A stretch of 64,000 nt of DNA, taken from NCBI GenBank assembly GCA_000708835.1, contig DF237413.1, positions 10,927 through 74,926 of the forward strand, written 5' to 3'. Below are positions 1 through 64,000 of the stretch, piece by piece. Under the pieces are notes generated by a model. It was not told the DNA's origin. It made no database searches and saw nothing but the letters and a program-made list of their open reading frames with translations. Within the stretch, counting starts at the first letter, position 1, and every line of letters starts with the position of its first letter. This DNA is from Klebsormidium nitens. Taxonomy: Eukaryota > Plantae > Klebsormidiophyceae. Made by a program: the position numbers and the translations under genes.

Positions 1-2400
1 GGCGCGCAATCTCAAAGTCCTGCTGCCGCCGCCTCTCTTCCGCCTGCCCGAGCAACCCTCTCAGCCTGCTCATCTCATCCCGTATCTGCTCCTCGTTTGT
101 TTGTCTCCGGGGGACAGAACTGCTGCGGCCGTACCCGTGGCCGGACCCCCCCGCTGTGGACCAAGGCCGCCCGTCGTCCCCCCGCCGCATTTCCCCCTCC
201 CGCTCTAGTTCCAAAAGCAGGGAGTTTCTGTAGATGGGAACGTTTATGTCCAAGCTGCTGAGGAGACACGTGGCAGAGTCTGAGCGATGGAATGTCTTTG
301 TGGGCGATGTGAATAGGCTCGGGGAAAACCCGCTCGATGGGGCACTACGCCGGAAAAGTGGTGCTGGCGTGGGAGAGCGTAAGGGGGAGCAAAAAGGGGA
401 AGCTAGGAACTGGGTTGCCGAGTTTCTCAAAATGGCTCTTCCGAAAAGGGTGCAACCCGGGTCAGCTCTCTCTTTCCGGGGAGTATGGACTCTCTGCTTG
501 GTTGAGGCGTAAAAATCACCCCTAGAGCTGAAACGCCGTCTGGAATTCAATTGTGGGCTGATCTGCACTCCGGTGGATGCTATTTCAGCCATACTGCGGC
601 GAGGGGTGTTGCGCCCTTTTGTTTTTGGACCACCACAGAGGGGGTGGTGCCAGGGGGGGGGGTCATGCGTGGGCGCTCGAGGGGGGGCATGGAGGGTTGG
701 GCGCGGGCCCCCCTGGAACGAGTGGGGGGTCCGAGATGAGTCACGTGGGCTGATCGTATCCTCAGGGGGGGCAGCAAACACAGGCCCAGACCATACACCT
801 GTAAAAAGAATCCGAGATATTTTCTTTGGTCTCAAGAGGGAAGAGGGAACACTCTGAGTTGTGCTGTAAGAAGGGGCAGAGTGTACACGCACAAGAAACC
901 CTGCATAATATCGCAATACCAATCTTCTTGGAAAAGAGCAAGAAGATCATGGCTTGAGTCCTAAGGGACAAAACGACCACCCGAAAAGAGCCACAAGGAC
1001 ACAAGGGCTGTTGGTTGCGCTCAGGAGTAAACAAGCTGGAAAGACTGATCCAATGAAGTTTAAATGGATGGTATGGGATGGGGTCTGTGGTTGCCTGTGG
1101 TAGGAAAGACTGACGGTAGAAAGTGGTCTCAACCTTGTGTTTATCAGACCTGTTATTAGCCGCTCACAAGAGCCTCACTTGAAGGTGAAAGTAGGTGCTT
1201 GGTCGAACAGCTCATAGACCAGGGCTATAACTTTCTCAAACCCCCTCACATGTGAGACCCTAGAGTAGGTAGCTCGTGAGAAGGCAAATGCTTGTGCCAA
1301 GCAGGAAGACACAGTCGCTTGCACAACCCATTTAACTAGTATTGACACCACTTCCTCTTCAACATGGATGTTCCTCCTAGGCAGTCAAAGAGCAGCCACC
1401 AAGGCATCGGCAGAATCTTTCGTGACCTCCTTTCCTTATTAACATGACTGCCAGCCTATTCTGAGAAGTTGAAAGGAAAGTGCTCATGTCTCCAGCTGAC
1501 ATGGACACAAGCAGCAAGAGAGGCTGACTAAGATGTTATCTCCATTTGCCAGCCTGATGCATTCAGATTCTTACTGTCAGACTGACCTCCTAACTTTAAG
1601 AGTGTAACTACATGTTATCAGACAGGCCCTACGCACATCCCCAGTGAGCGCAAGTGTTGGGACTTCGAATCTGGTCAATCTTTGACACCGCCGCAAGGTC
1701 TGCTTGATCCAAAGTCCGCATCCCGCCACGAAAAACAAGGCTCACAGGTCCCTTTAAGTCGGCCCATCTAATATATTGCTCACTTTAACATGGACTCACG
1801 GTTTAAAGCTAGATGACAGCAACTCTTCCAAGACATTTTCGAGGAGCTGCCACTCACCTGGTCGAATTTCTCAAACCCTTCACAAACTCTCAAGAAACCC
1901 TCCACAAAGCCCCTCCCCTGGTGGCTCCTGGCCCCCAAAAAGGGCGCCCTGCTGGCAGATGACGTCAGCTGACAGCCAATGATGATGTCAGCGCGTACCA
2001 CCCCGGAGGGGGTCAGATCCTTGTGAGGAGGGGGGATCTGGTGTGCTTGGACTCCGTACAGGGGATTACTGCCCCCGCCAGGCAGGCATGGTTATCAGAC
2101 CTCCACTGTTTGCGCAGCTCAATCATGCACGTCACGCTTCTAACGTTCTGGGTTCATGGCCAAAGAAGGGTGCCCCACTTTCTTTAGAAAGATGAGAGGT
2201 CTTACTTTGCCTTCCTACCACCCTGTTAGACGGAACGGCTTCCCCACACGCACGTCAGGGCCTTACTGCAGTCTTGTGCAGCCAATGATGATGGATTCTA
2301 GACAGCCAACATGTGATGTCGTTTCTAGAAGCACACCGCCACTCCAGCTTCCCACCTTCGCATACAGCTCAGAAAGGATCCACTTCAAAATTTCAGCTGG
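1..2400 (-). CDS. Partial multi-exon gene of unknown function, running off the left edge
   Basis: Stop-free minus frame from at least 592 to base 1 (…SRGDFYASTKQRVH…EEQIRDEMSRLRGLLGQAEERRRQQDFEIAR). The ORF track misses it because no stop lies in the window. Candidate upstream exons with AG/GT ends at ~1859-1945 (GFVEGFLRVCEGFEKFDQ|gtgagt), ~1640-1700 and ~2358-2398. Exon linkage and start are uncertain. Confidence 0.4.
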
Positions 2401-4002
2401 AAGGTTGTCAGATCAGGCCCCACTTTGATCTCCTTACAATGGGACCGTCTGACAATGAGCAAGAGCAAACGGTGAAAGCGCTTTAGCAGCGGGGCAATGG
2501 AAGTCTGGGTCACGTCGTGGGTGATCCGGCCGCCGCGCCACCGCCACCTGTCATTCGCCGGCCGCTTGCCGCGGTGCTATTGCTAGCGCCCTGCAAGGCG
2601 GAGAGATTGCAAAACTGTTTCCCTGCATTGGGCGTTGTGCAAGCGCCGTGTTGTGCTTCTGACGCTGTGCCCCTTTGCTGATCCTTGACTGAATGATGCA
2701 ATAATGTGTCCCCAACACCGCTACCCATGCTTCAGCAGTGCACAAATCAGGCTGTCGCCCTATGTCACTACGTGCTTCTGACAATGGCTCCCTCTATCTG
2801 AAGCATGCTCGTTGACTTTGCAAGACTGCGGCGGTTGGAACGCCCCCAGTCAACACCCCGAGGAGTGGCGCTGCTGTGGTCACCTGTCAGACGCTCTGTG
2901 TGAGGAGGCAATTCGGGGGAGGTGACAAGCGCTATGTATCCTGTATGTGATTGTCACATGTGCGAGCTCGTGATCCCATGGGCCATAATATATTTGGGAG
3001 AGAAAGGTGCGGAGATAGGGCGGGCCCCGTTTGCTGCATCTTCAAGTGCATCTGGTTTCCAACGCAGCCACGTCCGCCGCGGGCCATGGAGGACAGTTCT
3101 TTGCAGGCTGTATTCGCGAGAATGCATAATGCACGTTCGAGATACGCAATGCCGCGTGAGCTCAGCGGTCGTAGATATTGTTGAACTGGTTCTAAAACAC
3201 TGCTAACCCACATGGTTGGGTCATCGATCGAGACTCGTGACAGCTCCGAGTCCTCTGAGCTCTCCCGGCCGTCGTTTCCTCTCGGGACGTTGTGGAAAAG
3301 TCGGACTCAGGAGTCAGGAATCAGGATGCCCCGGCCACTGTATCACTGTCCATATTTATTTTACTACCGCTGGGCCGCGCGTTCTTAATACATCTGTTTT
3401 ACTACTCACGTTCATGCCCGACACCCGTGCTAGAATCGATACAGTACTTGACGGCTCCGACAGCCAGAGTTGCTGGGCCCGTCAGGCAGCAGGTTCCTGA
3501 CTGCAGTCATGAGCAGAGTGACGAGTCAGCTTGGAGAGCTGTAGCTGAGTTCACATGGGGTCACGCGCAAACGATCCTGCAAATCACATTCTGATTGGCC
3601 GCCGCCCGAATCGTATCTGTCAGAAAATGAATTGCAACGTTCCGAGTTTTGACATCCGTATTGTTCGGACCCCTGTCTTTAATTTCGAATGGCTGAAGCC
3701 CGACGTTCACGTGATCAGCCGCCAGCTGGCAGCGCGAGGGCAGCGCGTGCGCGCCACGCGGTATCAAGTGGCCCGGGCGGCGGGGATAGCCATCGAACCG
3801 TTCGTAAATTCAATGGACGGCTTATGGTGGTCAAAACAAGTCGGGCCTTGTCAGAGACCGGCCCGGGGATTCTGGAACGTAGCCGGACTCCGGAGTCAGA
3901 CTCGGAACACAAGTGACTCAGGAGTCGGTCAAGACTCACCGTGCACCGTCACTCACGAGTCACGACTCAAGAATCAAGATCCTATCAAGAGTCGAGAAAG
4001 AA

Positions 4003-4193
4003 TCTTCAATTTAGCAATAGTAAGCCTTTAGCAAAAGTAAGCTCACCAGTCTGGGACGGGTAGGGTTAGTTTGGGGGTTAGGGTGGGTTCGGGTGCGGAG
4101 CGGGTGTTTTTGTAGGTTAAGTTTTTAGTGTTAGTGTCGGAGCTAATACTAGGTATTGCTAGGGCTCCCGGCTTACTGTTGCTAAATTGAAGA
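4003..4193. mobile_element. Small inverted-repeat (MITE-like) element
   Basis: tcttcaatttagcaatagtaagcc (4003-4026) is the reverse complement of ggcttactgttgctaaattgaaga (4170-4193) with 1 mismatch in 24. The interior is G/T-rich with tagggtt-like words. No target-site duplication seen. Confidence 0.5.
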
Positions 4194-5182
4194 GACATCA
4201 GTCGAGACCCGGAACTCGATTGAAGTCGGGTTTCGGAACATACCGGTAGGTACTCTAAATCATAATGTACTACCTACGTACCGGTAGTACCATACCAACC
4301 CTACTACCCTGTGAAAAAACCCCCAGGCTGTCCTGAAGAGCCAGCAGAATCCCAGATTGGGATCCAGTATTTCTGGCGAAATCATGTGCCAATGAAGCAA
4401 CGGCCGAGGTTAGGACACATGGGCTTCAACAATCCATCACTTTGAAGCTGACGTCTCTGGCGATCGTATCGGAATCATCGGATCCGCGACCAAATCCGTC
4501 GGGCAACCTGAGGGTGACGGTGTTTGACCTGTCACACCTCAGTGTGGCATCTGCTGGTCATCACCGGTCATTGCCGTCCGTACACAGACCCGTCCGGCCA
4601 GGCCAGTCGACAGCTACTAAGGTGTCCACAGTCCAGTATCCCTCCCTTCAATGCCGCCATGAATTCGGTTCATTTTTTGGAACTTAAATACGGTATAGTA
4701 GTAAGCACAGAGTCAATGAAAGATATCCGGCTCAGTGGCGTGAGTATATGGTAGACTGTAGATTCCGATATGGGCAGTACCGTGTCCAGTATTAACTCCA
4801 ACGTTGCATGGTGCCTTCATCATACCGGAAGTGCATGCTCTACGCAAGGCTCAACTTGCCGTGCAAATTAATGCAATGCCGTTGTCTCCGTCAGGTTGCT
4901 TCCATGTCAGAGGAAAACATGGAGTGTCGACTCACCAAAGCTGGATTTTATTACGAGATGTTGCTCATTGTCCGCACCGGATCGCCTTTCCGTCCATTTG
5001 CATTCGCACTAAGCTAGCTAACCTGGTAACGTTCGATTGCCAAGTCCAATGTAAGTGCAAGCTTTGTCCGCACAAAGAAGCTTTCTATGAGATTGTTAAC
5101 AGCCTTTGCCGATTCCGACAATACGTGATTCCTTCACCTATGTTTTTCATCAACACTTTGCCTAGAAGGCCCGTCCTTGGTT

Positions 5183-8100
5183 TCAAGCCTCATCGTCGCT
5201 TCCGTCACTGTCGGAGTCGGAGTCCTCGCTCTCCTCCTTGTTGCCTCTGCTGACGTACGAGCTCTTCGCCACAGAGGTGCGCACGACTGGCTGACGCACT
5301 GGTGCTTCCTCTTCCTCTTCCGCCTCTTCCTCCTCTTCTTCCTCTGACACGTCATCCTCGTCGTCAGTTTCTTCGTCGTCCTCACTTTCTTCCCGCTCGC
5401 TGAGCCTCGGTGCTTCCGCGACGGTTCTCTTGACCGCCCGCAGCACCTCGGGGAGTTCGTCCTCCTGAACGGGAAGAACTCCTGGTTTCAGGCACATCCA
5501 GATTGCACGAAAGAGTGCACAAAAGAAACTTCGGCAAAGTGATGAGTTTGGGTCGCCCAAAGCACAAAGCCCACATCAAGTGCACCTCGCACCGGTGATA
5601 ATGCTCACATAAGGTCGGCTGATCATAGCACTAAGCCGTTTCCCTCTCGTTTACTTCATCGCTAACAGAAAACACACTTCCTCGTGGGGTCGGATGACGT
5701 CCGCAAACTTTGGAGGGGAACACCAAAAGTATTGCTGCCTCCTCCAGCCGCCATTACCATCCTGGTCTGTCACTGCACATCACTTTCCATGCTACTTCTC
5801 GATAGTCTTTTCAAAAGGACGTTCAGAACCGCTGCCGACGCACCCCGCTTCTAGTTGCTCAGGCGAGAACGGACCTCACCGCCCATCACCCCCCGCGGAA
5901 AAGTTCTCACCTCGGTCTTTTGCCGGGCGCCCATTGCCTGGATTCTGGACCTCATGTCCCGCGCCTTCGCCCGTTCGTCCTCCGAGTCGCTCTCTTCCTC
6001 GCTCTCCGACTCGAGGGGATCTCTCGCCGCGTCATCATGCTGTTTTGCCGACGTCACGCTGCTGCGCTGCTGCTTCCCGGCTGACGTCACGCTGGTGTTG
6101 CGGGACTTGTTGGTCGCCTGGCTGGTGGTGGCGGCCAGGCTCTTGGGGAAGGAGAGCGGCTCAGCTTCCGGCGACCAGGCTGCGGAACCAACGGAAACGG
6201 AAACGTGAGAAAGTCCGGAAAGTCCCTTGCTGTAGCACGGAAGTTGATAGGCTCTCGTAGGAGAACCCGCACGTCTCCAAAGATGCACCTTTGCAGAAGG
6301 GGTGATGAAGGCAGCACAGGAAGGTTGAGTGATGATGAAAGCACAGGAGAGCAGAAAGGTGCGACGGGTGAAGCCACTCAAAGAAGATAGGTGTTGGATT
6401 ACGTGTCGACTGAATTATGTAGGATTGTGGCAACTCGTAACGCAATAGCCGTTGGTGATTGTAGGCCTCTCATCAGCCGCGTGACACTCTTGAAAAGTGG
6501 AAAAGAACGTGCCCGGGCAGAGAATCACTGCGGAAGGCAGCGCCAGTAAAACGAAGCACGACCCAAACCGCAAAGATCAGAACGGGGATGAGCAGGGCCC
6601 GGTTTGCAAGCCAGCGGTCCTTGGGGCGCCTTTTTCGTGCAAAAGTCAGCACTGGAAGAGGATTTAAGTGACAGGGTGACGGTCCAAGGATCGCCAGCAG
6701 CTGACTACTGTGATTCCCGCGACACAGAATAGTTGAAAAGTCGACAAGAATGAGGAGTACCCAGGCTCGAAGCAACACCGCAAGGCAGGGCCCAAAGCCA
6801 GAACCCGCCAAATACTCCAATCTACAAGTAAAACGCCAAGAAAGTGCGATCAAGTCGGCTTTCAGCCGACATTCACGAAAACCCACGGCGGCCCCCCTGA
6901 ACGCGGGCCTCGTGAAAGCGGGCCAGCTTACCCGGGGCATCATTCCAGGGAGAGAATGAGCGCGAGGCTGGAACAGGATAAGTGACAACCTTGAGACGCG
7001 AAGATTGTAGAACCGGGCTGTCGCACCTGAAGCGTCTTTCATGCGCGTAACTCAGCACGAGGAACAGGATTAGTGACCACGAAAAGCGGGCCAGCTTACC
7101 CGGGGCGTCTTTCGCGGGCGCGTTCGTGCCGAGAATGAAACCGTGCACGTCCCGGAGCTCCCTCTCCAGGCTCGCAATGCGCTCCTCCGCGGTGCGGCCC
7201 TTGTCGGCCTTTGGGCTGGCCAGAAGAGCCTGCGGGGAAGAGAAGAACACGGTGAGCAAGCCATTGGTCAATCTTTTCAAACTATGACAGCTGTATCAAC
7301 GTTCTTCTTCTGTGCTGCTTACTCGCACGCTAGCTTTTCTGGATTGTTCAGTGAGGAAGCTTTCAAGTGACCGCAAAAGAGGCGTGAGTTTCAGAGCGGC
7401 CAAGGCACTGACTGTCAGCAATCTAAGGTGAGCAACTCGAAAAGCGGCTAAAGCACTGACGGGCAGCAATCTGATTTGTGCATTTGGAGGGCGGAGGAGG
7501 CAGGTTGTGAGAATGACCGAGGGCGTCAGGGGAGGGCACAGAAGCTCTGTATCAGCCCTTCTCGAAAAGCCGCATCTGTTGTCGTGCTTTTTGGAAGATG
7601 AACAGGCAGACGGGAAACGCTCAAAGAGCAAAAGCAAAGGCGTCTTAAGCCATCGACACTTGATTCAAGAAGTGAAGCAGATAAGGGACAACGATTGCCC
7701 GCTAACAGTTCCTTGTGTGACACTTCCCCAATAACTACGACTGCCGGCAACCATTCCTTTTTTTCTAGTGACGTGAACATCTCCAACAATGACAATTGCC
7801 CGCATCCATTTCTTCGTGACGCGGCACGTTTCTTTGTGCCACGTGGCACTCGCGGGGGCTGACCTTGAGGCGGCTCTCGGAGGCGGTGGCGTTGATGCCG
7901 GGGCGGAAGGTGCACTCGGCCATTTCGTGCGCGAGCTTCTCCTGCTTCAGCTTCTCGACGCGCTCCGCGATGCGCGCGCGCTCCACCAGCTGCATCTGGT
8001 ACCACTGCTCCGGGGTCCTGCACAAAGTAAACGTTGCACCGGGGTTTGAGCATGACCTAACACTTACACCTTCTGGATCTGCTTTGGTTTGCACCGGGGT

Positions 8101-11100
8101 GTGAGCATGACCAAATACTTAACCTTCTGGACTTGGTGCCTGAGCTGTGGGAAGGTGTCATTGTGGACTGCTTTAAAGTGCAGTTCCAGAAATTAGGTCC
8201 AGCATGATTGGCTGAGATCCTTGAAAGCCCCAAACAAAGCGTCGGCCATTGTTGGTCACAATCTGGTCAAGCTTTGTCTGAAGGCCCTCTTTTCGCGTTC
8301 TGATGGGCCGATTGCAACGGCAGCCAACAGCTTCACCACAATCGCAGCTGGTCTGTAACGTGGCAGCAGCTGCTCTCAAAAGCTCACAGAGGCTGGACAA
8401 AGGAGCTTCGAGAGAAGATTAAACAGGCGGATAACGGAGGTTGAAAGGATAAGGAGGAAGCACACGGGAGGCCTGGGGTGGCACCCACAAAATGAAACTC
8501 TACCATAACCATAATGTATTATGATAATATGATTTTCCTGAGACCCATGGGGTTAGGAAGGGGTTGTAGGGTGAACACAGGCGAGTTTTCAGATTCTAGC
8601 TTAAGCTTCGTTTTGATCATGCCTTGAGCTTATATTAAGCAACTAGAGGGTTCTACTCACAGGTCGGATCGGCGGCGGCGCTCGGCCATTTCGCGCGACT
8701 TCTTGCCCATCTTGTACGCAAAGGTCATGTCCCGGTTGGACCCCCCCGAGCGGTGGCTGTCGGGGAGGAGGTACTTGCGGGGCCCCGTCTTGCGCCCGTT
8801 CTGCGGCCGTTGGAAGCGCCCGGGTTAGAGGGTGCCAGCAGCAAAAGTTGATCAGGAAAGCAGAGAATGCTGAGACAGTCGGAGAGCGGTTGCTTCTAAC
8901 CTCAAGAGCTTCTTTTTGATCGGTGAAACGACACTTGAACGTTAGCGTTCAGCACCCTCAATAGATGCCGACCTTATGCTATCCCTTTGCACCATAACCC
9001 TCGTACAAATCTGGTCACAGGACGGGATCGCAGATCGAACCGTGTTATTGAGAGGCCGAAAGGACACTTCCGAAGAATCCCGTGTTGCATGCTGAGGGTT
9101 GGATCGTAGACAAGTGGCGGCCGCTGCTTTTGACTTCGTCGCCCCTCCTCCGTTTCTGAGAGAACCAATTGGCGACTCGAGATGGGGCCGCACTCCCAAT
9201 CTTTTGCGTGCCTAGTTCTGCGCTACCCACAAAATCCGGGGACAAAGTTGCCACGTGTCCTTGAAAAATTCGTCGCGCACTCACCAGTACAGCGGTCATG
9301 AGCTCGGTGAACTTGTCGAAGGTGACCACCGGGTCTTCTCCCGCCAGCCTAGTTGCCTCCTGGATGTCCTCCTTCACCTCGATGTCGAGAGGCTCCAAGT
9401 CGGAGGTGGCAAGATCCACGGTGCCGTCCTGTAAGCAGAAAATCGCAAATGACGTCAGACCGGTAAAGCGAATGGCCGAGTGCCATTGAATGCGTACTGA
9501 AGCTGGGTAGCTGAATCCTATGGACTGATTTGCCTGAGCAACGGAAAGGAGACCGGCTGCGTCCAGGTTGGTCCAAGGACGCCGTTAAATCGCCGAGGTG
9601 CTATGCTGACGGCAGCAAACAAAGCCACATCGAGATACAATATAGTGGTGCTTGGAGCTGCCAGTGCGCAACCTTTTACCATGTCGAAGCACAGAATGGC
9701 CAAAACCCCTCGCAAGGGGTACGTCGAAGATTCGTGGAGTCGTATCGGCGGCGGGATTGCGGATCCGCATCCCTACTCAACTCTGATATACTCTCATTAT
9801 CGATACAGAATCGTAACCCCAAAATCATCCCTTCACCAAATGATCGAATGCCAAAAAGCCCAAAACCCCTGATTTTCCCACCTTGTCCTTGTCGAGGTAC
9901 TTGAAGATCTGCTGGAAGCGGCGGCCGCGCATGCGGTGGAGCAGGTCGAGCGACGCCTTGTTGACGTACTTTTTGTTGGCGGCCTCCTCCGCCGCCTCGC
10001 GCTCGCGCTCCGCCATGAACTCCTTCTTGTCGCCGAACTCGTGCCGGATGCTGTACAGATACTCGCCCACGTTCTTGCGCCGCTGCAAAGAAAAATAGAA
10101 ATGATGACCATCAGAACATGGATCCAAGTTTGCCTTCTGATTGACTTTCAGCAGCTGCTCTTCTTGGTCAGACACGTGCCGGACTTTGTATAGGTACTTG
10201 CCCACGTTTTTGCGCCGCTGCAGCGATGGTCTGTAAGCGTTAGTGTCAAAAAAACTACAACTGTGCTGAGACCAAACGAATCGATGTTCTTCTCTGGATC
10301 GTTTCCAGAGAGTAAACATCTCTCGTGCAAAAAGGTGTGTAGATTCGCACTCAGAATAATGCGGAACGAGCGAAAGACTCTAGAGGCCTCATTTTAGTTG
10401 CATATATGTGAGAGCGTTTGGTTCTGGTTCTCCGCATCGAGATCTGAAGGGCCTTCCTGGCCAACGCGGTACTTGTGGTCTTCTTAAAGCAGCCCTCCAT
10501 ACTGAAACCAATTCACCAGCATCTTGAAGCGACATAGCCGTCGCCGCGCGCTCTCAATCTGGGCGGACGTCCTTTCTGGGTCTTGAACGGTAGCTGGTCA
10601 GGCTGCTCAGAACCTGTCTAAATTCGGTTAAGTTTCTGGTCAACAGCAAACAATCGCAAAAGAGTATTGTCCTTCATCGCCCACCTTGAAGCTGGGCGGA
10701 CGTCCGATCTGGGGCTTGAACAGCGTGCGTCCGGTGGCTGCGTCCACGGGCTTCTGCAGCTCCGCCTTGAGCTTGTCGCGCTTGGCCTGGATCTGCTGCG
10801 CGGACCGGTACAGCCGGTCAAACAGGTCCGCATCCACCTCCTCGTCCGAATCCGCCTCGGACTTGGATCGGGACTTGGTCACACGGTTGGGCTGGAATGT
10901 CACGCTGCAAGGATAGGGGGACGGGCTTCAGCTTCGTAATGGGACGAGACTCTCAATAGTTCTCAAGTTGGGTCACTTTCTTTCTGTGGGAGCAGCATTC
11001 TCGACCTAAAACTCACTTGACTTCGAAGAGACTGCACTGCCTAAATGTTTGCGAAGAGTTGACAGGGATCGCGACATTAAGAGTATCAAGTGTATCTCTT

Positions 11101-14100
11101 TCCAATCTAAACGATGACTTCCTCAGAGGCTTCCAGCATTAGAAGCGGATCCAGAAAGTTGAAGATTCGTGCGCACTTGTAACTCGAGGGAAGAGGTCTA
11201 AATCCTTAACGACTTAAGATACGGCCACCAGAACTTAGTTGTTCGATGATGCTGAGCGGCGCAAACAGCTCCTTCGCAGAACTCCAAGAGGAGATCCCAT
11301 GAGTAAGCGCTTTAGTATTTAACCCTTTCGCTCCACAACTGCTTAACCGCAACTAATGCAGGGTCACTTTGAGCATGTCAGGTTAAGATTCAACATTACT
11401 TTACTTTGGCGGAATGCGAAATGGGCTTGTTCGGGACCCCGGTCGGCGCACTGTGGGTGGGTTTAACTGGTGCCCCATTGCTTGTAACACGGACTTGTTA
11501 GTGTGCACGCAATCACTCCTCGGCCTGTGAGGTTTACAGCTTCCTTCAAGAGCGACTTACGAGGAACTGTGAAAACGAATCTGCAGGTGTTGCTCAAAGC
11601 AAGTCAGCTTTGGTGCCTCTCTCCTCCGGGTACCAGTTGGCGTACTGCGCGTGGCGCTGCTTGAGGGCTTGGCGTCTACAAACAGCTCCGTCAGACCAGC
11701 ACAAACAATTGGCAGGAAAGATTGTGAACTGCGTGAAGCGTTTTTGGTGCCTCACTCCTCGGGGTACCAGTTGGCGTACTGCGCGTGGCGCTGCTTGCGG
11801 CGCTGCGCGTCTTGGTGCAGCTGGTCGTAGTGGCTTATGTGGTGCACGCGCAGCACCTCCGCGCGCTCCGCCATCAGCGCGCGCGTCTTGCGGTTCAGCG
11901 CGGGGGCGAACGTGCACTCCGCCAGCTTCGCCTCCTCCAGCTGCGTAAAACCGGGTTAACAACGGGGTTTAGTGGTCGATACTAGGGTCAATTGAGAAAT
12001 TGAGGAGATCTACAGCATTATTGAGACTGGGCTGTGCTTTGTCATTAGCGCGCGCTTTTTGCCGTTCAGCGCCTGCGCAAACGTGCACTCCGCCAGCTTC
12101 CCCTCCTCCAGCTGCGGAAACCGAATTAGCAGCCAGGTTTTAGAACGGATAACAGAACAACTTGAAATAGATTCAAAGAAGGAAAAGTACTCGGCTTTCT
12201 CAGCCAGCTTCATCCCCAAGGTGCAAGAAGATGTTAACAACGGATTTGCAACTGGATAATAGGGTGACTCACGTGGCTTCACAGAGATATCCAAAGCTGG
12301 CTTCGCTCTGCGAGCTTCGCCTCTCCTAGCTGTGCACCAAGTAGCAGCTCACTTGGTGAAAGAGCCTGAACATGGGGACCTCTTACGAAGCCCTCTTACA
12401 AGCACGCGGATTTGAAACCGTGCCGCCAAAAGCCTCACTCACCAGCCACTATTATAGCTAATTTCATGACCAGCTCAATGGACCGCAAATCAGATAGCAG
12501 CCGACCGTCTCGCTGTGACCCTTAGTCAAAGAAACAACGGGCTCGATGCTGGCGCGTCTCACATTGACATTACACAAGAAGGAGCAACCGTCTGCCTGAA
12601 GCTTAAGCTTCAATTCTGGCTAACGACGGTCTGCGACAGCAATTTCGCAAACATGAACGGGCAACGGTCAGGTATTACGACAGCCCTATTTTCGAAACGC
12701 AATCAGATTTCTCACCTGGCTTTTGAGCTCCGCCAGCTTCTTCTGCTTGTTTGTTGGCGCGGCCGCCAACCGGCTCCACGGAACGTCGTCGGGCCGTTTC
12801 ATTGACTTGGCCAGGTGGCTGCAAGGGAGAGGTCTGTCTTGAGTTTGCTCCGCAGGAGAAGAGGGCTTTGTTCCTTTCTCGGATGCTTTCCTCGACACTT
12901 TGCACACAGTCAAAGTCGAGCAAACAAGCAATTTATCCTCTCTTCCGCGTCTTCTTCGTAGTCCAAAGAATCAACAAAACACGACTCCAGCCATCGTTAG
13001 AAATAAACGGAAAGGCTGCCGAAAGCAGAACTTGCTCAACGTTCATCGTTGCCCTAGGTACTCGCGAAAGTTTCGCATGCAACTGTGAAGCGTACTGCGA
13101 AAAGCTGTAAAGGACGACTAACCACCGCACCAGATGCCGGACTTAAGCATCTCCTTGTGCGTCTTCTCGTTTCTGCTCTCCAGAATTCATTAAAACCTCT
13201 GAGCCCAAGATTCTACAACCTAAAGTCTTCGAACCCAAACTTTTTGAGTTCAGTCTTGGATTCTAAGAGTTGAACATGACGTCATCAAACCCAAAACCGC
13301 CGCATGCATCTCTTTGACCTCGAACTCTGCGAGCGTAAAATCTTCGGACCGAGAGCCCAGATACTCACAGATCTCCAAACCCCTCCATATTCCCAAAGAT
13401 CTGCAAAAATAGTAGATTTCCCGTCACCTGATCTCGGGCTTGAGCGTGAGTCCCTGCACTTCCTTTTGCGCCTCCTCCGCGCGCTTCTGCTCCGCCAGCT
13501 TGCGCCGCTGCTCCGCCTGGATCTTGCCCTCCACGTACAGCAGCTCGCCGTAGTTCTCGTACTCCTTGGCCGTGCGCCCGCGCATCATCTCCTCCGACTT
13601 CTGCACGGGGGGACAGAATAGGCAAATGTTGAACTGCTTTTGTTTTTCCCAAAGCCCCTCTAGCGTTGCTCCAATTCAGGAGCATATATTGATCTTCTAC
13701 CTCCTGGCCGTGCGGGTGCGCATCATCTCCTCCGATTTCTGCACGGGGCAGAGAATACTGAGACGTCACTGCATTAACTTGAATGCGAATGCCTCTAAAG
13801 CTCACTACGGTTAACGAAAGTTTGTAGTGCTCGCACTCTTGGGCTGTGCGACCTTACACCTTTTCCTTGGGGTTCTGCGTGTGGGGCAGACGAAGGCTGT
13901 AGTTTCTCATGAACATGTTGACCATACATCCCTACTCAGATGGTGCCTTCATGTGGTTTGCAGAAATAGCAGTCCAGCGTGGTTCTCGTGGCTCTTTCGG
14001 ATTTGAGGGCGTTCAAAGCGGAAGATACGCACTCCAGAACCGCGAATTGAGGTCGTTATAACATGGAAAAGAAGCAGTTCAGCGTTCGAACTCGGCCGTA

Positions 14101-17100
14101 CCTTGGAGATCTTGACCTTCTGCCGCCCGATCGCCTCCTGCTTGGCTTGCTCCAGCTTGCGCTTCTCCTCTTCCAGCTTCTGGTGCTGCCGCTCGCAGTC
14201 CTCGAAGAGACGCGAGTACACCGTACGCTGCACAATCCACACGGTGTGTAAAGACTTTGCCTTTACGAATTTGGCGACTAATAAGTTCTTCGGAGTGTGC
14301 TCTGTTGTGGGACGGGGCGTTCAGGGAACATCTTCCAAGTCAGCAAAGGCCTGGATTCACAGACTACTTTCGCATATGCAAACAGGTTCGTCCAGATCTG
14401 TATGATTGTAAATCAGTGGTGATGCACAACCAACATCATGCGTTTGATTGCTGAACAGGAAATTGTCCGTTGTTCAGCCGTTATGCCAGCCAAGCAACCT
14501 CACGTCGGCCCACATTGGTTTTGTTTGAAATGTGCGCATCTTCTAAAACACCATGCGGGGCCAAGGAAAAAGAAAGTAGTCACCAAGGAGAATAAAGTGT
14601 TAAGGTAGTCACCTCGGACGACTCATAGGACGGCGCGCTTATTGGCCTCGTCGGCTTCTCGGTTCCCTGCGCCCCCTTCCCCTTGGCCGCGCTCGCTTTC
14701 GTGGGGCGCGTGAGCCGGTCGTTTGGCGGCCGCTGAGTGCGCCCAGTTGAACCCACCGACCGCTGGGACACACTCTCGGTCACGGTCTTGACCTGCTCGG
14801 TGACCGTCTGCTCCTCCTTGGTGACTTCCTGATACTCAACGGTAGTCTCTTCGGTTGTTTCCTCGACGTTCTCGGAGACGCCGCCACGGGCTCTGCAAAA
14901 GGAGAGGCGAAAACGATGAAGCAGATTGCGTTACTCATAAAGATGTCTTGCACAACGATCCGGGCAATCTTGGTTGACGGCTATTCTGGATATTTCCAAA
15001 CCCCTTCGTATGCCTTCTGTCCGTTCTCGCCTCGTGTTTTTGGAATTGAACCTTTCCACAGTGTATCATTTCCGTGCAGACTTATAACTTTGGGAGTGGG
15101 AAAGCGCTCACTGCCTGTGCTCAATGGCTCAGCTCCATAACGCCCATTCACATCGTAAAGCTTAGACCAGAAACTTCACACAGAAAACAGGCACGCTGGG
15201 ATGCAGCTTATCCTCTCTGCTGATATTAACAAATTAACAACGAGCAGGAAGCTCGGGACTGCTGTGGAAATGCCGACTGAAGACCTGACGTCAGCACTGT
15301 CCTGAACTGTGCACAGTCTGTCCAGGACGTGCTCTGCGCCATCCCATCTTGGACTCGTCCCGCCCGTAAAAGTGGACCCCAAAGCTTATTATGCAACCCT
15401 TCTGATTCCGACACGCAAGATTACGTCAGCAAAAAAAAACCCTCTAGATCACCCACCCCAGCTGCAAAATGTTGTTGAGGCTTTGCTCCGTCAGCCCCCC
15501 GGAGCATTTGTCACCCGTGCCCCCCAAAAAAGTGGACCCCACACCCCACAAAAAACACGAAAGATCCAACACACAAGATGACGTGAGAAAGGACGATGCT
15601 CATCTGAGCTGCAAAGTGTTGTCGAGTTTATGCTTCGGCAGCAACTCCACCTCGAAGTCGTCGCAGGCAGCCCTTGTCACAAAAGTGGACCCCAAGAACT
15701 TACCAAGAAGATGATAGAACGGAAGACGTAAGATGACGTCAGACGACCCACCTGAGCTGCGCGATGTTGTCGAGGATATGCTCCGTCAGCGGCTCGATCA
15801 CGGAGTCCTCCAGCCCGTGTTCCGCACAGAACTGCACCGCCAGCGCGCGCGGCGAGTCGCCCTCGCGCATCTCGATGCGGTCCGCGCGCCCCTCCTCGAT
15901 CTCGACGGTGATCACCAGCTGGATCCGGCGCGCATCCGCGGGAGCCGCGTCTTCCGCATACTCTGTCTCTCCAATCTCTGCGTTTTCGCCTTCTTCCTGC
16001 TGCAACCCCTCTTCCTGCTGCAGCTCCTCACCCCCTTGAACCTCATCGCCCTCCCATGTTTCTCCGTTTTCCGGCTCGCCCTCCCCCTCCTGTTCCCCTT
16101 CCAGCTCCCCCCCGTCCATGTCCGTTTGTTCCTCTACGAACTCCCCCTCTGCCGCTGTTTCCTCTCCGAATGTCTCGTCGCCTCCCTCGTATTGCTCCTC
16201 GGCAGCCCCGTCCGTTTCGGTGTACACTTGAGTGTCCTCATTGTATTCCTGCTCTTCCTCAAAATACTCTCCCCCCTCGGCTTGCTCTGCTGTTTCCTCT
16301 TGATACTCGTACTGAGAAGAACCAACGGGAGATGCAACAAGGCGTCAGAAAGAGGACGAGCCAGCCTAAGAACGCTTTCGCCAGAGCATGTTGTCAAGGT
16401 TTCCAGTACCCAAATATACAGGTTGATGGCTGGCTGGCTGCCGCCCACGTTTGACACCACGGGCAGTTGACAAGTGCGAGCGGCAGGGACGCCTCAAATT
16501 GGAGGACCAGCAGATCGACCGGTTTCACAGTACTGAACTGTCAAGGAACACCGCGTGTCACGTTCCGTGTCAGACTGCAGCCTACCCATCCAAATTGAAA
16601 AAAGGAGAAGTGAAATAAACCCCAGTAAGTGAGTCATCTCAAGCACAGTGACAAAGTACGTGACAAAGAGTTTTACGTCGTCTCATTCAGAACGCAAAGT
16701 GCGGCACAACCCATGCTTTTCAACGTTCCAGGACCTACCTGCTCCTCTTCTGCTGCGGTTTGCTGCTGATCGGATTCATATTCAGCTGCAGAGAAACAGA
16801 TAACAGAGGCTGCCAAACGAGAGCCACAAGAAGGTATCTGCAACCAGTGTATTCCATGGCAACATGCATGTGAGGAGTTCCCGAGGCAGGTCATAGGAAG
16901 CAAAGCCAGCGGACTTTTGGGTGCATTTGATTCCACAGAACATATTAGAGGTCTTCCAATGAATCCATCTTACAGAAGATTCTTGTGACTACAGAAATCT
17001 CAGAACTTAGCCCGTGCCTGCTCAGGTGCACCAAATAATCTGAGACCAACCAAGGAACTTGCTTGTGAGATATCCTGACATGACCGAGAAAGCACGAAAA

Positions 17101-17313
17101 CCTGTCTACGCCCTCTCAAAGCTGTCAACAAGAATGGCCTGCCAGCGCTACTCCGTCATTGGGTTGCTCGGGCCCAGTATCACGTAAGAAACCCCTGGTA
17201 TGGGCGCTGTTTCGAGGTTGGTACTAAGCTTGGCCGTTACAACTAAAGCATTCAGACTCACCTGCCGGATCTGGAAAGGCCCCGAGGGCTGTGGCCACCA
17301 TAACGTCTGCCAT
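5183..17313 (-). CDS. Large uncharacterised protein: Glu-rich N-terminus, coiled coils, repeated [ED]xTFxP motifs, EF-hand-like segment, acidic C-terminus (~16 exons)
   Basis: Phase-compatible exon chain: MADVMVATALGAFPDPA (ATG 17313); 16738-16785; ~15753-16318 (…LVITVEIEEGRADRIEMREGDSPRALAVQFCAEHGL…); ~14611-14892; ~14102-14230; 13428-13600; ~12715-12817; 11756-11940 (AECTFAPALN); ~10684-10905 (LFDRLY…TGRTLFKPQIGRPP); ~9885-10082 (FQQIFKYLDKDK); ~9285-9430 (DGTVDL…FDKFTELM); ~8681-8802; ~7865-8018 (AECTFRPGIN); ~7100-7232; ~5899-6178; 5183-5467. The start exon is the least certain. Confidence 0.8.
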
Positions 17314-19054
17314 TTGAGCTGTAAATTCGGAGAAATGACCACTTTATGGCAGGGCAGGTACTATCAGCTTAAGTGGGTGCATTGGAGAGTTTTTCTTCTT
17401 TCTCCGTCACATTTCGACCAACAAAATCCCAATCGCATCCCCAATTATGCATGTCCAGATCCCGACGTTGGAAAGTTGCGTCCCATATCTCTTTCTTCTA
17501 CATGGGTTGATGACACTTTACCCCCATGCAGCCGCGCTTTCGACAAAAACGTCTCGGTGTCACTTTTGTCCAACCCCAACATGTCAACTGTCATGATTTC
17601 AACACAACACATAGTTGGTTCATGTGAGTTTGTGGCCTAACTCAAGCATACTAATAAGTACAGATTGTCACGTTCGATCTCTTCTCCAGGACGACAGTGT
17701 AAATTTCGGACCCGTTTAGTGCCCTAGACGGCCTGGTTGAGAGCACATGATCAAGCACTTCAAGCAGCGATTTGTAGAGTGCAAGCTGGAGAGATAGATC
17801 TCCCTCACCTTTCACTGTTTTGCTGAAGCTAAGTGCACAGTCTGCTCTCGTTTTATCGCTGCAACCTTAGGCCTCTCCAGGAGCCCGCCGCTTTCCGGCA
17901 CAGGGCTTCTTATCTTCGCAACTTGCAACCCTCTGGCGACTTAGCAACGCGCTCTGAGAAACCCTTGGTAGCCAAACCAACCCTCACAGAATATCCATGC
18001 TGCTTGTACGATCACCGCGGGCTCCTCCATAGAGCCGCCCGACTATCTTGCATTCTCTCCGCATTCTCTGCCACTGCAAGCACTCAAACATCTTCCCAAG
18101 AGATTCCTTGCCGACTCAGCATTGCAAAAACTTCCGAGAAAGGCGATCCAAGATCGCGTCAACCCTGCTTAGACTAGGTACCTGGTCTTCTCTCAAAAAG
18201 CAGGCCAGTCGACATTTACAAAATAAGACGGCGACTTTTCGCCTGATGCTGTGCACAGAATACGAGCATCTTTTGCCAATCGGTCAGCTGAAGTACAAGT
18301 ATAACCTCCAAGCAGCGTAGCTAGAGCCTGAGGTTGCCGCAGTCCGAACAGTGGCTGCCTTGTACAAATCCGATCCACTGGTACTAAAACCCGCTTTCAT
18401 GCACTGCTCTTTACTGGCTGGGCCAACCGTTCCGTAACATCGACGGGGTCGTGCGACGTCGAGTCGCGCGCGCAGAATGTCAAATATCTGATCATTCAAC
18501 CAATTAATTACGTCAGCCGGGCCTCGGCCCGCGCTGCCCGGCGAACCCGGCCGGCCCACTCGCGGCCGCCGCGGCGCCGCCCTTGCGCGGCCGCGCAACC
18601 AACTGTGCCATTACTGGTACTCGTGACAAATAGGGCTGCATTACCTCGTGAATTTGTCTCCTGGCGCCCTCTTAGGTACATGAAGCACTAACACCCAGCA
18701 AATCAACGAGAAAGCACTGGCTCCAAGTTTCGGTTAAGTCGATCACAGAAAAAGGTGCGCATTTAGTGAGGACATTCTGACATTCAATTGCAGCACGCCC
18801 TGGCGATATTCGCCAGGGACCAAAGATCAGGAACGCGGATGTAGGATGCCAAAACTGCAAAAGCTCTTGCTAGGCACGACTTAATAACCGTCGCTGACTC
18901 TGAAAGCATACACGAACCGGCGACGAACTTTGAAAGCACGCAAAAATGGACCAGAAAATGTTTGGAAGCTCGATTAAAAAGGGTCTCGAACAGATTGTTT
19001 TGGACCTTTTGCTATTAATGCCCCGACCTGAGAAGACCGCATCAAGACAACAGA

Positions 19055-21859
19055 TCATGCCGCCTTGACACCGGGTTCGTCCCTTCCACAACACCTGCAA
19101 ACGAGAAGAGCCGGGACTTTATGAGAACAAAGAAAGCCCCTCGCCGAATCCAAACATGTCGTTTGTCTGAGCTGGACGCAGTCAGATACCCTGAAATAAC
19201 GAACCTGCTTGTGAGCGATCGAAGCAGATTCTGAGGGCAATCAGCCCTGCAATGATGATGGAGATTTTCTCAGGTTCGACAATGATATGAAGTTATGTCA
19301 TCCAATTGAACTGACTCCAGGTTCGGGTGTCGGCCTGAAGTACATGATCAAGCCCATTCGTCACCGGTATGTGAGGGCCCGACCGACCTTATAATTATAT
19401 GTGTACATCAAGTATTCTTCTGAATTCAGGGTTCAGCACTCCCGTGAATTGCCGGCGGAAAGGATCGACCCTGTAAGTTGGCCTAAAAACAAGATCAAGC
19501 AGAGAACCGCCCTGAATTCCGCAGCCAAAAAAGATCAAGGAAAGACCGGAATTCCCACCGCTTGTATTTCTTCTTGGAGCCACAGGGACACAGGGCATTC
19601 CGTGGAACACGTGCAGCTTTTGGCGCGGGCTGTGCCGACTGAGTGGCGGGTCGGGGCGCGCCGGGACGAGGCAGCGTGCCCATGTTTTCAGCGGCAAACT
19701 TTTGCATCTGCAAGAATGATTAAATCTGCTTTCAAGGTGGTGTTCAATCCCGCTTCTGACGGCGACGTACTTGCAGCTTGTTGAGCTTTTAATGAGACGA
19801 TTGCCCCAGAGCTTCAAGACCGTCAGTCTTGGCTGCTTGCACGCACTGAGAGATCCTTAGAGAGATTGTCTACGTACAAGCTTGTAGTTCAAAGCAGTCT
19901 TGAAACGCTGAAAAACTTGGAGCACACAAAAAAAAGAGGCAACGGATGGAGGTCGGAGCAGGAAGAGAACTATTGCAATGCAGCCTAAGAAGTAAACAAG
20001 ATGCAGTAAAAGTGGTTGATGTTCTCCAGAAACTTTGAGGATTGCTTCCGATCAATCTGTTGAACCGCAGAGGGTTTTGACATACAGTCACGAAAATGCT
20101 AACCTCTTCGATCGTTTTAGGCATCGGCTTCCCTTCCCGCTTCATCTGCGCGAGCCTGTCGGACGTCTGCCTGGCTACGTCATACTGCGTCATCATGTCA
20201 TCCACGTCCTTCGGAGTCAGCCCCACCGACTCCGCAAGAGAAGCTTTCCTTGCTGCATTCAACTGTAAAAGAGGGGAACGAAGTGGCTTAGCTATCTGTA
20301 TCCAATACAGAGATGACACTATCAGATATGGAACCGCTTTGTGGACTGTCGAAAGCTGCTCGGTCTTTAGAGAAGTGTTCTTGGAACCAAGCATCCCTAA
20401 AGTAAACCTGTCCTTTTGACAAGCAGAAAGCTCAGAGGAGAAACGTTTGATTGAATTGGATCCAAAATTTTCCTTGCCCAAGCTTCCTCGTGTCCGGAGG
20501 ATCCCTTAAAGTACCAATTGTGAATCTTCTGCTGCTCGTCAGATGCAAATCTTCTAATGATCGGCACCTTCACTTCGTTTCGAAGTAAAATTGCTTCATA
20601 GATGGAAACTGCAAGCTGATAAATTGTGGTGGAATCGTCAACGACAAAGGAAAGCACAAATTCTCGAAGTGGAATTGGATCAGACAAGTACTCGGTGAAA
20701 ACAGCGCATCACTTTCGGCAGGACAAACCTACCTAGGTTGCTAAGCTGTGACTAACCTTTTGCAGATCTTGCTTCTCCTCTGCGCTCATGGCCCCCAGAA
20801 TCTTCTCTGAATTCTCAAAGAGCCGGAGCATTGCTCGCGCTTCAACTGACTGAGCCCGCCCCATCAGTTGACCAACGCCGGCAAAGCGGCGTGCCTGCTT
20901 GATCTGGGACTCAAATCCTGTGAACAGGGGAGACAGGTGTGCAACCAACCAATACTAACAAATTCGCAGATGTTGGCGCTTTCACCACTTCGTTCGTGAC
21001 AACGATACAGACTATGTGAGGCCGAACGAACTCTCAAATTCACGCAAGAGAAGGGGGCATCATAGAACTTGAAGGAACCAAGAACAAGGGTGCTGATATT
21101 TTTTTGGGGAAAGAGCTTACTCCGTTATAAGTAGTTTTTAACCAATGGTTTCTCCTGAAGATAAGGTCTGATCTGCTTCACACCAGATGGGGTACACAGT
21201 TCAGTAATAAAGAACCTCCTTTTCCTAGAATCAATGCAGAATGTTGCTTTCGTCGAAGGAAGGGAAGACCTCATGCTATCACTGTGACATAAGCTGTTCA
21301 GATATCAAGTGAAAAAGTCTGGTCGTCAGGCGACTAAGGGAAGGGGAAAAAGGATAGCCGTCTGAGACGCACGGAGTTTCAAAAGATGGAATAACGAGGT
21401 AAGGTTAGGAGCCTTACTTTCCAGCGTGAATGCCTCATCCTGCTTCTCTTCGTTCTTCTTCCCCATACCAAGCATCCCCTTCATACGCCCAAACCAGGAG
21501 CTTCCAGAAGTCGATGGCGCTGAACTACCATCCGCTGAGTCATCGCTTCGTTCGCTAGACGAAGATTGGGGCGCTGAGGTGGCGAACGAGTGGTGGTACG
21601 GTGGTGCGTGGTGGTATGGAAGTGCGCATGAAGTCGAAGAATCGAATGCACCAGAGAGTTTTGCGACTGGAGAGGGAGGAAAACCTCTCTCCTTGGAATG
21701 CTCCGAGCGGCCATCAAAAACTGATTGACTTCCTTTTGCATTCGGCCAGTTCCTTCTCAAAACTCTAGCTGCTGAAGTTTGTGGGTGGAGCGCCTCTTCA
21801 GCAGAATCCGCTGCTTCAGCTCCACAGGGACCCTGCCTTTCCAAAGAGTACGCCATCAT
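19055..21859 (-). CDS. SRP54 M-domain-like / SEC-C motif protein, probably organelle-targeted (similar to the plant At3g04950-type family, from memory)
   Basis: Five phase-compatible exons: …WFGRMKGMLG…AFTLE|RFESQIKQARRFAG…EKILGAMSAEEKQDLQK|LNAARKASLAESVGLTPKDVDDMMTQY…|…RNALCPCGSKKKYKR|CCGRDEPGVKAA*. The C-terminus is a canonical SEC-C zinc motif. The start could lie at a more upstream Met. Confidence 0.8.
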
Positions 21860-22873
21860 GAGCAAACTGTGAAGTAGATGCCGAGAGGAAGTCGGTCCTG
21901 TAATCATACCACCCTCATCTGTTCCTGCCATCGATCCACCAGCTTCACATGACATCGTCACCAAGCCCCTTTCATCCTGTAATGCTGGCCAGTTCCTGAC
22001 TCCAGCCACATCAAGCACCCATACCCTGAAGATTGCGGTTCTGCTTGCGCTGCAAATGGAGCTCAGCCGGTGTGGTGTAATCGAAAGCATGGCGAAGTCA
22101 ATTCAGCAGCGCAATCAGGAGCTTTATGCCCGCACTTCCGGACTAAAGCGGTCCTGTGCTTCTTCTACCCTTTTCGATGCTTCAGGGGATCAAAAAGGCA
22201 TTGTCATTGATGAGGATGTATGGAATGGAAGAATACAAGACCTGTCACGAATCACCACCATGGCATGTGGCATCAACTGATGAAGGGCCACCAATCAAAC
22301 TTGCAGGCCACGAATTGGACAGGTCTATTTCTAGGGTCTCAAATTGGGACTAGGATCTGGTTAACATTTAACCGTCACAGCGTATGCTGTGCACAATCGC
22401 GCCGAGGTTTGTCTCAAAAGCCTCCTTTGCAAACCCACCTCAGTTAGAACAGAACCAGCTTCGAAATGGGGCAACTGTCACATGAGGTGCCTGCAGAAAC
22501 TTTGCGCAGATCTCACATGGGACTTCAGCTTCTCTATCTTGGCGCCTTAATTGGCAACCTTCAGGCTTCATCAAAGTTGGTGCATAAGGTGCATAGTAAG
22601 ACGTTTAATAGGGTAGCCCATAAAGTCCCACGGAAGAGCAGACGCATCTGTTGTGCGTCGTCGACAGGAGCTCTTTGGATGCAAAGCATCTAGCTGATTG
22701 CTGAAAGAATGGACAGTAAATACGCAGTCTGGGGGCATCGATTATAATTAGCAGGAGAGGATTGGAAGAGGATTAAACGAATGCTCATTGCGAAAGCAGT
22801 ATTCACACGGAACCACCTCGACGAGTAAGTAGTTACACAGGGCAGGGCAATACAAGAACGAAGAGTCGGCACA

Positions 22874-25800
22874 ATGGTCGTCTGCAAATGTCGGAAGGTG
22901 AGATGATCCTCGAATTGATCTACCGCCGGGTCAGGATGGGGCTGTTGCGCATAGGTTTTCGAATAGATCGTGGAAGGCTCTGGTTCTACATGGATCATCT
23001 TGACTCTTCTGAGGTCGTGTTCTTGCGGCAGCAGCTGGTCAGGGACACTTGATGGCAGTTACAGATAGTCGTACAAAGCAGAATGTTCAAATCCATCTGC
23101 ATTTTGGAATTGCAGAACGTTCTGTGGTTGATAGGAACATAAATATAGGGCTTACTTTAGAACGGGAGCCTGATATGACACTGACGGTTTGGCCTCACTT
23201 GGTTCAGCTCTCCCAGTACTTGTTTGCGCAGATGATGCCGCGCAGATGATGCCCTGCTTAGCTACAGAGGTTCATCATCTGATATCATTGCGTTCCTTCA
23301 ATGCTTTGGCATTGCATCCGGAGTCTTCATACCCAGCTTTCGTCTTAGCAAGTACTTGATGCTCTGTGCAGGCGACCAAGCTCTACTGCTTTGTACATAA
23401 GGTGCCAGTGTGTGGAGAGTGCATCAGTGCTCCTGAGCACGCGCACTGTGTGGTGAGCTTGACCTGGAATTCCTGCTAAACTTTGTGTTTCAAAGGGCCT
23501 TACTTACAGAAGTCGTCGTAGAGGCGGATGCCGAAAGTTGCATTGCTTTATGCTTTGAGTGCAAATGTCCTGAAGTGAAGCTGAGCGAAGTCCAGAAGGA
23601 AGTCGAAAGAATGTGCTTTCAAAGCCCTGTGGGCCTGGGAATTGACTTGCTTGTGAAAGCCCCTTCAGAAGCAATAATGCAACCTGCCCACAAGAGTTTG
23701 CGGAGCTTGCAGGGGCCAGAAATTCGAGCGAGAGGCAGATTCTGGTACGGGACTGTTTCAGACCGCCCTCATCTCACCAGCAGGACGTGCTAACGCCGCG
23801 ATTGCAATGCAGGTCCGCACATACTCCGAATGGGTGATTGACGGTGATTATGACTGGCCGCCAAAGTGTCCAGTCTGTCAGGAGAACTTGGAGGAGTCCC
23901 AGAAAGAGACGGTCCGCCTGGGGTGCCTGCGTAAGTTGTAATGAATGGCGGCAGGCCTCAACTTCCTGAGCTTCTGAAAGTGCACGATCTTCAGTTGAGA
24001 TCAAGCATCTTGCGGAAAAGCTCGTCTTTGGTGTCTTAGCGGCGCACTTTTGTTGGTTGCATCCTATACCAAAGTCCCCCTTGGCATGTCCAAAAACATT
24101 CATAGTCCCTCCTTGCCTTCATTCATCTGCTCTACAGAGAGAAAGACGCAGGAGGCGGATTTCGGAGAATATGTCTAGGACACACAATTTTGAAGCAAAT
24201 AGTTCTGAAGCGGAGCCTTTCTATCTTGTCACAGACGTGTTGCACGTGGACTGCCTTGAAAAGCACCTTCAAAGCTTCCCGCCCTACACAGCCCCAGCCG
24301 GTTTTGTCTGCCCAACCTGTAGCGTCCCTCTATGGCCCCCTAAGTCCATCAAGGATGCGGGGACCACCCTCTTCAACAATCTGAAGGGGGCTCTAGCCAA
24401 GGTGAGACTGAGCTCAAGTGTTTTGCACCGCATATTTGACCCTTAGCATTATCTGTAGCATCAATAGAGACTGCTCTGGGGCTGTGACTTTGATCAGCCT
24501 CTGGCGGCCCCCTCCTCGCTTGCAAATCCCTGGTAAAAACGACCGGAGACTCTCAGTGGTTGGGTAGTCCTTGATTCTCCAGTCCGCCAGCGCAGACCGA
24601 GGTTAAACCAAGAGCATCCTGTTGACTCAAAATACAATTGGAAGCAGGCTGGTTATGTAGTGCCTCTATGTCAACTGTCTGGTATGCCACCTGCCTGCAT
24701 CCCTGTCATAATGCGTCGTTTTGGCAAACTCCAATGCAAGTCCTTGTATAGATGTAGTCTCTCAGCAGTTGCATTCACTCTCTGACACATCTCCTCTTCT
24801 CTCTTTAGAGCTCTGTTGCGAATACTCTGCTGGGCCTCGACAACCCCATTCCCGCAACGTCAGAGACACAGAGTGCAGTACCCTCAGTCTCCAGCCCCTT
24901 GACTCAGGCGTCGCAGTCCAACCCCCCGCCCAAGAATGCACCAAACGGCGCAGCGCACAGCGAGATAGAGTGAGGATGACCAGCCTCTTTGTAAAATAGA
25001 ACAGAAGAGGGACATCGATTTAGTGCCATGGTAGCCTGACAAGTTCGAGAGACGGGGTGCTATCACGCTCGCCTGTGTGTGGTTCTGAAAGCATGCGCTC
25101 CAACGCAATTGTCAGTTCGCCGAACGCTGTTGACTGGCCTCAGTCTCTACTGTACTTGCTTGTTGGGTTCTGAATGACAGAAGTCGCGGACGGCCCCGGA
25201 AGCCCCAGCAGCTGCTACCCCAGCAGCTGCTACATCACAGTTGAGTATCGCTTCCGCTTTTTGGTTGACTTCAGTCTCTGACTGTCCCGACGTACAAACG
25301 AGGGCTTCGGATCACAGGCAGTCTGTGACCCAGCTCTGACCATCAGTCACGCCGTTCCGACTTGCAGAGAACAGGAGGCCAGCAGCAGCGTGGTGGCCAG
25401 CAGTCGGATAGAGGCGATCAAAGAGGCGGCCGCCGAGGCGGAGGCGGCCGCAGGGCCCCCGCAGGCGCGCACGCCGTATCTGCCGGGGGGGCACCCGCAG
25501 TCTTCTCCCAGGGCGCATCAGAAGATCGATATGGTGAGGGGATGGTCGCTTTTGGGGTAGCGTCCCAGATCCTTGCCTCTGCTTGCAACGGACTAGAAGC
25601 GCCAGTCGAGTCCCCTCGAAAGACCCAATGGCGCCTGCAAACTCCCACCAATATCTCGACCGACTTTTAGACATGTTCCAAAGCAGCCGTTAGTGCCGTG
25701 AGCGCTGGCGTTGGGGATTCAAGTGGGCGTCTGCCTTTGCAAGTGCACCCGGACATCTGCATGGTGTAAACAATCGAGTTGAAGCTTCCGGACGTCTCAC

Positions 25801-27123
25801 TTTCAGCCTCCTCAAGCCTTTTTCAGGACTTGGTCCCACTAGTGTGCTACTATACCAACGCCCACTTCAAGAAGAAAAACATGTTTGTTATTCTAATCGC
25901 CTCTTTACTGCTGTGCTCTGCAGCTGTCCCGGGAGCGGCGGAATTCGATGAAGGTGCATTCCTCGGTGGACGTTCCAGAAGACTATGACGAGGACGTCGA
26001 GCGCAAGTATGCAAGACGAGGTGAGCGATTTCGCTTAAACATCTCAGTGTGCATTGTAAATGTTAGGTAGTCCTGGTTGCATTGGTCACCATGCTTGTTC
26101 CCGTTGTTCTTGTATTGCCGCTTTCCTGTCTCCTCGATCTTTGAGCAGCTCGCCCTGTCCATGAGCAGCACATGCTCTGTGTAGAGTCTTCATCCGGCGA
26201 GACAGCAGGATCCTCTTTGGACGTAAGAAAGTCATACTCCTCTGGATGAGTCACTACGGGGATCCTACAGGACGAACGTCGTGCAAGACATGTCGGTCAG
26301 ACGTGTTGCGCTCTCCAAGTCGCTTCCCAAGTAGCGCCATGGTTCTCCAGTTTGGAAACAAGTAGCGCTTCTTAGAGCCGCAATTCTGACACCTAGCGAC
26401 AGAACGCTTACATCAATGACGGAGTGAATGTAGCAGTGCTTGTCAGCTGTGATTCTTGCGCCTGGCAAAATCGGATTAGTTCTCCGCATCAGCTTTCTCG
26501 CATATCAATTTGTCCGCCTCGAATATCACAAATAGTCTTCGGTACTTCTTCAGGTCCGTGGTATCTGCGGACGCTCCAGCGCGTGCTCCCTTCTAGTTGG
26601 ACGTCCGCCCAGGTCCTTCCGGTGACCATGCCCGGCAAGGACCACCCGAGGGGCGACTCTGCGGCTGCGGACGACCTGATCTCCGGCCAGCGGAGAAGGG
26701 CGCTCAAGAAGGGGCTCAAGAGCTTCAAACTGGACATGCGCCGGGGCCTGGTTACATTTGCCGTCCTGTAAGAATCATTTATAGCTCTTAGATATTGATT
26801 GTCCGATCAATCTGTGGCAGTACTTCTGTGTCTGCCTCGAAGATTCTGGCTGTTGTTGCGAAGATGTGGCGTCTGCATTTTTCTTATCACTGTTGTACAG
26901 GGTACACAAAGTTGACTGCTCCTGAAGGGTTTCACCGCTTCACCGCGTGATGATACGATGTTCTGACATCTTGAAATTTATGACCTTGTCAAACGCGGTC
27001 TACTTGAGTTTCCTAACGTACTTTCTGCAATCTGCATGCAGGTCGTCTCTGGCAACGCTGCTTATCTTGTACATGCGTCTGGCTGCCTCTATAGTAACTG
27101 AAGGAGACACAGTGATTGGATAA
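22874..27123 (+). CDS. ZFPL1: Zinc finger protein-like 1 (ZFPL1) homologue: N-terminal zinc fingers/RING-like region, C-terminal TM
   Basis: Exons MVVCKCRK|ATKLYCFVHKVPVCGECISAPEHAHCV|VRTYSEWVIDGDYDWPPKCPVC…VRLGCL|HVDCLEKHLQSFPPYTAPAGFVCPTCSVPLWPP…; later exons …DEDVERKYARR|GPWY…DMRRGLVTFAVL|SSLATLLILYMRLAASIVTEGDTVIG* (TAA 27121-27123). Confidence 0.92.
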
Positions 27124-27865
27124 AATGTGGTCCAAGCGGTGTGTATACAGACGTCACCATGTAGGATGGAAGATGCTACAGCTACTAGCCGCTAAGGGAC
27201 TCTGTTTATCTCGAATACTACGGCTGTGGACAACTATAGGAAAGAAGTTTCAAACCGTCCTTCTCTTTCCGGTGACTATCGGGAGACTCGAAACAGTGAA
27301 TACCCACCAGCTATGGTGTTGCTAGTATCACAATCACGTACATGCTCATGTGCAGAGTATTCTGATCGGTCACCTGAACACCATTATGATAGTCCTCCGG
27401 CAGATTGTGAATAGTATGATCAAATTGTCGAATTTCGATGGATCTTATTAATCAGGGAGAATATGGCTAGCTACGTGACCGGAGGTGGTCACTCAACGCG
27501 TTCCATATCCATGGCCTACTACTAAGCGTGAGTCCTGTACTGCCGGATGACGACTTGCAGCTTTGTACAACCAGGGCCAACTGTTTTAAGTAGTCACCTG
27601 GGCCGGATCATTCAGCATGGTTAGATAGAATTTTCGAAATTGAACGCGGCGGCCGCCACCAGCTCATGTGAATACCACGTGCCGCATGACAATCATCGAT
27701 AATAAGTATATACAAAAGTATGAATGACACTGCATGTCTGCATATGCTGCATCCCAATTGCAGCATGCCGCGGCCGTATCTCCATGAACTCAATCAGAAA
27801 AATCTCAATTTCCGGCAATTTAATTCCAAAAAGGCGGCCCGCTTGAATCAAAAGTACTGCAGAAT

Positions 27866-28436
27866 CTAAATAGGAGAAGAATACAGTAGCCAGCCCGCGG
27901 GCTTGTGCTTGAGGTTCAAGCCGTTGACACGTTGAGCTTCCATCGAAATTAACATCTGTATATCAAAGGATGCTGGACTGACATGAACAACGAACAAGCC
28001 AAGGAATAATATCATAGTATGTATATTGAAGAACCTCGACCACTGAAGTACAATCGAGCATGCCAGAACAAAACGTACATTTATTGCAGTACATTGCATA
28101 ACTTGGCATGAGGATGAGGTGCTGATGTGTAGGCTAGCCGTTGATCCTGTCACATAACGATGTGAAACCCGCCGAAGGAGCCAGTCCGTCTGCATTAGCA
28201 GCTTTATTCGAAGTTTATTCGCCTCAGCAATGAGGTCCGCATTGCGCTTAAAGACTACAGAGTGCTTCCGTTCAGTCTCAAGGTCTTGGTATCTTTTCTT
28301 GAAATGCTTTTTAAATAGCTCCCATGCCATCCGTTCTTCTCCTTTTGCCCAGAGTTCTTGGATGAGAAGATTTTGTTCAAACCTCGAGCGCCACTCGCTG
28401 AGCTGCTTCTCCGTTTCGGAATCCTCGTGATTGAGT
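27866..28436 (-). other. Possible orphan exon/ORF (charged, helical)
   Basis: After acceptor ctatag (28437), an open frame reads NHEDSETEKQLSEWRSRFEQNLLIQELWAKGEERMAWELFKKHFKKRYQDLETERK… to a stop at 27866. No recognisable family and no linked exons found. Confidence 0.25.
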
Positions 28437-29211
28437 CTATAGACAAATCCTCACATTACATCCTCACAGTGACGTCAACCTGTCCACCAGCGCGGCCCAA
28501 TAGCGTACATGCAACTAGCTTCCACTTTCAGTATCGGAATTTGGGTATGCGCTTTCAAAACCGGAAGCAAGTACACAAATTAAAGCACTCAAGCCAAAAG
28601 GCTTTCGGTAGATTTAATACGAACACAAGGAGGATATATTCTCACATGTCAACTTCGAGGCAATCTTCTTGTTAATCTTCGCTTGTCTTCCTACCGGTAT
28701 CTACAGTAGCTCTGCTGCTCTGCACATGATGCAAGATGGATCTACCTATGTGTGGAACTGCCTAGAAAAGCTTTCATGACATGGCCGGGCTCGAAGGCTG
28801 TCGCCCCGCTGTCGCCGAGATTCAACCCGTCGGACGAAGCGTCACCTTGCACCGAGGAAACTGCCGCCACATGCTAGACCATATTAAACCGTATTACGAG
28901 ACACTAATAGAACTGCTAATCACGGGAGCATAACCGGCACCCCGGCCTGCCCCGTTCTTCAAAAGCCCTATCTTTGAGGGCGACATGCAAAGTCTGATGT
29001 ACAATGCGCCTGCGCTGGCCTGCCAGCTGGCAGTGGAAACCTGGAGCTCGATCAATTGGCAAATCCCCGGCAAATCGCAGCAGGACTCAGGAGTGCATCT
29101 GCGCCGTTGCCCTGTTGAAGCGGCTTCCTCTTTGAATCGTGTAGCTCATTGGGAGGCAGGAGACTGTCTTTCTCTCTTTGACTCTTGCGTATTTTACCAA
29201 GCTCTAGAAAG

Positions 29212-32200
29212 ATGGCTTCGCAAGGCAACGAGCTCAAGGCCTTCAAGGTGCTTCCGATTGTTATTGACTTCCAGCCTAGCGTGCAGCTGAAAGTGACGTA
29301 CGGATCATCGGAGGTCGTCAATGGAGTGGCGCTGAGGCCGGAAGGGACACAGGAGCCGCCAAAGGTCAGGTTTCACGTTGAGTATTAATCTGGCATTGCA
29401 AGAATGAGGAATGATGGAAGCAGGGGCTTGTTGTTGTTTTGAATGATAAGCTGAAAGGAAGGCTTTGTACTTGCATGCATGCAAAATCATCATCTACTCT
29501 TGTGCGCTTTTTGTGCTTTTTTGCTCAGACGATGCCCCAGGGTTTTTGACCAATCCTCAATCTGTTTCTTTGAGCGCTTCACATTGCCCTTCCGTTGAGA
29601 TCTTAATGAATGGCCTCTGTCTAGTCACTTCATCACACCACTCAAGGGTGGTGCTAGGGCTGATGGGGCTTGTTACACAAGTGGTAGCAACCATGCAGCA
29701 TTATGTTTTGCAGTGCCCTTGAAACTTTCGAGGTCTTTAGCAAGGCGCTCCAAACCTTCAAGCTTTATAGAACACTGTACGCGATTGATGGTGGTCCTCT
29801 CTTTTATTGTGACGCCACTAAACCAGGAAAGATGTTTCTCATGACCACTTAGCTAGCTGCTACGCCTTACTATAAATTTTAGAGGTTTATGAGAATCTTG
29901 CTGAAGAAGAGTGAGTATTCTGGTTGCACCCTGCTACAGGTCAACTCCATATGGCCCTTCTAAGTTGAAATTTTCCTTAGGCACCGCTGGCAGACTACAG
30001 AAGTATGTTCAGCCGAGGGGAACAGAGCACAGCGATTTGCGGACAGGTCGAGCAACCACTCACAAGCATCGGATCTACAGCTTCCTAAATGAGACTCACC
30101 GAGCCCCACGATATGGTCCGTGCCGGGTTGAAATTCAACCCTATGGCTAACCACACAGGTTATCATCTCCGGCCATGTTGAGAAGGATGCAAAGTACACA
30201 CTGGTGGTGACAGACCCTGACGCCCCCAGCCCAGACGACCCCAAGTTTGCAGAGTTCCTGCATTGGATAGTTGCCAACATCCCAGGGTCAGAGGCGGCGG
30301 AGGAGAAGGGTAAGCTTAACCCATCCATTTACTAACCTGGAATTGTTGACCCCCAGAATCTAAACCATTCACACCTCCTGTGTGGGCCCTGGGTGGTTTG
30401 TGACAAGAGATGTGGACAAGATCGTGCATTGGATTGTGGCCAACATCTCGTCAGCGGCGGCAGACGGGAAGGGAAACTGTCCCAGAGTTTCCTCTCTTTC
30501 TTGATTTGGACCTTTCAAACCCAAACCTTTCAGATTCAATAATCCGGAACGAGCTCCTGGTGGTGAACGAGAACGGGTCACCTGGAGAAACTTGCTTCCA
30601 AACGATGCTAGGTTCAAGACCATCAAGGATCAGATGATTCCCAGAAGCAGCCTACATCAGAGGGTTTGTAACCACAAAGAGGATCTTGAGACTGCACATA
30701 CACAGCTCTCCGACTCTCTGATGAAATCAGGCCATGTTCTCTGACATCTCTGTTCGGATTGGTTTTGTTCGCGCTCTCGTGAAAGATTCTTTGGAATTTT
30801 AGTCGGTAGATCGCCTTTGAACAGCAGTTTTTCGAACAAGATGTGCTGGACAGTATGTTTTTTTTGGTCATCTGTGGCATGTGAATCACTTGCCAACCGC
30901 TGTGCAAAGTATTTGCTCCGGCAGTTGAGAACGCAATTATCGTATCAACGGGCACGACCCCTACTGGTATTCGGTTGCCAGATTGGTTAGCTTAGGACGA
31001 TTGTTCCTGCAAGGATCTTCCCAAGCGATTGCTCGACGTTGTGTATCAGCCTCATCACTCGCATCGACCAGAAAGTATATCTGTGTCTCTAGCCTCCCAT
31101 TGGCGGTTTAATCACACGCAAGTACACTTGTCTTTTAAGCTAAATTGCGTGCCAGCATTCCAGTCTGATCTTACGAGCCCTGGTTGTCGATTTTGTCAAG
31201 CGCAGGCTGAGCTCTCTCTCTGTTCAGTCGACACGCAACGTGATTCCATTTTTGACTTCGCAGACATCTCGCATGCTGGCGAGGAGCTCATGCCGTACAC
31301 GGGCCCCGCGCCGCCCATGGGCGTTCACCGCTACATCTTCATCCTCTTCAAGCAGTCTCAAGACGTGAGTGTGAATACCCACTCCTTCGTGTGCTTCATT
31401 CACAGACTATAAAACGTCTATTGGGAAGATGCTCATCAACTCCTCTTTCTCGTTGAGATCCATGAACCTGCTCGAAAGTGGTCACTGATGCGCAGTTGGT
31501 CGACCGATCAGCAACTCGGGAATGGCACACAGTTTGTACCCCGGACTTTAGATCTGTCTTCGCACTTTTCCCCCTGTTCCGACTCCCAAAAGAATGCTTC
31601 TCTTGTTTTGATCATACTCCGCTGGCCACTCATCAGTGCTGCGGCTTCAGTACTGCAGTACGCCTCAGAAAAATACGAGGTCGGAAACTGTTCAGTAACA
31701 CAAAGGGCACCAACCGTCGAGGTATCGAGGCGAGACATCAGCGGTGCAGCTGAAGCAAATTACTTCAAGTTTCTAAGACAGCATAAGATGATTAGAATCT
31801 GTCGGAAGATGCTCTCGTCTCCTCTACCGTTTCTTGCACAACGGACTGCACGATGGCGCCTTTCAGAATTGGTGTGCGTAGGTTGACAATACAAGGAGCT
31901 CGCCGAATTGAGTTTCTTCTATCACCCAGTCCTTGCAATAAGAAACCTAGCGAGCCGTGCGTAAACTGTGCACGCTGACCGTTTTCGAAAGACCTTAACA
32001 CGACCTGAGAAGATTAACGGTCAGATTGTTTACAGGTGCTCACAGCCCATTCCTCGAACTTAAGAGAACCATTGAAAGCAGATCTTGCCCTTTGTGGTCA
32101 CAGAGATTGAATGTCTAAGCGTTGGCAAACTGCCAGCATCGGCGGACCAGAAAAGAAGTAACCCCTCTTTTTCCGTTCGTTCGTGCAGCTGTCCAAGGAG

Positions 32201-32314
32201 GCGGCCCCTGAGGATCGTAAGCTGTTTAAGGTCCGCCAGTGGGCCGAGGAGCACGGCCTGACGCCCGTCGGCATCGTCTTCTTCACCGCAGAGAAGGGCG
32301 GGAACAGGAATTAA
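29212..32314 (+). CDS. PEBP-1: phosphatidylethanolamine-binding protein (PEBP/CETS family), 176 aa, no targeting peptide
   Basis: Exons 29212-29364, 30159-30309, 31264-31364, 32189-32314: [15 protein letters not shown]…EPPK|V…[31 protein letters not shown]…|[31 protein letters not shown]…|…[24 protein letters not shown]. The DPDxP, HW and GxHR family motifs are intact. Confidence 0.95.
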
Positions 32315-32923
32315 GAGCGTACAGTTCGGCGTTTCGAAGTTTTGGTATACTCTGTGTACAATGATAAGCGCGCAGGCCCCTGTAAACAAGTAGAGTCACA
32401 AGCGAAGTCGAGGAAGAGCGGAAGGTGGAATCAAAAAGGATCGTCAAAGTGAGCCCCCTTAAAAATGCGACAATTTTGCTTGCCAGTACTGTAGACCCTT
32501 CCGTCAATGTCGTTGTAACTTAAGTTTAAGCTCCCAAGATATCATGTGCGTGCAATGCCAAGTCTTTCAACAAGCTTGAGGGCCGCCGTACACAGCACGC
32601 GAGCTTGATAGATCTGACCAGCCTACTTGCGAATCTATAATTGGACGCGCGACCGAGCGCGGCCGCGCGGCAACCATATCAATGATATGCACTTACATTT
32701 CAAGTTTCAGTTTCACTTGGTAACGACGGTCGTGTGTCAATCATGTGTCGTCCAACTTGGCAACTTGGCAACGAACACTCCTATAGCTTAGGTAGGAATG
32801 ATAGTTTCTAGATAGGAAACTTAGAATATTCCCGGCCGGAGGAAAAAGAAACTATAAATCTAAACGTACCGACAAATACACCGTCGGCTCCGCACCCGTC
32901 CGGCCCCAGGATTACCCCACCCA

Positions 32924-32955
32924 ACGGTTCGACGGTTCGGCGGTTCAACGGTTCG
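32924..32955. repeat. Short tandem repeat (ACGGTTCG)x4, one degenerate unit
   Basis: acggttcg acggttcg gcggttca acggttcg read directly in the PEBP-1/PEBP-2 spacer. Confidence 0.7.
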
Positions 32956-33882
32956 CCGCGGCGGCGGGTCATGACCATATCCTACGTACCTAGAACTAGA
33001 TCCTGAACTATAGGTCTATATACGTCCAAAGGTTAGTGTATACTGGTCCTACAGACGCGAATAATCAACCGCTTGATCATGCGCTTGTACTTATTACAGG
33101 CGTTAATTATTAATATCTCGACTATATGACAAATGATATCATGTTCCCATGCAACTAAAGTTGATTACGTGCGCCCTTATATGCTGTCCCTCTGGCATGC
33201 TAGCTGCCCGGCCCGCGGCAGCATGTGGTGCCGCACCGTGTGGCACATGCATCAGCAAAGCTGCAAATATCCACCCTGAATCTTGAAATCTGTCACTGCG
33301 TGATGCACCAGTGACTTGGTGATAATCGGTCGACAAAACTTGAAAGCGGCCGCTTGACCTTAATGATTTGTTTTGAAAATGATGACATCGATCTGCTGTA
33401 CGTCGGACGGTCACGAGTGCCAGGCCAACTATGATGTCGATCTGGAGAATAACTCACCATGCATGACGAGGTCTAGGCTCTAGCCCGGCTAGCGAACCCA
33501 TCGACTATTTTCGAGTCGAAAATGTTGGATCCATCGGCGGACACCGTTCAAATTGAATGACCGAGCGTGATAGATTTCGGGTGCTGGTTTGCGAGTCGGC
33601 GTCCGACTCAGCAATCACGCTTTCCACGTCGCATACCAACTCGCGCTCAGGTCTGACATCGGCCCGTCTGAGTTGAGTCGAAGTTGAGGGCCTCTAACCA
33701 GCTGCATGGCATAGGACCCGCTCGCTCCGCCCCTCGTTCAAAATGTGTGCGTGCAGAGCTTTTCTCCTTCTCAGCTGTTCTGCACATTCAGTTTGCTTTC
33801 GCCCACGAAGCAGTTGCATATAGGTCGTTGAAGCGCAGCCGTTTGTGCCTTTACAAAGTCCGGGGCGTCTTCAGCTGTCCCG

Positions 33883-36800
33883 ATGAGTCTTCTCGGGCAT
33901 GCAGCGCCTCTCTCGAGGCGGTTCTTGCAGGGGCGCACCACTTTCTTTGGTGAACTCGCTTCTTCTTGCGGCTTGTCCAGAACCGCTAGGGTCTTTAATT
34001 CGTCTGCCCAAGTGCTTCCCGACTTTCTCTTCGAGCCGCGCCCGAAGAACGATCTTTGTAGCTTTACAGCTGTCACTACGAGCTCCATCTCTACTTCGCC
34101 CAGAAGCCCCACAGCCCGCCAGTCTGGTTCGCCGCTCCTCCATGCACTCAACAGAGCGCGCGCGTTCTCAGGGGAGCCCTACCAGCCCGCTCTGCGACAT
34201 AAGCGCCGGGAGCATGACGTCTTCGATGACGTGGGCGTCGAGATGGCCGTCGATTTTCACGAGCTGCAGGCGTTCCGGATCTTCCCGGACGTTCTGGACG
34301 AGTTCCAGCCAATGGCGGAGCTCCACGTGGAGTACGGGGAGCACAGGAAGGTGAGGCACGGGGCGGTGCTGACGCCGGAGTGGACGCAGGAACCGCCGAA
34401 GGTGAGACGGCATGCAGATTGGCAATTGCGTGTGGGCCCTGCAACAGTTCTCATCCCTGTACAGCGGAAACGGGAGTACCTGGGGCAAAAGAAGTTCTTT
34501 GATAGAAAAGAGTGCCGCGGCCTCTTCCGCAAACAATGACACAATCAAAATTCTGAAAACCTAAAACCCAAAAACCAGAACAGCGAACCAAACTTGCTGC
34601 GTCTTAGGAACTATCAAGGTTTGAGAAAGCGAGTGTCGATGAGGTTCAAGGCGTTGGATTCTCCCGTGACCTTTAGATGACAAATCTAGATGCTTCATCA
34701 ATCTGCAGCCCTTGAACCGAACCGGATACTGCGTCTGCCATTGCCAAGACCAGGCGCTTTTCCCTTTTTCGCCAACGTGGGCGCTCGACTTAGCGGGTTG
34801 CACATGTCAGATAGGCACTATGAGTTTTTGCACGCAATCTCATCACTACTTCACCGCTCGACTGGCTCCTCTCGGCTGTGATCAACGCATTGCGGTCGAA
34901 AGGCTCCCTAACGGAAAATCAGGACCGGTAGTGCCAGTGCTGAGGCCGATCTGAGAGGACAGAGCAGCGTATGTGCTGCAAGGGTGTGCGTATTAAAACC
35001 AATCGTGGGATTTGTCCTGTAGTGTCAACCTTTATAAGTGCCGCGGCTTCTCATGACTCTGACTTTTTTCTGGATGCACGGCAAAAAGACCTCATCGAAG
35101 CTTGTGATCTGAGGTCTGCTGTCCTTCGATGTTAGGACTTGCCGGGACTAGGCGGTGCAATGTTTTCTGTTCTTATCACGTTCTGGCAACAGCCTCGTGC
35201 GTTTTAGGCTTATACAACTTTCTTTTACTTCTCGAGCATATTCATACGTTCTGTTGTAGATACCCGTTTGATCGTATTACTACTGTATCTGGATTCTGAA
35301 CTGGAGTAAAACCCAAGCGACGCAACAATCTAGGCTCTTCAGCGCGGGCTTCAAAGACGAACTGGCAATGTAATGATGGATCGAATTCTGATCCTTTCAT
35401 ATTGCCAAAGCTTGACCGTACATGACACGGTGGTTATAACGCACCACAGAAGCGCCAATATTTCTTGGTTCTGATAATCTCCTGACGTCCATTTCTTCAG
35501 GTCAGAATCCCCGGCGGCCTCGACCCGGACGCCCGTTTCACGATGGTGATGACGAATCAAAAGCCGCTACTCTTAGAAACGGTTGTCTGGCATACTTGTA
35601 ACAGGTGGAGGTCCCCGGCGGCCTGGACCCGGACCCCCCGCGGCCTGAACCCGGAGGCTCGTTTCACGCTGGTGATGACGGATAAAAGACCGTCACTCTT
35701 CTAAACGATTGTCTGGCACAATAATTGAACAGGTGAAAGTCCCCGGCGGCCTGGACCCGGACGCCCGCTTCACGCTGGTGATGACGGACCCAGACGCCCC
35801 CAGCCCGGCGGAGCCGCGCTTCGCGGAGTTCTTACACTGGATGGTCGCCAACATCCCGGGGACCGCCGCCACCGACGGCAAGCGTAAGACGACCGAAATA
35901 CATTCTTTTCGTGGATTCCTTGATTGTGTCAAAAAATTTGCGGGATATCTTGCGTCCGCTTTCCGTACACCGTTGAAGAAGCTTGGGCGTTCTTCAACGG
36001 AAGATTGTTGCGTCAAGGACGGCAAGCGTGTGACGCCTTCTTTTCGTCTTCCAGGATATGGAAGTTTTGAAATCGCTTCAAGAGGTGTGCGAGAGAGTTG
36101 CAGAGAATCGGCAGAACCGTGTGGTTGAGAGGCGTCTTCAGACTCCGCGTCTTGCACCGTTGCGAAGGGTTTCGAGCTTCTGAGATCCTTATTGAGTGTT
36201 GCGTCCCGTGTTTTAGAGAAAGAACGGATCGTTTTATGCAGCGTTGAAAACAAGTGCAGGGTGCGGTAAGTTTCTGAGAGCCGCTTTCCTCGCTTTTCGA
36301 CCCATGATACAGATCCAGCTCATCATTTCTTGGCTATCTTACAATCGCACTGTCCAACTCAGACGTTTTCCTGTTTGCGCATTGGAACAGAACACTTATG
36401 AGCAGATCCCCTACTTGTCGCAAGTTATGAGGACGTCTGAGCCCCGTGCTTCATTCTTCGACGCCCCAAAGAAGTTCGATTGCTACTGGGAAAGTAATCG
36501 TGCAGAGCCGATTGCGGAAGTCAGCTGGGAGTGCTCGTGAACCGACGTACGCCGGCGCACAAACAAAAGCTTTTGTAGTGGTTGTACAAGATTCGTTCAC
36601 AAAGTTCAACGGCCCGTCCAAACGGCTTGATGAACAAAGCTTGCCTCGGGCTGCATTGAGGGTGCGATATCAGAGTCGTCTCCTCTTTGCCCGCAGCTGG
36701 CCGTCATCCGCCGCCGGACCTGGGCGGCAGCTACGTGTACGACCGTCCGCCTCTTTGGGTCATCGAGAAGCGCCTCTGGCAGGGTGAGAGCGGGGCAAAC

Positions 36801-38280
36801 CAGTGACGCTGGTCTGAATCTTGCGGCACTCTTCAAGGCTGCGCGCGCAATTCTCTGTCATCGAGGCGGGCGAAGAACATTGCGAGCAATGGTGCGCCTC
36901 GAGTTAACAGTACGGCTGGCTTCAGTGTGAGAAACACACCGTGTCCAACTTGTGACGGTCAAAAGCGCCTCAAAGATCTGCTAGCGCAGGCAGACGCCCC
37001 CTTCTAGCTCGCAAACTTCAGCTTCATGTCTCTTATCTTGAGAAGTGTCATCTCGACACGTTCTTTGCAGTATGCACACGGTCAGGCCCGGCCCAAGAAA
37101 CGCAGACTGAGACAGCGACTCCGCGCCTGGTCCTCTGTTGTTCAAATGTCAGGTGCTCTTCTTTGGTCGAATTGGATTGCCCGCTTCAGCTAGCTTCCAG
37201 GTCTGGCTTAAAGTGAGCGCCAACGAGTCCACACTTGCTGAACAGAAAGGTGGTACTGATTATTGACAGGAGGAAAGACGTTCCAACGCGGTTGATCCCA
37301 TCCTCTTCTGCAATACTCGGATGTTCAGATGGGACTGGCGAATTACACGTATCTTCTCGGAAACGAACGGGAAAGGTACCGAATTTCGTCTATTGGCAAT
37401 AACGTTTCTACGAGCTGGATGTCTTCGGTGCCAATCCTGATGCTTCGGACGAGCGATCTGCAGGCTCAACTCCTTCAATGGATGCACCCAAGCAAACCTG
37501 ACCAGCGATACCTCCAAGCTTGAAGTAAAGATTGACCCTTCACTTTCTAGATTGGTTTTGGAGAGTCTGCTCTTGAGACTCCGGTTGAAACTCCTGTACT
37601 CATCTGATACTGGGGTTGCTCCCTGTGCAGACATCTCGAGAAGCGGCGACGTCCTGGTGCCGTACATGGGCCCCGCCCCTCCGACCGGACTGCACCGCTA
37701 CGTCTTCGTCCTCTTCCGGCAGCCACGCAAGGTGCGTCAGCATGACCCTGAAGGGGTTTGAGCAGGGTTTAGCGCCGGTGCTTAGTGCGATGGGCGAGCG
37801 AGCGCGGGCGCCTGCTCGTTTCGCGTCACGGAACCACGTCGATGCAGGGCGAAATTGGATCCCGAACAAAAAGCATTGGGCTTTAATTTCAGTCTCTGAA
37901 GGCGCCGCAAAATCCACCCTAGAGGGTTGACGAAGGTTGCAAGCTCTGGAACGTGACTTTTGCGAGCTCTGCGTGGAGAATGGAAGGCAGTCGTTTTGCC
38001 TCTTTCTATCAGGTGAATCGAGCCGTCTTTTCTCCCACACAATAAACCACAAATTCCTGGCTCCCAACATTACTTCCAATTCTCTGTGGCATTCGTATCA
38101 TGACCACGTTCTCGAGCAATTCTGCTCACGAACTTGCTCCCTCTAACACCGCAGCTGCCCCGCGAGCACGTGGCCCCCCTGCAGCGGCCTAAGTTTCGGA
38201 CGCGCCACTTCGCAGAGCGGTATGGCCTCGTGCCCATCGGTGCGACCTTCTTCTCAGCGGAGAAAGGACGGAGGGCCTAG
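33883..38280 (+). CDS. PEBP-2: tandem paralogue of PEBP-1 with a 120-aa N-terminal extension and a probable extra 87-nt exon
   Basis: Exons 33883-34401, 35733-35883, (36697-36783), 37631-37731, 38155-38280. The 151/101/126-nt exon sizes equal those of PEBP-1. Motifs [32 protein letters not shown]. Confidence 0.93.
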
Positions 38281-39299
38281 GCCGCAGCGCAGGACTAGCT
38301 GAGGTTACGGTGGGGGATCCCTCATGTAGGTTGTGAATAGCCAACAACCCTCATGACTTGAGACGAGCTGGTGGTAAAACTGACAGTGGTAGGCGAAAGA
38401 GAAGCAAGGTCGATAGAAGTACATGTAGGAGCTCCGCAAGCATACCTGTAGTGCTCGTAGGCAGACCTGCCCTATACTTGTGTATGATCTCATGATAGTA
38501 TAGACGAATTGAATGACGTAGCGTACGGGCAATTGATCATCATTCGGATGCCAGATGGCATGTTGGCAAATGTACGCAATTCGATCATTGGCCCGGACGT
38601 GGCGCGGCCGCGATCGATCAAGCATCATGGGCGGTTTAATTAACCATGCATGGCATTGATGCGCGCACCTACTTGTCAATACCGCGCCGCCATATCCTGG
38701 TCATTGTCGCGTGAAGTAGCCTGCACGCGGGCGGCTTTATCATGGGCACGCAGGCGCGGCCATGCTTATACTGATTTGTACATAGAGCCATCGGCATGCG
38801 CCTGTTAAATTGTAGACCCGACCCGTCGGCCATGCACGTACCGGCCCTCACTCGAAACTGCGCGATCGGATGCATGCCGCGTGAGATCATGCTTATCGGA
38901 ACAGCTATAAGCGGCCTGCACTGCAAGGTACCAATGGCCAATTCGTACTCGCAGCGCTTCACATTTAATATGATTGCCTGATCGAATTGCGCCGTTGCTT
39001 CCAATGGGATGTAGCATATTCTGCAGCCGCAATGATATGCATGCAACGCGCAGGCCCCGGGCGATTCGAGGACATCCGCTTGAAAATGCGGTCGGATGCA
39101 CTCGTGAAGTACCCCACCATGATGAAGAAGTTGTGCGTATCCAGTATACAATTGTAAGCCGCCAGGCTCGGATGCGACAAAATCGTGTCCAGCCACCTAG
39201 ACATAATTAGTAACAAATTTCAGGCTTTATTCAACGCAGTTTAATGGTCTGCAAACGCAGAACGTCTATAGAAAGGTCGGAACCGTTTCGACGGAAAGC

Positions 39300-42200
39300 C
39301 TAGAGGCTCTTGAACAAGTCCTTTGCGGCAGCAATCGTGGCATCGACGTCCGCTTCCGTGTGCGCCAGCGACGTGAAGCCGGCCTCGTATTGTGAGGGCG
39401 CGAAGTAGTGTCCCCTCTCGAGCATGCCCCGGTGGAACTTGGCAAACTTTGCGGTGTCGCTCTTCTTGGCGTCCTGGAAGTTGTTGACCGGGCCCTTGCA
39501 GAAGAAGAAGCCGAACATGCCCGAAATGTGGCCCCCGCAAATGTCGTGACCCGCCTCCCGGGCCGCGTCCAGCAGCCCGTTGATCAACCGGCCCGTGATC
39601 CTGCAAAAGAAAGGAACGGTCGGTGATCAGGCAATTTTCGGAGTGATATGAAGTGGAGAACACTCGACGCAGTCGTTACTGAGAGGCTCTGTTTGATTCT
39701 GATTGCATCTCATCGGAGCCTTGGCCGGGTAGCGCTGCTTAGGCAACCAGACCAACTACCACAACGCCAAAATCTCAACCCCGCTTGAAGCTTGCCTTGG
39801 CAAGCAGGACAACGACCAGAACCGATTGCTGGCCCATGGACTCGAAAGACTGATCGCTTTTTCGAGGTCTGTCTGGCACACGCCCACGAGAACCACTACT
39901 CTTCCGCATTTGTCATCCCCACCTCACAGCAGCATACACCGGCAACATCAACCCCTACTCCCAATCCAAATATGCTGCTTGCTTTTCTTCAGGGCAGCTT
40001 CCGAACAACGACTCCTAACCCGTTCCTCGTCCTGCCTATTGGCCAGGTCGGCCTTCCTTGCCCCAGCCCCGCCTGAGCCTCACCTGTCTAGCTGCTCATA
40101 GCTGCCCGGCCGTTGCAACCGCTCGAGCGTCTTGATCCCCGAGATCATGGCGAGCGGGTTGCCGCTGAGCGTGCCCGCCTGGTACATGGGCCCCGCGGGC
40201 GCCACCATCTCCATGATCTCCCGCCGCCCGCCGTACGCGCCCACCGGCAGCCCGCCGCCGATGACCTTGCCCATCGTCGTCAGGTCGGGGGTGATGCCGA
40301 AGTGCTCCTGCGGAAAACAAGGGGAACGTCGCTGTGAGACGCGTCTTTTGAAACCTAGGAGAAAGACACGAGAGTGGCTTGAGAATATTGTTATTGGTTT
40401 TGTTAGTGAGGTGGGTCGCCCAGGTCGGACGCCATGCTGAGAGGCTGACGGTTACCGCGGCTTTCCGCCGCCGGAGTGGATGCGTTGGACTGCAAACCAA
40501 ATGTGTTTTTTGCCATCCTCGGTGTCATACTAGCCAGCGCGCGGTGCCTGTTTCCGGCAGACATCCTGATGCGCAGGGCTCGCAACGTTTCTCGTGACGT
40601 GCTTTCATGATTGGATGCGACCACTTGTCCTCAAGATTCCCAGCGTCAAAGAGCCAGCACGAACCTCCACTATCCTGATGCCAGCTCAGTCCTGGTCTTG
40701 CGAAAAGGAGAACCCCACGAAACAATGTGATATGTGCTCTGTCGAGACCAGAGTGCTCGAAGGTAGGTGCCACCCGTAACTGCTTGTTTCCTGAAAACTG
40801 CTACCTTAGGAAACGCAACAAAGCAGATTGCAGCGAAAATCGCAACCCATTCCAACTTGCGGTTCGGCTTGTGGGCACCAGTTACGGCCCCCCTACACCA
40901 ACTCCGAGTGGAATTTTTGATTCCGCACCGCTAGCGCGTAAAAGCTGTTTCGGCGTCACCTCCCCGAGGGCGTGCTGACTAGTTGCGCATCCCTGAGCTT
41001 GCGGCCCTCACCTGCGCCCCCCCGTAGGCTATCCTGAAGCCGGTCATGACCTCGTCGAACACGAGCAGCGCGCCGTCCTCCTTCGTCAGCTCCCGCAGCC
41101 CCTCCAGGAACTCCTTGTCCGGGATGATGAACCCTGCAACACATTATTGGCGTGAGAGGGCGGAGAAATACACCCTGCAACTTATCCACATGAACCGCCA
41201 CAGCGAGCGGAGATTTTCCGAGAGCTCTGACGGCAACATAAAATTGTCCGCTCAAGAAGGCAGGAATGGCAGAAAAGGACTGCACAGCAACCGGACTCGG
41301 CCTTGAAGCTCGCCCAGCTACATGCTAACTACTTCTGTCTCAAACCTGGTTGCCTATGACAGTTCCGTCGACTGTCTCTTCCAAGCTCACAATCAGGAGT
41401 AAGCTATGGCAAACTCATTTAGAGGACAGTGTGTCTGATGGTTTCATGCTTGGCTTGACTGCTGATCCAGGAGGGCTAGGTGAACTTCTGAGAGTCAGGT
41501 TCGCTGATGTTGTGGCCAGTGCCTTACAACTGAGACAGCACCGACAATGATGTGTGCTTTCGTTGCCTCTAACCAGGGGATAAAGTCTGACAGGGTGAAG
41601 AGGGGGTAAAATCAGATAATGTCACGTCAAGCCTTCACACAATCAGACTACTCGTTGTCACCTGCCACCCCCTATCAGAACCTTGATTCAATCAGAACCT
41701 CAGCATAGGCTGGGAGCAGCGGAGCTGATTCCCCAGTCAGTCCTCCACGAGCGGACCCAGATCTTGTACGACTAGAGGCGCCCACCAACCAGTCGCCACA
41801 GGACCCTTCTAACCCCCACCACGGGCAAGTGCCTTGACCGCTCTATTCTGAGTTCCAGGCTCAGCAGAGCAGCCCAAAAAGTGTCTGGTCAGTGGACTCG
41901 ATAAGACAACTGTCTGCGGAACAGTCGCCTGATAATCCACAATTGAATCAGCCTAATAACAGTCTCGGGCAGAACATGGAACTTTGCGGGTGCGGTGCGT
42001 TCCTGACCTGAGTTGCCCACCACTGGCTCCAGCACCACCGCCGCGATCTCGCCCTTGTGCTGGCGGAAGATCTCGCGCACACTCTCCAGGTCGTTGTACT
42101 GTGCTACCAGCGTGGCTGCCGTTGCGGCCTTGGGCACACCGGGGGAGTCGGGCAGGCCCAAAGTGGCGACACCGCTGCCGGCTTGCACCAGGAACGAGTC

Positions 42201-45200
42201 TGCACAACACCAGGGCCAGGAACTTTGGAGCTGTCCAGGAAAGAAAGTAGTAAGAGAACTCGTAGTTGCAGGAAGAAGGTCAAGAGGGTAGGAGCCCTGT
42301 AAAAGCCTATGAGTGAACTGTGATCTCAGCCGCGTTGCGGAGGTTGACCCACTCATGGGCCAGCATAGACCAGCGACACGTTTCGCCTGATGCAATTGGC
42401 TTCCTGTTTGGGTTCTGGTGGACGCGCCTGGTGGCGATTCCAACGCTTAGTTGCCAAATCCTCATGAGACGATTCTTCCGTGCAAGTGCTCTACTCTGAG
42501 GTATAGAAGCAGCGGCCAGCACTGCTGGTCCAAGAAGCTTGTGTCATCAGAAGCGGAAGATCCAGACTTTTATGAGACTACCGAGGATGGCCTCCCTGAG
42601 CTTCCCTCTCGCAGCTTCGCTCAGTGATGATTAGCTGCCTTCATGCTGGCCTCTTCTGCTATTTGAAAAATTCACTTGCCCGACTTCTGACATTCGGATG
42701 CGGCCCACAGTAGGTGGTGATGTCAAGACCCTGAAGTTGGCCTGCTCCATTCACCGACAGCTAAGCGTGCGGTGCATATGTAGATTGTGTTCTGAAACAG
42801 TGTGAAAATTTGTCACAGGCTGACTAAGCTGCAGCCCTTGCCCACCTTACAATTACTGACCTCACCATCACTGACATCGTCACCACACAATTGACCTGGC
42901 AACCAGGACAAGCAGAGAAACTCTATTTGTACAATGATTCTCTCTGCAATCTGGGCAAGTCAGTGCAGAGCGGCTTGACTCATACCGTTGCACCAAGCAC
43001 ACGGGTTGTATTCGCTTCAATGCCTCGTGAAACTCTCAAACTGTGCTCAACGGAGTGTCATTCTCGTATTAGAAACCGTGGAGCTTGTGACTGACCTGCG
43101 TGGCCGTGGTAGCAGCCCTCGAACTTGAGGACCTTCTCGCGGTCGGTGAAGGCGCGTGCGAGGCGCAGCATGCCCATGCACGCCTCGGTGCCGCTGTTGA
43201 CAAAGCGCACCATCTCCACGCTGGGCACCGCGTCAATCACCATCTGCGCCAGCACGTTCTCCAGAGCGCACGGCGCACCAAAGCTGGTGCCCTTCTGCAG
43301 CTGCTCCGTCAGCGCAGCAATCACCTGGGCGGAAGGAAAAAAGGCTCAACGGCTTTAGTTTTTGGGCTGATTGAGCATCGGCTGTAGGAAAAGTTGCGAA
43401 AGGTGCGAAAAGTGGCTTTCTCTGATATTGCAAGAATTTGTAAGAAGTCGCACTGAACTTGGATAGAATTACATCATGGAGTGCAGATGAGGGAGGCGTG
43501 CAGCCAGCTGATGACAAAGTGCAGGTCGACCGAACAACAGTAAGTAAGAACTATATAGCCCCAAGATAGTTTTCTTCGCTTCTTGTGAGGAAAAGAGCAC
43601 AAGCCTTTTCTAGAAATTTTCAGAACTGCAGAGAGTCCTGTGGGTTTGGACACATTGTTCTGTGAAAAGCCCTGGCCTTGAAAAGTGGTGGTGTGGGTTC
43701 AAAGAGGGTTTACTTGGTTCTTAAGCTGGTTTGGATCCAAGCCAAACAGGCAGAGCGCCAGCAAAATTGAGGGAAGGGGTGAACTTTGTTGGAGCAAGTG
43801 CCAGCATTGTGTGCAGCATTGTGCCCAATGGAACCCCGAAAAATGTCCCCAAGCAAATATGTCCCTGACCCCGAGAACTTGGCAAAAAGATGTTTTCAAG
43901 CCAGGAGAGAATGATTGGTTACCCCTTGAGAATGGACAACCTCAATTACTAAGAAGTAAAAAGGAAGTGTTTCTTTGCAGAATCTCACTACAGTAACAAA
44001 TTAACATTGCTCTTTTCCAATTCTCCCAAACACGGAATTCAAATTGACTGGGCCCAAAGCGAACAAAGGCAGATCAGTCTGAGATTGGTGCATACTAAAA
44101 ACAAGCAAAGAAAAGAGGGGACTCAAAAATGTGATGCTGACTTTGTTCCGACAATTAGCAACAGCATCATAAACCCTAATGCTGACTCAGTGGCGCCGGC
44201 TCACAGCTTCTCACCTCGTCGTCTGCGTGGCCAATAATGGCCGGCCCCCAAGAGCCCACATAGTCCACGTACTCGTTGCCGTCCACGTCCCACGAGTGAG
44301 ACCCCTTGACACGGTCAAACACAATGGGCTGGCCCCCAACGGACTTGAACGCGCGCACCGGGGAGTTGACGCCACCGGGCAACAGCTCCTGAGATCAAAA
44401 GGACACAAGAGCAATGCTGAGCAGGATTTTTTCGCATGACAAGAGACCGTCAGAATTCTCCCAGCCATCGCTTATGGGCCTTGTGCATCATTAGAACCCC
44501 TTTAGAAAAGGAGCGGACAAGGGCAGCAATTTTGCTACCTTCTAGGCATCATAGAAATCGGGTTGCGGCACTTCGCACATCCAGTTGTTTGCACCTAAGA
44601 TTCCAGGGGGTCACAGGTAATGGTAGATGCAACCACACGACGCTGCTTCGAGATTCTCTGCCCAGGTAACCCTAACATGGTGCCGACAAGGGACGAGTCT
44701 GTGTCCCCTGTGTCTATGCAGGGCACCAATTGGCCCTGATTGCATTAACCTCGGAAAACATTTTGGGTCAGTCTAACGTTGGGATTGCACCTCAGTTTTG
44801 GCAAGTGTCAGGATACTATCACAACATCGAGCTTGTTACAAGCTGTGGTTCGCTCTCCTGCATTGGTGCCACAATCTAATGATGAGGTTGGCAGCTTGCC
44901 ATGTCAAAGTCAGACATTGCTAGCTGCTTACAGTTGGTAAACGAACCCGGGTGATTGGGCTAGCTTTACATTCTCAAACATCATGTCTGACGCCACTCGA
45001 TATTTCTCTGTTAATGCTGCCAAAGTAACTAACAAAAGCTCCCTGGAAATCAGCAAGACAGGTGTGTCCACATCACATCACCAATTGCTCCTGCTTTTCC
45101 TGTGAGACTTGTACCGCTACTTAAGCTTGGGAATTCACACCAAAACCCTTACGACTCGCACAGATTCCAGACGCCACTGCATTTCAAAGACGCCGTCCTC

Positions 45201-45485
45201 GAAATAATGCCAGAGATGCCTTGCCCCGGAAAAACATATGATTACCTTGGCGGCCTTGAAGATCTCATCCGACTTAGTGGTGCTGTAAACCTGCCTCTCT
45301 GTGGCCACCGCCATGGAGAACCTGCTGGCGCTTCTCTTTGAAACAAGTCCCTCAATGCTAGCAATTCTGCTGCTGCTTGTGGGGAGAGCGACAAACGGCT
45401 GCACGGTCGACTTCTGGGAGCACTGTGAGGCTCCAAGGAGAGAGGTGCTGGTGCAGCCACGCAGGGCGAGGGTGCTGGAGGCCAT
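39300..45485 (-). CDS. GSA: Glutamate-1-semialdehyde 2,1-aminomutase, plastid precursor (hemL/GSA)
   Basis: Seven exons: transit peptide [10 protein letters not shown]…; [19 protein letters not shown]…[16 protein letters not shown]; [11 protein letters not shown]…[10 protein letters not shown]; EPVVGNSG; [11 protein letters not shown]; [21 protein letters not shown] (PLP lysine); [15 protein letters not shown]…LFKSL*. Confidence 0.98.
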
Positions 45486-46498
45486 GCCGAGGGGCAAACT
45501 TGGTGCAGAGAAAAACAAAAACCCACTTCCCAGGAAAAGGCGATGATGTTGCTTTGCTTCCTCTTATCTGCGCCCTGTTGCTAAGAAGGGAACAAAGAAA
45601 TTTCTTCCAACTTCGAACCAACAATTTGCCGAAGGCTTCAGCAGGGACGACTCGGGCTTCTGATTCAAAGTTTGAGAGCGCTAGCTTTGGAAGCGCCTGC
45701 GATATCCAAATCTTGGACAGCCAATCAAAAGCCAGATTCCGTGCACTTTTGCTAAAGCATCGGACGGCGAAGCTGTCTCTCGAAGTAAAAGCAGTCGGCG
45801 ATCGAGGGCTTTGCAAGCTTAGTGACATCGTATCAGTGCTAACCGTCCGATGCAGGGCTCCCCTTACCCATGTTCACGTATGCACTGGGGGAATCATGCG
45901 TTCTAGAGCTATAGCTGATTGCTGCAACATGCATATACCCAGTGTATTGCCAGCGCATGATCGACTATAAGTATAGTGATCGACTTGATGTACTGTGTAG
46001 CTAGGCAAAAGTTCCGGACTTAAGTTGCACATGATCTTCTCACATGCACGCCACCTACTTCATGTTCCCGGCCGCGTGCGTGTTCCACAACTATATTTCA
46101 TTGTCAATCATATTAGCTCCCCGTTGCATGATGAATCATGTTAATAACATGCATACTGATATAAGTATCCAAGGCCTGGCGGCGTCCCCGTGTCGGACAA
46201 TTCGATTATGCGATGTACATCTGAAAAAATTGAACTTCATACGTTGGAGTGGTGATGCAAATCCCATCGTGCGAGTTGACTAAACTGCCCGGGCCTGCCA
46301 GCCTTGGCAGGGGATCTGAGATCCAAACATGTATGTTACAAACCTAGCTCTGGCTAGCTTGTTGCCATCCTGCCGCTTGTCATACGAGAGTATAACAGCG
46401 CCAGCTCCTATGATGCGCATCAATCAGCTACTAACGGGTTAACTAGCCAGCAGCAAAGGTTTGACTTACTAACGTAAATATTAAACTGTTTTAGAAGC

Positions 46499-48955
46499 TC
46501 AAAATCTATGCGACCTAACATATAAGTGAGTCGCGGAGATGACTCCGACCGAAACTGCCCCTGCTAAGGCCGTCCAGCCGAGAAGACTCGCGCTTGGTAG
46601 ACTCGGAACGAAAGATACTATCTTCGCTTGAGCTTTCGTCTGGAGCATGTCTTCCAGCTTCCCTAATCGCACGTCTAGGCTTGCGAGCTTTGCGTCGGTT
46701 GCATCAGCGACGCACCTAAGGGACCTAAGCTCCTTCAACAGGGTCTTTAAGTACCAAGCGTCCGAGTCCTCACCCACAATCTCGTTGTCGGAGAAGGCAT
46801 CGTCTGGGAAGGACTCTTCCGTAACATCGAAGTACTCCTCCGAGTCGCTGCTATCGCCAAACATGCCCACTTTCTCGCGGCATATGACATTTAGCATGTG
46901 CAGCCACTCCACAAAGGTCTTCTTCGCTTGCTCCCCCATGAAGTTTTCCATCATGGCTGTAAACGACAGCGAAGGCAGCAGGTTAGAGAAGGGGAGGCCT
47001 CTTCCCGGAGTTCGGAATGCCAAACGATCGACATCTAAAGTTGGCCCGAAAGAAACATTGGTGCTACGATGCGGAGAGGCCGCCTTTGTAAACGATGACT
47101 TACCACTTCTCACTTGTAATTTTGACTTATTCACATCGAGCTTGCAGCATGAGAGAAGATCACCAGAGTTAACCCAAGTACTAGTTTGCTTACTGCTGTA
47201 AGGATTCTTCTTTCAATCGATGCTCCTGTTATCGTCCAAGAATGTGCGGACAGGAGTGGGAATAAGGGCCAAACCTATTTGTGCGGGTATCACGTTGACC
47301 GGGGCTACCCGCAGACAGCCCCAGTCGCACCAAAGAATTTCATCAATTGAAACCTTTTCGTTGCTTCGCCTAATACACCTTGCGCTTCTTGTTCATACAT
47401 ATGATGAAACGGTCCTCAACGAAGAACGGACCGAGTTTTGGAATTGAAGGCGACTCAAAGAAGGGCAAACGTACGCGTTCATACAGCACATCCATTTTCA
47501 ATTCAAGGGACCACCAACTCCGAGGTGAAGCCGACATTTCGAAATCGAGTCATTACGTGGTCAGGCGGTGTGCTTACATCCGAGCGGCCAGAGCGCGCAC
47601 TCCATTCGTGCCACCATGATGATGGCCGTCCCCGGTGTGTCCCCGCCCGCCGGCCGCAGCTCCACTTGGCCCCCCGTCTTGAAGCGGTCCCCCCCCGGGA
47701 GGTCCAGCCGCGGCACTGACTCTACGATGTACAGCTCCTTTGTCTTGTGCGTGATGGCCTGCTCCTCGCGCACCCGCAGCGTGTCTGCGCCTGCGACAGC
47801 AAGGGTATGACTGATATCCAATCGTCTGTCAAATTGCCTGTATCGACATCAAAGGTCTCCCTTCAATTTGAATCTTAAGTCTGTCTTCTTCTGAGCAAAT
47901 CCCTACGAGAAGTTCCGTCCAAATTCTTCTAGCCTTCCAACAGACGTCAAGCCCTCCGCGAAACTTGGCTTGAACGGTTGCTCCCACAATCAGCAAGATG
48001 GATCCTGGTGTAGTGCACCGACATATCCGCACCGATATTCAAGGGTCAACATGTGGTGTCCGCACACCTTGTTCATCTGAGAAGTTGCTGAAAACAACTG
48101 CGTCAGCCCATCTAGCACATCAACAAGAACTGTGGTCCAACCCAACCATCATGGCAAGAGCATCAACAACCAGAACGCTGATGTGGAGATTTCGAGATGT
48201 TCGGACGCACAGTAGTCACATCAAAAGAGACACCAGCGTATGCTCTATCAGTGCCACTTGGCGGTCTCCGCAGCAGTTCTCACCAACACACTTTGCGACA
48301 ATGGCGGGGGCGTTGACGGGCGTCTGGAAGGTGACCACCCTCGTATCATCCTCACTCCAGTTGGTCGCCCGGGCATCAGCATCCCCATTCACCTCAGTGT
48401 GATACCTGAGTGGCAGAAAGCAGGGTCAACAACTCTGCTCAAAGGCACCTCTCCTTTTCACAAGCTCTGGTCTCCTTGCGCAGAGTAGAAACTTCTTCGC
48501 AATTGGTGAGATGTTGGCTCAGCTGCTGGGGCCCCTTCCTATCTGGCTGAGGCCAAAAAGCTTCTCAAACATGTTGACCCCATGCTCAACAACGCACCCG
48601 TTAAGATTTGAAGTCATGCAAGCAATGGTATTATCTGCTCATTTCATGCAACATAACAATGGGAAATACGAGCCATGCTAAAAGAACAGGCGAAGCAAAT
48701 TTGAGCTTACCGAGTAAGGAAGTCTTTGTCGAAGTACAATATCTGAAACACCACCTGCACAGCGTCCAGGATGGGAGTTGAGAGGTAACACTAACAGTAG
48801 CGTTAAGCATGATGGATGACTGATCTAGTGCCCATTTCAATTTGCTGCATGATCTTGTGTAAGAAAAGGCCCCAAAGCCAGTGACTCGTCTCTAAGGCAA
48901 CGCTCACCTCTGGCGGGACGCCGCTGATCTCAGCGGTGAACGTGAGCTCCTTCAT
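46499..48955 (-). CDS. VASt (StART-like) domain protein with FFAT-like motif, short coiled coil and C-terminal tail anchor
   Basis: Phase-compatible exons 48908-48955, 48711-48754, 48284-48405, 47578-47790, 46499-46956: MKELTFTAEISGVPPE|VVFQILYFDKDFLTR|…NWSEDDTRVVTFQTPVNAP…|ADTLRVREEQ…VESVPRLDLPGGDRFKT…ECALWPLG|SMMENFMGEQAKKTFVEW…EEYFDVTEE…WTALAGAVSVGVISATHLYVRSHRF*. The VASt assignment is by motif recognition, not an HMM search. Confidence 0.75.
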
Positions 48956-49296
48956 GGCAGGAAGGCGCTTTACGAAAGGGGTTTCTTAAAGAATTGTCCG
49001 AGCTGTGCAGCTATTGTTCCTTCCGTGTGTCCTGCCCTCTAGCATTTAACACAATTGCCTCAATCGCAGCGGCTACTTCTGTAAACGTCCCACATCTCGC
49101 ATGCCCTTTGAAAGCGAAAAGACGAGACAGACCACAACCTAAAAGGGCTCTGCCAGCCCTCTATTTCATATGCTGGGTGCTGCTCTGCGCTACCACGTTG
49201 AACTTGTAGTACAGCGGCCAGCCGCAATGGCGGCCAGACAGGAAAGGCCCTCCTGAGTCCTGCTCTTGTTTCGTTCCTGGAGTTTTGCTTGACCGC

Positions 49297-49304
49297 AAAC
49301 CCTA
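49297..49304 (+). promoter_or_regulatory. Telo-box (AAACCCTA) in the VASt/SEC14 divergent spacer
   Basis: Exact AAACCCTA between the two outward-facing ATGs (48955 and 49693). An 8-mer can occur by chance. Confidence 0.35.
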
Positions 49305-49692
49305 AATTTGTCGACATCGGAACAGGGCCTTTATTTCGACTTCGATACAATTGTCGAAAGCGACGTAGGGAGATAGGGCGGAGCAGCTGCACGATACGAA
49401 AGGTGGAAATCTTTGATCAACAGAGGGGAAGGATGCCTGATGGTCGGATGACATCCGCTATATGGGAACATTCACTAGCTGTTTGTTACAGGTGAATCGT
49501 GATTCAGAAGGTGCTTCCACAATCCAAATTGCCAGCACTGTTCATGACGTCCCCATGCATGGCCGCCAGCAACAGATGGTGAAGTGCGACGTGCATGTAA
49601 AATTGTGCGGCATCTTTGGGCGCCTGTTGACTCTCTCGCCTTCTGCTTCTCCTTAGAGATCTGGAAGCACCCAGTGAACATTAAGCCAGGGG

Positions 49693-52600
49693 ATGGCAGC
49701 AGCGCTGGGTGGCCATACGTGCGTCCAAGCGAACCGCTGGAAAGTTTGCTTCAAAGTGCATTTATGCTCTGAGTCTTAGGTTGCGGAAGGAACGTAGAGA
49801 GGTTTGTGCACTTGTCTACACCCTCGCAGCATTATGCGACATTGGTCTACGAGGGTTTGTCATTTCTTGGATTGCACACATCGGGGTGCTCATATACTGT
49901 TCGTTGGCAAGTACCATATGCATAGGCCTAAGGTTGACTCCTTATCGGGCGGCTGAACCGGTTGTTGGAAGCAATCTGTTTGAGAAAGGAGGACACGTGA
50001 GCTTTAGGAAGGCCCTCTCTGTTGGCCCACATTCAGCCAGATCCTGCTGCCCAGCAACGTGGATTCCAGGCGGCCTGATTGCGCAATGGCCACCTCTACT
50101 TTCTCCTGCCCGGACCTGACTGACACACAAAGTGTAAATCTGGAGGCCATGAGAAGCAAGCTGGCAACCCGTGAGTCCCATGCTTGTGCAGACAACTTGC
50201 AGTCCTTTCCTTCCCTCTTGTCAAAGGGACAGCGGCCACAAATGCTCCATGTGGTGATGCTTAGCAGGTGCTCCTAGGGTGTAACTCAAGTAGTGGCAAT
50301 AATTTGTCGTTGGGTCATTTAAATGGCTTGCGGGATTCTGATAAGGCTGGAGGAATCAAACAATCCTGCAACTCCCTCTTTGGCCCACATTTGTTGGTCA
50401 ATTCTTTAGGACCGGTTCAGTTGATGGGGCTGCATGGCATTTGGGTGGCGTCAAACCCCCTGCACGGCTGCTGTCGATGATCATTATGCAACTGGGTGGG
50501 GCAAGTGCTGAAAAGGGGGTGGGTAAACCCTTAAAAACACAGCACCCTGTGGGGAAAGATTCTCAATAATCATCGTTGAGCCAAACCTTAATGACATCTA
50601 ATCTTCTTCTTTGCAGTTGATGAGGCCTTTCAAGCATCTTTTGAGGTGGGTTTTCCTTCCATCACCTGCCTTGGGATGGCTTCAATGACCTCAGTCCACC
50701 GATGGCCCCGTTTTTGGCCCATCCAATTAAGCTCCAGTTGGCAACGTGCCCAGCTTGGATAGCAGCATTCCAATGTGTGAATTCTTGAAGCACGTCACTA
50801 GAGTGGGCCCCTTGCTGTCACTTGAGGCTCCTCTTTCTGTCCTTACTCTAGCGCCGTCCCTGTGGCAGGTCCTTGCGCAGGGCGAGCCTGACAGGAGCCT
50901 GATGCGCTTCTTGTGGGCCAGGGAATGGCACGTGGACAAGGCATTCAGCATGGTGAACACCACAGCCCAGCCTCCCTGTTAGCTTCCTGACAATGGACAG
51001 TCGTGCTCTGCTTCTTGAAAGATTGTGTATCACTCCAGCGTTGACTTCCAAGTAGACGAGGGAGCTCTGATGGACGAACTCCTTGCTGTTCTCAGACCAT
51101 TCATGTCGACCTGTACTGCCCCTTGAAAGGAGAGTTGAACCCACTTACCTCTTTTCAAGTCTATCCGAGGCACTTGCGATAATCTTGCCCTCCTTGCACC
51201 ATTGCATTTGACTTGCAGCTTAGCAAACTACTCTGTCTTGCCACCCTAACTAAAGGACCATAATGTATTTTACAGTTGGTAGACTGTCTCAAGTGGCGAC
51301 GAAAGTATGGCACCGACACAATTCTTCAGGTGAAGCTTGGTACCAGATTGCAATGGGCGTTTTCTTGTGTCAAGTATACGGACAAACCCTGCGCAGACTT
51401 GGCTTGTTGACGTGCCTACAAGGGCGAGTGTCTTTGTTGGGGCTAGAAGCCTCAAACTGTGAGCTCACATGCCTTCACATGTCTTTGCTAACTTTGAAAT
51501 CTTGAGTACATTCCCACAAAGGTTCCTTCTGCCTTTCATACATCCAAGGCAAGGAGGCGGCCTTCCGAAGGATTCCCCTGATGAGCCTTCGGCTTTTTGC
51601 AGAGGCCCCTGGAAGAAGCGAAAATGCGCGCCATTCGAAATGGTTTTCACGTGGGAATGTCCGGCTATGATAAGCAGGTGCGTCCCGTTCCAGAGCTGCG
51701 GGCACAGGTGTTTATGGAAAGCTCGACTCTTTTCCCATGTGAAGAAGATTGAGCTTGCTGAGCTTTCATCTCCGTTTTCAAGCCATTTGCTGGACCTGTC
51801 TGTGCAGGGCCATCCGGTGATCTTTGTCAAAGTAGGACCCAGCAAGTGCGGGGGAGCCACGGTGAGTCATACCTCGACACTGCTCGCTGGGATCGGACCT
51901 TGCACTCTTAAGCCGCAGTAAGGGCTTTATTGTGCCTCAAGGATAGCCGCCTCCGTGATGACTCTGGCTGTACCCTATGTTTACGTTATGCTGCTCCTGC
52001 TTCGCTGAAGGCAGGTTGTCTGTGTGCAGGTGGACGACTATGTCAAGGCACACGTGCAGTTCAGCGAGTGGCGGGACCGTGTGTTGTGTGTAAGTCGCAC
52101 ACTGCCTTACTGAATCCTCTGTCATCAGATCTCAATGCAGAGCAGATGAAGCGTTCTTGACTTCTCTTGGCTGTCACATCGAGTTGGCTGCCCCGCGCAG
52201 CAGTCCGAGGTTGCAACTGCTGAAGTTCCAACAAGGGCATGCTTGAGCCGCAAACGACATTCTTGGAACGCGCATGTCACGTGCATCTGTCTCTGGAGAG
52301 AGCCTCTACTTTCCTCACGCCTTCACCTCGCCTTACGGCCGGTCCATTGTTGCACGTCGAGAGGTCCCAAATCTCATTCTCTCTCCCCTCGTTTCCTGGT
52401 GCCATGGTCGAGACGTTTGCGTTGACGCCCGTGCGCGTGTGCTGCTTGCGCAGGCGGAGGCGAGCAAGCGGTGTGGGCGGCCCATCACGACCACGACGCG
52501 CATCCTGGACTGCACCGGCCTTACGCTGGGCCACCTCGCCAACCTCAACGTCAGCGCTTTCTCCCGTCGCACCTTGTCTCATCTCTTTCTGTCTTGCTGG

Positions 52601-53803
52601 AGTGCAGTGCTTGTCGATATAGAGTGCGGCTTCACCGAGACAGCCGTCAGTTGAGTACTTCGTTGCAGCTGGTGCAGTCGTGTCGTTTTTTATTCGGTCA
52701 TGTGCGGTGTGCAGCTGCTGAACGCGATGTCCAAGATTGACGAGTTCAACTACCCGGAGAAGGCCAACGCGTACTACTTGGTCAATGTGCCGTACGTCTT
52801 CACGGCCATCTGGAAGGTTCGGCCTCCGCCAACATTGCTAGAGGGGCCTCGAGTCCACTCTCTCTTGGACATGTCATGCTTCGCAGGACATGTGCAGAGG
52901 CGGTCAGACTGGCCAGTAGGACAGGCAGCTCTGATGGGACAGGTCCGGTGTGACGACTTTGGAGTGGTTGCGTTGGCCATCTGGAATTCCAGAGCACTTA
53001 CAGGTCCATGTCTGACACATCTTGACGGTTTTATGTCCGGTTCCAATTTGAACGCTCCTGAGTGTGACCAGCTCGGCGTGACTTCTGGCAATCCAAATGA
53101 CACTTGTTACGGCCTGCCTGTTGAGTGTCTTGCGATATGAAAACCTCACAGCATGCTTCCATGTGCAGGTTGTGAAGCCGTTGCTCCAGCCGCGCACGAT
53201 CAACCGGGTGAAAGTGCTGTCCGGGAACGGGCTGGACACACTGCGACAGGTGAGCACTGTTGGGCCCGCACAGATGTGACAGCATGTCCCTGGATGAAAA
53301 GCAGGCCGAGGAATTCAGAGCGGTTGGCTTGCAGACGCCACGTTTTGTTTCAAACTTGATGCATAGCAGACATACACTTCCATGTTGAATTGTTGAAAGG
53401 TGGCTGGCGGCGTTGCCATTGTTGCGTGTGAGGGGTCTTTAGGGCAGCCTCCTTGGTCGACGTTTCCCACTTCGATAGCTCTGAGCGGGGCCGCTCTTTC
53501 GTGCCGCAGTTCATCGACGAGGAGCACATCCCGGTGTTTCTGCGCGACCCCAAGTCCAGCGTGGACTGCACCAGCCTGGACTGCTCGCTGCACCGCCGCT
53601 TCTGGGCCTACCTCCAGGAGCAGGCCGCCGCGGCGCCCCCTGCTGCGAGGCAAGAGGAGGCGGCGGCGGCAGCGGGGCACGCACACGTGGAGACGCCCAA
53701 GAAGCGGCATCACCGGTTCAGCCTCAGGAAAGGCCCCGAGGAAGGGAAGCAAGCCGCAGACAGCGGCGCGGTCGCGCCCGAGCCGAGCCACGGGGCGCAC
53801 TGA
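49693..53803 (+). CDS. SEC14/CRAL-TRIO lipid-binding/transfer protein (plant At1g55840/At5g47730-type, from memory)
   Basis: Exon chain MAAALGGHT|VNLEAMRSKLAT|LDEAFQASFE|VLAQGEPDRSLMRFLWAREWHVDKAFSM|LVDCLKWRR…|…GMSGYDKQ|GHPVIFVKVG…|…HVQFSEWRDRVLC|…RILDCTGL…|…IDEFNYPEKANAYYLVNVPYVFTAIWK|VVKPLLQPRTINRVKVL…|FIDEEHIPVFL…HGAH*. The two tiny 5' exons are less certain. Confidence 0.9.
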
Positions 53804-54794
53804 TGTGAGCGGGCCGGCAGATGCCGAGGCGTTGTAAATTGTACCATACGAGGTAGGAAAGAGGTATCAAACAAATTACTGGTCTGGGCACTCAAGGTGC
53901 CCAGGCCGGTTGATTATTAAGAAGGCTGCTTGTGAGTGCGTTTATGCGAGCGGATGCTTCGCCCTTGCATGATTTTTTGGGACCACTGTTGAGTTGGAGA
54001 TATAAATTCAGGGCAGATGACCGAACTTGTCATCCTGTATATGTAGCTGCCGAAAAGGGCCATACGTATTCAGTCTGCTTTTCACACTGGATGATTGCAA
54101 AACGACTTGAATGTGATAATACCATGCCGGCCAGCTACCTAATCGATCGAAGACCTTATATGCCTACATATGAGCGCAATATATTATATTAGGCTCGCAA
54201 TCGGATCTGCTAAGTTTTAATGTAGTGGCTGCCATGCAACTTGGCAAGCTCCAATCTGGACGGTGCCAGACGAGGTAGTATGTGATCGCCGCAACATGCG
54301 CCGCGGTCATGGGCGGCTAGTTTGTACACGTACATAGTACTATATATGCATGATGCGCGAAACATCTGGCAAGCCTATTATTCAAGTTTATATCAAATTC
54401 GAGGACAGTGAACCCGGCGAATATATCAGACCCGTCGAACAACCAATTATCTATCCAAGAAACCACAATATATGGACTGATTGCGTTCAACGTATGGCCG
54501 CGGGGCCTGCATGCAATGATAATTAGAGAAGATTTTCTAGGCGGCCGCCTGCAAAGTGGCCGCCCATTGATCAAATTGCCAGCCCGTGCATGGCCCCGCG
54601 CACCTACACAAGCTACCTACGGTGGGTCCCGGCCGAGTCAACTCCGACTCGAATCGCAGCGAAAATGTGGGACCCGGTATCAAATTTCGTCAGTAGTACC
54701 GGCGGTCCACGTTACGACGACTCGGACTTCTGTAACATGTACGCAACGAGTACTCTCAGCAATTTCCTCGGCCGTAACTGAGTGTCATAATATT

Positions 54795-55003
54795 NNNNNN
54801 NNNNNNNNNNNNNNNNNNNNNNNNNNNNNNNNNNNNNNNNNNNNNNNNNNNNNNNNNNNNNNNNNNNNNNNNNNNNNNNNNNNNNNNNNNNNNNNNNNNN
54901 NNNNNNNNNNNNNNNNNNNNNNNNNNNNNNNNNNNNNNNNNNNNNNNNNNNNNNNNNNNNNNNNNNNNNNNNNNNNNNNNNNNNNNNNNNNNNNNNNNNN
55001 NNN
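54795..55003. other. Assembly gap (209 N)
   Basis: Run of N characters. ORFs spanning it are artefacts. Confidence 1.
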
Positions 55004-55081
55004 TCAAGTTCCACATGTATGTTGCGTGGGAAAGCTTAGTCAATTGCAATTCTCACTGTCAATTGCAATTATACATCTTGA

Positions 55082-55506
55082 GTCACGCTGAAGTGGCACC
55101 CGGTTAGGTATTTTAGAGGCACTTTGGCTGGGGGGTTTGAAGCCCCACCCCCCTCCTGGCCTTGCCTTCACAAAAAAGGTCAAGGCCCCGGTTCAAATGG
55201 TCACTATCCGGGCAAATTTTCTGGACAAAACTTAGCTGGCACCGTCGTATGCATAGATTCGCCCCTTTTTCACGTTGAAAAGTGCTTTTCTGTTGCATTC
55301 ATGGTCTAGAATCAAGCTGACCCGTGGGACAAAAGATGTAAAAGCAGCACCGTCATAAAAGCATGTTCTTCAGCTGAAATCCGGCTGGGGCCTCGCCCCA
55401 AGCCAAAGGCGACAAGGCCCCCCCCCCCTCCCCACCTTCGATTGGCTGAAGCAACCCAAGCCCCCCCCCCAACAGAATACCTAAGGGGGTGCCACTTCAA
55501 AGTGAC
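55082..55506. mobile_element. MITE-like element with ~31-bp terminal inverted repeats
   Basis: gtcacgctgaagtggcacccggttaggtatt (55082-55112) versus the reverse complement of 55476-55506, gtcactttgaagtggcacccccttaggtatt: 4 mismatches in 31. Poly-C/G tracts inside. No clear TSD. Confidence 0.6.
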
Positions 55507-55860
55507 GGTACCTTTAAAGTAGGCCGAGCCAACGGCCCTCAGTATCATTAACACACCGTACATCATCTAATTGTTGGAAACGTACAGGCAAAACTTGAAA
55601 ACTACCGTACATGGCCGCCTGCCCACAGTAAAGTACAGTTGATTGAAAGTCTAAGTACATGCTCAACCATCGGCTCATTCGTTAATCTAATGTTCGGACG
55701 ATCGCCATCATTCGCTAAGCCACACATCTAATGCCAAATTTGTCGACAATCCTCGAACGCAGCGACTGGGCTGCTTATGAAGCATCCCTAACGCACCCAT
55801 GCGTTAAGTAGCATCAATCTGGAATCTAAGGAGAGTGGCAGCCAGCGCGGCAGGTGCTCC

Positions 55861-57563
55861 CTACGCAGTTTCTGTTTCTCCCGTCTCCCGTTCTGCTTTG
55901 GCAGCAGATGCATAAAAGAGAGAGGCTGCCACCGGATCCCCCAGCTCGTGCTCCTGCGCAAACATCTGCGCTTTGAAGCGGTTCCTTTGGGTGGGCGGCT
56001 GCGCCTCGATCTGGTATGCTTGCTCGTACAGCAGAAAGACATAGCGGTGTCGTCCAACAGGAGGAGTCGGACCACTGTAAGGGACCACGTCCGTGCCTGC
56101 AAAGGAAGCAATTGCAAACTGGTTTACTCTCCAAGCAACCCCCCCAATCGTGCAGATGCACATGTCCTTCCCCGACATACATGGACGAAGAGACTGTTTG
56201 GCATCGTGCCTTCCCGCACTCTTCCAATTGTAAGCGAGAACGTCCAAACCTTCATAACAAGAAATTCTCAGAACTAAAGCGGGGAGGCACTAACGAGGAA
56301 GGCCTGGAAGGCCCACTTCGCATGACATACTTCTTGACGAGACATGCCTCATTCTTTCACGAGTACTTTGCAGAATCTGCAGGAAGCCTGGAAGAATAAA
56401 GCGCCGGGTGCCGTTGAATACCGTAGCCCGCTTTGCCAGACAAAGTGAGGAAAAGTGAAGGAAACACTGAAAAGCATATGAACACCAAAGCAAGCCCATC
56501 ACGAATCTGCCGCCTCTGAAAACAAGACCTGCCAGACCCCCAGAGAGGAGAAGAGATGCGCAGGCTCACCCGCGGTGGCTTCCTGTCCCCCCGGGATGTT
56601 GGTGACCAGCCAGTGCAGCCACTCCGCCTCGCTGGGGGCCTCCGGGGAGGGCGCGTCAGGGTCCACCAACACCTGTGCACGCAAGCCATACAGGATCCAC
56701 GCTGCAGGCAGGTGATGTGACAGCACTGCAGATGATGTAACTTGTAAGGGGCCCAGTCCATAAATGTGATCGAACTGTACAATTTAGCAGCAGCGGCCGC
56801 AGGTTGCTTTGAGCCCCAGCTGAGGAATCTACATACCAAGGGAATCCTTGAATGTCAGTCTTAGTTTATGCCTGCTTCTGCGCGACTCACCAGTGTATAC
56901 AGGTCATTCTCACTCCCTCCTACTCGGACGGTTGGGAACACCTCCGCCTCCGAGGGGCTGAGCTCCGCCCCGCTCTGGATGGGCATCCCCTCGTACGCAA
57001 TGCTGAGCGCCACGCTGGGCGTGAACGCGTCCAACATGTCCGCAATGAGCGACACCGCCGTCGCATCAAAGCGGGAGATCGAAACGTTGAGAGTACCAGC
57101 CTCACTAGAAATGTCACTGCGCCCATCACGACTCACTGCAGGGAGGATATAGCGCTGTCAGGGCCTAGCCCACTGCAAAGAACCTGAAAGAGCAAAATAA
57201 GCTTAAAAAAACAGAAAGGGGCTTTGTACTGACTCCACAAGGTCCTACTGCAGGTCTTCAACAGGTATTCAACAGCATTGGCACTGCAAATGCAGATTTC
57301 GACCACTAGAAGTTCTTTCTTTTAAAAAGCACTGACCATCCACAAATTGACAAGCCTGAGAGTGTCATTTTAGGAGCTGCACCAACAGAGCACCAACATT
57401 GTGCAGAAGGGCCTTTTGCTGGCAGCCCACCTGTTTGTACATCCCCCCTATCCGCCTTGCTGTCAGGCAGATTAGCTGGCGGTCCCGTGCCAAACAGGAC
57501 CAGCGTGAAGAAAAGGCACGCCACCAGCAGGCAAGCGAGACCGGAAAGCCGGCTGCGATCCAT
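55861..57563 (-). CDS. PEBP-3: MFT-like PEBP with an N-terminal signal peptide/anchor
   Basis: Exons 57431-57563, 56891-57135, 56570-56672, 55861-56096: [25 protein letters not shown]…; …[17 protein letters not shown]…GSENDLYTL|[34 protein letters not shown]|[26 protein letters not shown]…[18 protein letters not shown]…. Confidence 0.93.
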
Positions 57564-57899
57564 GCCTCCCAGCAGGTTGTCAGCGCAGTTTGAAGAGCTG
57601 GAGGCCCTAATTCAAAGTGATGGATTCTGTAGGCTTGGGATTCTGAGTTTCTTCCCTGCCCAGTGCCATGTCGCCTACATTGCTATGTACGGATCGGTCT
57701 ACATCATCATGAAGTGATGTCAGCTCGTCACGCTCCGGTCTGCTTCTGCCAAGTTCTGGCATCGATGAGAAAAGTTGATTTCTCATCGGAAGAATTCGTT
57801 GCTGAATCTTGATTCTGACGGGCGTTCCCCGGTGTGCCAGAAACGGCATGGATGTGCTTGGAGAAATGTATCGTCCTCTGACGTCCCCTTACATTCAGG

Positions 57900-57907
57900 A
57901 AACCCTA
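57900..57907 (+). promoter_or_regulatory. Telo-box (AAACCCTA) in the PEBP-3/PAP divergent spacer
   Basis: aaaccctagaaccctata: one exact telo-box plus a partial second copy between ATGs at 57563 (-) and 58251 (+). Confidence 0.35.
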
Positions 57908-58250
57908 GAACCCTATAAGATGTCTGCTTTGCAAAAATACAACAGATCTGCCAGAATCCCAGCTAGTTGAATCAGCACTGCTGCCACTGGTTCTCGACTC
58001 CATTGGCACTGACAAAGCAACGCACACAAGGCTCACGTTGCTCAAGCCCCTCTCAAGCCTCGACTCTATGGCTGGTTGCTTTGGTTGAAATCTCAAAAGT
58101 CCAAAGCTCAAGTGATGGAAGTTGAAAGTGCTCAGTCTGCTGTCTGGTAGCAGGGTTGTTGCACGGGTGTTGGGCGGACGGACAAAACGGTGCGGGGCTG
58201 TTGTGGAGGACCGTACAGTCTTTATAGGCCTGTGACATCTCCTCTTTCCA

Positions 58251-61200
58251 ATGGGGATGATGGCGGTGATTGCAAGGGTTGTTGCGTTTGTGCTCGTTGG
58301 GCTGCTGGCCCATGCGATTAGCGTGGTGGGCGTCACCCTCAGCGTGACCAACACCAACCCGCTAGCGCCCGCTGCCCCCCTCCTTGTGGCCTGGCAGGAC
58401 CTGCCGCAGCCATCTCCCCAGGACTGGATTGGCGTCTACTCCCCCGCTGCTTCCCCTGACTCCCATTGGATTGGCTGGCTGAACCTCACCAGCGCCAGTG
58501 ACAGCTGGCACACGGGCAGCGGCACCCTCAACATCACCATGCGGGACTTGCGTTCTGATCTCCAATTCCGCCTCTTCAAAGCGCCCCCCGATGCACCTCC
58601 CCCCGCAGAACCCCACACGTTGCCCGTTCCTTTGAGCTCGCCCGAAGCTGTGAGTGGCGTGGTGACTTTCGCAGGTGCTGGGCGGCCGCAGCAGCTGCAT
58701 CTGGCCCTGACATCAGCCGCGTCAGAGATGCGCATCATGTGGACCACCGCTGCGCTGTGGCCGGGCAGCGAGGTGCAGTATGGGCGCAGCAGCCACATGC
58801 TAACAGAGCGGGCGCCGGCGCAGTGGGCCACCTACAGCCAGGACCAGATGTGCGAGGCCCCCGCCAACACAACGCAGGGCTGGCGCGACCCGGGCTACAT
58901 CTATGACGCAGTCATGACACACCTCAGCGGAGGGACTACCTACTTCTACCGAGTGAGGCAGATCAGCATTTGCAGGGCCTTGGTTGAGCGCTGCGGAGTT
59001 GAAACGGATTGTCAATAACGAGCTTGTTGTGATTCCCGGCTTTCTTTTTGATCTCCAGCTTTCATCAGGAATGAAGTTTTTCAAGCATATTATGTGATCA
59101 TCAATACCGTTGTCAACAACATCCGATTACACACAGAGGCGTCAATCTTGATTGCCAGCTCCTTGAATCGAGTTTCTTGAAAGGAGACACTCACTCAATT
59201 AAGGTTTTCCTTTGTATCTCCGCTGTGAGAGGAGCACTGGCTGTGGAAGCAGTCCAACATGCCACAGCAGCTTGGAATTCCAAGCTGATATCCTCTCAGC
59301 ATAGATACGGTGGGACATTTTGGGTGATAGGTTCCTTCATGTTGTGCAGGTTGGCAGCGTTGCGGGTGGCTGGAGCGAGGTGTTCCACTTTGTGACCCAG
59401 CCGGAGGAGCCGGCCGAGACGTACGCGCTGGTGTACGGCGACATGGGCGTGGACGCACCCTACGACAGCTACGACCGCCTGCAGCCGGAGGCGGCCACCA
59501 CGCTGCGCCTGCTGCAGCGGGACATTGAGGCGCTGGGGGACAGGCCGCTCGTGGTCAGCCACATCGGGGACATCACGTACGCGCGAGGGTGAGCGCTGTT
59601 GCGCAACGTGGGTGAATAGGATGCGGGAATACCTTGTTTGTAATGTATGTGATCTGGACAAGCTCGAAAGCTTCTAAAATCCATGGGCACCGCCGGGTCT
59701 TTCTGACAACAATCAAACATACAGAACAAAAGCTTCGCGGATGCTGCAGCTGCCAAACTTGGGAAAGGGCAATGCATTGGCACGGTAACGAGCAACATAG
59801 GTTCTGAGATTTCCAGATATTTCTGATGGTCTGCTTCGAAGGTTGCTCTTTGCTTTTGTCAGGAAGTTGCCTGCATCATCACTGTAATTGATCTACCATG
59901 CTTGGACCCCGGCTCAGCTGTGATTGTTTGAGTCTACAAACTTTCTCTTTGGTATGCAACAGCCTATGCGGCCTGTGACAGGCTGCTTGCTCACCATGTT
60001 CGTGCAGGCATGCGTGGCTGTGGGACGAGTTCATGGCGGCCATTGAGCCCGTGGCCCGCCACGTGCCCTACCACGTGGCCATTGGCAACCACGAGTACAA
60101 TTGGCCCGCCCAGCCCTTCAACCCAGGTGAGCCACAGCGCCATCCCCCTTAACGCTGTGCGGAAGCGCTGTCCTGCCAGGATTGCGGCAGTGAGGGCGAC
60201 ACATCGATCTTCTCTCGCGTTCTGAAAGCTCCCCCGGCCCCTTCGGGAATGGCAGCTGGAATCGTCCTCACAAAGACCCGTGCCTGCTGTGAAATGACCG
60301 GCTTTGTCAAAAGCTGCCTAGGTCGTGCTGGCGGCTGCATCGTGCGTTTGTGACTATCCCATAGGTTGTATAACTGTCGAAGGTTCCGGTTCGTCCATGG
60401 TCTCACGTCATCACGTCATCGCCTGATCAAGTCAGCGTGGCTCTCTGCTTGCTGCTCCACTGCATGTCTGAATACTGCTTATGTGAGCAGGGACGGCTGC
60501 TGACAGTACACCATCTCGCTCAATCACCGTATGAGTGTCGAGACCCTTCAGCATGGTCGAAGCCCATAGGAGCCGCCTTGATATCCTCTGTGTCCCTTTC
60601 ACAGAGTGGGCGCACTATGGGCACGACAGCGGCGGCGAGTGCGGCGTCCCATACAGCACGCGCTTCCACATGGCGGGGAGTGCCAGCGTCCCCACGGGCA
60701 CCGCGGCGCCAGCCACGCGCAACGTGTGGTACTCCGTCGACGTGGGCACCGTGCACTTCACCTACATCTCCACCGAGCACGACTTCACGCCGGGTGAGCA
60801 GGCTCGAAGAACACCCGCCACATACAGAAACCGTCGGCTTGAGTCTCCTGCGAGTTGGGAGGTTCGGTCGAGGGCCGTGCCAAATCTTGGGCGTGATCCT
60901 GCCTCGTCAATGAGGGCGGAGCAACATGCTTCTGTAAATCCTTGTCATCGACTCTTGCGCGTTGGTAACTCATCAAGCTTCCAAGATACATGCCCGCTGG
61001 CGGGCGCTGACTGATCCTTGCCGCGGCGGTGTGCAGGCAGCCCGCAGCTGACGTGGCTGGAGGCGGACCTGGCGGGGGTGGACCGGCAGCGCACGCCCTT
61101 CGTGGTGCTGTCGGGGCACCGGCCCATGTACACCAGGTGCGGGCGGGGCAGCACGTGGCAAGCGAGGCAAAGAACCTTCGTTGCAGTCTCGGCTTCCAAG

Positions 61201-62732
61201 TTTGACAGGGTGCAGGCTTTGAAGTCATAGTTGGTGCTGCACGCATACGACAGTGTGTATCTGTCGACTTTTGATGCGTAGCGAGTATGTTGTTCGGGAA
61301 GCGACGATTATATCGCCAATGTACTTCGGCGAGGCAGATTTGCTCTGCTTGCTCTCTTCCCGTGCCCCCTTGTATTCTCGGGCGGAGAACGCGGGCGGGA
61401 GCGTTCCCTGAGTCAGGCCTCGGCCGCCAGCAGCCGTCGGCGACTGGTGCAGTCAGCGGGCTGCAAGGAGGGTCGCCCCGCTCTCGTGCCTTTGATTGTG
61501 CCCCCCTGCCGGCTGGCCTGACATTCTGGTGCGTCAACTTGTCTGCAGCAACGACGAGGAGCGCGACCGCGGCAAGCGCGCGGCGCTGGTGGCGTACGTG
61601 GAGCCGCTGCTGGTGGCGCACCACGTGTCGCTGTGCCTGTGGGGCCACGTGCACAAGTTCGAGCGGACGTGCCCCCTCGCCAACCACACCTGCCACGCGT
61701 CGCAGCAGGGCACCGTGCCGCCACCTGTGCACGCAGTCGTAGGTGAGCGGGACTTACGGCAAAGCCGCCAGCTGACATAGGAGCGTGCGCGCGAAAATCA
61801 AGGCTTCGACCTGGGGTCATGTGTTCGAAAAACTTGATGCAAGCAGTCCCTGGCGATTGCTATCAACGTGCATCTGACATCATCGGCGAGATTCCTGGCA
61901 ACTACATGAAAGATAGTGCTTCCTGGTGCAAGCCCTTGCGCAGGGTGGCTCCGTGAAAGCGTCAGTTGCACCATTTTTGGCGGCCTGCACCCGGGCTCCT
62001 TTGGCCTAAATCGGACTCTCCGACTCGTCTGCGTGTTTGGCAGGCATGGCGGGGCAGGACTGGCAGCCGCCGTGGGCCCCGCTGTACGGCTTCATCTACC
62101 CCATCCCGGAGTGGTCGCTCTTCCGGCAGGACGGCTACGGCTACTGCCGCCTCCAGGCCGACCGCCACACGCTGACGCTCACCTACATCACCAGTGAGTG
62201 CCGTCGCCCGAGCACGGTTGACGGCTCGTATCCGCAGGAGGTAGTGATGCAAGTCGTCCTATCTGCGACATTGTGATCGTAGCGGGAAAGTGTCTGCGGC
62301 TGTGGGGCGGATGCTTATGAGCATGGAAGATAATTCGCAGTGAGGGCCTCGCTGCGGAGCAAGAGCTGCTGGCGATCTGCTTGCTGTGGCCAGACTAGTC
62401 ACCTTTTGCGGATGTGACCCGTTGCTATTCATGCAGATCACGACGGCCGTGCGCATGACTACGTGGAGATCTTGAGCCCCGCTGCATATCTTGCGGGCAA
62501 TGAGCAGCGGCCGCGGCCCATGCAGCTGTGGGCGGACGCGCCGGCCAGCACGCATGCGGCGGGGCAGTGGGTGGAGCACCTCGTGGTGGGAGCCAGCGTC
62601 AGCCTCGCGGCCGTGTTTGTGGTCGCATGGGTGGCGCATTGGCTCAGAAGGGCGAGAGGACAGCCGAAGGCTGCCAGCCCAGGCGAGGGAGCGTGGGACC
62701 AGGTTGCGACCACCGAGGAGGAAGTACCGTAA
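58251..62732 (+). CDS. Large purple acid phosphatase (AtPAP2/PAP9-like architecture: signal peptide, N-terminal extension, FN3-like domain, metallophosphoesterase, C-terminal TM)
   Basis: Signal peptide; DWIGVYSP; PQQLHLALT; [13 protein letters not shown]; [27 protein letters not shown] and WGHVH metal-ligand blocks; C-terminal hydrophobic [21 protein letters not shown] followed by LRRARG. Confidence 0.93.
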
Positions 62733-63330
62733 GAAGACGACCATGCTGCGCAAAGGGTTTTGGGGAACTGTACCTAGGTTGCCAGGTTGATCATTGTCGT
62801 CCATGTGATTGTTGCATCATGATTCAAAAGGCTGCTTATATGCCAAAGAAACGTTCCGTAAAATGTACATTAAGATTGATCCGCAGATGCTGACAATGAA
62901 GTTAGCCAGGAAAGAAAGCCAACACAACGCTCAATCGACTGATCAGGGTACTCAAGGGGAAAAATCGTAGCCACGGCGACGTAGCGAGTTCATTTTTGCT
63001 TAGTGGCTTTTAGTTGAGCGACAATATAGCAATATCTCTCTCGTACATGTACGTTGCTTGCAGACCTGCATGGAACCAGATGTTGAAACAACATGGCGAT
63101 CCCGGCCCTACTTAGTATTGAACTGGATTATAAGCTGCATGCCTTTTCCATAACAATGCACGAACACATACGGTATGCATGTCCAGCTAGATGCGTAAGT
63201 TGTGGTTATATACGAAGTTCCATGATATCTTCATATTGTTATTATCTGAAGCTTCATAGGCTCTCATGAGTTCCAAACTAATACTTTAACCTTCTAGAAG
63301 GTTTTAGAATTAGTTTGAAACTCATGCTAG

Positions 63331-63573
63331 GGCATCGTGTCAGAACACATGTGCAAGGGCGTCCGGAACTCCGAAAATCGGCCCTCGATGGGGGGGGGCT
63401 GGTGGCTGGTGGTGGCAACATCTCCCCAACATCTAGGGGCGAAATTACCCCTAGGTAAACTCGCGCATCCAAAGGGGAGGCCCGGGGGAGGGCCCGGGGG
63501 GCTGGTGCCAATGGTGGCCGGTTTTAAATTCGGAGTTCCGGACGCCCCTGCACACATGTTTTGACACGATGCC
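63331..63573. mobile_element. Tourist/PIF-Harbinger-like MITE (243 bp)
   Basis: 45-bp TIRs (ggcatcgtgtcagaacacatgtgcaagggcgtccggaactccgaa versus its partner ending at 63573, 4 mismatches). TAG flanks both ends (63328-63330, 63574-63576), giving a 3-bp TSD. G-rich interior. Confidence 0.75.
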
Positions 63574-63931
63574 TAGAGCTAGGTGGCCCAGCTCATGCAA
63601 TCATGATATGCAGTAATTCGTACTTCTAGTCAAATGCAAATAGATATCTATCATAGTGCCTATAGCTTCGCCTCGGCCGGGCCTCGTTTCTCCGGTTGGT
63701 CATCGAATGCACGCGGTCTTAAGATCCGGGAGATCCGGAGACATGCATGATCGGTGTTGTATGACTCTACATACAGCTTGCCATAAGCTACGTACCGCAT
63801 GATTGAGCTGCATGGCCGTACGATGGGCCATACACAGTTATAAATTAAGTTAAATTTCACTGATCCTCGCGGGCTTTTCAAAACTAGCTAAATAATGAAA
63901 ACCAAGTACAAGCCAAAGTTATTTTTCAAAA

Positions 63932-64000
63932 TAGGGTTTTAGAATTTAGGGTTTAAGGGTTTAAGGGTTTTAGGGTTTTAGGGTTCTAGGGTTTTAGGGT
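63932..64000 (+). repeat. Telomeric repeat array, mainly TTTTAGGG with variant units
   Basis: …tagggttttagaatttagggtttaagggtttaagggttttagggttttagggttctagggttttagggt to the window end. The G-rich strand points outward, as expected for a right chromosome end. Confidence 0.85.

Follow-up and report, generated by a model that had tools for sequence, protein, structure and literature searches.

Proteins of the VASt/LAM/Aster group are the main known non-vesicular sterol carriers and operate at ER contact sites. To our knowledge, all characterised anchored VASt members are resident in the ER and locate their partner membrane by means of a GRAM domain. The concept of a reversed anchor is already known in animals from STARD3 and ACBD5, and MIGA2 and PTPIP51 are grouped with STARD3 as similar systems. 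STARD3/MLN64 is a StARkin-fold sterol carrier of a non-ER organelle whose FFAT-type motif is bound by VAP/MOSPD2 (PMC7705450), and ACBD5 has a non-ER (peroxisome) anchor and binds VAPB of the ER (PMC8759595, PMC5450235). Within Streptophyta, Arabidopsis VAD1 is built as GRAM-VASt-TM-coiled coil (PMC4082322, PMC5500287), and a survey from 2014 recorded no VASt-alone proteins in plants (PMC4082322).

The locus described here was found in a window (the whole stretch of DNA that was analysed) of 64 kb from Klebsormidium nitens. It is a five-exon gene on the minus strand, 48955..46499, assembled from spliced RNA contigs of four runs belonging to four studies. Its coding length of 885 nt yields 294 aa, and the product has the same sequence as the annotated protein of K. 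nitens, KFL_004640090 (GAQ88852.1), in which every exon piece was found at the expected offset. The automatic UniRef name of this protein is "VASt domain-containing protein". The RNA contigs join 46956|47578, 47790|48284, 48405|48711 and 48754|48908, with the same splicing in all four RNA data sets, and each joint is CT..AC on the plus strand, equivalent to GT..AG on the minus strand. The span 46499-48955 given in a preliminary description of this DNA coincides exactly with the ATG and the stop of the RNA-supported model. KFL_004640090 is thus a real, expressed gene. A 30-nt in-frame exon at 48097-48068 with AG/GT flanks was also considered and rejected, because the RNA contigs join 47790 straight to 48284. 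The parts of the gene are as follows.

48956..49268, minus strand: 5' UTR, about 313 nt (RNA contig ends at 49262-49268 in three runs)
48908..48955, minus strand: exon 1, ATG to residue 16, N-terminal edge of VASt (joint 48754|48908)
48711..48754, minus strand: exon 2, residues 17-31 (split codon), VASt (RNA joints)
48284..48405, minus strand: exon 3, residues 31-72, VASt (RNA joints; Pfam VASt E 0.022, profile 31-67)
47578..47790, minus strand: exon 4, residues 72-143, VASt core (RNA joints; Pfam VASt profile 72-124)
46499..46956, minus strand: exon 5, residues 143-294 and stop TGA at 46501-46499 (joint 46956|47578; orthologues)
46235..46498, minus strand: 3' UTR (RNA contigs begin at 46235-46289)

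The protein divides into an N-terminal lipid-binding domain spread across all exons and a C-terminal portion, encoded by exon 5, which comprises the last VASt helix, an acidic linker, a coiled coil, the transmembrane domain (TMD) and the tail.

46871..48955, minus strand: VASt (StARkin) lipid-binding domain, residues 1 to about 171, across all five exons (Pfam; helix prediction)
46772..46870, minus strand: acidic linker, predicted disordered, residues 172-204 (AF2 coil, pLDDT below 50; charge count)
46817..46855, minus strand: FFAT-like motif, residues 177-189, flank DSSDSE (46855-46838) and core EYFDVTE (46837-46817) (table score, conservation)
46613..46771, minus strand: long heptad helix, residues 205-257, probable coiled-coil dimerisation region (AF2 helix; heptad count)
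46517..46585, minus strand: single C-terminal TM helix LLGWTALAGAVSVGVISATHLYV, residues 267-289 (Kyte-Doolittle; AF2 helix)
46502..46516, minus strand: basic tail RSHRF, five residues, net +2 (translation)

The N-terminal domain had been called VASt-like from the letters alone, and the HMM search bears this out. Full-length GAQ88852.1 matches Pfam PF16016 (VASt) with an E-value of 2.8e-11 and 44.4 bits, the gathering score of the family being 27 bits, and the match places residues 12-120 on profile positions 8-120. The exon pieces searched singly match PF16016 in colinear order. A second Pfam family, the bacterial START-like family DUF2505, is also passed (27.4 bits, residues 7-157). When language-model features of exon 4 were compared, the three nearest clusters were VASt and the next were START and PRELI. 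An AF2 model of residues 1-175, built on a shallow alignment of three species, does not resolve the fold (mean pLDDT 37); the order of predicted elements (strand, helix, several strands and a long C-terminal helix) is compatible with a helix-grip fold, and the C-terminal VASt helix is predicted at residues 146-173. The PDB was searched by sequence with the pieces, with a profile and with the full protein, phmmer included, and no Lam/Aster match was obtained. The PDB matches that these searches did return, to Myb, designed propellers and a lipocalin, were judged to be chance. Because of the low pLDDT of the fold and the missing Lam/Aster match, the lipid ligand is a guess.

No GRAM/PH domain precedes the VASt domain in the transcripts, the reading frame or the neighbouring gene. 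An in-frame stop, which the preliminary description had placed just upstream of the ATG, is present at 48988-48986, 30 nt 5' of the ATG on the minus strand. Transcripts end about 313 nt 5' of the ATG (49262-49268), the next upstream transcript is divergent and starts at 49521-49538, and VASt profile position 8 already aligns with residue 12 of GAQ88852.1. Taken together, these transcript ends, the stop and the divergent gene leave no room for an upstream extension bearing a GRAM domain, and the earlier claim of a VASt domain with no preceding GRAM/PH holds. KFL_004640090 is a 294-aa member of the VASt (StARkin) family without GRAM. The Lam/Ltc proteins (Ysp2/Lam2, Lam4 and Ltc1/Lam6) and GRAMD1a-c/Aster-A-C likewise run from VASt through a linker to a single C-terminal membrane helix, with the same cytosolic orientation and contact-site logic; KFL_004640090 differs from them in lacking GRAM/PH, in beginning its VASt domain at residue 1 and in being far smaller. 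VAD1, also from Streptophyta and also containing VASt, TM and coiled coil, is roughly double the length and has an N-terminal extension that holds GRAM (residues 116-182). It has no reported FFAT-like motif, and no pairwise similarity between it and KFL_004640090 was detected.

Two orthologous loci from close relatives, L001 and L003, retain the exons and the GT..AG sites. Exon 1 is identical in L003 and 94% identical in L001, and exons 2 and 3 of L001 are fused without an intron into a piece that matches Pfam VASt with an E-value of 2.7e-4. Between the window and L001, 48 of the codon differences in the four VASt exon pieces are synonymous and 19 are replacements; for the last exon the counts are 49 and 45, respectively. 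Homologues beyond the three close relatives of the Klebsormidium lineage were not found by word, profile or metagenome-contig searches. Word searches, whether with the last exon or the whole protein, returned only two close orthologue fragments, and two scans of metagenome contigs gave no relatives. A profile of exon 4 run against 1.84 billion representatives recovered, apart from its own fragment of 79 aa, three long repetitive proteins and nothing else, although this query of 70 residues is too short for detecting distant VASt relatives. The three repetitive proteins align over as many as seven short segments, and these matches were judged spurious. From these searches the gene appears to be confined to Klebsormidium and close relatives. 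That the locus is non-functional, through a wrong gene prediction or as a lineage-specific pseudogene in decay, would fit an orphan with no homologues outside three close relatives. However, the uniform splicing in four RNA data sets, the intact frame, the conserved exons, the synonymous changes that far outnumber replacements across three species and the Pfam VASt score above threshold make that explanation exceedingly improbable.

The divergence of the domain bears on a second alternative, in which the protein would act as an anchored sensor of lipid or as a regulator instead of a carrier, its divergent VASt pocket binding a lipid or another hydrophobic ligand while the coiled coil and acidic linker recruit signalling partners in the manner of VAD1. 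The VASt domain of AtVAD1 is required for cell-death and defence regulation, with no transfer activity shown (PMC5500287), and the very divergent VASt sequence, the DUF2505 match, the lack of similarity to Lam/Aster in the PDB and the lack of relatives beyond the lineage are all in keeping with a sensor. Those VASt domains that have been assayed (Ysp2, Lam4 and the Asters) do bind and move sterol (PMC4463742), and an anchor joined by a flexible linker to a terminal lipid-binding domain is how contact-site carriers are typically built. We regard the sensor as a minor alternative with a small share of the probability.

Downstream of the VASt domain, the 38-residue stretch 172-209 carries a net charge of -14. 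The preliminary description had noted an acidic tract leading into EYFDVTE at 46817-46837; the motif is found there, preceded by DSSDSE. FFAT scoring followed Table S2A of PMC3261905 (Mikitova & Levine 2012), in which the cut-off is two suboptimal elements or fewer. On this table DSSDSE-EYFDVTE scores 2.0, exactly at the cut-off, with an implementation that exceeds three of the seven published test scores by 0.5. The score stands at the cut-off because two core residues, Tyr2 and Val5, cost 1 each; E1, F3, D4 and E7 are optimal, as is the flank, whose charge index of 4.5 adds 0. Position-weighted scoring of the motif, which had been proposed as a check, thus leaves it within the cut-off and borderline. 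At a score on the cut-off, targeting in yeast was 'barely discernible', and about 76 human sequences score 2 or less (PMC3261905). The residue at position 5 of FFAT inserts into a pocket of VAP that is small (PMC8759595); we found no functional motif with Val at this position. The proven ACBD5 core VYCDSME (PMC8759595), which shares Tyr at position 2 with EYFDVTE, would reach 3.5 or more by the same scoring. Among shuffles that preserve composition, 0.14% of those of the last exon and 1.6% of those of the acidic linker alone reach a score of 2 or better.

The motif sits N-terminal to the tail anchor in a predicted AF2 coil with pLDDT below 50, so that in the model it would be cytosolic and outside the helices. 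Its 13 codons, encoding SDSEEYFDVTEES, are invariant in product across the window, L003 and L001 loci, representing three close species. Against L001 these codons hold eight synonymous and no replacement changes, whereas four of the next five codons are replaced. By this comparison the motif is under purifying selection and more constrained than its surroundings. Within the 64-kb window no VAP gene was found.

Between linker and membrane segment, the coiled coil of the preliminary description is present as a heptad helix of about 50 residues. The heptad run is unbroken, with L/I/V/M at 9 of 13 a/d positions in one register, and the AF2 helix covers positions 62-114 of exon 5. A weak match to the Pfam TRPM_tetra coiled coil was also obtained with KFL_004640090. 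Hydropathy and translation likewise recover the hydrophobic helix and the basic tail described earlier. The top 19-residue Kyte-Doolittle window (1.61) starts at residue 267, and the runner-up (1.29) lies within the VASt domain. The GRAVY of the TMD, about 1.5-1.6, is moderately hydrophobic, and the segment ends five residues before the C-terminus. The layout is that of a tail-anchored protein, with one C-terminal TMD, no other TMD and an N-terminus that is the VASt domain itself.

Which membrane receives this anchor decides how the protein is to be read. Yeast ER tail anchors are marked by a GRAVY above 1.75 (PMC5450235), and the TMD of KFL_004640090 falls below this value. The expanded dibasic motif of the plant outer mitochondrial membrane (Marty et al. 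2014, PMC4154396), defined in angiosperm cells, combines a moderate TMD with a C-terminal segment of 3-8 residues in which two basic residues are adjacent or one apart and no Glu follows. The rule fits two of the three orthologues, namely RSHRF of the window (H-R, then F) and KAHRFGS of L001; the L003 tail, RTQRF, falls outside because two residues lie between its basic ones. These tail-anchor rules were worked out in yeast, mammals and angiosperms rather than in algae. Relative to the Lam/Ltc and GRAMD1/Aster proteins, KFL_004640090 has a less hydrophobic TMD followed by a dibasic tail, and adds the conserved FFAT-like motif and the long heptad helix.

With this layout, the reading to which we lean, tentatively and at less than even chances, is a lipid shuttle of contact sites with a non-ER anchor, FFAT-like docking to VAP27 of the ER and a VASt domain that moves a lipid, probably sterol. 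The C-terminal anchor would fix the protein on its membrane with the remainder in the cytosol, and two copies are probably joined through the coiled coil, some 50 residues long. The anchor would lie in the membrane of a non-ER organelle, with the outer mitochondrial membrane as first guess and the plastid envelope or peroxisome as possibilities. From there the FFAT-like motif, carried by the disordered linker, would bind a VAP27-type MSP protein of the ER, the serines of its flank could modulate docking via phosphorylation, and the N-terminal VASt domain would transfer the lipid between the apposed bilayers. We infer the VAP binding, the anchor membrane, the dimerisation and the carried lipid; a non-ER anchor together with docking to ER VAP27 is plausible.

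The anchor may instead be in the ER, making this a minimal protein of the Lam/Aster type that reaches its partner membrane by the VASt domain or a protein partner. EYFDVTE would then bind VAP in cis, gathering the protein at contact sites rich in VAP, or else be a conserved, acidic, phospho-regulated linker unrelated to VAP. Lam/Ltc and GRAMD1 are ER proteins with a C-terminal helix (PMC4463742, PMC4442815, PMC5823543), and in AtVAD1 VASt is likewise joined to a TM helix and coiled coil (PMC4082322, PMC5500287); the borderline motif score of 2.0 and the L003 tail outside the mitochondrial dibasic rule also speak for the ER. However, a moderate TMD (GRAVY 1.5-1.6) with a short basic tail favours mitochondria or other non-ER membranes in yeast, mammals and plants, a protein without GRAM has no evident means of recognising its partner membrane, and the motif core is more constrained than its surroundings. 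We consider an ER anchor almost as likely as the non-ER shuttle. Because all characterised anchored VASt proteins (Lam/Ltc, GRAMD1/Aster) are in the ER, reversal is only one of two comparably likely readings.

For the shuttle anchored outside the ER, the closest parallel in layout is ACBD5/ACBD4, with a matching order of lipid-binding domain, serine-rich acidic FFAT-like tract and tail anchor with basic tail. ACBD5 differs in its acyl-CoA-binding domain, which is not VASt, and is non-homologous, so that the analogy is one of layout only. In feature space the ACBD5 family is the nearest cluster to exon 5 (0.76), a value below the level of evidence and taken as a lead only. STARD3 differs in its N-terminal four-helix MENTAL anchor on late endosomes, its C-terminal START domain and its phospho-FFAT, QFYSPPE. 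If the reversed reading is true, the VASt fold is used in both orientations, as START domains are (CERT versus STARD3). That KFL_004640090 is the first reversed-topology VASt/LAM carrier, combining an outer mitochondrial (or plastid or peroxisomal) anchor with VAP27 docking and supplying an endogenous FFAT-VAP27 tether for lipid transfer in the plant lineage, is a fuller claim that we think unlikely, with perhaps a chance or two in its favour among several. A paper from 2024 states that no VAP27 partner with a functional FFAT motif had yet been reported in the plant lineage (PMC11631713). KFL_004640090, being small and simple with one clean candidate motif, is for that reason a convenient test case and a testable candidate for a lipid bridge from the ER to another organelle. 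With a borderline motif, a lineage-restricted gene and a principle familiar from animals, it offers a hypothesis for the bench rather than a surprise.

Two further observations concern the upstream region. The head-to-head neighbour is annotated in the deposited assembly as a Sec14-like lipid-transfer gene, and the two genes might be regulated in common from a shared promoter of about 255 bp. The 5' UTR of KFL_004640090 also contains four uORFs of 2-19 codons, with ATGs at 49169, 49102, 49095 and 49045, all of which terminate upstream of the main ATG.

KFL_004640090 belongs to the VASt family, and its architecture, a GRAM-less lipid-binding domain joined to a FFAT-like motif and a C-terminal tail anchor, is real and unusual; its function is predicted. 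A full-text literature search returned no paper tying a VASt protein to a FFAT motif of its own, and no paper naming Klebsormidium together with the VASt domain was found.

The gene spans 46499-48955 on the minus strand, in a window of about 52% G+C with short introns. RNA contigs from four public runs of four studies were aligned to 46200-52100 (5,901 letters), and spliced contigs of all four runs contain the joints 46956/47578, 47790/48284, 48405/48711 and 48754/48908. These identical joints place the gene on the minus strand with five exons, and its introns, CT..AC on the plus strand, are GT..AG for a minus-strand gene.

Features of the VASt gene from RNA contigs (exons from contig joints)
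49262-49268, minus strand, 5' UTR end
48955-48908, minus strand, exon 1
48754-48711, minus strand, exon 2
48405-48284, minus strand, exon 3
47790-47578, minus strand, exon 4
46956-46499, minus strand, exon 5
~46235, minus strand, 3' UTR end

The coding sequence of these five exons is 885 nt, giving 294 residues. All exon pieces, with CGG, GGC and TCC as junction codons, sit where the gene model puts them in the deposited full-length protein P0007 (GAQ88852.1, "hypothetical protein KFL_004640090 [Klebsormidium nitens]"; UniRef100_A0A1Y1IFN3, "VASt domain-containing protein"; 294 aa), which was found as a member of the 90% cluster of a profile-search fragment. Window positions 38499-56955 are identical to 49425-67881 of scaffold DF237413.1 of GCA_000708835.1, and KFL_004640090 is already annotated, though only automatically. 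A cassette-like, AG/GT-flanked candidate exon of 30 nt lying in frame in intron 3 (48097-48068, minus strand) does not occur in the spliced contigs. Contigs of low depth across introns 3 and 4 (e.g. 46927-47575 and 47762-48254) resemble unspliced precursor. The 313-nt 5' UTR (48956-49268, minus strand) holds four short uORFs of 2, 9, 11 and 19 codons, which may exert translational control.

When Pfam was searched exon by exon, VASt was the top match every time and the sole match for most pieces, the matches being colinear at profile positions 14-67 (fused exon 2+3 of the orthologous locus L001, E 2.7e-4) and 72-124 (exon 4). On residues 12-120 of P0007 the VASt profile reaches 44.4 bits (gathering score 27, E 2.8e-11), which bears out the VASt-like N-terminal domain first read from the sequence. 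DUF2505, a START-like family, also narrowly passes in Pfam on residues 7-157, and the nearest language-model features to exon 4 are three VASt clusters, followed by START and PRELI clusters. The domain is very divergent. A phmmer search of the PDB matched no Lam or Aster chain, and AF2 reached a pLDDT of 37 for it from an alignment of three species only. Within exon 4, DRFKTGGQVELRP resembles the repeat unit of three long repetitive proteins matched by the exon-4 profile (P0004, P0005 and P0006) and designed beta-propellers PDB 6tjd and 7awy (RFKTGxxIE), a likeness taken as chance.

Since VASt starts at the first residues, a GRAM domain could not fit ahead of it. An upstream extension is excluded by the transcript 5' ends, an in-frame stop 30 nt ahead of the ATG and a divergent gene transcribed from 49521-49538, so the reported lack of a preceding GRAM holds. 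With GRAM tested for and absent, KFL_004640090 falls outside the GRAM-VASt (LAM/Aster/VAD1) architecture.

Two orthologous loci were recovered, L003 from a Logan assembly and L001/L002 from two JGI metagenomes. In both, every exon is present in the same order, the splice sites are canonical and the ATG is preceded by a stop in frame. L001, the more distant orthologue, has exons 2 and 3 fused (L001:3347-3511), whereas in K. nitens an intron of 305 nt separates them; this is an intron presence/absence difference inside the Klebsormidium lineage. The VASt exons of the window are 92-100% identical to L003 and 80-100% to L001, as against 89% and 70% for the last exon. Codon differences from L001 number 48 synonymous and 19 replacement in the four VASt exon pieces, and 49 synonymous and 45 replacement in the last exon. 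Purifying selection acts on the protein, with the VASt domain most constrained. No relatives outside the lineage were detected in a word index of 5.8 billion clusters, in an exhaustive search run from the exon-4 profile (70 residues) or in metagenome contigs, searches that distant relatives could escape.

AF2 modelled the last exon with low confidence, yet the order of elements is clear.

Predicted elements of exon 5 (AF2; exon-5 residues)
3-30, helix, the long C-terminal VASt helix
31-61, coil, pLDDT below 50
62-114, helix, then coil
127-148, helix

Net charge is -14 over exon-5 residues 29 to 66. The short coiled coil of the preliminary description is upheld by a single heptad register across 47 residues of the long predicted helix, with L/I/V/M at 9 of 13 a/d positions. 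Its hydrophobic helix and basic tail are likewise found: residues 267-289 are the only strongly hydrophobic segment (GRAVY 1.61 over 19 residues) and are followed by RSHRF, an arrangement that defines a tail-anchored protein.

To assess the acidic tract leading into EYFDVTE, noted earlier as FFAT-like, all positions were scored with the penalty table of Mikitova & Levine 2012 (Table S2A, PMC3261905); our code matched the published score for four of seven test cases and came out 0.5 too high for the other three. The top-scoring site is the flank DSSDSE (index 4.5, optimal) with the core EYFDVTE at residues 177-189, in which E1, F3, D4 and E7 are optimal and Y2 and V5 cost 1 each. The total of 2.0 lies right at the cut-off of 2 or less, reached by 76 human sequences, and motifs scoring 2 gave yeast targeting "at barely discernible levels" (PMC3261905). 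The table is conservative, because the proven ACBD5 core VYCDSME (PMC8759595) scores at least 3.5 on it. Shuffles of the last exon reached 2.0 or better in 0.14% of cases, and those of the acidic linker by itself in 1.6%. Against L001 the 13 motif codons are invariant in protein with eight synonymous changes, while four of the next five codons are replaced. As far as prediction allows, the site would be cytosolic, non-helical and conserved above its neighbours, the remaining three criteria of PMC3261905. Position 5, Val here, must fit a small VAP pocket (PMC8759595) and counts as a weakness; a second is that a number of FFAT-like matches in this genome should arise by chance. We put the chance that EYFDVTE functions in VAP binding slightly short of even.

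The preliminary description placed the anchor in a non-ER membrane, the ER being reached through VAP27. Yeast ER tail anchors have a TMD GRAVY above 1.75, and in mammals a less hydrophobic TMD with a moderately positive tail favours mitochondria (PMC5450235). For the plant outer mitochondrial membrane the rule is a moderately hydrophobic TMD and a tail of 3-8 residues in which two basic residues stand next to each other or one apart, with no Glu after them. One class of tail-anchored proteins needs this combination for targeting there, and it suffices; several of these proteins also reach plastids or peroxisomes (PMC4154396). The dibasic rule fits RSHRF in the window and KAHRFGS in L001, but not RTQRF in L003. 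Counting against a non-ER anchor, all characterised anchored VASt proteins are, to our knowledge, ER proteins. A non-ER anchor is evenly poised, and its conjunction with a functional VAP-binding motif, the model of the preliminary description, is less likely than not.

The geometry would be that of a contact-site carrier, with a membrane anchor at one end, the lipid-binding domain at the free end, a probably dimerising stalk, and between stalk and domain a flexible acidic linker of ~30 residues bearing the candidate docking motif. The closest functional analogues are ACBD5, a peroxisomal tail-anchored protein whose lipid-binding domain is combined with an acidic, serine-rich FFAT-like motif (Tyr at position 2), and STARD3, an endosome-anchored StARkin sterol carrier that reaches ER VAP (PMC7705450). 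The ACBD5 family is also the last exon's nearest feature-space cluster (0.76), a match treated as a lead only. Animals thus already provide examples of the principle involved.

Neighbouring genes
39300-45485, minus strand, class-III aminotransferase, downstream of the VASt gene (deposited annotation)
50086-53803, transcript from about 49521, plus strand, CRAL_TRIO (Sec14-like) lipid-transfer gene, 337 aa, upstream neighbour
55861-56955, minus strand, PBP/PEBP (phosphatidylethanolamine-binding protein family), beyond the Sec14-like gene (deposited annotation)

The CRAL_TRIO and VASt genes stand head-to-head with ~255 bp between transcript starts, and L001 and L003 have the same divergent pair. 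We note two lipid-transfer genes with a common bidirectional promoter region; a functional link is not claimed, because synteny is expected among such close relatives. The 5' UTR of the CRAL_TRIO gene is long (~565 nt). VASt, Sec14-like and PEBP make three consecutive genes with lipid-binding domains.
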